Assembly (NCBI RefSeq): GCF_030028105.1
Contig: NC_092377.1
Coordinates: 28,330,782-28,394,781 of the forward strand
DNA length: 64,000 bases
Origin: Mobula birostris
Taxonomy: Eukaryota
Direction of reading: 5' to 3'
This document shows, piece after piece, positions 1-64,000 of the stretch (position 1 is the stretch's first letter; every line of letters begins with the position of its first letter). Position numbers and translations under genes: made by a program. The notes beneath the pieces were generated by a model. It saw only the letters and a list, made by a program, of their open reading frames with translations, was not told where the DNA came from and searched no databases.

Positions 1-420
1 TCCTATGTCTGAGCCAATTTTTAATCCAACTAACTAGTTTTCATTAGATTCTACGAGACCTAGCCCTCCAGACCAGCCTATCATGCGGAACCTTGTTGAA
101 GGCCATGGTAAAGTCCAAATAGACAACATCCATTGCCCTATCTTCACTTACCCTTCTGCTGCCTCTTCAAGAATTTCTAAAAGTTTCATCAAGCATGACT
201 TACAACATACAAAGCTATGCTGACTCCTCCTAGTCAGATATTATCATTCTAAATGCTGGAAGATTCAGAATTTCCATTACCGACCAGCCTGCAGTTCTGT
301 AGTTTGACCTTATCGCACTGTTTAAACAACATCATGGCATTAGTCACTTTTCAGTCCTTGAACTTCACCACTGTCTAATAATGAAGTACATATCTCCGCC
401 TCTGCAATTTCTTCTCTAGT
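1..420 (-). mobile_element. Old CR1 LINE RT fragment
   Basis: Reverse strand reads as the degenerate D(V)VYLDF..A..KVPHDRLV and YRPVSL region. Confidence 0.75.
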
Positions 421-584
421 ACATTTGGACCTTAAAATAACAGTTTTCTTGACCCCTACGTAAAAGTTTCTTATTTTCTGAAGTGAATGGTGAATGTGAT
501 TCAGGCTGATGTGGTGAAAAATGTCTTTTAAAATTAATTTTGCACATTTTCCAAATGTTGACGCAATTTGGTCGAGTTCGACAA

Positions 585-1620
585 TGGATTAACTGTATCA
601 ACATCAGTCCTCACAAAAAATTGAACTGACAGTGCTAACAATTAGTTCCAATGCATTCTGCATTCATGGAGTTTTAGTTGCATAATGCTGTTTTTGGTGG
701 TTATACAAAATGAATTTCTAATCCCAATAGGTAATTCAACATTAACTGCAAGAAATGAACAGTAATGGAATTACCCATTCTTGACACAAGTGATTAAACA
801 TTTACAGCGGGAGAACTGACACTGCTGTTCCTTAACCTTGCAAATGAAGATCTTAATCTTTACAGGACTTATGCTAACAGTTTTAAGGTGACCAGCAACA
901 ATATTTTAACACTGTTAAATTGAAGTGAAACAATTTCTAAGATCAATAGTTTGCCCGCAGCACTGTCTGCAATAATTATGTAGCAGCAGATTAATCAGGA
1001 CACCGACTGCAATTATTATGTGCCAGGCGATGAATCCCGGTGTACAGCAATCATGCAATTCTGCTGCTGCAGATTCCTTGCAGTTTTGTCAGCTAAGAGT
1101 AAACAATACCTGAGTTTTATGGTAATAAGTAAAGAAAATCAAATTCACTGCAACACTGCAAAAGGTAATTATTTATAGTCAGCATTATCTGCCTTAAGTT
1201 TGCAGTCACAAGAAAAGTTAAACAGCATGTTTGTCTGCAACGTTGAATGCAATAATTGAAAGCAGATGTTTCTCCATCGTAATGAAGGCAGTAAATCTGT
1301 GTATATGAACTATCATGCATATTTTTATTTATTGGGTTTTCTATTACTGTGTTCTTTATCTTATTGTGTATTTTCTTGTGCTGCATTGGATCCAGAGTAA
1401 CAATTATTTTATCCTCCTTCACATTTCTGTACTGGAAATTATATTAAACAATCTTGACATTAAATAAACAGCAGCATCTTTCCAGTTGCATCAAGTGTAC
1501 TAATTGAAAAGGTAGCTGCAGATTTACCACGCCCTTGTTCTCAACAATTGAACTGCAGTATAGATAGCAGCAAGTAAATACTAGTAGGCTCTCCCCACGG
1601 ATTTCAGATATAGCTGGGCC
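585..1620 (+). repeat. Degenerate ~40-bp tandem repeat, patch A (interrupted by a LINE tail at ~1295-1458)
   Basis: cactgtctgCAATAATT (C at 970) and caccgactgCAATTATT (C at 1010) are 40 bp apart; further units near 1250 and 1500. Confidence 0.65.
1295..1458 (+). mobile_element. Rex1/Babar-like LINE 3' end
   Basis: gctgcattggatccagagtaacaattattt...attaaacaatcttga 3'-terminal motif. Confidence 0.55.
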
Positions 1621-1920
1621 TAGAAATCCCTAAAGATGTCATTCCAGCAGTTTGATTTCTGTATCACCCAACACAATATTGTGCTCACTTTTGAGGAAAT
1701 TTGACTCCTGACTGAAGGGTGGGAATTTAATTAATCTGGCATCCTTTACCAGCATACCCACTCCACCCCAAATAACATTAGCATATACAATTTATCCTGA
1801 GTGTGGTTTTCAACTTCATTTGTCTGGAAAAATTGTTCTCATTTATTCATAGAGCAAGCAGGCTTTAGTAACCCTTTTTCTCCCAAAACTGTTATATTTA
1901 AAGGCATTCTTGCCCCTCAC

Positions 1921-3063
1921 AAGAAACACAATATTGATGTTAAGGATACCATCAGAACGAGCTATTCAAATGCAAAAAGATTTTTTTTTGTTTTGTCGAC
2001 TACACAAAAGCATTTGATAAAGTGAAGCACAATAAGTTATTTGAAATATTACAGAAAGCTCTAGATCTAGATTCGAAAGACCTCCGCCTAATCAGAAATC
2101 TGTACTGGAAACAAACTGCCGCTGTAAGAATAGATGGAGAAGTGAGTCAGTTTACGAAAATCAAGAGAGGTGTTAGACAAGGGTGTGTTTTCTCGCCTGA
2201 TTTATTTAATGTGTACAGTGAAACAATATTACAAAAAATAAGAGACAAATTTGGGAATCGAAGTTGGTGGTGAAAACATCAATAATTTCAGATATGCAGA
2301 TGACACTATTAATTGCAAGTACGGAGGAAGAACTACAAAACTTAATTAATATAATTGTTGAAGAAAGTGCAAAAATGGGTCTATCTATCATTTGCAAAAA
2401 GACAGAATGTATGGTGATATCCAAAAGGAAGGGGAATCCTATCTGCAGGCTGTAAATAAATGGGGAAGACAGATCTTTTGCTACTCAGGAAGCTGGGTGA
2501 CATCAGATGGCAGGTGCGACATGGACATCAAAAGAAGAGTAGGGATGGCAAAAGACACCTTTACGAGAATGAAGAGTATACTGACCAATACTAAACTAGG
2601 CATGACAACCCGCCTCAGAGTACTGAAATGTTATCTTTCTCCAGTTATGTTATATGGCTCAGAATGTTGGACAACATCTAGTAACATGAGGACACAAATT
2701 GTAGCAGCAGAGATGTGGTTTTTGAGGAGGACGCAAAGAATATCATGGACGAAACGAATATCTAATGAGGATGTCATGAATAGAGCAAACACAAAAAGAG
2801 AAATAATGTATGAGATCATGAAAAGGCAACATAACTTCATTGGACATGTGATTAGGAAAGAGAAGTTAGAATGTACGGTAATTATGGGAAAGATGGAAGG
2901 GAAGAAAGCAAGAGGAAGACAAAGACAAATGATGATGGAGACAGCAACCAGAGAACTGGAAATGAATACCAATGAATTGACCCACTTGATCCGAAACAGG
3001 AGTGTGTGGGCCATGGCAGTCAAAGCTCAAACTGGGCATGGCACCTGATGATGATGATGATGA
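1921..3063 (+). mobile_element. RTE-clade (BovB-like) LINE, 5'-truncated, frameshifted RT
   Basis: DYTKAFDKV, GVRQGCVFSPDLFN, RYADD, LYGSECWT and GKKARGRQR motifs; (TGA)n tail; 10-bp TSD tgcccctcac at 1911-1920 and 3064-3073. Confidence 0.92.
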
Positions 3064-3317
3064 TGCCCCTCACTAAGATCTGTGATCTCAACTTTTCCTC
3101 AAATGAAATGCCACATGTATCTTCACGGTTTTGCAAATGGAGGGGGGAGTGTCACTTCACTTTCATTTTTGTATCCTCAGCATCATTCCAGACTGTTGTT
3201 GATGATCTCTGTCTCATCAATCTCCCAGTTTTCGCTCAGGGCTGAATCAGTGGTATTCTAAACTCCAAGTTCAAGGAGGGAAGACTCTTGCTACTTTTCC
3301 TTCTGTCTCCCAAAGCA

Positions 3318-6300
3318 GATAGAAACATAGAAAATAGGTGCAGGAGTAGGCTATTCTGCCCTTCGAGCCTGCACCGCCATTCAGTATGATCATGGCTGAT
3401 CATCCAACTCAGAACCCTATGCCTGTCTTCTCTCCATACCCCCGATCCCTTTAGCCACAAGGGCCATATCTAACTCCCTCTTAAATATAGCCAATGAACT
3501 GGCCTCAACTGTTTCCTGTGGCAGAGAATTCCACAGATTCACCACTCTCTGTGTGAAGAAGTTTTTCCTAATCTCAGTCCTAAAAGGCTTCCCCTTTATC
3601 CTCAAACTGTGACCCCTCGTTCTGGACTTCCCTAACATCGGGAACAATCTTCCTGCATCTAGCCTGTCCAATCCTTTTAGAATTTTATACGCTTCAATCA
3701 GATCCCCCCTCAATCTTCTAAATTCCAGAGAGTATAAGCCTAATCGATCCAGTCTTTCATCATATGAAAGTCCTGCCATCCCAGGAATCAATCTGGTGAA
3801 CCTCCTTTGTACTCCCTTTATGGCAAGAATGTCTTTCCTCAGATTAGGGGACCAAAACTGCACAATACTCTAGGTGTGGTCTCACCAAGGCCTTGTTCAA
3901 CTGCAGTAGTACCTCCCTGCTCCTGTACTCGAATCCTCTTGCTATGAATGCCAGCATACCATTCGCCTTTTTCACCACCTTCTGTACCTGCATGCCCACT
4001 TTCAATGACTGGTGTACAATGACACACAGGTCTCGTTGCACCTCCCCTTTTCCTAATCGGCCACCATTCAGATAATAATCTGTTTTCCTGTTCTTGCCAC
4101 CAAAGTGGATAACCTCACATTAATCCACATTAAATTGCATCTGCCGTGAATTTGCCCACTCACCCAACCTATCCAAGTCACCCTGCATCCTCTTAGCATC
4201 CTCCTCACAGCTAACACTGCCGCCCAGCTTCGTGTCATCTGCAAACTTGGAGATGCTGTATTTAATTCCCTCGTCTAAGTCATTAATATATATTGTAAAC
4301 AACTGGGGTTCCAGCACTGAGCCTTGCGGTACCCCACTAGTCGCTGCCTGCCATTCTGAAAAGGTCCCTTTTATTCCCACTCTTTGCTTCCTGTCTGCCA
4401 ACCAATTCTCTATCCATATCAATACCATACCCCCAATACCGTGTGCTTTAAGTTTGCACACTAATCTCCTGTGAGGAACCTTGTCAAAAGCCTTTTGGAA
4501 ATCCAAATATACCACATCCACTGGTTCTCCCCTATCCACTCTACTAGTTGCATCCTCAAATCATTCTATGAGATTCGTCAGACATGATTTTCCTTTCACA
4601 AATCCATGCTGACTTTGTCCGATGATTTCACCACTTTCCAAATGTGCTGTTATCACATCTTTGATAACTGACTCTAGCATTTTCCCCACCACCAATATCG
4701 GGCTTACCGGTCTATAATTCCCCTGTTTCTTTCTCCCTCCTTTTTTAAAAAGCGGGGTTACATTAGCCACCCTCCAATCCTCAGGAACTGGTCCAGAATC
4801 TTAAGAGTTTTGAAAAATTATCACTAATGTGTCCACTATTTCTTGGGCTACTTCGTTAAGCACTCTGGGATGCAGACCATCTGGCCCTGGGGATTTATCT
4901 GCCTTCAATCCCTTCAACTTACCTAACACCACTTCCCTACTAACATGTATTTCCCTCAGTTCCTCCATCTCACTAGACCCTCGGTCCCCTACTATTTCCG
5001 GGAGATTATTTATGTCCTCCTTAGTGAAGACAAAACCAAAGCAGTTATTCAATTTGTCTGCCATGTCCTTGTTCCCCATGAGCAATTCACCTGTTTCTGA
5101 CTGTAAGGGACCTACATTTGTCTTAACCAATCTTTTTCTTTTCACATATCTATAAAAGCTTTTACAGTCAGTTTTTATGTTCCCTGCCAGGTTTCTCTCA
5201 TAATCTTTTTTCCCTTTCCTAATTAAGCCCTTTGTCCTCCTCTGCTGAACTCTGAATTTCTCCCAGTCCTCAGGTGTGCCGCTTTTTCTGGCTAATTTGT
5301 ATGTTTCTTCTTTGGAATTGATACTATCCCTAATTTCCCTTGTCAGCCACGGGTGCACTACCTTCCCTGGTTTATTCTTTTGCCAAAATGGGATGAACAA
5401 TTATTGTAGTTCATCCATGCGATCTTTAAATGCTTGCCATTGCATATCCACCGTCAACCCTTTAAGTATCATTTGCCAGTCTATCTTAGCTAATTCATGT
5501 CTCATACCTTCAAAGTTACCCTTCTTTAAGTTCAGAAGCCTTGTTTCTGAATTAACTATATCACTATCCATCTTAATGAAGAATTCCACCATATTATGGT
5601 CACTCTTACCCAAGGGGCCTCGCACGACAAGATTGCTAACTAACCCTTGCTCATTGCTCAATACCCAGTCCAGAATGGCCTGCTCTCTAGTTGGTTCCTC
5701 GACATGTTGGTTCAAAAAACCCACATACATTCCAAGAAATCCTCTTCCTCAGCACCCTTACCAATTTGGTTTGCCCAATCTATATATAGATTGAAGTCAC
5801 CTACTATAACTGCTGTTCCTTTATTGCACGCATTTCTAATTTCCTGTTTAATACCATCCCCAACCTCACTGCTACTGTTAGGTGGCCTGTACACAACTCC
5901 CACCAGCGTTTACTGCCCCTTAGTGTTATGCAGCTGTACCCATATCGATTCCACATCCTCCCGGCTAACGTCCTTCCTCTCTATTGCGTTAATCTCCTCT
6001 CTAACCAGCAATGCTACCCCACCTCCTTTTCTTTCATGTCTATCCCTCCTGAATATTGAATATCCCTGAATGTTGAGCTCCCATCCTTAGTCACCCTGGA
6101 GCCATGTCTCTGTGATCCCAACTACATCATATTCATTAATAACAATCTGCACTTTTAATTCATCCACCTTGTTACGAATGCTCCTTGCATTGACACACAA
6201 AGCATTCAGGCTTGCTTTTACAACACTCTTAGCCCTTATACAATTATGTTGAAAAGTGGCCCTTTTTGATTTTTGCCCTGGATGTCAGCCTGCCACTTTT

Positions 6301-6435
6301 ACTATTCACCTTACTGCTTTTTGCTTCTACCCTCATTTTACACCCCTCTGTCTCTCTGCACTTGTTCCCATCCCCCTGCCACATTAGTTTAAATCCTCCT
6401 GAACAACAGTAGCAAAAGATCCCCCTAGGACATTG
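3318..6435 (-). mobile_element. Young CR1 LINE: end of ORF1 plus frameshifted EN-RT ORF2 and 3' tail
   Basis: YRPPNS, GDFN, SDH, KSPGPDGLHPRVL, FQKAFDKVPH, GVPQGSVL, KFADDTK and RPHLEYC motifs; (TTTCTATG)-type tail. Confidence 0.96.
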
Positions 6436-6835
6436 AGCAGGTATGGAGACTTAACTGCATCAGAGGCTTCCCAAAAGTGTGCATTGACTTTACGTATCCA
6501 TCCTGAGACCTCAAGCAAATCCCTTTCTGCAGGTGCCTAGTTGCAGCCCTGATGGGAGAACAAGCTTCCAGAGATATATGTTCACCAATATGTCCACATT
6601 CTTGGAATACCTCCCTCCCATTACTGTAGCTTCAATTCACCTTGTTGCAACAGTCAACTGTAGCTGGAAGAGTTTATTGCAGTGTCCATATAGCTAACTG
6701 TTGTCAGCTCTGACAACTTTACAGATGTAGAAAATGCTGCATTGAAGCTGACACATTACACTGGATAAGCCATCAATGATGGTGTGGAAGGTTCACATTT
6801 GAAAGTCTGTTCTTTTATCAGACTTAGTTTATTAA

Positions 6836-7085
6836 TTCATTCATCATGTGCTGTCATATGACAGGGACGATTATGATGTTTCCATGACCATGATTGTTCT
6901 TGATAAATTTTTCTGCAGAAGTGGTTTGCCATTGCCTTCTTCTGGGCAGTGTCTTTACAGGATAGATGATCCCAGCCATTATCAATACTCTTCAGAGATT
7001 GTCTGCCTGACCTCACTGGCTAGTGGAGGGAAGGAATGCCTCACACCTCCTTTGGTAGAGATGTATCTCCGCCCCGCCACTCTAG
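6836..7085 (-). mobile_element. RTE-associated SINE or non-autonomous element
   Basis: agaagtggtttgccattgccttcttc motif shared with BovB/Sauria-type elements. Confidence 0.55.
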
Positions 7086-7329
7086 ACTTTGATTAGACCA
7101 TCTTATGAGATTAGTTTACTGACGTGCAGTGTGCAATGTAATTCCTGTTCACAGTATGCATGCTAATAATAAATATAACAGTAAATATATCTATGAGTGC
7201 CAAATGGCAAAATGGTGGAGATATTGCAGTGTAATCTGAAGTAGCCAAAAAAGAAACACTAAAGTGACAATAATAGAATAACCCGGAGAGGTAAAAGTAA
7301 GAATACAAGAATGTGTCAGGATCACCAGG

Positions 7330-7930
7330 AAGGGAATGTGAAAGAGGTAATTGGTTCAGAAGTCTGAATTCAAAGGGAAAGTGACTACACTTAACTCTGG
7401 ATGCCCAGTCTTTTAAGCATTTGTATCTTTTCCCAGAAGGTAGAAGAAAGAAAATGTAATGGCTAAGATAATTACATCTTTGACAATACTATTAGCTTTC
7501 GTGAAGAAATGCACGTGAAGGTAGGCAGGAGAGAAGAAATGGAGAGCCTGTGATGGACTGGAATATGTTTACCACCTTCTGCAGATTCAGTCAGTCCAGA
7601 ACAGAGCAGTTGTCAGACCAGTCTGAGATGCAACCCATCATAAATCTGTAGAAGCATGGGGGAATCCTTGCGGACATGTTGAGTTTTCTCAGATGCCAAA
7701 GAAAGTAAATGCACTGATGACTGCATCAGTGTGAAAGGGCTAGGGGAAGGTTCAACTATCTCAATAGTGGCTCTGTTTTGGAGGACAGGCTTGTGCTCAC
7801 CATGGCACCCTTAATACCCAACGCGTTTGCATTGCTGATGAAATGGGGTAGATTGTTGTTCTGACACCATGGCACAAGGCTTACTGTCTCTTTCCTGTGC
7901 TCCATTTTCTCATATTTATGAATGTCTGAT
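7330..7930 (-). mobile_element. Old Rex1/Babar-like LINE fragment
   Basis: Degenerate match to the Rex 3' region seen at 19608-20080 and 37250-37750. Confidence 0.55.
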
Positions 7931-8025
7931 AAAGTCTCTATCAGCCTCCTAGCCTCAGAATCATTCTAGGAAAACAAGATATTGTTCTGAAGTTCTTAAA
8001 TGTAACAAAGCAATTCCTAGGCTCA

Positions 8026-8187
8026 AACAACAGGAATTCTGCAGATGCTGGAAATTCAAGCAACACACATCAAAGTTGCTGGTGAACGCAGCAGGCCAGG
8101 CAGCATCTGTAGGAAGAGGTGCAGTTGACGTTTCAGGCCGAGACCCTTCGTCAGGACTAACTGAAGGAAGAGTGAGTAAGGGATTTA
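8026..8187 (-). mobile_element. Penelope-derived short element (pLTR 3' part) carrying a hammerhead motif
   Basis: ctgcagatgctggaaattcaagcaacacac...gacgtttcaggccgagacccttcgtcaggact; 9-bp TSD ctaggctca at 8017-8025 and 8188-8196. Confidence 0.85.
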
Positions 8188-8242
8188 CTAGGCTCAGCAT
8201 TTTCCTGCAGCAGCAAATGTAACAATCTCAATGGCAGCAAAT

Positions 8243-10120
8243 GATACATTTGTCAGATGTGTTCAGGAACATTTCCTCAATCAGTACATATAAGTTCCAA
8301 CTAGAGAGAGTGCAGTACTAGATCTTCAAATAAGGATTGAGACAGTGCAAGTGGCAGATGTTTGTGTAGGAGAACACTTTGCATTAGTGAATAATGCCAT
8401 TAGTTTCAAGGTAATTATGGAAAAGGATAGATCTAATCCTCGGATTGAGATTCTAAATTGGAGAAAGGCCAATTTTGAGGGTATCAGAAAGGATCTGGCA
8501 AGTGTGCATTTGGGATAGATTGTTTTCTGGCAAAGGCGTACTTAGTAAGTGAGAGGCCTTCGAAAGTGAATTTTTGAGAGTAGAATTTATTTGTTCTTGT
8601 CAGAATAAAAGGCAAGGATAACAGGTTTATGGAAACTTGGTTTTGAGGGATATTGAGGCCCTGGTTAAGAAAAAGAAGGAGGTGCATAGCAGTTATAGGC
8701 AGGTAGGAGCAAATGAGGTACTTGAGGAGTATAAGAAATACAAAAGAACACTTAGAAGGAATTCAGGAGGGCTAAAAGAAGACATGAGCTTGCTCTAGCA
8801 GACAAGATGAAGAAGAATTCTAAGGGCTTCTAAAGAATTATTAACAGCAAAAAGATAGCCAAAAGAGATCGGAGAGAACTTAACCAGATTTTTTGCAACT
8901 GTATTTGCTCAGGAGACAGACTCAGAATCTATAGAAATGAGGCAAAGCAGTAATGAAGTCATAGACCCTTTGCAGATTGCAGAAGAGGACGTGGTTGCTG
9001 TCTTGAGGTCCCCAGGGCCTGACAAGGTCTTCTCTCAGACCCTGTGGAAGGCTGGTTCATAAACTGCAGGGGCTCTGGCAGAATAGTTAAAACATCCTGT
9101 GCCAAAGGATTGGAGGATAGCTATCTTGTTCTGTTGTTTAAGGAAGGCTCTAAGAATAAGCTAGGAAATTATAGGCTGGTGAGCCTGACATCAGTAGTGG
9201 GAAAGTTATTGGAAGGTGTTCCAAAGGACCGGATATACGGTGTTTGATTTACACCAGCCGTACCGTTTACTGTTGAGGTCTCAAAGTTTCACTTTGGTCT
9301 CATCTGTCCAAAAGACCTTTTTCCATATATTTACAATATCTTCGAAGTGACGGTTTGCAAAGTCTTTATGGGAAACAATATCCTTTTTTCTTAGTGGTGT
9401 AAATATAACATTGCGCATCAGCCGGGTAACATCACCCCTACTGTACAGTATGATGGAGGCAGCATCGTGCATTGGGGATGTTTTGCAGCAGCAGGGACTG
9501 GAAATCTTCTCAGGATTGACTTGATGGGAAGCTGAATGCTGCTAAGTACAGAGGGATCTTGAATAAACTGCTAACTTCTGCCAGAGGAAGCTCATCTTTC
9601 AGTAGGACAATGACCCAAAGCACACTGATGAGTAACCATGCCAGTCAAGTCCTGACCTTAACCTGATGGAACATCTCTGTCCACCGTCACTCTCCAACTA
9701 ACATGGCACAGCTTGAGCAGTTTTGCAAGGGGGAATGAACAAATCTTGCCCCATTACATGTACAAAGCTAATGGAGACTTATCCAAACAGACTATTGGCT
9801 GTAATAGCTGTGAGAGTTGGTTGAACTAAGTTCTGAGCAAAGGGGGATGAATACTTTTAAAATGACGTTTCAGGTTTTGAATTTTTAGATTTTCATGCTT
9901 TACAATTTTCCTTGTTTTTTTGTGCTCTTCCATGAAAAAAGGAGCATATGATTCACAAATAAAAATAAAAAATCCCTGGTTGTAATACTCATTTATGTGA
10001 ACAAAGGGCTGGGGGCAAAATACTTCTGCAAAGCACAAGGTGCAGGTTGGTGGGACTAAGCTGATTAATAGTTTGGCTCAAACCAGGTGGACCTGTGCTG
10101 TAGTGTTCTATGACCCTATA
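8243..10120 (+). mobile_element. Older CR1 (EN to RT start at 8243-9245, tail at ~10038-10120), with a Tc1 remnant in place of the RT
   Basis: FV.CVQE.FLNQY, GNYRLVSLTSVVGK; CR1-type tail ctgtgctgtagtgttctatg. Confidence 0.85.
9248..10037 (+). mobile_element. Tc1 transposon 3' half with IR/DR end; first ~150 bp inverted
   Basis: Minus-strand WKKVFWTDETKV, then plus-strand [20 protein letters not shown]; direct repeats ggggatgaatactttt and ggggcaaaatacttct in the right terminal region. Confidence 0.85.
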
Positions 10121-10430
10121 ATTCACCCAAATATTGAGTTCAATAATTACACAACTATATGTAGTATTCCCATCAATCCCGACTACAGGAACTAAGCATA
10201 AACAAAATTATCAAAACATTGTCCATAATAATTAAAAAAGAACCATTTTATTGCAATATGGAAGTGGTTTCTAAACAGCATTGATCATTATATTAACACA
10301 GCGTTAGATTCCTTAAGACACCAATTACAACAGTTAAGCAACACCATTTTCTTCCTCAAATTGATGGGAATCAAGAGTTGCTGTTTGACAGCAGTGAGTT
10401 CTCAAAATTATCAGCTGTGGAGAGAATTAA
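10120..10430 (+). repeat. Degenerate ~40-bp tandem repeat, patch B
   Basis: atattgagttCAATAATTac, acattgtccaTAATAATTaaa, gcattgatcattatattaac units. Confidence 0.55.
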
Positions 10431-10526
10431 TGTTTATGTATTGTAAGATGGTAGTCAAGTTGCCTGCTTTATCCAGGATGGTGTTCAGCTTCTTGAGTGA
10501 AATCAGAGTTGCACACGTCCGGGCAT

Positions 10527-13350
10527 GACTGAGCAAGCGCGTGGACCAGCGAGTTAGACCAGCACAAAGAGTTTAAAAGGAGAAAGCTTTACAGAGCGGG
10601 CAGTGAAGAAGAGGGCGACAGAGCAGGAGGGCTTTGGCTCAACAGGTTTTCGGTGATAACAGGTCGAGGTGAGGTAAGTTACCTGTGAGGAATAGAAACA
10701 GAAAGTATGTCTGTGAGGCCAGTGTTCTGTACTGTGTGTCAGATGTGGGAAGTCTGAGAAACTCCCAGCCTCCCAGACGGCCACATCTGCGCCAGGTGCG
10801 TCGAGCTGCAGCTCCTTAGGGACCAGTTCAGGGAACTGGAGATGCAGCTTGATGACCTTCACCTGGTCAGGAAGAGTGAGGAGGTGATAGAGAGGAGCTA
10901 TCGGCAAGTAGTCACACCGGGGACTCAGGAGACAGATAAGTGGGTAGCAGTCAGGAGAGGGCAGGGGAAGAGTCAGATACAAAGAGTACCCCTGTGGCTG
11001 TCCACTTAACAATGAGTACTCCTGTTTGAGTACTGTTGAGGGGGACAGCCTACCTGGGGGAAGCAACAGTGGCCTCACCTCTGGCACAGAGTCTGGCCCT
11101 GTGGCTCAGAAGGGTAGAGAAAGGAAGAAGGAAGCAGTAATAGACACTCTATAGTTAGGGGGTCAGACAGGTGATTCTGTGGATGCAGGAAAGAAACATG
11201 GATGGTAGTTTGCCTCCCAGGTGTCAGGGTCCGGGATGTTTCTGATCGCGTCCACAGTATCCAGAAGTGGGAAGGTGAATAGCCAGAGGTCGTGATGCAT
11301 ATTGGTACCAATGACATAGGTAGGAAAAGGGAGGAGGTCATCAAAAAAGACTACAGGGAGTTAGGAACGAAGTTGAGAAGCAGGACCTCAAAGGTAGTAA
11401 TCTCGGGATTACTGCCTGTGCCATGCAACTGTGAGTATAGGAACAGATTGAGGTGGAGGGTAAATGCGTGGCTGAGGGATTGCAGTAGGGGGCAGGGATT
11501 CAGATTTCTGGATCATTGGAACCTCTTTTGGGACAGGCGTGACATGTAAAAAAAGGACGGGTTGCACTTGAATCCCAGGGGGACCAATATCTTTGCAGGG
11601 ATGTATACTAAGGCTATTGGGGAGAGTTTAAACTAGAATTGCTGGGGGGTGGGAACAGAACTGAAGAGACGGAAGAAGGGGCTGTTGGCTCACAAATAGA
11701 GAAAGCTTGTAGACAGTGCGAGAGGGAGGATAGACAGGTGATAGAGAAGGGATGCACTCAGACTGATGGTTTGAGATGTGTCTATTTTAATGCAAGAAGC
11801 ATCATGATCCAGGACCGGATGAGGTGTACCCCAGGCTACTGTGGGAGGCGAGGAAGGTGTTTGCTGAGCCTCTGGTGATGATCTTTGCATCATCAGTGGG
11901 GAAGGGAGAGGTTCCGGAGGATTGGAGGGTTATGGATGTTGTTCCCTTATTCAAGAAAGGGAGTAGAGACAGTCAGGAAATTATAGACCAGTGAGTCTTT
12001 CCTCAGTGGTTTGTAAGCTGATGGAAAAGATCCTGAGAAGCAGGATTTATGAACATTTGGAGAGGCATAATATGATTAGGAATAGTCAGCACGGTTTTGT
12101 CAACGGCAGGTCGTGCCTTACGAGCCTGATTGAATTTTTTGAGGATGTGACTAAACACATTGATGAAGGTAGAACAGTAAGCGTAGTGTATATGGATTTC
12201 AGCAAGGCATTTGACAAGGTACCCCATGCAAGGCTTATTGAGAAAGTAAGGAGGCATGGGATCCAAGGGGAGCTTGCTTTGTGGATCCAGTATTGGCTTG
12301 CCCACAATGAGTGGTTGTAGATGAGTCATATTCTGCATGGAGGTCGGTGACCAGTGGTGTGCCTCAGGGATCTGTTCTGGCACCCCTTCACTTCGTGATT
12401 TTTATAATTGACCTGGATAAGGAAGTGGAGGGATGGGTTAGTAAATTTGCTGATAACACAAGGGTTGGGAGTGTTGTGGATAGTGTGGAGGGCTGTCAGA
12501 GGTTACAGTGGGACATCGATAGGATGCAAAACTGGACTGAGAAGTGGCAGATGGAGTTCAACCCAAATAAGTGTGAGGTGGCTGATTTCGGTAGGTCAAA
12601 TATGATGGCAGAATATAGTATTAATGGTAAGAATCTTGGCAGTGTGGAGGATCAGAGGGATCTCAGGGCCCGAGTCCACAGGGCACTCAAAGCTGCTGTG
12701 CAGGTTGACTCTGTGGTTAAGAAGGAATGCGGTGCATTGACCTTCATTAACTGTGGGATTGAGTTTATGAGCCGAGAGGTAATGTTACAGCTATATAGGA
12801 CCCTGGACGGACCCCACTTGGAGTACTGTGCTCAGTTCTGGTCAGCTCACTACAGGAAGGATGTGGAAGCTATAGAAAGGCTGCAGAGGAGATTTACAAG
12901 GATGTTGCCTGGATTGGACAGCATGCTTTATGAGAATAGGTTGAGTGAACTCGGCCTTTTCTCCTTGGAGTGACAGAGGATGGGAGGTGCATAAGGTGAT
13001 GAGAGGCATCGATCATATGGATAGTCAGAGGCTTTTTCCCAGGGCTGAAATGGCCAACACGAAAGGGCACAGTTGTAAGGTGCTCAGAAGAAGGTCCAGA
13101 GGAGATGTCAGGGGTAAGTTTTTTACACAGAGAGTGGTGATTGCTTGGAATGGGCTGCCAGTGATGGTGGTGGAGGCAGATACGATAGAGTCTTTTAAGA
13201 GACTCCTGGATAGGTACATGGAGCTTAGAAAAATGGAAGGCTATGGGTAATCCTAGGTAATTTCTAAAGTAAGTACATGTTCGGCACAGCATTGTGGGCT
13301 GAAGGGCCTGTATTGTGCTGTAGGTTTTCTAGGTTTCTATGTTTCTATGT
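10527..13350 (+). mobile_element. CR1 LINE with 5' end and ORF1 (Cys-rich zinc finger plus SGNH esterase); endonuclease domain deleted
   Basis: FCTVCQMW...HICARC, HIGTNDIG, DGLHL motifs; ORF2 start YFNARSI joined directly to PGPD..YPRLL at ~11805; RT motifs; tail ttttctaggtttctatgtttctatg. Confidence 0.93.
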
Positions 13351-13536
13351 ATTCGATCACATGAAAGATGCTGAAAGATGTTGAAAGACTTTGGCGAGAT
13401 AGGGGTTGGTTTGTTCACCACAGATTACTCATATAATTCACAATATTTATCTGACTGCATTATTCCTGTTTCCGAACGATGGAGATCTTTAGGAGATAGC
13501 AGGAGATTTTGGTATTGCTGATGAACGTCAAAGATA

Positions 13537-13730
13537 GGTAGCTGGCCGGTAGCATAGCGGCATCTGCACCAGACTTCGAAACAAGTGGTCCCAGGATCTA
13601 ATTCATCTGGCTGCTGGCTTGAGTGTCGAGCTACCGACTCGGCCTCATTAAAGCAAAAAACAGACTAAAGTGCTGAAGAAGCAGCAAGATTGCTGCATGA
13701 TACACCACAAGGCGCGGAAAGGAACAGCAA
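13537..13730 (+). mobile_element. tRNA-derived SINE (decayed)
   Basis: A-box-like ggccggtagcatagcgg head, B-box-like remnant, A-rich end. Confidence 0.5.
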
Positions 13731-13922
13731 TCAGGGGCAGGAGGCTTGATTCAGTCCTTTTGGTGGTAGCCATTGCACTCATTTTGTGGCATGAACATTA
13801 CTTGCCACCTATCCTCCCATATCTGAAGGTTGTGTAGACCTTGGTGCATGCAGTCATGGGAACATCGTTTACAGAGGGGTTTACAGGTAGAACTGAATAT
13901 CAGCACTTTTTATTACCATTTA

Positions 13923-14532
13923 CAGTGGTATGCAAAAGTCTGGGCACCCCGGTCAAAACTTCTGTTACTGTGAATAGCTAAGCGAATAAAAGATGAACTG
14001 ATTTCCAAAAGGCATAAAGTTAAAGATGACACATTTCTTTAATATTTTAAGCAAGAAAACTTCTTTATTTCCATCTTTTACAGTTACAAAATAACAAAAA
14101 AGGAAAAGGGCCCGAAGCAAAAGTTTGTGCACCCTACATGGCAGTACTTAGTAACACCCCCTTTGGCAAGTATCACAGCTTGTAAATGCTTTTTGTAGCC
14201 AGCTAAGAGCCTCTCAGTTCTTGTTTGGGGGATTTTCGCTCATTCTTCCTTGCAACAGGCTTCTAGTTCTGTGAGATTTATGAGCCGTCTCGCATGCACT
14301 GCTCTTTTGAGGTTTATCCACAGATTCTCAATGATGATTAGGTCAGGGGACTGTGAGGGCCAACACAAAACCCTCAGCTTGCGCCTCTTGAGGTAGTCCA
14401 TTGTGGATTTTGAAGGGCGTTTAGGATCATTATCCTGTTTAGGAGCCATTCTCTTTTCATTTTCGGCTCTTTTACGGACGGTGTGATATTTGCTTCCAGA
14501 ATTTGCTGGTATTTAATTGAATTCATTCTTCC
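13923..14532 (-). mobile_element. Tc1 transposon, one IR/DR end plus transposase C-terminus
   Basis: TA + CAGTGGTATGCAAAAGTCTGGGCACCC, inner direct repeat gcaaaagtttgtgcaccc; QDNDPK...WPSQSPDL..IENLW (DD34E). Confidence 0.93.
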
Positions 14533-14927
14533 AAGTCAGAATGATATGTGTCACTTGGAATTGCTTATAGCACCAATCACTTTGCTGATGATTGAGAGTA
14601 GGCTGATTGGGCAGTTGTGATTTGGATTGAATGCTTTCTGAGAATAGAATGTACCTAGAAAGTGTTCCATGCTATCTCATAGGTACCAGTAACATGTAAC
14701 TGTACTAGAATAGCTGAGCAAGAGACATGGCTGACCCTGGAATGAAGCTGTCCAGTGCTGCGTTTAATATCACTGTTGTCTGGTTGCATTGGCATTGTAT
14801 CCACTGCTCTCAGCCTTTTCTTGATGTCTTAGAATGTGAATAGAATTAGTTGAAAACTGGGCTCTGTAATGGTGAAAATCTCAGAAGGAAGCCAAGGCAA
14901 CTAATCCACTGGGCACTTCTGCCTGAT

Positions 14928-15400
14928 CACACTCTATAGTAATTAAAGATTAGCAGGCAGGCTTCTTATAACATTCACGGCAATAATTGGACAACACCAT
15001 ATTTGCTGCGATATTGACTACAGCAATTAAACAGGAATACTTTCTCTGCAGCATTGACAAGAAGTGTTAAATGGCTTCACCTTTCCTAACGCTGTAATTT
15101 ATCAGCAGAGCCTGGAAATTGGATGTAATCATACCCATTTATTATGTCCAAATCATGCATAAAGACTAAATGTGTTTTAACATGAAAATAACAATCCTGC
15201 CCATCGTGCAATTGAACTGCTTACTTCCAGGTGTAATTCACAGAAGTGCAACCTACGACTTTTATCAAACAAAGTGCACCCCTACAACAATTCAGTTGAA
15301 AGATATGAATTAAACTGTTCTTTATGCGTAGGAATATCAATGTGTAGTCAGCCTGAAATGTTATTGCTGTCCGTAATTGTCATGCTATTTCCAGGTCTTG
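14928..15400 (+). repeat. Degenerate ~40-bp tandem repeat, patch C
   Basis: acattcacggCAATAATTgg (14981) and atattgactaCAGCAATTaaac (15021), then gcattgacaa..., in a 40-bp register. Confidence 0.65.
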
Positions 15401-15623
15401 TTTATTGTGGACAGCTGTGGAGCAGGTGAGCAAACGTCCACCTCCCTGTGTTTGCCAAAAAAGTTTAGAAAAGGACACAGTGGTCCTTGTCAAGACTCAC
15501 CCTGAGCAGCTACCTAACACTGGAGTCTGTGATCTGTGAGCTGTTCACAGGGATGCACCCTGAGGGAAACATTAACTGCCACTAGAAGATGATCATCAAC
15601 TTGGTGAGAGCAGAAAATCATAA

Positions 15624-15822
15624 GTACAAAAGATTTTGCCGATGCTGGAAATGCAGAGTAACACACACACACACAAAATGCTTGAGGAGCTCAGCAGTTC
15701 AGACACATCTATGGAGAAGAATAAAGAGCTGACATTTCAGTCCCTTCATTGCTGAAGGTTCTAGGCCCAAAACATTGGCCCCTTATTCATCTCCATAGAT
15801 GTTGCCTGACCTGCTGAGTTCG
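15624..15822. mobile_element. Fold-back Penelope-derived short element (older)
   Basis: Left arm ...ctcagcagttcagacacatctatggaga is inverted relative to right arm tctccatagatgttgcctgacctgctgag. Confidence 0.7.
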
Positions 15823-16959
15823 TTAATGTGGTGAAAGATGCAGCCTGGTCCATCTGAAACCTACTGGCCTTGCAGTGTAATATGTCTGTAAATGAATGCT
15901 GCCACTGGCACGTTCCGAGGTGCAGGGGTTCCTACTGAGGGACATGTTGAAGCTTGGTACAAAGGTCACAAAGTACTTGCAGAAAGGACTACTGTCTGGT
16001 TCCCTGCCATCACTAAACACACAGGAGCTGGGTCCTGTTTTTATAACTGGCAAATAGGTGCACTGAGTTAGGTGGAAAGAAGCATAGTCTTAACATGTTG
16101 TAAGCAGATCAGTTTATCTGATTGTATAGTGGATTTTGAGAAAGATTTATTAAAGGTGCAATGAATGCTGAGCATGTCCTGTAAGCATTATAATGAATTA
16201 AGTGGTTTTGAGAGTAAAAGTATAATTAGAATTGAGGAGGTATGACGAATGACATGCCTTGTGTATTTACTGCATATTTCATGAATAAAGCATACTTTGG
16301 AAAACAAAAAAAAAACAAATTGTAAGCTTGGAAAACCATGCACAGCACTGATCTGCTGAGATCTCTGTGTGAGCCTTTCAGAAGGATGGGCCCTAATTGT
16401 GAGGGAGTGAAGGGATGGAGACAGGTTAGTGACGCAATGAAAACATCCCAGCAGAGATCTTTGCAGGGAGCTGCTATCAGGAATTTAAACACTCCAGCCA
16501 ATGTGAAAGCAGCACCAATAATTCTTCAAAAGGTAATTTTTTTCAGTTTAATTATTTTTTAATCTCCTTCCCCCCCCCAACATATGCACTTATTGATCTC
16601 ATAATATTAATACAGAGTACAGCAAATAAGGGTAAAATCTCATTTCTAGGCACAATAATTCCCTGGAGTATTTACTGCAATAATTAACCTGCCACAAAGC
16701 GCCTGCAGTAACCAATTGTAAACATTCAACAATAACAGATTTGCTGCATCTTTGGTTGCATTACTCAGATAGTTGCTCTTTCCATGCAACATTTGTGCAA
16801 TAATTAAACAGCAGCTAATGTCTCACAGCGCTGACTGCAATAATTAAAGACCTCCTGCAGCACTAAATGGAATACTTCCTGCGGGATTGGAGCTAATTTT
16901 CATGACTAATAGGAAACTGTTCAAACTATAGTTACTGCACTCCAGAATCAAGGTCACTC

Positions 16960-17867
16960 GGTAGTTGAGCAGTATGCAAACAAAATTCCTGTTTGTGTAT
17001 GCATGCAGGCTGAGCTCCAAGCCATCAATAACTTGTTCATTGAAGCATACAAGAGGATGGGGCTTTACACTCAATGCCAGCAAATCAAACAGCCTCTACC
17101 AGTCTGCAAAATGCACCACACCACATTATCATAAAGGTTCTGGAAAGCATGGATCTTTCCCCATATGTTGGGAGCAAACTCTCACAGCAAAGACAGACAT
17201 TGATGATAAAGTTTACCATTGCCCTCAATACACCAGCAAAGTCAATTGAAGAAAGGGGTATTTGGAGGTCAAGAGCAGATTTGGCATAAAACTCACGATC
17301 TGCTGGACAGGAGTGACCGGTGCTTACCTAGACTTGGACTAACAATAGCTATCACCTCAAGACAGTGGAAAGGTACTGCCATTTCTGACTCCACAAGATC
17401 CTCCAACTTCACTGAAAGGGTAAATAATTCAGAATTTTTCTATGCCCAACTCCACTAGATACCTAAAACAAATACACTTTTCCAAGCTTTGTCACTGGTA
17501 AAAAAAAATAGAGACGGACCGAGGAAAAGATTAAAAAGTTATGCCCTGAGTTTCCTTGATGAAAGTGCAACATCCCAACTGGCTCTTGGGAACTTCTGAA
17601 CCATCACTGCTCCATATTGAGGAGCACGTGGGATAATTTTGAAAACCTTGATGTCATGGTTGGGAACATAAAGGCCTACTTAAGTGGTGGGACAAAAGCA
17701 CACCATCTTATTAACTACCCCCTGCCCAATCATTAAATAGATCTTGCCCCATTTGCAGAAGAATCTGCAATTCCCACATTGCCCTGAGCAATGACCACAA
17801 AGCTCAAATAACTAGAGTTGAAGCATGTCATCCTTACTCCCAAAGGACTGCCTAAGATAGAAAAGAA
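16960..17867 (+). mobile_element. Old RTE-1-like LINE 3' fragment
   Basis: EAYKRMG.TLN, FP..G..L.AKTDIDD motifs; 3' end gtcatcctt...ggactgcctaagatagaaaaga. Confidence 0.7.
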
Positions 17868-17974
17868 CTGACTGTCTGTAGCATAACTAAAAAGTTGCAA
17901 TTTACATACAGCATTGACTACAGTAATCAAGTAACAATAACTAAACTGCAGTAGCATTACTGCAAACTTGACTG

Positions 17975-19090
17975 GGGGCAGAGTGCTGACATGGATTGAA
18001 AATTGGCTGGCTGACAGGAAACAAAGAGTAGCGATTTAACGGGTCCCTTTCGGATGGCAGGCGGTGACCAGTGGGGTACCACAGGGTTCAGTGCTGGGAC
18101 CGCAGTTGTTTACAATATACATTAATGATTTAGATGAAGGGATTAAAAGTAACATTAGCAAATTCACAGATGACACAAAGCTGGATGGCAGTGTGAAATG
18201 TGAGGAAGATGTTATGAGAATGCAGGGTGACTTGGACAGACTGGGTGAGTGGGCGGATGCATGGCAGATGCTGTTTAATGTGGATAAATGTGAGGTTATC
18301 CACTTTGGTGGTAAGAACGGGAAGGCAGATTATTATCTAAATGGAGTCAAGTTAGGAAAAGAGGAAGTACAACGAGATCTAGGTGTTCTTGTACATCAAT
18401 CACTGAAAGCGAGCATGCAGGTACAGAAGCAGTGAAGAAAGCTAATGGCATACTGGCCTTCATAACAAGGGGAATTGAGTATAAGAGCAAAGAGGTCCTT
18501 CTGCAGCTGTACAGGGCTCTGGTGAGACCACACCTGGAGTATTGCATGCAGTTTTGGTCTCCAAATTTGAGGAAGGACATTCTTGATATTAAGGGAGTGC
18601 AGCGTAGGTTCACAAGGTTAATTCCCGGGATGGCAGGACTGTCATATGTTGAACGATTGGAGCGACTGGGCTTGTATACACTGGAATTTAGAAGGATGAG
18701 AGGGGATCTTATTGAAACATATAAGATTATTAAGGGATTGGACACGCTGGAGGCAGGAAGCATGTTCCTGCTGATGGGTGAGTCCAGAACCAGAGGCCAC
18801 AGTTTAAGAATTAGGGGTAGGCCATTTAGAACGGAGTTGTGGAAAACCTTTTTCACCCAGAGAGTGGTGGATATATGGAATGCTCTGCCCCAGAAGGCTG
18901 TGGAGGCCAAGTCTCTGGATGCTTTCAAGAAAGAGATGGATAGAGCTCTTAAAGATAGCGGAATCAAAGGTTATGGGGATAAGGCAGGAACTGGATACTG
19001 ATAGTGGATGATCAGCCATGATCACAGTGAATGGTGGTGCTGGCTCAAAGGGTCGAATGGCCTACTCCTGCACCTGTTGTCTATTGTCTA
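17975..19090 (+). mobile_element. Young 5'-truncated CR1
   Basis: SGVPQGSVLGP, DDTKL, RPHLEYC; (TCTATTG)n tail; ttgactg at 17968-17974 and 19091-19097 is a probable TSD. Confidence 0.95.
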
Positions 19091-19607
19091 TTGACTGCTT
19101 TATTGATTGCAATAATTAAGAAGGAGCAGTTTACTGCAGGACTGATAACAATAACTAAGTACCAGCATCCTTTTGCAATACTGATTGCAATAATTGAATT
19201 GCAGTTGCTTGCCTCTACTATTGACAACAGCAAGTAAACCACAGCCATTTCTCAGTATTTTGGAATGTAATCATTAAAAAAAGTCGCATTGACTGCAATT
19301 ATTAAGCAGAAGCGGATTCCACACTTCATTGGCTTCAGTAATTCAGCAGCCATGACATATCTCCACAGCAGTGACTGCAGTATTTGAGCTGTAGCGGTCT
19401 TTGCCCTGGCATTAATTAAACAGAGCAACTTTTCTTCACAGAATCCCTGATAATGAAGAATGCTCGGCTCATTCATTCAAAACTGAATTGCAACCCTCAT
19501 TAACCATTCCTGACCATCCATTGCAATTTACTTCTGATCCAAGACCCCATCATGTGATATTTTCCAAATGAATGATGGCAGCTTGTGAATACTTCCTCAT
19601 CACAACA

Positions 19608-20080
19608 AGAATCAGAATCAGGAGTATGTTTATTATTACTGATAGAGGTCAGGAAACGTGTTGTTTTCCAGCAGCATTAAGTGCAATATTAAAATATAGT
19701 ATGAGTTAAAATAAGAAGTGTATATGTATAAAATTAACAAAGCAGTGCAAAAATAGAGATAGTTTTCATTGTCCATTCAGCAATCTGGCGGCAGAGGGGA
19801 GGAAGCTAATCCTAATACATTAAGTGTGTGTTTTCAGGCTCCTGCACCTCCTCTCTGACGGTAGGAATGATAAGAGGGCATGTCCTGGGTAGTGGGAGCC
19901 TTTCTGTATTTTTGATGTACAGTCTTTTGAAGATGTCCTCGATGATGAAGTTGGCTGAGTTTATAACCCTCTGCAGCTTTTTTTGACCAGTTAGAATGCT
20001 CTCCACAGAAATTTGCTGGAACCTTTATTGAAATAACAAATCTCCTCAAACTCCTAATGAAATATAGCCACCAGCGTACA
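19608..20080 (-). mobile_element. Rex1/Babar LINE 3' fragment
   Basis: (AGAATC)n tail in reverse; ESILTG, KKLQRV motifs. Confidence 0.75.
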
Positions 20081-20219
20081 CCTTGAACCCACTAGAAAAA
20101 CAAAGACAGCTGTTGCTTGGGTATGTTTACACCTAAAGATTACGCTGGATGTCACTCAACTTCCACTCTTGAAAAATACCTTCTGTTTCCTTCATGTTCA
20201 CTGTGGAAACTGATAAGCG

Positions 20220-20315
20220 CAAGAGATTCTGTAATGCTGGAATTCAGGGTAACACACAAAATGCTGGAGGAACTCAACAGGTCAGGCAACACTTATGGAA
20301 AGGAATAAACAGTCA
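20220..20315 (-). mobile_element. Penelope-derived short fragment
   Basis: acacacaaaatgctggaggaactcaacaggtcaggca. Confidence 0.65.
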
Positions 20316-20425
20316 ATAAATCATCAGGTTATCAGAAATCAATATCAATGTTCCTTCACCACAAGCAGTACAGTGTATCAGGGAGAAAACGCCTCATTCA
20401 CCTCAATACTAACAGGGATGAACAA

Positions 20426-20552
20426 AAACAACAGGAATTCTGCAGATGCTGGAAATTCAAGCAACACACATCAAAGTTGCTGGTGAATGCAGCAGGCCAG
20501 GCAGCGTCTGTAGGAAGAGGTGCAGTCAACGTTTCAGGCCGAGACCCTTCGT
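20426..20552 (-). mobile_element. Penelope-derived short element truncated at the hammerhead core
   Basis: Near-identical to 8026-8152; 13-bp TSD cagggatgaacaa at 20413-20425 and 20553-20565. Confidence 0.88.
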
Positions 20553-20945
20553 CAGGGATGAACAACACATGTTAATCCTTCAATGATGTCCACCAGGCTT
20601 GACTGGATACAATTAAAGAGTAGTTTCCATCCGCACCCAATATCTGATGGAGAACTTATCTCTCCCAAGCACATGCGGGAAAAGATGCATGAAAAGTATG
20701 TACGAGCAGAATCGGGCAAATTGATACGAGTTTCACAAGCAGCACCATTTTAGCTCATGCTCTCATGAGCAAATTAATTTCTTGGCCAGTGAAATCAATG
20801 ACTTATTAGTTACATAAAGTGAAATAAAGGCAGGGGAAAAAGGATTAGATCTGGAAAGGAAGGCAAAGGAGACCAAAAATGGAAAGTAAAGGAAAATGTC
20901 ATTTTAAAAACCTATTTGTATCACCCAATTATGAGCATCACTAAC

Positions 20946-21066
20946 TACAGATGCTGGGCATCTGAAATAAAACCAGAAAATATTGGAAAAAACCTAACAG
21001 GACAGGCGGCATCAATAAAAAGAGAAAGTTTTAACTTTCAGTTCGAGGACCCTTCAGCAGAACTGT
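20946..21066 (-). mobile_element. Old Penelope-derived short element
   Basis: cagatgctgg...aaaatattgg...gacccttcagcagaactg. Confidence 0.6.
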
Positions 21067-21211
21067 CCTGTTTTCCCAATGTTTACTGTTTTTTTTAAGA
21101 TTCCTCTATTAAAATGCTTTTTTTCTCTGTGCTAGAAATGTTAGTTGACCAAATGTTGGTTTCTATTCATTACAACAACAGGTAATTAAAAGAATGCTTA
21201 AACTAATACCA

Positions 21212-21529
21212 TGGATCTTTAAGGCATCCGTTAGTCTTGCGAGACCATGGATCTGCGCCTGGAAAGTCTTCACTCTCCAGGGCTCAGGCTTGGGCAAGGT
21301 TGTATGGAAGACCAGCGGTTGCCCATGCTGCAGGTCTCCCCTCTCCACGACACCAGTGTTGTCCAAGGGAAGGGCATTAGGACCCATACAGCTTGGCACC
21401 AGTGTCGTCGCAGAGCAATGTGTGATTAAGTGTCTTGCTCAAGGACACAACACGTTCCCTCGGCTGGGGCTCGAACTCACGACCTTCAGGTAGCTAGTCC
21501 AATGCCTTAACCACTTGGCCACGTGCCCA
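21212..21529 (-). mobile_element. Young tRNA-derived SINE with RTE-related 3' part
   Basis: Reverse head gggcacgtggccaagtggttaaggc...gagttcgagccc (A and B boxes); central gtgtccttgagcaagacactt; 13-bp TSD taaactaatacca at 21199-21211 and 21530-21542. Confidence 0.88.
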
Positions 21530-21568
21530 TAAACTAATACCAATGTACATTAATATCTACTTTATATG

Positions 21569-22061
21569 CAGTCAGTGGTCATTCTATTAGCTGCAGGAGT
21601 AGAACCTATTGTGATCTTCTGTTGCTGTGGCTTATCCACTTCAAGTTCAACGTGTTGTGTATTCAGGGATGCTCTTCCGCACACTGCTGTTGTAACACAT
21701 AGTTATTTGAATTGCTGTTATCTTCCTGTCAGCTTGAACCAGTCTGGTCATTCTACTCCCATTAACAAGGCATTTTTACCCAGGGAACTCTGGCTCACTG
21801 GATTTTTTTTTGTTTTTTTTGGCGCCTATCTCTGAAAAAGTCTAGAGACTGTTGTGCTTGAAAATCCCAGGAGATCAGTAGCTTCTGAAATACTCAAATC
21901 ACCCAGTCTGGCACCACCAATCATTCCACAGTCAGTCACTGAACCTCTTGACCATATCTGCATAGTTTTCTCCATTGAGTTTCTGCCACATAACTGTTTG
22001 ATTAGATATTTGCATTAACAAGCAAGTATGCTGGTGTACCTAATAAAATGGTCTCTAAGTG
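21569..22061. mobile_element. Non-autonomous Tc1/mariner MITE
   Basis: Imperfect TIRs cagtcagtggtcattctattag / ctaataaaatggtctctaagtg followed by TA. Confidence 0.7.
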
Positions 22062-23379
22062 TATATTATGCAACTCCAACACATCATGACGTTCAATACA
22101 TGACAATAGTGGTGCAAAGTCCTATTTGTGTAACACTTAGATTGCATCTTACAGAAGTTTATATTCAACCTTTTATCCGCTGCTTGGCTGATGTTGCAGT
22201 GGTATTTTTACATTAAAAATAGAGATATATATAAATGTAATGAAAAACCTAGTTCAGGTTTCTTACAATCTTGGAAAATGGTTACGGAGTTTTTAAAAGT
22301 TAAATTGATTTGCCTTTTTGAGGGATGTATTTTCTTAGCCATTTCTCTTTCCCTTTGCTAGTTCAGCAGTATTTCTTTTTTTTACTACTGTTGGGTTCAG
22401 TTATAATGGCTCACTCCTCAGATTTGCCTGACAGGCAGGCAAAAAACACACTGTCCAATTATTTTTTTTTAAACTCTTCAGTGGGACAGAAATTCCTCAA
22501 TTGTTTTCAAGTTCCAAGTGAATAAGGAAAATTAGCTGTTAATTGTTCTCAACTCCCACATCTTCAGTTCCAATGATTTCAATGAACAATGAACAAAGGT
22601 TGGTAGTCCTGCACTTCTTTCACGCTGGCGGCTGAGGATGGAATTCTCCCTCAATCACCCAGCTATCAAAAAAAAACCTGCTGAATTTCTTTTACAGACC
22701 ATTCATGATCAACAACTGGCCCATTGAGGTTGAGTATTGCTGCACACTGCCATCTTGTAATATAACCAGTTGTAGCTCTATGCTATTGTGCTAATATGCT
22801 ATATACTATCTTTTCGATGGAATGAACAACCTGCTTACAAATGCCTTCTGTGTGCTGCCAGAAGCTAAACACTATGACTAATTTCAAGTCAAGATTATGA
22901 AAACATGCTGAAGTCTAATTTGGTCTTGTGTATATCCATTAATTTTCACAAAACCTGAGATTGAGTCTATATTATAATCCAGCAAAGATGAAACTCAGTT
23001 AAGTAGGGATGTAATCTTATCAGAGAATCTTTATTGAAATTGATGGAGACACATTGGGCATAAAGAACATTCACTCAATGAACTTGAGGCTGGTTGAGTC
23101 ATGAAAATTAATGCACTTATAATATGATACTGACAGTGGGCCATAAATCATTGTTTACTTTGGTTTACAGCAGCTACTGTATAGAAAACCATGATCATTA
23201 TTGAATTAGAGACTGTTCTTTATGGCTCTTGATCCTTCCTCATCACGTGGTCCTTTACTGCTTTCATGACCAAGTATAAAGGGGGCTGGTGGAACTTGGT
23301 ATGCCCATGGCATGACTTGCAGCACAAGTCACACCAAACACTGAAATGGAGATGGAGTTACCCTAGGAACACTAATCGA

Positions 23380-23822
23380 ATTGAGTATATTTTCATAGAG
23401 TGTTGTCATAGGAAAGCAGCATCCAATATTAAACACGCCCATCATCCTCTTCTCACTTCTACCATCAGGCAGAAGGTACAGGAGCCTTAGGTCCCACACC
23501 ACCAGGTTGAGGAGCAATTATTACCTCAAGCTATCAGGCTCTTGAATCAGCATGAGTAACTTTTTTCATCACCAATCTGAAATGATTCTACAACCTATAA
23601 AGGGCTTTTTACAAATTATGTTCTTGACATTATTTTTTATTTGCATAGTTTGTTTTCTTTTGCACAATGGTTGTTTGTCAGACTTTGTCTGTTTAGGTAT
23701 AGTTTTTGATAAAATTCTTTTGCATTTCTGTTTACCTGTAAATGCTTGCAAGAAAATTAGTCTCAAAATAGCATATGATAACTATACGGAATTTGATAAT
23801 AAACTTACTTTGAACTTTGAAC
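23380..23822 (+). mobile_element. Rex1/Babar LINE 3' end
   Basis: LLPSGRRYRSL..HTTRL motif; aataaacttactttgaactttgaact tail. Confidence 0.8.
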
Positions 23823-25120
23823 TGTAAATAGGCTGTAGACTATATACAGAGTAGGGACTTCTGGATTGCCATACTGAAACACAATTCTGCAATTATTTAA
23901 GCAAACATGGCAACAGATGGTATTGTTGGTTTTTATTGAAAATGGATCAGTGTATAAAAGTAAGGCTTTACATTAAATTATGGAAGTGACTATTTTAGTG
24001 GAGATCTCGTGTAACGCATCAGTCACTATTGTCTAAATGGAATTTGGGAAATAAACAAATGAGCCAAAAAAAAAAAAACAACATCAGGAAGCAAGGTGTA
24101 CCAGGGTCTTCTAAATCATTAATATAATTCAAGTTCAGCATTCATCCAATGGCTCATGTCTTTCTGTCTCTTCATCTGAACATAATGCAGAAATAAAATT
24201 AAGATTCCAAATCTAATTTATAAATGAAATTACATCATAATGCCCTTCCCTAGTCAAGAGGTGCAGCTAGCTTTAAACCTTGCAAGCTACCTTTAACTGA
24301 TGCTTGCAGCTCAACATATTGGCCTCCTGCTGAAGTCACTTAGTGCTGGCTGAATGCCACAATCATTATAATGAGCAAGCAGCGCAGAGTTGGCACTCTG
24401 CCTGCTTCACATTGAACAAGCACAGACTACCCATGCATCTCATTCCTTGGGCTTGTTTACGCCATTTGCTGAATTTAGCCTTTGTTATCTCCATTCCTTC
24501 TGTTGCAATTTTGTGTGGGTTAATAACTTATGTTCCTGTGGTAAAAAGGCTAAAACAGCAAATGATTGTGGATTCCTTTTACAAACAGATTTTTGAATCA
24601 ATTTTGGTCAATGTGTAAAAAATAGAACCAAAAATCTTTAATTTGTAAGTGTATTAGCCACTGTGGCATAAATGGAATTTAGGAAGTCAATTTTAGTGGG
24701 AAATATATGAGTTGAGTTTCTAACTCATGGGTTTGTACTTCCAGGAGGAATAACCAAACAAATCAAAAAGCCAGCATGTCAAGAGGGAAGAAATAAAAAG
24801 ATGTCCGAAGATCTTTTTGTCACTAGGGACAAAGCCGGAGAAGCTTTGATCGTTCACTGCAGCTGCAGAGCCTTAGACACTGTAAAAAGAGTGCGTGGAG
24901 AGCCTAATGGTTATATAAGTTATTGACAGAATCTTTGTAGCCAGAAGTTGGTTTTGGATAGGACACAGTACAGTTGGCCCTCCGTATCCGCGGGTTCCAC
25001 ATCCGCGGATTCAACCAACCGTGGGTTGGGATTGAAAAGACATCCCGGAAGTTCTCTCTCTTTCTTCTTATTCCCTAAACAACACAGTGTAACAACAATT
25101 TACATAGCATTTCCATTGTA

Positions 25121-25570
25121 CAGGTATCCCCCACTATCCTAAAGTAGAGCGTTCCTATGAAACCTTTCTTAAGCCGAAATGGCGTAAAGCAAAGAAGCAA
25201 TTACCATTAATTTATATGGGAAACATTTTTGAGCATTCCCAGACCCAGAAAATAACCTACCAAGTCATCCCAAATAACACATAAAACCTAAAATAACACT
25301 AACATATAGTAAAAGCAGGAATGATATGATAAATACACAGCCTATATAAAGTAGAAATAATGTATGTACAATGTAATTTCACTTACCAGAATCGGGAAGA
25401 CAGCTAGCACACTGGAAGGTTCACGCAATTTTCTATCATACAGTTCCTTGTAAGCACTCAAAACATCCTGCAAACCTGCCCTAAACTGACGTGCCCTTTC
25501 GAAATGAAAATCATACTTTTCTGCAATCATTGCAGCACTGTCAATCGTAGCGAAAATCTCACGTAGTTCA
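25121..25570 (-). mobile_element. Nested Tigger element (MER82-like) with transposase C-terminal fragment
   Basis: Starts after TA with CAGGTATCCCCCACTATCC; minus-strand EKYDFHFERARQFRAGLQDVLSAYKELYDRK resembles the Tigger transposase tail. Confidence 0.75.
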
Positions 25571-25785
25571 AAGCTGTGGCGGCTTGATGCTGAGTGTTTG
25601 TTTTGCTGAGAGCAAGACAAACGCTGAACGCTATTTGCGCTTTTTGCCACTCTCACTGCGTGGGGTGTGCGCTGCCCCTATAATGGCTCACTGCAAAACA
25701 AACGCTGAACGCTATTTTCGCTTTTTGCCACTCTTGCTGCTCGGGGTGCGTGGAAGTGCTACGATGGTTGCATCTGTACTGAACG

Positions 25786-25971
25786 NNNNNNNNNNNNNNN
25801 NNNNNNNNNNNNNNNNNNNNNNNNNNNNNNNNNNNNNNNNNNNNNNNNNNNNNNNNNNNNNNNNNNNNNNNNNNNNNNNNNNNNNNNNNNNNNNNNNNNN
25901 NNNNNNNNNNNNNNNNNNNNNNNNNNNNNNNNNNNNNNNNNNNNNNNNNNNNNNNNNNNNNNNNNNNNNNN
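25786..25971. other. Assembly gap (186 N)
   Basis: Run of N. Confidence 1.
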
Positions 25972-26272
25972 TGGTATCCGCTGGGGGATCCCGGAAACAA
26001 ACCCCCGCGGATACGGGGAGCCAACTGTACTGGTTTGGTGAAGGAGGCATGGCACACTAGGCTAAACAGGCAACATGGTGAAGCATGAAAATGCAGGCTG
26101 TTTTGTGATTAGCATAAAACCGTTACTATCCAATAACAAAGCCCGATTGCTGACTATTTGAATCAACTGCTCGTTGAAGTCAGGATATTTTAATTTTCAA
26201 AAGTGTGATATTTTTACATTTTCTGCTGTGTTGCTTTGTAAAGTGATGCCAATTAAGCTTTCTGTGTTATAG

Positions 26273-26392
26273 CTTCTGGAGCTCCACAATTAGAAGAAAA
26301 CAGCGAGATTGCAAATAATGACCTGACTACTTGGAATTTCACTTGGCTGTTAAAGGATGAGACACCTTTGTCTACATATCAAAGACCACATG
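26273..26392 (+). CDS. ltk: Internal coding exon of an ALK/LTK-family receptor tyrosine kinase (equivalent to ALK exon 2, N-terminal extracellular region)
   Basis: Acceptor tctgtgttatAG at 26271-72 and donor GTgagt at 26393. Length 120 nt, phase 1-1, no stops: SGAPQLEENSEIANNDLTTWNFTWLLKDETPLSTYQRPH. Aligns without gaps to recalled human ALK exon 2 (also 120 nt; ...DYFTWNLTWIMKDSFP...), sharing D-x-x-TWN-x-TW-x-x-KD-x-x-P and the N-x-T sequon. Family call is strong; LTK versus ALK is only a modest lean to LTK. Confidence 0.88.
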
Positions 26393-26869
26393 GTGAGTAG
26401 ATTTTCAATAAACTAATATTGGCCATTTTTGTCCAATAATTAACATGTTTACCGTTCAGTAAATTCTTCATGCTTAAATGTGGTTCACTGTGCTATAAAT
26501 CATACTGTTTTTAGTTACCATTAAGGATTTTTCAATGTTAACTTAAAGAAAAGCTTTATTGTTATTGGACATTAAGAGTTAAGTGTTAAAAACTTTAGGA
26601 TAAGCCCAAATGCAATGACTTAGATGGCTATCAAACTTATTTTTCTTTTCTGATCGTGATTACAGAGGTAAGTTCTGATATCAACAACAAGCCAATAACC
26701 CTATTGACTGTAAAATCTAGACATCCCCTTTACTGAATTACATTCTTTTTGCACAATATAATTTATTGTTCAAATGTGAACAACAAAACAGAGAAACGTT
26801 GGTTCATTTGGTTGCATATACAGTGCATGTGTGTGTGTGTATATATATATATTTGATTTATTGGATATT

Positions 26870-27145
26870 TATTGACATACATGCGGAATAGGCCCTTCCA
26901 GCCCTTTGAGCTGTACTGCCCAATAACCCCCAATTTAATTATTTAATTCTAGCCTACCCGTGGAACAATCTACAATGACCAATTAACCTACCAACCAGTA
27001 TGTCTTTGGACTGTGGGAGAAAACCAGGAAACTCACGCGGTCATGGGGAAGGTGCACAAACTCCTTACAGGCAGCTACGGGATTTGAACCCGGGTCGCTG
27101 GAACTGTAAAGCGCTGTGCTAACCACTATGCTACCATGCCACCCC
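26870..27145 (-). mobile_element. HE1-type V-SINE
   Basis: tRNA head (reverse: ggtggcatggtagcatagtggttagc...ggttcaaatccc), V-domain ggactgtgggagaaaacc, CR1-like tail. Confidence 0.8.
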
Positions 27146-27148
27146 AAT

Positions 27149-27152
<4 letters not shown>

Positions 27153-27189
<37 letters not shown>
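27153..27189. repeat. (AC)n microsatellite
   Basis: About 18 perfect units. Confidence 0.98.
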
Positions 27190-27191
<2 letters not shown>

Positions 27192-27384
27192 CAGACGACA
27201 ATCAGCTTGAACTTGAAAATGGTTGATTATTGTATCAAGCAATTGGTACATATACACGAGTGGTGAAACTGCTCTGCATTTATAATAGATTTGGTGGCTC
27301 TGTGGTGGAACTAGCCAAGCTGCTGTCTGACAGCACCAATGAAATGGGTTCAACCTTGATCATAGGTGGAGCTTGTACAATTTC

Positions 27385-27612
27385 TCTGGTGTTTTCCTCC
27401 AGGAGCTCTGATTTTGTTTCCACATTTCAAAACGGGCAGGTTGGTAGATTAATTGAGCACTGTAAATTGCCCTTAGTGTACAGGTGAAAATACAACCTGG
27501 GAGGAATTGATGGGAATGCAGGGAGAATGACAATAGGATTAGTGTAGGATTAGTATAAGAAGGTGCTTGATCGCTGGCATGGACTCAAAGGGCCAAAGGG
27601 CCTGTTTCCATG
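27385..27612 (+). mobile_element. Old HE1/V-SINE 3' half
   Basis: taaattgcccttagtgta and ggactcaaagggccaaagggcctgtttcc. Confidence 0.65.
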
Positions 27613-28389
27613 TTTGTGTTTTTTTTTAACTGAAGGTTTTTTGCTGTGGCATTAAACCCACTTTAGGAACTCTGGAGTGTATTATGTACAAGTAGGACAT
27701 AAAAGACATTAACAGCAGGGTATGATGTGAAAATTGCTGCCACACCTAAACTGCCTTCCCTCTAGAAAATTAACAGAAGTATTCTGTAAGGACCATCCAC
27801 TTGACATAATTTTCATTTTGAAACATAATGCTGCATATGATTTGAAAACTCGTGAAGGACCTTGTCAAAAAACTCCAATAAAAGTTATTCTTGTGGAAAG
27901 AGTCCATTTGTTTCATACTCTAATGAAAACATCATTTAATGTGAAGGAAAACTGATTTTACGTGCTCCTCAGTAAATATTCTATATACGTAAAATCTTGA
28001 ATGCCAAATATCAATTTTGATTCCTGATTATAACATGCTGGATGAAATCATCTGGCTATGAAGAAAAGTGGATAGGTTTTCATTGATATACTTGGCATGG
28101 CCTCAGGTTGAGAGAGCAATGAATAATGACTCAGTCATCAATAGGTGGGAATGTTGCTTCAAATCCTACAATTGCAGCTGAGAAATTTAAAATCAAGTTG
28201 TTTAATATATTTGGAATGAAAGGATCAGTAATGAGTACCAGTTTCCACCTTTAGTTGGCTTGTCCTTTGTGACTCAAGTCTCACCACTGAGGCTGGCTTT
28301 TAACAGCCTTCTGAAGTAGCTCAGTAAAGAGATTACAGTATACGAGTCGTGTTTGTATCCTGTGACTGAATTTTAAAAAATAGGTCATT

Positions 28390-28765
28390 GAAAAGCACCT
28401 TTCTGCCATTGCAGTCATTTTGAAGTTTAGTCACTCTAGTTGAGAAGGAATCGGATAGCCAATACAGTATGTACAGGTAACACTCTTCCACAAACAGCCA
28501 GGTGACAAGGGCATATTTTGTTTACTGGAGCTAACAAAGGGATAAATATTGATCTGGAGAGTTAGGATAAATCTCCTAGGAGAGCATCAGCCTTGGTATA
28601 AAATGTAATCTGAAGAAAAGCACCTCTAACAGTGTGTTAGATCCTCAATACTTCACTGGAATGTCAGTCTAGAATTTTATGGTCAAGTTCCTGGCATGTA
28701 ACTTGAACCCTAACCTCCTGATTCAGAAGTGAAAGTGCTGCATACTAAACTGAGAAACAGTTGAC
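28390..28765 (-). mobile_element. Ancient Deu-domain SINE (SacSINE1-like); a second relic lies at ~55855-56170
   Basis: cacctctaacagtg...cactggaatgtcagtctaga...acttgaaccc...ctgattcaga. Confidence 0.55.
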
Positions 28766-29371
28766 ATGATCGTAGAAACAGTCCCAGAGTTGTTCCATTG
28801 GAATCTAATCTGACCAACCTGGAGTCATGCTCGTTGTGGCAGTGTTAGTATTGCACAGAACTGAATGATTCCCCACACCAGTGTGCAAGCATGAACATTA
28901 AGTGAGATTGACAACTTGAAGAAGATGTCACACGCAAAGCCAGTGCTCTTCCATAACATGCCGCTCGATCGTTTGCAAGCTAACTCCCTGAGATACCATA
29001 CAGCTCAGTGAATAGTTCACTTAGGCAGCACTTTTTTCCCCCCATATCTTTCCTTTACCTCCTTGTAGATGCTGTTCCACTTGCTCAGGTCTCAATAAAT
29101 GGGCATCGCCTACAAAAAAACTTGACAGTGATTGTTGACAGTCTAGCAGGAAAGCCACAGCTGAATCTGATGTTGACAATAGCAGTTTCAAGCTTAACCC
29201 TTCCACTGGCACGAACCTGTATGTAATTACATACTGATCCCTTTAAAGTACTGGGCTGCCACTGATAAGTAAGAAGAAATACTTGTATTTATTACGAAGC
29301 TTCCAAGATGTCCTAGAGCTTCACCATCAAAGTTCAAGGTAAATTTATATCAGAATACATATATGTTACCA

Positions 29372-29525
29372 TAGCAACACACACGCGAAGCTGGAGAAAC
29401 TCAGCAGGTCAGGCAGCATCCATGGAAATGAATAAACTGTCGATGTATTGAGCCAAGACCTTTCTTCATGACTGGAAGGGAAGGGAGAACATGCCAGAAT
29501 AAAAAGGTGGGTTGGGGGGGTGGGG
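29372..29525 (-). mobile_element. Penelope-derived short element within a Rex tail fragment
   Basis: ctggagaaactcagcaggtcaggcagcatccatgg; degenerate hammerhead. Confidence 0.65.
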
Positions 29526-30457
29526 GACACAGCCCTGAGGTTTGTTTTCTTGTGGGTATGCACAGTAAGTCCAAGAAACACAGCAGAATCAATGAAAGAC
29601 CTCACCCTACAGGACGGGGGTTTCATCCAGCTCAAATCTGATGAAAGAAGAGATGATTAAGATAAGCAAGTAGACTTTCTCATCTCTAGATTTAAAGTGT
29701 TGTGATTCATGTTGTTTGGGTTTTATTTTGGTCCCATTTTTCAAAGAAGCTTTGGCATTTCTAATAGTGTTATATCAATAGGGCAGTTTCACTCTCTTCT
29801 TTACCTTAGGCAATCCCTTGGAGGATGACAAAATGCTGTCACAGCATTTGATGTAGGAGCCATGCATCTGTTTTCTCTCTGTATTATAATCTGTGTTGTG
29901 CATTTATTATGGTTGTTTGCCACGTGTGTGGGGGCATGGTAAAAGTGAAAGGAATAACTTATGTATTCATGCTTTATTCTGGTTAGTTTTAGAGCTGAGG
30001 ACCGCTGGGTGGTGATATATTTTGTTGATCACTTAATTTCCTTTGTAATCACTTAACTCTACTTAACTTTACTTAAGTATGTTTAATATCACTGGTTTTA
30101 GTGTCATAAGTTTCAGTGCTTCAATATTGTATGTTTTGCTAGTTACTAATAAAGGATCAAATACATTTCTTTGACTTTTTGAACATTACTATTGGATTGG
30201 ATCTGAGGTTGGGTTATACAGAATAACTTCCCATGTTTGGTCTCTAAGAGGTTTGTTCAAGTAGCCGCTACAATGGCATAGCTATTTATAATGGAATACC
30301 TTAATGCTGTCATTCCCAGGTTTGGAGTATATTTTATTCTCATAGCCCATATATTTCTGTCCCTTAAATTTACTCAGCAGAAGATTGTCAGCTGGTCACT
30401 TGTACTTTTCCGGGATAAGTTCAGTGAAATTGCTCAAAGTCATAGATTTTAGTAGAG

Positions 30458-30653
30458 CAACACACATCAAAGTTGCTGGTGAACGCAGCAGGTCAGGCAG
30501 CATCTGTAGGAAGAGGTGCAGTCGACATTTCAGGCCCAGACCCTTCATCAGGACTAACATTAGTCCTACAGATGCTGCCTGACCTGCTGCATTCACCAGC
30601 AACTTTGATGTGTGTTGCTTGAATTTCCAGCATCTGCAGAATTCCTGTTGTTT
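30458..30653. mobile_element. Young fold-back Penelope-derived insertion
   Basis: Inverted arms; 13-bp TSD gattttagtagag at 30445-30457 and 30654-30666. Confidence 0.9.
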
Positions 30654-31606
30654 GATTTTAGTAGAGAATGATTTTGTTCATTATATTGTACATTACAAGG
30701 TAAAAAATGAGAGCAGTAGGACCAGTAAAGGAACACTGATCATTAGATGTCATTATATTTCATATTTCAATATTAATCAACAGGGTTTAATAGTGGAAAT
30801 AATAATGGAAATAAGTCTTCACATCAGTGAACAAATGCACAGAAATAGGAGCTTTCATGTAGAAGAGAAGAATTTCAATATTATTGAATTCCTTTTTGAG
30901 TTCAGTCACTGTTGATTGTTAGAAATCTGAATTAAAAAATTGGAAATACATTACCACACTGTAAGCAATCGAAAATGAAAGGCAGATGGAGTTGAAATCA
31001 AGTATAATATTTCTTGCAGATTCAAGGAAAGGTGCGTCCAAAACTTTAATACATCCTGAACTTTCATATACCTGCCAGACTACAGAACAGACGCATTATT
31101 TTTTCACCCTTATCTTATGTAAGGGTTTTTAGTTGTCAGTTAACTTTCAATACTCAGAAAATAAACAACGCATTTAAAAAAAAGAAACTAGTCACTATTG
31201 CACTGTCCGTTTAATCTGGCACCTCTATTTCAGAATGCTTCATTGATTGAGACAGTCAATCACAAAGAATGCAAAAACCCTCCACAGTTCAGCATGATAA
31301 TGCAAATTTTATAGTAAAGTGAATTGCATGCATTTCGCAAATGGAATTACATTGCCATCATTCAGAAAATTGAAATCACAATAAATAGCAAGCTATTATT
31401 GCAGAATTGTTAGCGTACGAAACAGACAACTTCAGAACACTGGGAAGTATTTGCAGAGAGCTCAGTGAATAGGGAGCAGATATTTAAAGCAATTGGTAGA
31501 GAGATTAAAGGGGAGTTGCAGAACAACTTCTTCACTCAAAGAACTCACAACATGATAGTGTGAGGGTTGAGGTAGAAATCTGAATTGCAATCAAAAGTAC
31601 TCAGGT

Positions 31607-33240
31607 GAGACACAAAACACTGCAAATGCCGAAAACTGAACCAAAAAAATGAGCTGCTGAAGGACTGAAAGATAGAGGAGAGACAGCCAGTGTAATGAGG
31701 TGCGGGGAAAGGGCACGGCAAGAACCGGCAAATGATAGGTGCATCCTGGTGAAGATAGGTTGCTTGGAGGATGGAGTCGGGTGAGGCAAGGAGGGGTAGA
31801 GGTAGTGAAAGAGGTAAGGTGGTGAGATGACATGGCAACAATGGACTGTAGATTATGGAATATGATAAGGAAGTGAAATGAAAAGAAACCAAATAAGGAA
31901 GGTGGAGATGGCCAGATAGATACAGTGTAGAGAGAGGACCCTGTGGAGAAGTGTGTTGCTGATGGGCATATGGCATCGTTTGGAGAAGGGAAAGAAACTG
32001 GTATATGGCAGGTCGGGAGACACAGAGATCATAGTTCCTATAGAAAGCAGAAAGGGGTGCGGATAGAATGATGAGATTATGTCACATCTGGTGGAAATGT
32101 CGAAGAATGTTGTGTTGGATGTGAAGGCTGGTATCATGAAAGAAAAGGACCAAGCAAACTTAATCCTCGTTCTGTCTGAGGGGAGGTGGTTTGAGAGCTT
32201 AAATGTGGGAAATTTTGTGAGATGTGGATGAGAGCTACATCAACCACAGTGGCTCGAAGGATGAGTAAGTAATTTTTCCTGAAAGAGGACATCTCAGAAG
32301 TCCTGGAGGACTTGGGAATAGGTGAGGTGGAAATGAAGAAACTAAAAAAAACGAATGGTCTCCTTAAAAGAGGCAGGGTGGGAGGAGGTTTAGTCCAGTT
32401 AGAAGGGGAGTTTATGGGTGCGAAGGTAATGCCGGTGGATAGATTCTCCCCTGTGGTAGAGATAGTGGATCACGAAAGGAGAAAGAGGTGTTGGAAATCT
32501 TCTGAGTGAAAGTGAAGATAGGGTGAATGTCACCAGCAAAATTAATAAGATTGATAAGTTCCATGCGGGTTCCGCAGGTAACACTGATGTAGTTTTTGAT
32601 GTAGTGGAGAAAGAAGAGGGGATTGGTGTCAGAGTTTATTGGGAACAAAGATCACTTCATGTAGACAACAGAAAGGCAGGCATAGCTGGGGCCCATGTGA
32701 GTGCCATGCCTAAAACTTTGATTTGTAGAAAGTGAGAGGAATCCAAAGAGCAGTTGTTCAGGGTAAGCATGAGTTCTGTCAGGCAGAGGAGAGTGTTGGT
32801 AGAGGGATTGATTGAATCTATGTTCTGGCAATGAATAGACAACTCTAAAACCTTCCTAATGGAGAATGGAAGTGTATAGGGATGGGCATCCATGAAGAAT
32901 ATGAGGCATGGGGAGGCAGAGAACTGGAAGTTGTTAAAGTTGTCGTGAGTGTACACGGTGTCAGGACAGACAAGAAGGGACAAGTATGAGGAGATAAAAT
33001 CAGTGGGACAAGAACAGTTGGCCTCCCAAAGGTGTGCTGTTTCTGAATCTTCTGTAGGTGATAGAAACAGAAAGGACAAGCTTAGGGAGCTATCACGTTG
33101 GATGCCATGGAGGGGAGGTCTCTTGATGTGATTAGATCTGTGATGCTCTTTGAAATAGTGATATGGTGTTCATTGGTGGGGTCATGGACATGGAATTGGC
33201 ATGAGAAGATATCCAATAACCTCTGTTATCCTCTGCAAGA
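31607..33240 (-). mobile_element. Old Penelope-like element (pLTR plus decayed RT)
   Basis: ELMLTLNN.S.DSSHFLQIK..MA...AP..A, HYI(DD)-like motifs. Confidence 0.7.
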
Positions 33241-33722
33241 TGACAGACTAACAGCTAGAAGGTAGATTTACCTCCGTTAGCTCTAAGCCAATGACTTCAT
33301 TCTGTGATAAACATTTCTCTGGTCCTGAAGCCATAAATTCCTACAATTCAGAAAACTTCATCAGCTTTAAGAAAAACTGATGTAAGTGTTTAAAGCAATT
33401 AAAATATAGCATACAGTCACAATAATACATTTGTCACAGCCAGCTTGTATTTTTAATATAGTTTTATAGAAGAGAAAGTAATTTCCTTTGAAGTACAGAT
33501 CTTCTTATAGCATCGTTGCTCTTTTTAAAACGTGATTTCCTGTTTTACTCAAAGATAAGTTTCTACTTCAGGGAGGTTTGCAGAAACATAGCAAGTAATG
33601 TGAGGGCCATAGAAATGCCAGGCATTGACAACCTCCCTGAACAAATCTAACTACCTACACTTGGACATTCAATAGCATCACCATCACCTGCTCCTGACCA
33701 TCAACATTCTTTGGGTCACTGT

Positions 33723-36700
33723 TCAAAGTTCAAAGTAAATTTACTATCAAAGTACATATCCAGTATGTCACCATGTACAACCCTGAGAATTAATTTCTTG
33801 TGGACATTGACATTCACAGTAAATACAAGAAATGCGATAGAATCAATGAATGATTGTCCTCAACTGCATGAACAACAACCAATGTGCAAAATACAACAAA
33901 TGGTGCAAATACCAAATGAGTGGAAAAAAATAGTAAATAAGCAAGCAAACAAACAATAAAAACAGAGCATAGAACATAGAATAGTACAGTACAGTACAGG
34001 CCCTTCGGCCCACAATGTTGTGCCGACCCTTAAACCCTGCCCCCCATCTAACCCCGAACCTTAAATTCCTCCATATACCCATATAGTAGTCTCTCAAATT
34101 TCACTAGTGTATCTGCCTCCACCACTGACTCAGGCAGTGCATTCCACACACCAACGACTCTCTGAGTAAAAAACCTTCCTCTAATACCTTACCTTACCTT
34201 CCCACCCCTTACCTTAAAGCCATGTCCTCTTGTATTGAGCAGTGGTGCCCTGGGGAAGAGGTGCTGGCTGTCCACTCTATCTATTCCTCTTAGTATCTTG
34301 TATACCTCTATCATGTCTCCTCTCATCCTCCCTCTCTCTAAAGAGTAAAGCCCTAGCTCCCTTAATCTCTGATCATAATTCATACTCTCTAAACCAGGCA
34401 GCATCCTGGTAAATCTCCTCTGCACCCTTTCCAATGCTTCCACATCTTTCCTGTAGTGAGGTGGCCAGAACTGGACACAGTACTCCAAGTGTGGCCTAAC
34501 CAGAGTTTTATAGAGCTGGATCATTACATCGCGACTCTTAAACTCTATCCCTCGACTTATGAAAGCTAACACCCCAATAAGCTTTCTTAACTACCCTTTC
34601 TACCTGTGAGCCAACTTTCAGGGATTTGTGGACATGTACCCCAGATCCCTCTGCTCCTCCACACTACCAAGTATCCTGCCATTTATTTTGTACTCTGCCT
34701 TGCAGTTTGTCCTTCCAAAGTGTACCACCTCACACTTCTCCAGGTTGAACTCCATCTGCAACTTCTCAGCCCACTTCTGTATGCTATCGATGTCCCTCTG
34801 CAATCTTCGACAATCCTCTACACTACCCACAACACCACCAACCTTTGTGTCGTCTGCAAACTTGCCAACCCACCCTTCTACCCCCACATCCAGGTTGACT
34901 TTCCCACCACAGACGTAAGGCTCACTGGTCTATAATTACCCGGACTAATCCTACTACCTTTTTTGAACAAGGGGGCAACATTCGCTTCCCTCCAATCCTC
35001 CGGTACCATTCCCGTGGACAACGAGGACATAAAGATCCTAGCCAGAGGCTCAGCAATCTCTTTCCTCATCTCGTGGAGCAGCCTAGGGAATATTCCGTCA
35101 GGCCCTGGGAACTTATCTGTCCCAATGTATTTTAACAACTCCAACACCTCCTCTCCCTTAATATCAACATGCTCCAGAACATCAACCTCACTCATATTGT
35201 CCTCACCGTCATCAAGTTTCCTCTCATTGGTGAATACCGAAGAAAAATATTCAATGAGGACCTCGCTCACTTCCACAGCCTCCAGGCATATCTTCCCACC
35301 TTTATCTCTAATCGGTCCTACCTTCACTCCTGTCATCCTTTTGTTCTTCACATAATTGAAGAATGCCTTGGGGTTTTCCTTTACCCTACTCACCAAGGCC
35401 TTCTCATGCCCCCTTCTTGCTCTCCTCAGCCCCTTCTTAAGCTCCTTTCTTGCTACCCTGTATTCCTCAATAGACCCATCTGATCCTTGCTTCCTAAACC
35501 TCATGTATGCTGCCTTCTTCCACCTTACTAGATTCTCCACCTCACTTGTCAGCCATATTTCTTTCACCCTACCAATCTTTATCTTCCTCACCAGAACAAA
35601 TTTATCCCTAACATCCTGCAAGAGATTGCTAAACATTGACCACGTGTCCATAGTACATTTCCCTGCAAGAACATCATCCCAGTTCACACCCGCAAGTTCT
35701 AGCCTTATAGCCTCATAATTTGCCCGTCCCTAATTAAAAATTCTCCTGTCCTCTCTGATTCTATCCTTTTCCATGACAATCCTAAAGGCCAAGGAGCGGT
35801 GGTCACTGTCCCCCAGATGCTCACCGACTGAGAGATCTGTGACCTGACCCAGTTCGTTACCTAATACTAGATCTAGTGTGGCATTCCTCCTAGTCGGCCT
35901 GTCCACATACTGCGACAGGAATCCGTCCTGGACACATTTAACAAACTCTGCCCCGTCTGAACCCTTGGAACTAATCAGGTGCCAATCAATCTTAGGGAAG
36001 TTAAAGTCACCCATGATAACAACCCTGTTATTTTTGCACCTTTCCAAAATCTGCCTCCCAATCTGCTCCCTGGTATCTCTGCTGCTACCAGGGGGCCTAT
36101 AGAATACTCCTGATAGAGTAACTGCTCCCTTCCTGTTCCTGACTTCCACCCATACTGACTCAAAAGAGGATCCTGCTACATTGCCCACCCTTTCTGTAAC
36201 TGCAATTGTATCCCTGACCTGTAATGCCACCCCTCCTCCCCTTTTCCTCCCTCTCTATCCCTTTTAAAGCACGGAAATCCAGGAATATTGAGAATCCACT
36301 CCTGTCCTGGTACCAGCCAAGTCTCTGTAATGGCCACTACATCATAATTCCATGCATGTATCCAAGCTCTCAGTTCATCGCCTTTGTTCAGATGCTTCTT
36401 GCATTGAAGTACACGCACTTTAGACCTTCTGCCTTACTACCTTTACACCGTTTATTCTGCTTCTCTTTCCTCAAAGCCTCTCTATATGTTAGATCTGGCT
36501 TTACTTCATGCACTTCTTCCACTGCTCTATCGCTCCCGGTCCCATTCCCCTTGCAATTAGTTTAAACCCTCCAGAACCATGCTAGCAAACCTACCTGCAA
36601 GGATATTGCTCCCCCTCGAGTTCAGGTGCAACCCATCCAATCTGTACAGGTCCCACCTTCCCCAGAAGAGATCCCAATGATCCAAAACTCTAAAACCCTG

Positions 36701-39290
36701 CCCCCTGCACCAACTCCTCAGCCATGCATTCAACTGCCATCTCCTCCAATTCTTACCATCACTATCACATGGCACTGGCAGCAATCCTGAGAACGCCACC
36801 CTTGAGGTTCTGTTCTTCAGCCTTCTGCCTAGTTCCCAAAACTCACACTTCAGCACCTCATCCTTCTTCCTGCCTATGTTGCTGGTACCAACATGTATCA
36901 CGACTTCTGGTTGCTTTCCCTCTCGTACCAGGATGTCATACACCCGGTCAGAGACATCCCGGACCCTGGCACCCGGGAGGCAACAAACCATGCGGGTGTC
37001 CTCACGTGCACAAAATCTCCTGTCCGCTCCCCTGACTATAGGGTCCCCAATGACGACAGCTCTCCTCTTCTCCGTCCCACCCTTCTGCATCACAGGATCA
37101 GACTCAGTGCCGGAGGCCCTCCCACCGTGGCTCACCCCTGGTCGGTCGTCCCTAAATAAATAAATAACTAGATGGATAAACAAATCTTGAGAAAATGTGT
37201 TTATAGAGCCATTGAAAGTGATAGGTTTTGGGAACAGTTCAGTGATGGGGCGAGTGAAGTTATCCCCACTGGTTCAAGAGCCTGATGGTTGAGGGGTATT
37301 AACTGTTCCTGAACCTTAAGGTTTGAGTCCTGAGGCTCCTGTGCCTTCTTCCTGACTTGGATGGTGGGGTCCTTGATGATAAATGCTGCTTTCCTGCAAT
37401 ATCACTCTGTGTAGGTGTGCTTAACAGTGGCGAGGGCTTTACCCTTGATGGATTGGGCCATATTCACTATTTTTTGTAGGCTTTTCTATTCAAGGGCACT
37501 TGTGTTTTCATACCAGGCTATGATGCAGCCAGTCAATATTCTCTTCACTGCTTATCCATAGAGGTTTGTCAAAGTCTTAGATGACATGCCAAATCTTTTC
37601 AAACTTATAAGGAAGTAGAGGTGCTGGCATGCTTTCTTCATAAGGGCACTTACGTGCCTGGTCCAGGATAGTTCCTCTGAAATGATAAGCTGACCCTCTC
37701 CACCTCTGATCTGCCAATGATGGCCAGCTCATAGACTTCTGGTTTTTTCCCTCCTGAAGTCAATAGTCAGCTCCTTGGTCTTACTGACATTGAGGAAGAA
37801 ATTGTTTTCCTGAAACTGCTCAGCCAAATTTTCAGTCTCACTCCTATGCGCTGATTCACCACCACCTTTGATCTGGTCAATGATAGTGGTGACATCAGCT
37901 CACTTAAATATGGTACTGGCCTCCAAGGCATAAGTATAAAGCGAGTAGAGCAGGGGGCCAAACACACAACCTTGTGATGGGCCTGTGCTGATAGAGATCG
38001 CCAAAAAAATGTTTTTGCCAAACTGAACTGGCCAAGGTTTGCAAGACAGGAATTCGAGAATCCAATTGCACAATTGAGGGCTTGGTTTTGAAGCCTATTG
38101 ATTAGTTTTGAAGGTATGATTGTATTGAATGCCAAGCTGTAATCAATGAAGAACATCTTGATGCATGCATTTTCGGTGTCCACATGTTCCATGGTTGAGC
38201 AGAGAGCCAATGAAATGGTATCTGCTGTTGAGCTGTTGTGATGGTAGTCATACTGGAGCAATTCAAGTTGCTTCACAGGCTGGAGTTGATGTGTTTTATC
38301 ACCAAACTCTCAAACTACTTCATTGGCGGTGTAAGTGCTACTGGATGACAGTCATTGTGGCAGGTTACCACATTCTTCTTAGGCACCAATATAATTGAAG
38401 CCTGCTTGAAGCAGGTGGGTACCTCAGACTGTCGAATTCAGAGGCTAAATATATCAGGGAACACTCCAGACAATTGATCAGCACAGGTCTTTAATACTCG
38501 GCCAGGTACCTGTCTGGGCCAGATGCTTTCCATGGGTTCACCCGCCTAAAGGATGCTTTAACATCAGCCTCAGAGACTGAAATCATAGGGTCATCGGGAC
38601 TGTGGGAGTTTGTGAAGGCGCCTCTATGTTTTGATGGTCAAAGTGAGCATAAAAGGCATTGAGCTCATCTGGGAGTGAAATCTTGTTGCCATCTATCTTG
38701 CTTGGTTTCACTTTGGTGGAGATGTTAACATTCAAGGCTTGCCACAGCTGCCGAGCATCCTTCAGTGTTTCGGGTTTGCTTCGAGTGCCATTTTGCATGT
38801 AAGATGGCTTTCTGGAAATCGTATGTGGACCTCTTGTATATTGTTTGGTCACCAGACCTGAATGCCACTGATCTGGCCCTCAATCAGATTGCAGTTCTCA
38901 TGTTTCATCCAGAGGTTCTAGTTGGGGAAGACTGAATGATTTTGTGGGGGCACACCTGTCTTCAACTGTTTTTATAAAATCCATGACATCGATGGTGTAT
39001 TTGTTTAGATCCTCCCACTTTAAGCAATCCTGTAGCCACTCCTCTGCCTCTCACTGCCACTTCTTTGTTGTCCTTACTTCTAGAGCCTAGCTCTTTGGCC
39101 TCTGCCTGTTCGCTGGTAGGAGGAGAACAAATTTCTCAAAACATAGTGTAGGCATGAAATGGTAAACATTCTTAATCGTACCATAGCAGTGTTGAGTTTC
39201 TTGGGACCCTTGGTGCTGCAAGTGGCATGTTGATGATATTTGGGCAGAAATGTCTTCATATAAGTCTGATTGAAGTCCCATCAACGATCT
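33723..39290 (-). mobile_element. Rex1/Babar LINE (EN-RT) interrupted by a CR1
   Basis: Tail at 33723; MFFIDYSLAFNTIIPSKL, LPDELNAFYAHF, HCYGTIKNVY motifs. Confidence 0.88.
33966..37152 (-). mobile_element. Young CR1 nested in the Rex1; esterase ORF1 and EN retained, RT internally deleted
   Basis: VVIGD.IVRG, HVGT, DGLHLN; YRPPG, GDFN, SDH; SVVGK fused to DLDVGVEGWVGKFADDTK near 34895; CR1 tail. Confidence 0.95.
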
Positions 39291-39297
39291 TAAAAGG

Positions 39298-39437
39298 TGT
39301 CATCAGGACTGATGAAAGGTCATGGCCCGAAATTACGACTATTTGCACTTTTCTATAGATGCTGCTGGCCTACTAAGTTCCTCCAGCATTTTGTGTGTGT
39401 TGCTTGTATTTCCAGCTTCTGCAGATTTTCTTGTCTG
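39298..39437 (+). mobile_element. Penelope-derived short element with degenerate hammerhead
   Basis: ctgatgaaaggtcatggcccgaaattacgact...ccagcattttgtgtgtgttgc. Confidence 0.75.
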
Positions 39438-40477
39438 CATGAATGATCCAAGCCATTCATTGGAACAGCTCAGTGCTGACTGAATGCTGTCATTACTGAT
39501 CTGGGGAAGAACTCTGACATTGAGTCATTTACATCACTGGTGGATTTGGAGTATTTGGCGGGGATAGTATTGTCTGTGCCTCTGCCATGCTTTGAAGTCC
39601 CAACAGTAGATAGTCCATCTCAAGAAACTCTTTCCACTACCTCCCGTCTCTGATCAAAAGTTGCTTCCTAAATTACATTTTGTATTTGTCCATCACGAGG
39701 CATAATGGATATGATTCACATCATGTATCAACTCCTAGAAAGCAAAGGGAGCAGCGTCAACCACTGTACATGATAACTTTTGACCTTACAAACCTCTTCC
39801 AGTCTGTCATCTGAGAGAGACTATTGAGGATCCATTTTAAATGTGGCTATGCTCATAATTTTTTCTCAACACCTTTTAGATGTTCACCATTGACCCCATC
39901 CCAATCCAGAATGGAATCAAGTAGGATGGAGTTATCATTAATGCCTTTCTCTCAAAACTAACCCAAATATTGTTTCTCATCTACAAAAGGTTCTCTGGAG
40001 AGGAACTTATCTGGAGGATAAAAAGGAAGGTGTTTAACCTACATTACCCACTATTTCAGAAGGCAGATCACTCCAGTTTTGTTCATTGTGATGCAGACAA
40101 GGATGGTTGTGTGTGCACACTTTCAAACCTTTAAACAGCAGCCAATCCTCCTGATACCTTGACCTTCTAATTGTCAAGCTGCCAATAAAGAGCCCAATTA
40201 GCACTGACAGCTCATCTCATCAACGCTAATGATGTCTGAGCACAGAAATTAAGAGTGCCACTTATTAATTGCATGGATGAGTGGAGTGAAGGACCTGGCT
40301 TACTAGCTATTTGTTGGAAACAAAAACCACACTGGTTCCATGGAACCCAGATATCTGCAGTCAAGTGGTCATTCCTCATCTATGAACCTAGACAGGATAT
40401 TTGATTGCAAGCATTGCACTGCCAGAGTCCAGTAATTTACTCTTCCGTTAATTAATTAATTAATGTATTTATTTATT

Positions 40478-40757
40478 TATTGACATACACTGCAAAGTTG
40501 GCTCTTCTGGCCTTTTGAGCCACGCCACCCCACATTCTCCTGATTTAATCCAACCATAATCACGGAACAATTTACAATGACTAATCAACCTACCCAGTCG
40601 GCACGGGTTTGGCATGTCGGACAAAGCCAGAGAACCTGGAGGAAAACCACATGGTCACGGGGAGAACATACAAACTCCTTACAGTCAGCGGCAGGAAATG
40701 GACCTGGGTCATTTGTACTGTAAAGTGCTGTGCTAACCACTACACTGAAGTGCCACC
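40478..40757 (-). mobile_element. HE1-type V-SINE
   Basis: Homologous to 26870-27145. Confidence 0.75.
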
Positions 40758-41334
40758 ATTAACTAAACATTTTCATAATATATGCGTATATATACTGTAT
40801 CCTGCATCTCTTGCAGCTGAACAAGGAATTAATAACTAGGAGGAATAAAGAAAAATATTCTATCTCTGATATTTTTGAAAACATTCGTTTCCTCTCACCC
40901 TGTTAGGGTCTTTGGTTCCGCTGGGCTGCTCTGTTGAGATTGATTACAGTTTATTCTGTTTCCCAGAGGAGCTGTACATCAAGCAATGGTGTCTGTCGTC
41001 CACTAATGACTGCATTAGCGTTACCTTCCCTTAGAAACTAGAGTAACCTGTGGGAATTCAAATTTACAGGCTGTCTCATAGTTTCTACATGCTGCCTAAT
41101 TCAGTGGCATAGCAGACTAGCTTAGTTTCACCGTGCCATAGCAAAAGGATTCTCTGGAGCATGGTTGATCTTTGCAACTTTATGCAGAGCCACTACTATT
41201 CCTATATTACCCATGAAAAGGCTACACCTGGAATATTGCATTCAATTCTGGTTGCCCCATTATAGGAAAGATGTCAAGTTTTAGAAGAGTTTTACCAGGA
41301 TGATGCTTGGTTCAGAGGGCATGTGCTATAATGA

Positions 41335-41740
41335 GTGATGAGTCACAGGTTTTTGTGCTTACACCAGTCCACAAGCTGCTCTACCTCCTCCCTCTATGCT
41401 GTTTCACCATTGTTCCTGATGAGGCCAACCACTGTTGTGTTGTCAGCAAACTTGACAGAGTGTTTAGACCAGATTTGGCAATACGATTGTGCATTAGCAG
41501 TGTGGATAGAAATGGGCCGAACATGCAGCCCTGGGAGTTGCCGGAGCTGAGAGTGATAGAGCCAGTGGTGTTGCTGCCAGTACGGACTGCCTGTGGTCTC
41601 TTTGTCAGGATGGCCAAGGAGTGTTGAGACCCAACATGAATAGTTTTCTCTCCAGTTTTCCCTCTATCTTCCAGGGAATGATATTGAAAGTAGAACTGAC
41701 GTCAGTGAACAGCATTCTGACATAGGAGACACCACAGTCC
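41335..41740 (-). mobile_element. Rex1/Babar RT fragment
   Basis: VRMLFTDVSSTFNII, RPQAVR.G, QGC motifs. Confidence 0.75.
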
Positions 41741-41799
41741 GGGGGGGGGGGGGGGGAGAAGGCAGATGGAATTAGTTTAGTTTGGCATTTAATTATTGT

Positions 41800-42665
41800 G
41801 TGCTTTGCCCTCTGCTTTACTCCTTTTTCACTTATGACTGTGTTGCTAAGCACCGCTACAATGACATATTCAAGTTTGCTGACAACTTCACTGTCATTGG
41901 CTAAATCAAAAGTGGGACAATCCAGCATATAGGAGGGAGATTGAAAATCTGGCTGAGTGGTGCCATAACAACAATCTCTTATTCAATGTCAGCAAGACCA
42001 GGAGCTGATTATTGATTTCAGGAGAAGGAAACCAGAGGTCCATGAGCCAGTCATCTTTGGAGGATCAGAATCGGAGAGGGTCAGCAGCTTTAAATTCCGC
42101 GATGTTATCATTCCGGGAACCTGCCCAGGACCCAGCACATAAGTGCAATTGCAAAGAAAGCACGGCAGTGCCTCCACTTCCTTCGGGGTTTGTGAAGATT
42201 CTGCATGACATCTAAAACTTTGACAAACTTCTATAGATGTGTGGTGGAGAATATATTGACTGGCTGCATCATAGCCTGTTGTGTAAACAACAATGACCTT
42301 GAATGGAAAGTTCTTCAAAAAAAAGTGAATACCACCCAGTCCATTATGGGTAAAGCCCTCTCCACCGCCGAGCACGTCTGTACAAAATGCTGTCACAGGA
42401 AATCAGCATCCATTATCAGGGACCCCCATCACCCAGGGCATGCATTTTTCTCACTGCTGTCATCAGGAAGAAGGTAAAGGAACATCTGGACTCACGCCAC
42501 CAGGCTCAGGAACAATTACTACCCCTAAACCATCAGGCTCTTGAACCAAATGGGGATAACTTCACTTGCTTGGAATGTTCCCTGAACCAATGGACTCTGT
42601 TCCAAGGACTCTTCATCTCACGTTCTCGATACTTGTTGCTTATTTATTTATTATTATTATTTCTG
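41800..42665 (+). mobile_element. Rex1/Babar LINE 3' part
   Basis: KFAD, LTNFYRCVVENILTGCI, DPHHPGHAFFSLLSSGRR. Confidence 0.85.
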
Positions 42666-43077
42666 ACAGCTGAAGACCAATCGAGTGAAACTAGAGCCCT
42701 CAGGTTTGCAGACAGTGGAGAATTCACTGCACCAGCAAGAATGCAAAGCCTGGAGTTCATATCAGGCAAAGACGGCCAATGTTTTGATCGAGCTTCTCTG
42801 ACATGGTGCGCTCATATTGTAGGTAGGAAATAAGAACAAAACAATGCACACTCCAGCCTGATCCTGGCTGTGGATGTTATCAAAGGAGTGTTGTAGTTTT
42901 AGTTAAAATAGGAAGCTATCAGATTTTTATAAAACTACAACATATTGTTCCCGATTCTTGAATTCAATCCCTCAATGCAAGCATGACATATGCTTCTTTA
43001 CCATTCTATTAACTTGTGCAGCCACTTTCAAGGAAAATAAAATCATTAGTACGTTGTAAAATTTATAAAAATAAATT

Positions 43078-43720
43078 GGATTATGAACATACGCAGTTCT
43101 CTTTTATTGTCATTTAGTAATGCATGCATTAAGAAATGATACAATGTTCTTCCAGAATGATATCACAGAAACACATGACAAACCGACTTAAAAACTGACA
43201 AAAACCACATAATTTTAACATATAGTTACAACAATGCAAAGCAATTCCGTAATTTGATAAGAACAGACCATGGGCACGGTAAAAGTCTCAAAGTCTCTCC
43301 AAGGTCCCATCATGTCACTCAGATGGTGAACCTCCAGCACCGCAAACTTGCTGATGCAGCACCCTGGAAGCACCCGACCGCAGTCCGACGCCGAGTCCGT
43401 CCGAAAACTCCGAGCCTCCAACCAGCCCTCTGACACCGAGCACCGAGCGCCATCTCTTCCGAGCTCTTTGACCCCGGCCTCGGCAACAGGCAATAGGCAA
43501 AGCCGAGGATCTGGGGCCTATACCTCCGGAGATTCTCGATTGCACAGTAGCAGCGACAGTGAAGCAGGCATTTCAGAAGTTTTTCCAGGTGTTCATCCAT
43601 GCTTCTTCATGTCTGTCTCCAGCAAATCAGGATTGTGCACGGCATCCTGCTTCACAAATACGATATCATTCGGAACAGCCGCGCGCGCTATGTCATGCCG
43701 CCATCTTCTCCTCCCTCTCC
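43078..43720 (-). mobile_element. CpG-rich non-autonomous (probably Rex1-derived, bipartite) retroelement
   Basis: 5' end aagatggcgg in reverse, GC/CpG-rich body, 3' end aatgacaataaaag typical of Rex tails. Confidence 0.55.
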
Positions 43721-46700
43721 AGAGGAAGGATAAATAATCTAAGTTAAAATCGCTAAAAAAAAATTCATGCTTAATTTCTAAAATTTAAATTAACTAATTC
43801 TTACCTCTGAGCTTTATTTATCCCAGAATTTTGCCATGTTTTTGTGAGAAATCCAGCATTGAAACAAATTTAGATAAATAGCAAGTTTGGAACTTCATGG
43901 TTGAATAAATAACAAAAGTTCTTGACAGCTATGTTAGTAAATTCAACAATATCCCATAATTAACATATGTAGTTTCTAAATGTAGTTCATTGTCATATGC
44001 TTTCTTTTATCAGTGACAGTTAACAGCTCTTCATAGAGACAGTCCATTCTACCGGATTGCCTATCTTATGATGTATTTGTGTAGGCTGTTGGAGCCCTAA
44101 ATCAAGAGGCTACTCTTTGAAATTTGCCTTCCTCAGCAAGGAGATCAACTGTTGTCATGTTCTCTCTGGCAATTTTATTTTGCTAAATCCTTTCTTGCTC
44201 CAATTGTTTTGAACATGTTCATGCAGTTTGTGATTTCTGTGAAGTTTTTTGGCTGTCATGGATAAAAGCAGATTCCTTTCATTGTCATGTAAATACATCC
44301 AAAGATTTTCATTGATGTATCATGTATAAATTTGAAAAGCAATCTGAATGAATTTAATTAGAACTTCTCAAAAACAAGAAGAGGAAATGTTGATTCTTTT
44401 GGGTATCACTGATGTAGTATTTATAATAGTGGGAATGAACAATATATAAAATATGTGAAGTAAACCTGGGCAGACCACTCTATCTCTAACCCTCTCTTAT
44501 AATTTCATATACAATCTGATTGTTACTTCAACTCTGCCTTCTCTTCTACCAATAGTACCACTCTACTTCCTTGTTTATGAAGAATCTGTCTATCTCTGCT
44601 TTACAAATAATTCAAGTAAAAGTTGGAAGAGACCACCACTCAAGCTTACTTGGGTGAGTTGAGGACTTGAACAAAGCACAGTGGGAAAGATTATGACAAA
44701 ATATTGAGAGAGGTGTTAACACAGATCAGTGAAAACATTACTATCGAGAGTAAAGAAACTCACGGATGAAACTGCTGAAGATGTGCATAGCAAGACCACA
44801 ACTGCTCATTTCAAAGTTGACTCCTGTGATACTAACCAGTCAGAAACAGCTCTAGCTGCTGTGCAGAATAACTCTGTCCTGCAATGCAAATTAATGGAGC
44901 TGCCGTGAAGCCATCCCTCTCTCCCAGTTATCTAAAGTTTATTATGAACCCTTTTGATATTCAAAGAGTTGTAGTTGAGCACATTGTGCTCAGTAATGAC
45001 TTGATGGCTCATGGCAGTTCACTAGTAAGGCTCCAAACTTTTTCTGGTAGTACCCCTTGTCCACCTGATGAGGCGGATTATGAGACTTGACGTGCCAGTG
45101 TTGAACTGCTCTTGCAAGACCCAAGTGTGTCTGATCTTCATAGAACACGGAAAATATGTGAAAGTATTCTTCCACCAGCTTCTGACATCCTCAAGTCAAT
45201 AAGTCCTGGGGCTTCACCGCTATTTATGTACAACTCCTATATTCAACTTTTGCCACCATGGTAGATGGTGATGAATTATTCACCAAATTCATAAACACGG
45301 TACAGAACACTGGTGAAAAATCATCAGTACAGCAGCTATAGGTAGTGTTGACACTGACTGTAAAGCGAGGAGGAATAGCTGAATCTGAGATTAACAAGCA
45401 TCTCTTAAAGCAGTTTTGTAGGGAATGTTGAGACCACTCCCCAATCTTAGACCTGTAACTGGAACAGAAAAAAACAAAACCCGCCATCGTTTACCGAACT
45501 ATTGACATTTCTATGCACCAAGGAAGACGAGTATTCCAGAACCACACGTATGAAATATCATTTAGGAGCAGCCAAACAACGTGCCTTTATACAGCCTCAG
45601 ACCGCAGGTGCCTGTAAAGAAGATGATGTAGCAGAGCTAACTTCAGTTATTTCTCAACTGGCTAAACAAATCACTGAGCTTCAAAGTCACCTAGCTACTC
45701 TACAAGATACAATACAGCAGAAGATAAAAACAACTCTAAGACCCCAAGTGATAAGCCACTAAACCTTAAGGATGACGCAAAAGATAAACAAGAGTCCACA
45801 ACCACTAAGAAAGAGCCAAGTGTGAAATGAAAACCGTGGTACTGTTCTAAATGTGATGAAGATGGGCACATAACCAGCTCTTGCTGCTATGAACTCAATC
45901 TAGCAATAGTGGCAGAAAAGACAGCTTGACAAGAGACGGACGGAGTGGGAGTCACGTCCTGGTCTACCTAAGCCTCATTTTAAACTAGAAGCAGTTCCTG
46001 TTGTGGGTTAAACGGGCACTGATGTTGACAAAGCATGTCCCAAAAGCTCCAAGGTCTTGCACAGTGAAAAAAAACAGGAAGAGCAAGAGCGCATCTTGGA
46101 CTTTACTGAAATCGTCGTCTAATGAACTCAGGTGATTTGGAGGAAGTTAGCGCTGACATTGTGCAAACTGTATGTGAGAGTTGTCTTATCCAACAGACAG
46201 AACATGCGGCAGATGTTGGTATTTCATTTGTTGGATTCTTAATGAGGCATTCAAGTGTTTTACCTGAAAAGTTTCAACCTGATGTACGTAAGAGTCTTCA
46301 TGATGACTTTAGTCACTTGGGTATTGATTGTATCCTGGATTTAGTCAGAAGCCAGTTCTGTTGGCCCAAGGTGGCTGCTGATGTGGAACACAAGATTAAA
46401 AAATGCGGTCGATGCATAAGAAGAAAGACCTTGCCTGAGAAAGCTGTTCTGTTAGTGAGTATTGTAACTATTTGACCTTTGCAGCTGGTCTGCATGAACT
46501 TTCTTACATTAGAACTCAATCAGAGTAACACAAAAGATGTGTTAGTAATAACCAACCATTTCACTATATATGCTTTGGCTATACCTACACCTAACCAAAA
46601 AGCCAGGATGGTTGAGGTGCATTTGGGAGCATTACTGTGCAACCTGTAGTCAAAGGCAATTGCGTAAATTCAAAGGGAGAGGGTGTAACCCAGGTTAATT

Positions 46701-47337
46701 AAACCCAAAGATGTAATGTTTGAAAGCTCCTCCTGTGGTTTACTGAATTAAAAAAGAGAGAACTTGAGGAAATACAAGCTGTGAGGGAACAAGGCGTGGC
46801 TGACGCGGGCATGAACAAGTGAGAGAAATACAGCAAACTATAAGAAGCTAAAGATATGAACTGACATCATTCAAAATGGAATTAGTAGTGAGTATCTCTA
46901 CCCTACTTACTTGAAAACCTCAGGGTGAAATCCCTGGAGGAGAGATGATATCGATAAAGATTTATTGAAGCTACGGCTATTACAAGCAGTAGCTGTAGCG
47001 AGATAATATCAGCAGAGATGAGTATCCAAGATCTCTACCGGGTAATTAGGAATTAGTTCTGTTAATCACACCAAGGGATTTGGTCAAGTTTTTTTGTTGT
47101 AAGTATTGTGAATCGACTTTCTGTAGATGATCCACTATTCCATCCAACGAACCAAGAAGCAAGATGGCGAGCCACCTAAGATCAAAGAACCAGCGCAGGA
47201 ATGAAATGTTTCATGATGTAGAGGATTTAACATGGTTGGATATATAAGTTTATTTCTCACTTGAAGGATCTGAATTTGATTTCTGGAAGAATTGATAATT
47301 TTTGCAAAGACTTTGATAAGTAACTGAATGAGATTTA

Positions 47338-48159
47338 AAAACACAAACACGAGGAAATCTGCAGATGCTAGAACTTCAAGCAACACACCCAAAATGCTGG
47401 TGGAACGCGGCAGGCCAGGCAGCATTTATTGGAAGAGCTACAGTTGACGTTTTGGGCTGAGACCCTTCATCAGGACTAACTGAAAGAAGAAATAGTAAGA
47501 GATTTGAAAGTGGGAGGGGAAGATCCGAAATGATAGGAGAAGACAGGAAGGGGAGGGATGGAGCTAAGAGCTGGAAAGTGATTGGTAAAAGGGATAGAAG
47601 GCTGGAGAAGGGAGAGGATCATGGGACTGGAAGCCTAGGGAGAAAGAAAGGGGGAGGGGAGCCCAGAGGAATATGGAGAGCAGGCAAGGAGTTATAGTGA
47701 GAGGGACAGAGGGAGAAAAATGTTCTTTTTCTATGTCTATCCATGGCCTCCTCTACTATCAAGATGAAGCCACGCTCAGGTTGGAGGAACAACACCTCAT
47801 ATTCCGTCTGGGTAGCCTCCAACCTGATGGCATGAACATTGACTTCTCTAACTTCCGTTAATGCCCCTCCTCCCCTTCTTACCCCTTCCCTTATTTATTT
47901 ATTTATTTATTTGTGTGTTTATTTATTATTTCCCTCTGTTTTTCTCTCTCTTTTTTTTCCCTCTGTCCCTCTCACTATAACTCCTTGCCTGCTCTCCATC
48001 TTCCTCTGGGCTCCCCTCCCCCTCCCACTTTCAAATCTCTTACTATCTCTTTTTTCAGTTAGTCCTGATGAAGGGTCTCGGCCCGAAATGTCGACTGTAC
48101 CTCTTCCAATAGATGCTGCCTGGCCTACTGCGTTCCACCAGCATTTTGGATGTGTTGCT
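47338..48159 (+). mobile_element. Penelope insertion: inverted pLTR + GIY-YIG C-terminus + pLTR
   Basis: RLEEQHLIFRLGSLQPDGMNIDF; terminal inverted pLTR copies; 13-bp TSD tgaatgagattta at 47325-47337 and 48160-48172. Confidence 0.92.
48061..48096 (+). ncRNA. Minimal type-I hammerhead ribozyme motif with stem III loop mutated
   Basis: AGTC-CTGATGA-AGGGTCTCGGCCC-GAAA-TG-TC-GACT. Confidence 0.65.
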
Positions 48160-49329
48160 TGAATGAGATTTACTTAGTTTAAAAGTTGTGATGTTAGAGC
48201 ATTCTCATGAAAGGAGTTAAGCAGTATATTTATATCTGTGAATTTGAATTTGTAGACATACTGACTGGAACTGAAACTGAAGTTAAGCATAATACTTAAG
48301 AATAGCAATTCAATTAGTTTCTAATTAACTAGGGATAAATAAAAAGGAAAGGTTCGTCTGTAAGCCTTTAAATAGGGAATATCACTTGATCCAATTAATT
48401 ACAGAAATTGGAGTAATAAAGATTATTCTAATGAATCTCACTGATTCTAACTAATAAGGAATTTGGTTTTCATTTGATAGAGATTTGGAACCTAGACAGA
48501 ATGTTGGAATTTGGAAAGTGTGTGTCTTCTATTCACTGCCTCCTTTTGATACCTAGATCTTGTAATGACCTACTAGCACCTAGTGTGGTACTATGTAATT
48601 TGATTTTCTCATAAGATTTCCTCATCGAGATAAGACAAGCGCTACACAGGGGTTGCACAAGTCTCTGCTATCTTTGAGGAAGAGAGTCCAAAAGACTCAC
48701 AGCCTCTGATAGTGAACAAAATGCATGATCTCTGTCTTAATTTGACAACACTCGATATCTAAACAATGACCCTAGTTCCAGATTCTCCCAGAAGAGGAAT
48801 CACTTTGTCAAAACCTTCAAAATCTTATATGCTTTGGTCAATTCACTTTTCACTCTTTTAACTACAGCAAGTACAAATCCACCAGTCCACCTACCGTCAT
48901 AAGGCAAAACACCTATTCCAGGTATTAGTCTAGTAAACAATAAACATTCTTTAAGACTGTCACCCCCTTAAGCATTGTTCATCTTTGGATTGCAATAATA
49001 TGTGTAGAAAGTTAAATTTGTGAAAAAAATTGAATAAACTGCACATTCCTTGTCTGGGTTAGCTCCTTGCGTTTGAGTAAGTGATGCACCGTTCACTGAG
49101 ATTATCTGTAAGCCTCTTGGACTCAGCCTCTCAGTGCAATCACTCAATGCCATTGACAACCTTGTCACTTTTGCTTGCTATCATCCTTCACCATCAATTC
49201 TTTGTCCCCAGTGTAAAAACTTGTGAAGTCAGTCAGATGTGAACCTCAGAAGAAGCATGCTTTGGCGTGTATAGATAAGACATACGAGATAAAGGAAAAC
49301 TCAAACAAGGTGTGAGCAATTTATTCACA

Positions 49330-50050
49330 GTGTCTTCACTGAATAGTCTTTCAAACTTTCTAATGATACTGTTACAGTCCAGAGGACAGTTAGGCATATA
49401 ACACACAAGGGTAAAACTGTTCTTTTATTTAAGAAGTCCAGTAAGGATAAGCCAAGTAACAACAGGTCGGTAAATCTTATGTCAGTGATAGAGAAATCAT
49501 TGGAGAAAATTCTAAACAACTGGATTTATGCAGATTGAGAAAGGCATTTACTGCTCACAGATGGTCAGCATGGTTTTGTGTGGGCAAACCTCTAGTCTCA
49601 CTAATTTGATTGAAATTTTTGAGGAAGTTGTAAGTGGGTTCGATGAAGACAGAGCAGCAGATGTGGTCAAGGTACCACGTCGTATGATGATCCAGAATAT
49701 TGAGGTCTGTGGGATCCAATGGGAACTGACTGATTGGATTCAATTTTTTTTGTTGTAATTGATAAGAAGCAGAAGGAGCTTTCTGGAAGAAAGTATGTAG
49801 GAAGTATAATGAGTGAGTTTGCAGACGAAAATTGTTGGTCTGATGGACACCGAGGAAGGTAAGGAGACTGCAAATGCTGGAATCTGGAGCAACACGTGTA
49901 AAGCAGGAAGAACTCAGCGAATTAGGCATCATATATAGGGGGAGTTCAACCAATCTGACAGAGTTTTTTGAAGGAGGTTATCAGGAAAGCTGATGAACGA
50001 AAGGCAGTGGATGATTTTAGCAAGGCCTTTGACAAGGTCCCACGTGGGAG
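49330..50050 (+). mobile_element. Old CR1 RT fragments with a Penelope-derived piece at ~49860-49945
   Basis: QHGF, SLTNLIEIFEEV, KAFDKVPRG. Confidence 0.7.
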
Positions 50051-50069
50051 TTTGGTCGGGAGGGATCAG

Positions 50070-50870
50070 TAGGCCAGTAGCAGGCAAAACAATGGGCCTG
50101 TCTGTCAGGGCAGCCTGACTTGCGAATCTTGGATAGAAGATCAGAATCAGCAGAGTTGCATTAGGGAACAATTAGGCTGGAGGCTGTGGGGGGGAGATCC
50201 TCAGAAGTAATAAGATCAGTGATGGTAGAGGAGACTGGCCTGATGATCTTTTTGTAGGGTCCTAGTCCGAGGTAGCTAAGAGGAAGTTTCTGATAGCTAC
50301 TGTCTGGCCTCTGCATGGTAGAGATCAGTATGAGAGATGAGAACAGCTCTGCCCTTAACTGCTTGTAGATGGGAACAGGGGTTGGGATTGGTATGGAAAG
50401 AGTGGAGTGCAGTTAGTTTCGAGACTGAGTTGGATGAATGAGGAGAGTGGGGAAGTCAAGAAGAGTAGAGTAGTCAAGTTATTTGATGTCCTGTTGGTAT
50501 TTCGAAATTAAAAGGTTCAGAGGGGCCAAAGGTACAAGATACAGAGAAGGTGTCCAAGAAGAGGAATGAGAGTTGAGGCGGGTGTCTGGGTCATCAGTGG
50601 TGGGGTAAATCCTTGCCGAAGAAATAGCTGTAGAAGTGGAGATGACAAATGAAGCGTTCAGTGATATGGTAGGCATGGAACTCATTGATGTATGAATACA
50701 AGGATACAAATATGAGACTTCTGCTGAGAACAAGCTGCCCTGCCTCTGAAAAGACCATTTTACGGAAAATGCTGAAGATGTGGTAGGGATTAGAGCTGGA
50801 GTCAGGATCAGAAGAGGCCATTGAGCTGAGGGTTCAGGGGAGGTGAGATACTGAGACGTGGAGGGAGGAT
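50070..50870 (-). mobile_element. Old Penelope-like ORF fragment
   Basis: SSSWTP....LNLLISKYQQDI and RPIV motifs of fish PLE ORFs. Confidence 0.6.
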
Positions 50871-51411
50871 GAGAGCTTCAAGTTCCTAGGAGTGGACATC
50901 ATCTATAGCCTGTTCTGGTCCAATCACATTGATGACAGCATGTCACTTGGCTCTTTACTTCTTCCTGAACTTCAACTCATTGTCATTTGCCATAGGGCTT
51001 ACTGTGGTGATGGCATCTGCAAACCTATAGATGGAATCAAAGTAAAATCTGGCCAAGCATTCATGGGTAGGGGGCTGAGGGTGTGGTCTTGTTGGGCATC
51101 ATTGTTGAGAATAATAATGATGGAGGTGTTGCTGTCTATCCTTACTGATCGTGATCTGTTGGTCCAGGGTCTGGTTGCAAAGGAAGGTGTTGAGTCCCTT
51201 ATCTAGGAGTTGGGAGATGCGTTTACTTGGAATTATGGTATTAAAGGTGAGGCTGTTGCCAAAAAACAATAATCTAACATAAGCATCTTCACTGTTACAG
51301 TAAAAAGTTACTGTTAAAGACTCTGCTGGTGTTCTTCTGTTTTTGAGAATTTCTGTTTGCTGTGTTATTTTGCCCTGTACGATGACACGTGTAAATATTC
51401 TGTCGTTTCAG

Positions 51412-51567
51412 AGTTCTACTGCGATTTTGAGACAGAGTGCGAGTTGGAGTATTCCTCTGATGGTGACAATGGATTAGCAGGTTGGGTGACTTTGACACCT
51501 CATGATCTTGCCCTGACCACTGATACTGCTGTACCAGATCACGATTACTCGGAGAAGTCAAGTGAAG
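51412..51567 (+). CDS. ltk: Internal coding exon of the same ALK/LTK gene, start of the first MAM domain (equivalent to ALK exon 3)
   Basis: Acceptor tgtcgtttcAG at 51410-11 and donor GTaagg at 51568. Length 156 nt, phase 1-1, splices in frame to the previous exon (G+AG=Glu): EFYCDFETECELEYSSDGDNGLAGWVTLTPHDLALTTDTAVPDHDYSEKSSE(G). Has the MAM signature C-x-F-E/D-x-x-C ... W ... P-x-x-D-x-S ... G; CELEYS is identical to human ALK. The PxxDYSxxxSEG end resembles my recollection of teleost Ltk. Confidence 0.9.
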
Positions 51568-52384
51568 GTAAGGGCAGCCTTAGCAGGATGACATAGCCCA
51601 ATAGGGAGAACTTCAAATGCTTCACTTTATTGAAGTTTACAGATTATTGCATAAAGGGAACACCCAAAAGCTAATGAAAATAGAGTTCTAGTTGTTTCAA
51701 CTCTTTCAAAAAGATTTGGCTTTGATAAAATGCTTCTTGATCTTTATTGAATTTTCTGATTTTGGTTGAAGCTATTGCAAGGTAATTAAATCAAGAAATG
51801 TCCTGGTGGTTCTTCTAGTAAGCTGCTGTAATTTTGACGTAGCAATGGACTTGTGACAGAAGTTCTCAATAATGCTTCACAATGTTACACCAGAGCAAGC
51901 GGTATTTGAGTGTTTTCTTGTTATCTTAGCAGCCAAATGCTGTGCCAAGGAGTGGCACAAAAAAAATCAGCAGTTACTTGCCTGGTCTGCTCAATCAACA
52001 TTTTTGGAGATGTATCAAAGATTACAGGGAAACAGTAAGTTAATTTAGTTAGAAAGTTCACGTCAAAAGTGAAATATAGTAAAATTACACACATCACATT
52101 AGCTGTCCTAACAAAATGGCCAAGATAGGACCCACAGCTGGATCTAACTCTTCTGAAGAAGCAGGCTCTATAATCCTCTGATATTTTGAGTTGGCGGCAT
52201 GTGTGTGAATAATTTTAATTCAAAAAGTTTGGAAGTCACTCAAATAAAATGATGTCTTTAATAATCCTAAGAGTGGGCAGGGTTGGGGAGGGGCATGGTT
52301 ATGAGGTAGTGCCGGTGGAATGTGTTATTCCCACAGTCAATATTTTTAATTCTCTTTTTGGTGGGGAGTAGTATCTAAGCATAA

Positions 52385-53060
52385 CTAGAACATTTTTATT
52401 ACCATCACTTATTTTCCTTGGAGATGGTTGTGGTGAACAGCCTTTTTGAACCATTGCAGTCTCTAGGATGAAAGTATTCCTAAAATGTTGGGCAGGGAAC
52501 TGCAGGGTTTAGATCCAGTGATGATGTTCGACTGGCGATATGCACTATTTTTATTCAGGATGCAATATGGAAGGGAATCATCTCATCTTTTTTGGTGCTT
52601 AACATCATCTTTTTGGAAGTTACAGTCAGAGCAGCCTAGGCGCGCAAATGCAGTGCTTTTTGTTGATGACATACACTCCAGTCATTGGGTGCTGGTGGAG
52701 GAGGGAAGAAATGTTTAAAATAGCAGGTGGAGTGTCATTAAATAGGGCTGCCTTGTCCTGGATGTGTCAAGACTCTTTGAGACTCAGCCAAGCAGCTCTG
52801 GAGAATTCCATCACACTCCTGACTTGTGCATTGTCGATGGCTGTTAACATATGGGATGTTGGCAGGTGAGCTACTTGCCATAGAATAACCTGCCTCTGAC
52901 CTCCTCCTGTAGACCAGGTATTTATACGGTTAGCCCAGTTGAAATTCTGGTCAGTGATGACCAGGATTTGATAGTGGGGAACTCCAGTGAAGGCAGTGCC
53001 ATTCAAGAAGTGAAAGAAAACCCAGCACTGTCTAATAGATGGGTGTTCTTTAATCATACT
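52385..53060 (-). mobile_element. Ancient CR1/L2-group LINE (same family at ~10440-10526 on - and ~57930-58390 on +)
   Basis: AQVRSVME.S.AAW motif. Confidence 0.6.
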
Positions 53061-55587
53061 GGCCAAAAATAGTGATGTTTGGCCAATATCACAGTTTACA
53101 TTACTTAGAAGGGTTGGTAGCCAGAGACGAGGTTATTACATTCCTCTTATCTCTGGTTGTCCCTGGTACTCCTATATTGTATAATCTTAGAGCCTTAGAG
53201 ATATGCAGCATAATAATAGTTGTGCTTCGGCCCAATTTATTCATGCTGACTTGGGTGTCCTCCACCAACCCCATCCTTCCATTCTTCCATTCTTCCTTTT
53301 AGAAATAATAAGGGCATGAGCTTGAGAGAGCCTCAGCTCTCCCTGTGATTTACACTTCTGAGTTTTGGATGGAATGATGTCAGGTGATCAGCAGATTTTC
53401 TTCACCATCATGTATAATTAATGTTTTGTGTGAACCTACTGCCTGTGAGGTAGCTACAGGAATTTTAATTGTACCTGTACCCCACTGTACTTGTGCACAT
53501 GGCAATAAACATAGAACATTACAGCACAGTACAGGCCCTTCAGCCCATGATATTGCCCAACTTTTTAACATACTCTGAACTCAATCTAACATCTCCTACA
53601 GAGACCTCCATTTTTCTACTTAAGAGTCTCTTAAATGCCCGTAATGTATCTGTCTCTACCAACATCCCTCGCAGGGCAAAATCTGAGTTGATTTTCTTAT
53701 TCTGTGCATCAGTTAAAATTATAGTTATCAAATTGTTGCACTGAGCATGTGAGCACATGCACATATGCCTTTGGTGTAAGGAGACAGTCCTGGGTTCCTG
53801 GAGAATCCAGACTAAGATTAGCTTTTAAAGCAACAGTGTATGTAAGGATAGACTGTATTGATTGTGTTCTTTCTGTGCTCTTGCTGAAATCGGCTCTTGC
53901 TGAACTTAACTTTTGTTGACAACTTATTTTCACATTATCGCTCACAACTGCATGTTCTCTCATTTGTACTTAGCCTGCATGATTGGTGATTACAGCTGTT
54001 ATAGGAGGATTACAGATGCTGATCAGCATTGCTTCCCCTTGTACCTATGTACTCACGGCACGGATGCTGCAAATCCAGCCTGCACACTTCTCACTAATTA
54101 TCTTTCCAACTTCAGATCACCCCACTGGCCATTTATCTCTCTCAATAATAGAAAATGCTTCCTACTCCCTCTGCTCAGATTTTATTGCACCGTTCTGAAT
54201 ATTGGGGTAAGTCTTACTGTGTGAACTTGCTGCAACATAATTTCTCATGCCCCAGAATAAAATTTGAGTCATAATGATAACTTATTATTTTACATCCCAA
54301 GCCCACCAGTTAGATGAACTACTGCTGTCTAATCCCATTTGTACTGCTGGACAGCTCCATTATATATAATCTGCCCACACTTTTCCAATTCAAACTCCTG
54401 ACTGCAACCTCTCCAACCAACATACTCTACTAAAGCTGTTCACCAAATAACATTTAAAAAAATGGAACCATCTGTGCATTTATTCACACACACAGACAAC
54501 GCAACAATTTGACAATTTAATTTAATTTTATCTTAATGAGAAACACTGTGTTGGATGAAGGCGATAGGAATGAGAAGCATTATTATAAGATAAGTGGATC
54601 TTTGTGTGCATGTCTCTGTTCTTTGTCCATACTTGCTTTTTTATGCTTGCTATCATATGGATATCATCCTAATATGGGTTCAGCTGCATTAATTTATCCC
54701 AATGTGATAAAAAGTAAAACTGGGATGTTTTAACAGTTGGTAATTTTGCTAGTGATATTTTGGATAGAGGCACTGACTGCTTGTCTTAATGTGAGTTCTT
54801 CCTTGCTATTTCATGGGAACAAATTGCTGTGTAATGACTTTGATTGTGGGTTTCATATAGTGGTCGTGTCTCCTTGAAGGTAGTCGCCAAGGTTCCCTCA
54901 GATCTGCTGTCAAGATATGCACTGATAATGAAGTGGAGTTGGGCAGATGAAGGCTGTCACAAATAGAAGTTCCTTTTCTGATCAGAGTCTACTTCTGCCA
55001 GTAGCTCCGTTGTCTCCTGTGTAAGGAGAGCAGACTTGCCAATTACTCACTGAAATGGTATTTGTTTATTGGAAGCTTTCTTTATGCATAAACACTACAA
55101 TTATTTTTTTATGTGCATCAATTAAGGGAATTTGAGCCTTTCAATACTTTTGAGTTTCAAGACATTCTCTCTAATCTCTGTTTACCTACTTGGCAATTAG
55201 TTTCTCCATCTCCGAGAACAGCCAACTGAGAGGTCAAGGTACGCAGTGGCAATTATTTAGTGTGGACCATTAAAAGCTTTGTATGCAAAGTAAGTTTTCG
55301 GTGTTTAAAAATGAGTACTTAACAGACTGTTACAGCCTCAAGACATTCCTCATCTATTGGCACTTACTGCAGGATCCATATTCTCATGCAGCAGAATTTG
55401 GCAAGCTACCCAGCAGAATTCTCATGGCCCTAAATGCAAATAAATTACGCACACTGCCAAGTGGCAGCTGATGTGAAGTCATTGCTATAGTTTGGTCATT
55501 TTTGAAAACTTCCAGCTTGCTTTTTGCATGGTCGCTGTTGACCCAATTACGCAGGTTAAGGAAAGAGTACTCAGTTATTATTCATGC

Positions 55588-55853
55588 AAACATGAGGAAT
55601 TCTGCAGATGCTGGGAATTCAAGCAACATACATCAAAGTTGCAAAGTTGCTGGTGAACACAGCAGTCCAGGCAGCATCTCTAGGAAGAGGTACAGTCGAC
55701 GTTTCGGGCCGAGACCCTTCGTCAGGACTAACTGAAGGAAGAGCTAGTAAGAGACTTGAAAGTGGGAGGGGGAGGGGGAGATCCGAAAAGATAGGAGAAG
55801 ACAGGAGGGGAAGGGATGGAGCCAAGAGCTGGACAGGTGATTGGTAAAAGGGA
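55588..55853 (-). mobile_element. Penelope-derived pLTR fragment
   Basis: Collinear with 47344-47594. Confidence 0.88.
55694..55729 (-). ncRNA. Intact minimal type-I hammerhead ribozyme motif (Penelope type)
   Basis: Reverse complement AGTC-CTGACGA-A-GGGT-CTCG-GCCC-GAAA-CG-TC-GACT: full core, stem I AGUC/GACU, stem II, palindromic ACGU stem III, GUC cleavage triplet. Confidence 0.8.
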
Positions 55854-57104
55854 TATTACTGCCTTACATTTTCTTGGCAAATCCCAAAGTGTTTCGTAGC
55901 CAATGGGTTGAACAGTCACCACTGTTAGTCCACCTCAAAGCTGCACAGACTCAGTTAGATAAAGGATAGTACTTCTGTTTTTGGTGTTGTCTGAGCAAGT
56001 TGAGTTGGCTAGGGCACTGAGAAAATTCCTGTGCTTTTTTGAACACTAACTTACATTACACTACATCATGAGTACTTTGCTGATGTGGCAGGCTTGATTG
56101 TGTATTCACTCTCTGAATGATTCTGGGAACCAATACTTTCTATCCCATAGCCAGCTGTGAGCCAAGTTGACAATTTCTTTGTCAATAAATGGATTAGAAA
56201 TTACAAAACTGTAACAAATACAAATTAATAAAAATATTTTTAAATGACAAGATTACTTAGTAAGCATGGAGAAAACCCAGCAGCTTTATGAAGATTGTGA
56301 CTAGAGGCATCCTAATTGGCATTTGGAAGGGAATCTCCACAGAGGTTCTTCATTGTCCTTCTCGGTAAACTCTTCATGTCTTGACATCACTGCACACCTC
56401 TACTACCATTAAATTATACCACTCCCGATTTAATTACTACACCTTTGACAACTAAACCTTATGTTTATGCCCTAAGTTCAAGAATTTCCTTCTTTAAAAG
56501 GAAGTATGAAGGCAATGAACTGTGCATTTGACTAAACATGGAATTGCAGGTCTCACAGGATCCAGTACTGAACAATTGGGTGTATCAAGACTTGTTATCT
56601 GTGAATATAAAACTGTGTGCATTGGGATATATGGTATAAGAATAATGATGTTACCACATTGTAGAACAATGTAGTGTAAGATGGGAGTTGAGGACAGAGA
56701 TGGTAGGATGGAGATGAGCAAAATAACAATGTGTAGCCCAGAAAATTACTCATGTTGTGCCATATTGATTATGTTCTGCGATCAAAAACAAGAATCCAGA
56801 AGAACCTATTGCCGGTTCAATGGCAATGGCAAAGGATATCTTGAAGAAACTTAAGAGTGGAAGGTGAAAATCTAGTTTACATGGTTCATATTGAGCCAAG
56901 GTGCACCGAGGAGAAAGGGGCAGAAACTCGATGAAGGGCAGATTGGAAATTATAATCTAAATTAAAACAAGTCATTAAGGGTGGTTATTTACACGTTACA
57001 TCTAAATGGCACAATGATAGGCACCAGATACGATACAAAAACCTAAGACTTCATATTCATCAGCTCCTGACTCTATAAAACCACAAGGCACCAGTCAGGA
57101 GTCA

Positions 57105-57925
57105 TAGTCATACAGAATGGAAATAGGCCCTTTATTCAACTGATTCATGCCAGCCAAGATTCCTAACTAATATGGTCCCATTTTCCTGTGTTTGGATCAT
57201 GTGTCATTCCTTTCCTATCCAAGTATATTTTATATATTGTTAATGTACCTGCCAAAACCACTTCCTCTGGTAGCTCATTCCATATACTGACCACCCTGCT
57301 GAAAAGGTCACCCCATAGATTCTATTAAATTTCTCCTTTCTCGCCTTAAAATTGTGCCCTTCAATTCTTGATTACTCAACCCCAGGAAATAAGAATGTTT
57401 GCATTGACCCATCTATGCACCTCATGATTTTATAAATCTCATTCTTTTATGTTCCAATGTAAATAGTCCCAACCTGCTCAACCCTTCTCTTTAGCTCAGT
57501 TTCTCGAGTCCCAGCAACATCCCTGTAAATCTCCTTTGCACTCTTTCCAGCTTACTGGCATCTTTACTATATCAAGGTGACCGGAGCAGAACAAAATATT
57601 CTAAATATGACTTCACCAATGTCGTTGTACACCTGCAAAATAACATTCTAACTTATATACACAGTCTGATGAAGGTCAGCATACCAAAGCCTTCTCAACT
57701 ACCCTGTCTAACTGCAATGCCATTTTCAGGGAACCATGTGCTACTCTTAGATCTCTGGGGCCCTACTGATCACTGTGTATTTTTGTCTTTTCAATACTCA
57801 ACGCCTCATAATTATCTGAATTAAACTCTATTTTCCATTCTCATCCCATTTACCCAGCTGATCAAGATCTCCCTGTAAATCCTGTTAAGTATCTTTGCTG
57901 TCCACAACATCCACTATTTTTGCAA
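57105..57925 (-). mobile_element. Old CR1 3' region
   Basis: (CATAGT) tail and degenerate RT C-terminal motifs. Confidence 0.7.
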
Positions 57926-58419
57926 TCAGGAATACTTTCCTTGCAGCTGGATTAGTGCAGCTTCAGCAACACACTGGAAGCCTAACAGCATTCAGAGCAA
58001 AGCAGCTTGCTTAATTTTGTGCTCATTCAACGCTCTTAACATTAATCTTGCCCGTCACCAGCACATCATGAATACATCATGTGGCATACACAGGATTCAT
58101 TGCAGCAACTTATCAAGAGTCCTTCAAAAGTACCTCCTGCTCCTACATCATTCAACACCTAGAAGGATATACATGGAAATACCAGCACCCGCAGTTTCTC
58201 TTTATTTGGAAACAAATTCTGATTTGGAAATATATCATCTTTCCTCCAGCAGTAGAGATTCTTGCTTCACAGCACTGACGGTCTGCTTTCTCAAGAAGGA
58301 CAGTGAAAGAAAATGACCCCCCCCCCCACTTATTGAAGGGAAATTAGACAAAGTAATTAATACTGACCTTACAATCATTGTCTATACCCCATAATAGAAG
58401 AAAAAAATTATGCATTTTC

Positions 58420-59340
58420 TGAAGAAGGGAACAGAGGCATTTTTAAATATAGAAAATCATTAGAAAATGGAATTGGGCCGGAGGACTGGCTGGCATCAAA
58501 TCTGATTACCATACTTAAAAGTAGATTGAAGAAGTCGAGGGAACTATAGACCAATTAGCTTAATGTCAGTAGTAGAGATGATAACCAAATTCTTTCTCTA
58601 AGGCTTAATAGAAGAATGTCTAGAAGCTAAAAATATAATAAAGACTAGTCAGCATAGATTTCAAAAGAGGTCAGACTTGACTAACCTTATTGAATTCTTT
58701 GAGAAAGGGTAGGAAAGGGTAATGCAATAATTTATTTGATTTTTCAAAAGGTTTTTGGAAATAATAAACTTGTGGCTAGGGTCAGAGCTTGTAGAGTTAG
58801 AGACAAATAGTGAAATAGAGACCAAACTGACTGCAAAACATGGATGCAAATGAAGGGGAACCATTTAGACTGGTATAAGTTAGTAATTGGTGTTTTACAA
58901 GGACTAGAACTGCTATTGTAATATTTGCTATTTACCTAAGTTATTACAATTCGTAAATCACATCAGATTGGAGGATACAGGGAAGCAGAACTTAGCCTGT
59001 GGAGTGGGAGTGTAGTTGGGAAATGGTTCAGTGTGAATTGGTAGACTGATAAAGTAAGGAAACCATGCTTATCTCGACTAATTGTGAAAGGATGCAACAT
59101 TGTAAAACAGAAAACAATGATGCAGGTTAATAAGTGTACGAAGCCAAAAACCACGCTCAAATTCATTATTAAATAGATGTAATTAAAATGCAGAGAAGGA
59201 AAGCCTTTGTTTAGAACACAGTCTCATCTCTATTATAAAAAGGTTCTGGAAGATTTACAAAGGTGGAGAATTATACCTATCATAAGTGAATAACTGGATA
59301 ACTAAAATCCATAATTGAAAGATAATCATTAATAAATGCA
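58420..59340 (+). mobile_element. Very old CR1 RT fragment
   Basis: NYRPISLMSVV, SQHRF, LTNLIEFFE. Confidence 0.65.
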
Positions 59341-59540
59341 GAAGGGGAATGTCACCGTGAGCACTGGCAATGACTGAACCCAAGTGCGGAGAAATGGCAG
59401 TCCCCCATGAAGAGTCGGGAACAAGAGATTATACATTGGAATACCGACATTGGTGGCACTAGGGAGCAACACAGTGAGCCAAATCATTCTCAACACAATG
59501 ACCCCGTGATGAGTACTAAACAGTAGTCCACATTAAATAT

Positions 59541-60168
59541 TCATAGAACATGGAAAACATAGAAACATAGAAAATAGGTGCAGGAGTAGGCCATTCGGCC
59601 CTTCGAGCCTGCACCGCCATTCAGTATGATCATGGCTGATCATCCAACTCAGAACCCTGTACCAGCTTTCCCCCCATACCCCCTGATCCCTTTAGCCACA
59701 AGGGACGTATCTAACTCCCTCTTAAATATAGCCAATGAAATGGCCTCAACTGTTTCCTGTGGCAGGGAATTCCATAGATTCACCACTCTCTGTGTGAAGA
59801 AGTTTTTCCTAATCACGGTCCTAAAAGGCTTCCCCTTTATCCTCAAACTGTGACCCCTCGTTCTGGACTTCCCCAACATCGGGAACAATCTTCCTGCATC
59901 TAGCCTGTCCAATCCCTTTAGGATTTTATATGTTTCAATAAGATCCCCCCTCAATCTTCTAAATTCCAATGTGTATAAGCCTAGTCAATCCAGTCTTTCA
60001 TCATATCAAAGTCCCGCCATCCCAGGAATCGATCTGGTGAACCTTCTTTGTACTCCCTCTATGGCAAGGATGTCTTTCCTCAGATTAGGGGACCAAAACT
60101 GCACACAATACTCCAGATGTGGTCTCACCAAGGCCTTGTACAACTGCAGTAGTACCTCCCTGCTCCTG
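59541..60168 (-). mobile_element. Young 5'-truncated CR1, same subfamily as 3318-6435
   Basis: Nearly identical by eye to 3321-3927. Confidence 0.95.
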
Positions 60169-61514
60169 TGAAAGCACAAGGACTTAACAATTCTAGTTAC
60201 AACAATTGGTAAATAAAGGTGCTTGAGAGACCTAGTAGCCCAATGTTCTATGGCTTGCTGCAGAGACCCACAGTGTTTATAACAGTGAAGTTCCCAGGGG
60301 GTGGTTAGGACATGGAACATACTCCAATAACTAGCAACATAGGCAATGAAGAGATCCACATTAGGTAGAATCAAGCAAGAAATATTGGAATTTTATGCTA
60401 ATGTCATGAGATGAAGAAGGGTTTCAGAGCTCTTGTGTGGACTCGTTGGCTTGTTTTGTGCTGTTAATATGAAGTAATTTTCTGCTTTAAACTATCCGCA
60501 TTTTCAATTTTTTCTTTCCCCAAAAACCTACCTCATCGACTAAGCTTTTGATCATCTCTGCAATATTGCCTTAAATGATTCAATGTCATATTTAGTTTGA
60601 TATTCAAACTTGCAAAGCATTTTAAGATTTTTTTAAAAATTCTTGGTGTTCCATGTATGTAGCTTACTGTTTTTGCTACTGATATAATGGCAAACCAGTC
60701 ATGCTGGGTGAGGTCTTTCTAAATGATGCAGTGCAGACTATAATATAGAGAAATGGTTTAACATCTGTAATTTATCAAAAGGCTTATTCAAGGAAAAAGA
60801 CTAGAGGACTCCCATTAGGTAGGAGGAAAAGTTGGTGCTTGAGTTACAATAGATCATTGTGGCATATCACCCACTAGAAGATTTGTAGGCTGTGGAGACC
60901 TGCTCTAACATTTCTAAAAGAAAATCACCATTAATGATAATTTAAACACTTTCCATACTGGATTGAGGGAGGGGTAGTTTTTAACTTTTAATATTAAAGG
61001 CATGAGATATTTGGAAGGAACATGAGGATACATTTGCTATAACTCTACAATCACTTATTTTTATCAAATGGAACTTCAAGAAGGTAAACAAGATAAATAA
61101 GTTACATTTATATGAAGAAGCAATCAATAGAATTTACCAACCAAATTATAGCACCCAAAGGCATTACTAAGAATTAATGTATTAACAATTTTTCCAACCA
61201 CAATATACTATGAAGTTACTTTAGCATTAAAATGCAATAAATTATTTATCAAAGACTGTGCTGTAAGATGTAGACTGCTACAGTTATTCTTTGATTTATG
61301 AAAGGAATGTATTCCTGCAAAATGTTTCATTCAGTGAAATTTCATGAATCAGAAAGACCGAACAAAATGCATTTCAGGTATTTTTGTACAATATATTCCC
61401 ACATTCAGAAAGAGATAGAGTTTTCATTACAGCAAAAATAGTAAATCATAAGCCTGTGAATTAAACAGTCCAAGGCATTATAGTGGAAATATGTAACTTG
61501 AACATTTATAAATA

Positions 61515-62098
61515 GAGGGCCTCTGTTGGTCAGAGCTGACCATGGATATTGTGTCCTAGCTATCGAGATACATGAGCTTGGGCAGTACGATATGGAGAGC
61601 AAGCAGTTGTCCATGTAGCAAGCTCCCCCCTCTCCATGCATCTGATGAATCCAAAGGAACAGCAAAGACTGATACAGTTTGGTACCAGCAGAGTCAGATG
61701 AGTTGCCTGTCAGCATTGAACTCAAAGTAGAACTGCCTTAGGGACTCCAGCTCCGGATTTTTCCCTCTAGGTTTACTCCCGAAGCCTTCCTCATGAGTGG
61801 GTATAGCCGCAAGTCAGCGGAGAATTGAGATCAAAGTTTTCCTTCTCCCCAGTGAGCTGCCGGTCATGGCTGATGAGCTCCATCTGCCTGAAATGACTGG
61901 TTTTAAGGCTCCAGTAACCTGCTTTTGCCCCTTCTCCTGTGAGTAGATATGGTTCTGTTGGGTTTAGTAGCTAAGCCACATGCAAAGGCCAAGAGCTGGA
62001 CTTGGTTGTCAGAGGCTATTTGAGTCGCGCGCCATTGGGAGTATTTAATAGGTAGTGGGAGCCTGTCCCCATTATCACCCCTAGCTGTAACAACCTTT
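61515..62098 (-). mobile_element. Non-autonomous RTE derivative
   Basis: RTE 5'-region motif ggagaaggaaaact in reverse; left part homologous to the SINE tail at 21240-21410. Confidence 0.6.
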
Positions 62099-62734
62099 GT
62101 TATATTGTTCCAGAACTATTCAATGAATAAAAATTCCTTTATAAATCAATGAATTATTAGTCATTGAATAGTTTTGAAGCAATTATTTTTGAAGTTGGGC
62201 TTAAATATGAATTAGGTGATACAGAATCGAAGTTCTGAAAATGTGCCTTGTTGTACTAACTGTATTATACCTACTAGCAGCAACACAGCAGTCATTATCA
62301 TTGCTTTTGAATGTGTAAACTCAAATACATTCATGTGTTTCAATGTCCTAATTCAGCACAAAATTAATTTTTACAGAATCCCCATCTCAAATATATGTGA
62401 ATGTATTGTTCTAAATCATATAAAAGTCAGTATTTTGGTAGATCTCATACCCAATCAGTAAAATGGGATTAAGAAAAGAAATTCTGGAAATATTCAGCAA
62501 GTCAGGCAGCATCTGTGCAAAGACAAACTAGATTAGTGTCTCAAATCAATGATTTTCAGCAAAACTTTTATCTTGTGCTGGGCAGTAGGCCATGTAGAGG
62601 TCCTGGGAGCAGGAGAGAAAATAGATAACTATAAGAATAAATACCAGTCTTAGAAGGCAAGAATGCTTTATATTCAGTAGGAGGGAACAATGCATTGGCA
62701 TCGTCATTAATTGCTATTGTCAATGATACCATTA

Positions 62735-64000
62735 GAATTATAGAGTTGCACAGCACAAAATGAGTTCCTTAAACACCATGTTCATGCTGATTCTTTCCCA
62801 ATCTATGCTAATCTCATTTGCCCACATTGTGTCTGTATCCTTTAGTCTTGCCTACTTAAGTGCCATCTAAATGTCTCTTAAATTTAGTGATTGTATCTGA
62901 CTCCACCATCTCTTTCGGTAGCAAGCTCCAAATATCAATTGCTCTCCATGTGAAAAATCTTTTAAGATCGTAACATATAGGAGCAGTATTAGGCCATTTG
63001 GCCCATCGAGTCTTTCCTGCCATTTCATCATGGCTGATCCATTTCCCTATCAGCCCCAGTCTCCTGCCTTCTCTCCTTGTCTTTTTACGCTCTGACTAAT
63101 CAAGAAACTATCAATCTCTGCCTTTAATATACCCAATGACTAGGCCTCCACAGCCCCCTATGGCAATGAATTCCACAGATTCACAACTCTCTGGCTAAAG
63201 AAATTCTTCCTCATCTCCATTCTAAAAGGACTCCCTTTATTCTGAGACTGTGTCTCTGGTCTTTTCCCTCAAACCTCATTTAAAACTCCTTTCTCTCACT
63301 TAACTCAATACTCACTTGCCTTTGATATGCCTGCCGTGGGAAATAAAATCTATCTATGCCTCTTGCCAAAGGACTTCTGCTCTTTTGTCTTATGGTTTTA
63401 TGGTCTTATAATTTCATTTACCTCTATGAAGCCACTCCTCACCCTCCCTAGCTCTATGGAAAACAAGCCCAGTCTTTCCAATAAATCCTCATAACTGGAT
63501 TTTTTTTCAATTCAGGTACCATCCCTCTCTGCACTCCCTCAAGCACATCTATAATCTTACCTATAGTCTGGCAACCAGAATTGTACACAATAATCCAAGG
63601 GCTGTCTCACCAGTGCTTTGAAAATTTGCAGCATAATGACTCAACTTTTATATTCTGTGCTGATACCTATAAAGGCAAGCATGCTTATGCTTTCTTCATC
63701 ACCCTGTCAATCTGCATTGACACTTTCATGGAGCTATGGACTTAAACCTCGATTCCTCTACTTATCAACATTTCTTATCATCCTACCATTTACCTTAAAT
63801 GTCCAACTCCTTTTGGTCTTCCCAAAATGCATCGCCTCATGATGGTCAAGAAAAATTTCCATTTGCTAATGCTCTATCCAATTTTCTATCTGTTCTATAT
63901 CCTGCTATAGCTTTCGATAATCTTCTTCACTATCTACAGGCACACAGACGTCTGTGTCATCTGCAGATATACTAATCATACTTCCTACGTTCACGTTCAG
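62735..64000 (-). mobile_element. Old CR1 3' region with a second nested CR1 tail (~62970-63265)
   Basis: ggagcagtattaggccatttggcccatcgag tail; reverse ADD and CVQFWLP motifs. Confidence 0.7.

What the first reader, a model, noticed from the sequence alone, without database searches (positions are those of the whole stretch)
585..19480. Cryptic, co-oriented ~40-bp tandem repeat scattered over ~19 kb of the intron upstream of the first exon seen
Seen: at least four patches (~585-1620, ~10120-10430, ~14930-15400, ~16585-19480) share a unit with approximate consensus GCATTGACTGCAATAATTAAACAGCAGCAGATTTNCTGCA. All are in + orientation with a 39-42 bp register despite heavy divergence. The conserved half holds a TAATTA palindrome overlapping TAAACA, and the unit junction forms TGCAG-CATTGA-CTGCA, a short inverted repeat. 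I found no convincing units downstream of exon 26273. Known: TAATTA is a homeodomain site and TAAACA a forkhead site. Inference: either an ancient intronic satellite shredded by later TEs, or the internal repeats of an unrecognised old transposon. The retained period and core could reflect a homotypic enhancer array for an ALK/LTK gene, a family expressed in neural and neural-crest lineages. I do not recognise it as a named repeat.
Basis: partly seen in the sequence, partly recalled or inferred. Interest (0 to 1): 0.7.

Follow-up and report, generated by a model that had tools for sequence, protein, structure and literature searches.

The report
Fossil 40-bp repeat in ray ALK
The first intron of a ray's ALK gene holds about 145 worn copies of one 40-base unit, scattered over 51 kb by later jumping-gene insertions and found as an array nowhere else in two genome-wide motif searches; the copies have worn down in the way ordinary mutation predicts, so this is likely a very old fossil repeat rather than a gene switch.

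Summary
The repeat is real and larger than reported. It is one co-oriented 40-bp array: about 145 near-full units (32 in the window), 6.4 kb in all, spread over 51 kb. It begins 32 kb before the window and ends 6.8 kb before exon 2 of ALK (not LTK), in a 380-kb intron. None of 70 motif hits elsewhere in the genome has a tandem neighbour. Four other coded organisms carry it at single-copy depth. Units form a star, 70% identical to their consensus. Decay is strand-symmetric and AT-biased, with CpG two-step doublets and the ATTG T>C hotspot known from humans (63/277 against 76/826). The 'conserved core' is explained by base composition and context (matched test p=0.80). Intact TAATTA and TAAACA are no more frequent than independent decay predicts, and recent lineage changes still run away from the consensus (12 away, 3 toward). 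Best reading: a single-locus minisatellite that likely expanded once, stopped homogenising long ago and was pulled apart by insertions. One loose end: the array diverges about 0.5-0.65 times as fast as small flanks in three relatives, so weak array-wide constraint is not excluded.

The parts
737..1560 (+). Array patch in four HMM segments (737-800, 939-1158, 1213-1294, 1458-1560); among the most worn units (about 63% to consensus together with the next patch)
10121..10395 (+). Array patch, about 6 units; in register with the previous patch across an 8.6-kb gap (phase offset 1)
14934..15087 (+). Array patch, about 4 units
16658..16877 (+). Array patch, about 5 units
16880..17880 (.). Old dispersed repeat inserted in the array (at least 39 other loci at 68-85% identity over short stretches); array register resumes after it (offset -6)
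17883..17974 (+). Array patch, about 2 units, ending at a LINE insertion
17975..19090 (+). 5'-truncated LINE (CR1-type; name recalled from its ORF2 motif, not tested against a library), up to 16 local copies; the same 7 bases stand on both sides (possible target-site duplication)
19090..19438 (+). Last array patch, about 8 units; 3' end of the array, 6.8 kb before exon 2
26273..26392 (+). ALK exon 2 (120 bp, AG/GT bounded); 40 of 40 residues identical to Mobula hypostoma ALK-like protein P0003
51412..51567 (+). ALK exon 3 (start of the first MAM domain)
1..1 (+). Placeholder for the main body of the array, which lies before the window: G000:C9 about 28,298,894-28,318,886 (window coordinates -31,887 to -11,895; loci L009-L011), 113 near-full units, about 4.9 kb

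Best explanation
This is a single-locus 40-bp tandem array in ALK intron 1, about 145 units that are each about 70% identical to one consensus, which likely expanded once by unequal exchange or slippage, likely stopped homogenising long ago, and has likely since decayed without selection while insertions stretched about 6.4 kb to 51 kb. Shown: unit, orientation, extent, no second array among the tested hits, star-like relationships, the decay spectrum, presence in four other organisms. Inferred: one originally contiguous block (register across gaps), the mode of expansion, the age (0.37 substitutions per site, about 12 times the per-lineage distance to the two most distant organisms laid), and the absence of function.
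For: Star phylogeny: mean pair identity 0.547, spread 0.084 against 0.081 for column-shuffled units, no neighbour effect at lags 1-12, 7 of 780 column pairs at p<0.01; unit-to-unit spread fits chance (p=0.19). Strand-symmetric AT-biased matrix: C>T 0.224, G>A 0.219, A>G 0.095, T>C 0.105, stationary GC 0.32. Columns with the same strand-symmetrised trinucleotide agree (chi2 29.6, df 20, p=0.076); core against linker in shared contexts p=0.80. T>C in ATTG 63/277 against 76/826 in the other AT-start contexts, 2.5-fold, p=3e-8; this context is hypermutable in human (PMC3152918 abstract) and less so in mouse (PMC3766559 passages). TG/CA double changes 38 against 14.0 expected and CG intermediates 15 against 42.8 over 7 column pairs. 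Changes shared by organisms C, D and F against the window's organism: 12 away from consensus, 3 toward, 5 neither; neutral decay predicts 14.0/2.5/3.5; equal flux rejected at p=0.035. 0 of 70 outside hits with an in-register pair, 16 of 16 in-array controls with one.
Against: In one search the array diverges less than adjoining non-array DNA in three of four runs (fitted 3.7% against 6.9%, p=0.03; 5.9% against 9.2%, p=0.20; 2.3% against 15.3%, p=0.005 from only three mixed pieces; 1.5% against 1.5%); shared changes 21/1340 against 16/543, p=0.065. Composition alone predicts a ratio of 0.96, and the flanks hold more CpG (3.4% against 0.9% of sites), so part of the gap remains unexplained; the runs share branches and the flanks are short. 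G/C columns of the core are better kept before context matching (0.70 against 0.62, p=0.002), and the matched test uses only 8 core and 11 linker columns. Identity differs along the array (p=0.02). The implied age is very great, and long survival with the register kept could itself reflect selection against deletion. Register across gaps is only marginally significant (p=0.047; 6 of 17 gaps are out of register).
Confidence: 0.72

Rival explanations
1. The array is a weakly constrained homotypic enhancer of ALK: many redundant SoxE-like or homeodomain sites, none essential, so that selection slows the whole array slightly without favouring single columns.
For: The consensus shares 10 consecutive bases with the reverse complement of the SOX8 HT-SELEX consensus printed in PMC5449588 (one table row seen). 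The array still holds 9 intact copies of that 10-mer (1.39 per kb against 0.008 outside) and 35 TAATTA (5.4 per kb against 0.43). Slower cross-species divergence than flanks in 3 of 4 runs. alk is expressed in neural crest domains in Xenopus (PMC7616747, title in search listing only).
Against: Intact motifs are not above independent-column expectation (10-mer 7 against 4.7; TAATTA 29 against 29.4). The two ATTG/CAAT half-sites carry the array's two fastest AT-context transitions (21% and 25%). Net flux is away from consensus. No well-kept subset of units. High motif density follows from the repeat itself.
Confidence: 0.17
2. The array is the internal minisatellite of an old transposon (Helitron-like or similar), of which this is the last recognisable copy.
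For: Helitrons are known to carry minisatellites (bioRxiv 10.64898/2026.08.08.743475, start of abstract in listing only). All units are co-oriented.
Against: No second array: 0 of 70 outside hits; estimated detection power 0.90 for 20 units and 0.97 for 30 units of this age. The 921 bases at the 5' end match only themselves; the first 125 bases after the 3' end match no other locus and the dispersed repeat starts further on. A 16/20 match of the unit junction to the LINE does not extend (30- and 40-base tests within shuffles).
Confidence: 0.07
3. The units act on the ALK pre-mRNA as decoy or recursive splice acceptors or as repeated hairpins.
For: The unit junction reads like a weak acceptor in the sense of transcription, and the consensus holds short inverted repeats (seen directly). 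Splice-junction minisatellites were noted elsewhere in this genome (earlier findings, unchecked).
Against: The G of the AG is kept in 59% of units, like its context twin at 60%. No pairing excess in two tested stems. The unit does not resemble the exon 2 acceptor or the region at the end of exon 1 beyond shuffles. No Rfam family on the array.
Confidence: 0.04

Closest known systems
Single-locus intronic minisatellites that have stopped homogenising (fossil or 'dead' tandem repeats; general class, recalled)
   Same: Head-to-tail units of 10-60 bp at one locus, intronic, no coding frame (period 40), decay by point mutation and small indels, broken up by later insertions.
   Different: Larger (about 145 units, 6.4 kb) and far more worn (55% pair identity) than what TRF detects; visible only with a profile; stretched eightfold by insertions with register often kept.
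SoxE dimer-type site (SOX8 HT-SELEX consensus, PMC5449588 table row) and homotypic binding-site clusters (recalled)
   Same: 10 consecutive consensus bases match; many copies in one orientation in the intron of a neural-crest-expressed receptor gene.
   Different: The match does not cover the whole motif; sites are not preferentially kept; the half-sites decay at a known mutational hotspot.
Helitron-borne minisatellites (bioRxiv 10.64898/2026.08.08.743475, start of abstract only)
   Same: Minisatellite with an AT-rich tract lying in an intron.
   Different: No second copy and no element ends found here; 10-bp periodicity was not tested.
Splice-junction minisatellites such as human F7 intron 7 (known to me only through earlier scan notes)
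   Same: Intronic array of about 40-bp units in a cartilaginous fish that has worn evenly.
   Different: This unit does not derive from either tested exon boundary of ALK and does not abut an exon.

Membership tests
Fossil single-locus minisatellite | Head-to-tail units of fixed 10-60 bp period | tested here: met
   103 units >=12 bits on +, 0 on -, 71 in-register pairs; lag-40 peak on upstream blocks
Fossil single-locus minisatellite | Confined to one locus | tested here: met
   0 of 70 outside pattern hits with a tandem neighbour; 16 of 16 controls; arrays under about 20 units could be missed
Fossil single-locus minisatellite | No recent homogenisation | tested here: met
   No neighbour similarity; top pair identity 0.875 against a null mean maximum of 0.855
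Fossil single-locus minisatellite | Substitution pattern of unconstrained DNA | tested here: met
Fossil single-locus minisatellite | Cross-species rate equal to matched neutral DNA | tested here: inconclusive
   Array 0.5-0.65 times the rate of short, CpG-richer flanks in three runs, equal in one; no larger matched control was obtained
Homotypic enhancer array (SoxE, homeodomain or forkhead) | Binding motif kept better than spacer | tested here: not met
   Context-matched p=0.80; intact motif counts at expectation
Homotypic enhancer array (SoxE, homeodomain or forkhead) | High local density of the motif | tested here: met
   follows from the repeat itself
Homotypic enhancer array (SoxE, homeodomain or forkhead) | Open chromatin, factor binding, reporter activity | not testable with these tools
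   No chromatin data available
Transposon-internal minisatellite | Other copies of the array with shared flanks | tested here: not met
Named repeat in Dfam or Repbase | Profile match to a library entry | not testable with these tools
   These libraries are not held; a literature search with three unit words gave 2 unrelated papers
Structured RNA array | Covarying base pairs or an Rfam match | tested here: not met
   Two stems without excess pairing; 2 sub-threshold Rfam hits in 4 loci, both in a non-array gap

The most novel reading that the evidence does not exclude
The array predates the split of rays and sharks, lies at the same place in ALK intron 1 across cartilaginous fishes (perhaps jawed vertebrates), and persists as a redundant SoxE-type enhancer under weak array-wide selection: an enhancer built from more than a hundred tandem copies and still working after being stretched eightfold by insertions.
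Probability: 0.12. Interest if true: 0.65.

Novelty: new member of a known kind. Interest (0 to 1): 0.3.

Why it matters
As a fossil it is ordinary in kind but a useful ruler: 145 copies of one known ancestral 40-mer read out the long-term mutation spectrum of a cartilaginous fish at one locus (AT bias, CpG decay, and an ATTG T>C excess that the two papers read report for human and, more weakly, mouse), and show that this part of the intron grew about eightfold by insertion with the register often intact. If the slower cross-species rate held up against a proper control, it would be a candidate ancient enhancer of ALK, a neural-crest and neuroblastoma gene.

Tried and rejected
An iterated matrix drifted onto LINE copies, so held-out matrices were used instead. 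BLAST with the last patch found only itself. A genome-wide profile search was not possible; two 20-base patterns with up to 2 mismatches and one exact 17-base pattern stood in, and their reversed controls contain CG and so under-count chance. The HMM segment 19660-19696 was dropped as a false positive inside a dispersed repeat; it held no near-full unit. LTK paralogue on C1: 300 kb ending in the kinase exons has no in-register pair, but its first exons were not located, so its intron 1 may not be covered. The other 327 kb of fetched sequence from ALK exon 1 to the array and 40 kb beyond the window have no pair. Metagenome scan: 5 exact 20-base hits, none with a neighbouring unit. Origin from the LINE, the exon 2 acceptor or the end of exon 1: not above shuffles beyond 20 bases. 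Expression: no RNA holder listed. A tree of every second unit was built but not displayed, so nothing rests on it. Dating with the epaulette shark rate (7e-10 per generation, PMC10587355 passages) gives about 5e8 generations, which is implausibly old; no absolute age is claimed. Literature searches found no description of this repeat; subscription journals and supplements were not covered.
Full report
Setting. The window is G000:C9:28,330,782-28,394,781 of a 4.0-Gb genome. The exon at 51412-51567 is 94% identical to an ALK-like protein of Mobula hypostoma, P0003, and the exon at 26273-26392 matches it at 40 of 40 residues, so the animal is likely a devil-ray relative. P0003's ectodomain scores 510 bits against solved ALK and 311 against LTK, and a separate paralogue lies on C1: the gene is ALK. 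Exon 1 maps at C9:27,976,354-27,976,851, so intron 1 is about 380 kb.

The observation. A matrix trained on one set of patches does find the others: 11, 10 and 9 held-out + strand units at 14 bits or more for three training splits, 1 on the - strand each time, against control means of 0.8, 0.3 and 0.6.

Extent. In 264 kb (200 kb upstream plus the window) the hits form one cluster from window coordinate -31,132 to 19,406. A circular profile HMM gives 6,444 array bases over a span of 51,326 (eightfold stretch), with 145 units of at least 30 aligned columns, 32 of them in the window. The array ends 6.8 kb before exon 2. Of the span, 22.7 kb is covered by repeats with other local copies; one 'unique' 1-kb gap that I tested is an old dispersed repeat. 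Across the 17 gaps of 300 bp or more, the unit phase resumes within 7 bases in 11 (permutation p=0.047). This suggests, without proving, one originally contiguous block.

Single locus. Three pattern searches gave 70 distinct places outside the array. All 70 were fetched with 1.5 kb on each side; none has two units in register, whereas 16 of 16 windows around in-array hits do. From the in-array hit rates (9 and 7 of 145) an equally old array of 20 units would be hit with probability about 0.9. The rest of ALK intron 1, 40 kb beyond the window and 300 kb at LTK have no pair (LTK intron 1 not located). The 5' end matches only itself and the bases just after the 3' end match nothing else.

How the units are related. 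Mean identity to consensus is 0.70, or 0.37 substitutions per site under a general matrix with 3 two-state columns left out. Pair identities (mean 0.547) spread as in column-shuffled data, neighbours are no closer than distant units, and 7 of 780 column pairs reach p<0.01. Six regions of the array give nearly the same consensus. This is a star: one unit amplified and then left alone. The unit itself shows weak self-similarity at lags 3, 12 and 14, suggesting an older 12-14-bp subunit (inference).

Is the core constrained? Raw identity is 0.75 in columns 4-22 and 0.65 elsewhere. A/T columns are equal (0.765 and 0.768); G/C columns differ (0.70 and 0.62, p=0.002). Grouped by strand-symmetrised trinucleotide, columns agree (p=0.076 for residual heterogeneity) and the core-linker difference vanishes (p=0.80; 8 core and 11 linker columns share contexts). 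Intact TAATTA: 29 of 133 units against 29.4 expected; TAAACA: 21 of 135 against 20.7; the 10-mer shared with the SOX8 SELEX consensus (PMC5449588, one table row seen): 7 of 121 against 4.7. The matrix is strand-symmetric and AT-biased. TG/CA double changes are in excess and CG intermediates are depleted (38 against 14.0; 15 against 42.8), as expected in methylated DNA (established knowledge). The two ATTG-context columns show T>C in 63 of 277 against 76 of 826 in the six other AT-start columns (p=3e-8); ATTG is a reported hypermutable word in human (PMC3152918, abstract) and more weakly in mouse (PMC3766559, abstract and passages). These are positions that a SOX half-site would be expected to need (recalled).

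Other organisms. Runs of four other coded organisms (B, C, D, F) were laid on L009:2500-8300. All cover array blocks at single-copy depth while the inserted repeats draw thousands of contigs. Pieces differ by about 1.5% (B), 2-6% (C) and 6-9% (D, F). The table of differences showed 40 of 502 rows; I dropped one multi-contig row. Of the 39 left, 21 fall in the array (20 in match columns) and 18 outside. Taking the state shared by C, D and F as ancestral (inferred from the nested distances), 12 changes lead away from consensus, 3 toward, 5 neither; neutral decay predicts 14.0, 2.5 and 3.5. Against my reading: the array diverges less than its flanks in C, D and F (fitted rates under Best explanation), and shared changes are 21 in about 1340 array bases against 16 in about 543 flank bases (two flank rows not covered by all three runs left out; denominators estimated by hand; p=0.065). 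Composition and CpG explain part of this. No larger control was obtained, so the point stays open.

Age. The distance to consensus is about 12 times the per-lineage distance to D and F, and the array is cut by repeats that are themselves only 68-85% alike among copies. A pedigree rate from a shark (PMC10587355, passages) gives an implausibly great age, so only relative age is claimed; variation among units at the time of expansion (columns 3, 32 and 35 are two-state) may inflate the distance.

Mechanism and verdict. Most likely a minisatellite that expanded at one place in ALK intron 1 (inferred), froze (shown by the star), was split by successive insertions (shown for tested gaps; contiguity inferred) and is still eroding (shown on 20 changes). 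Confidence 0.72; weak enhancer-type constraint 0.17; orphan transposon interior 0.07; RNA or splicing role 0.04. I found no description of the repeat in five literature searches, and repeat libraries were not available. It is a new member of a known kind, of modest interest as a long-term mutation and insertion ruler.

Noticed in passing
array columns 5 and 14, all 145 units: T>C in the word ATTG is about 2.5 times other AT-start contexts, suggesting that this hotspot reported in human and mouse also acts in a cartilaginous fish; based on two columns at one locus.
   Followed up: partly
G000:C9:27.98-29.21 Mb: ALK spans more than 1.2 Mb here (exon 1 to kinase exons), with a 380-kb first intron; the LTK paralogue on C1 packs its glycine-rich to kinase exons into about 60 kb, and no MAM exons were detected in the 240 kb upstream by tblastn with ALK.
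   Followed up: partly
L009:3255-4866: Organisms D and F have about 680-700 bases where the window's organism has about 1610, so a repeat here was inserted or replaced after their split.
   Followed up: no
window 25612-25748: A two-copy direct repeat with period 81 inside what looks like a short DNA transposon with inverted ends.
   Followed up: no
window about 1920-3060: LINE fragment on the + strand ending in a (TGA)n tail (RTE-like; name recalled), between the first and second array patches.
   Followed up: no
window 18532-18551: The unit junction matches 16 of 20 bases of the inserted LINE's ORF2; the match does not extend and is probably chance.
   Followed up: yes
window 737-1560 and 10121-10395: These 15 units are more worn (63%) than the rest (70-74%), p=0.02 across six regions; unexplained.
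   Followed up: partly
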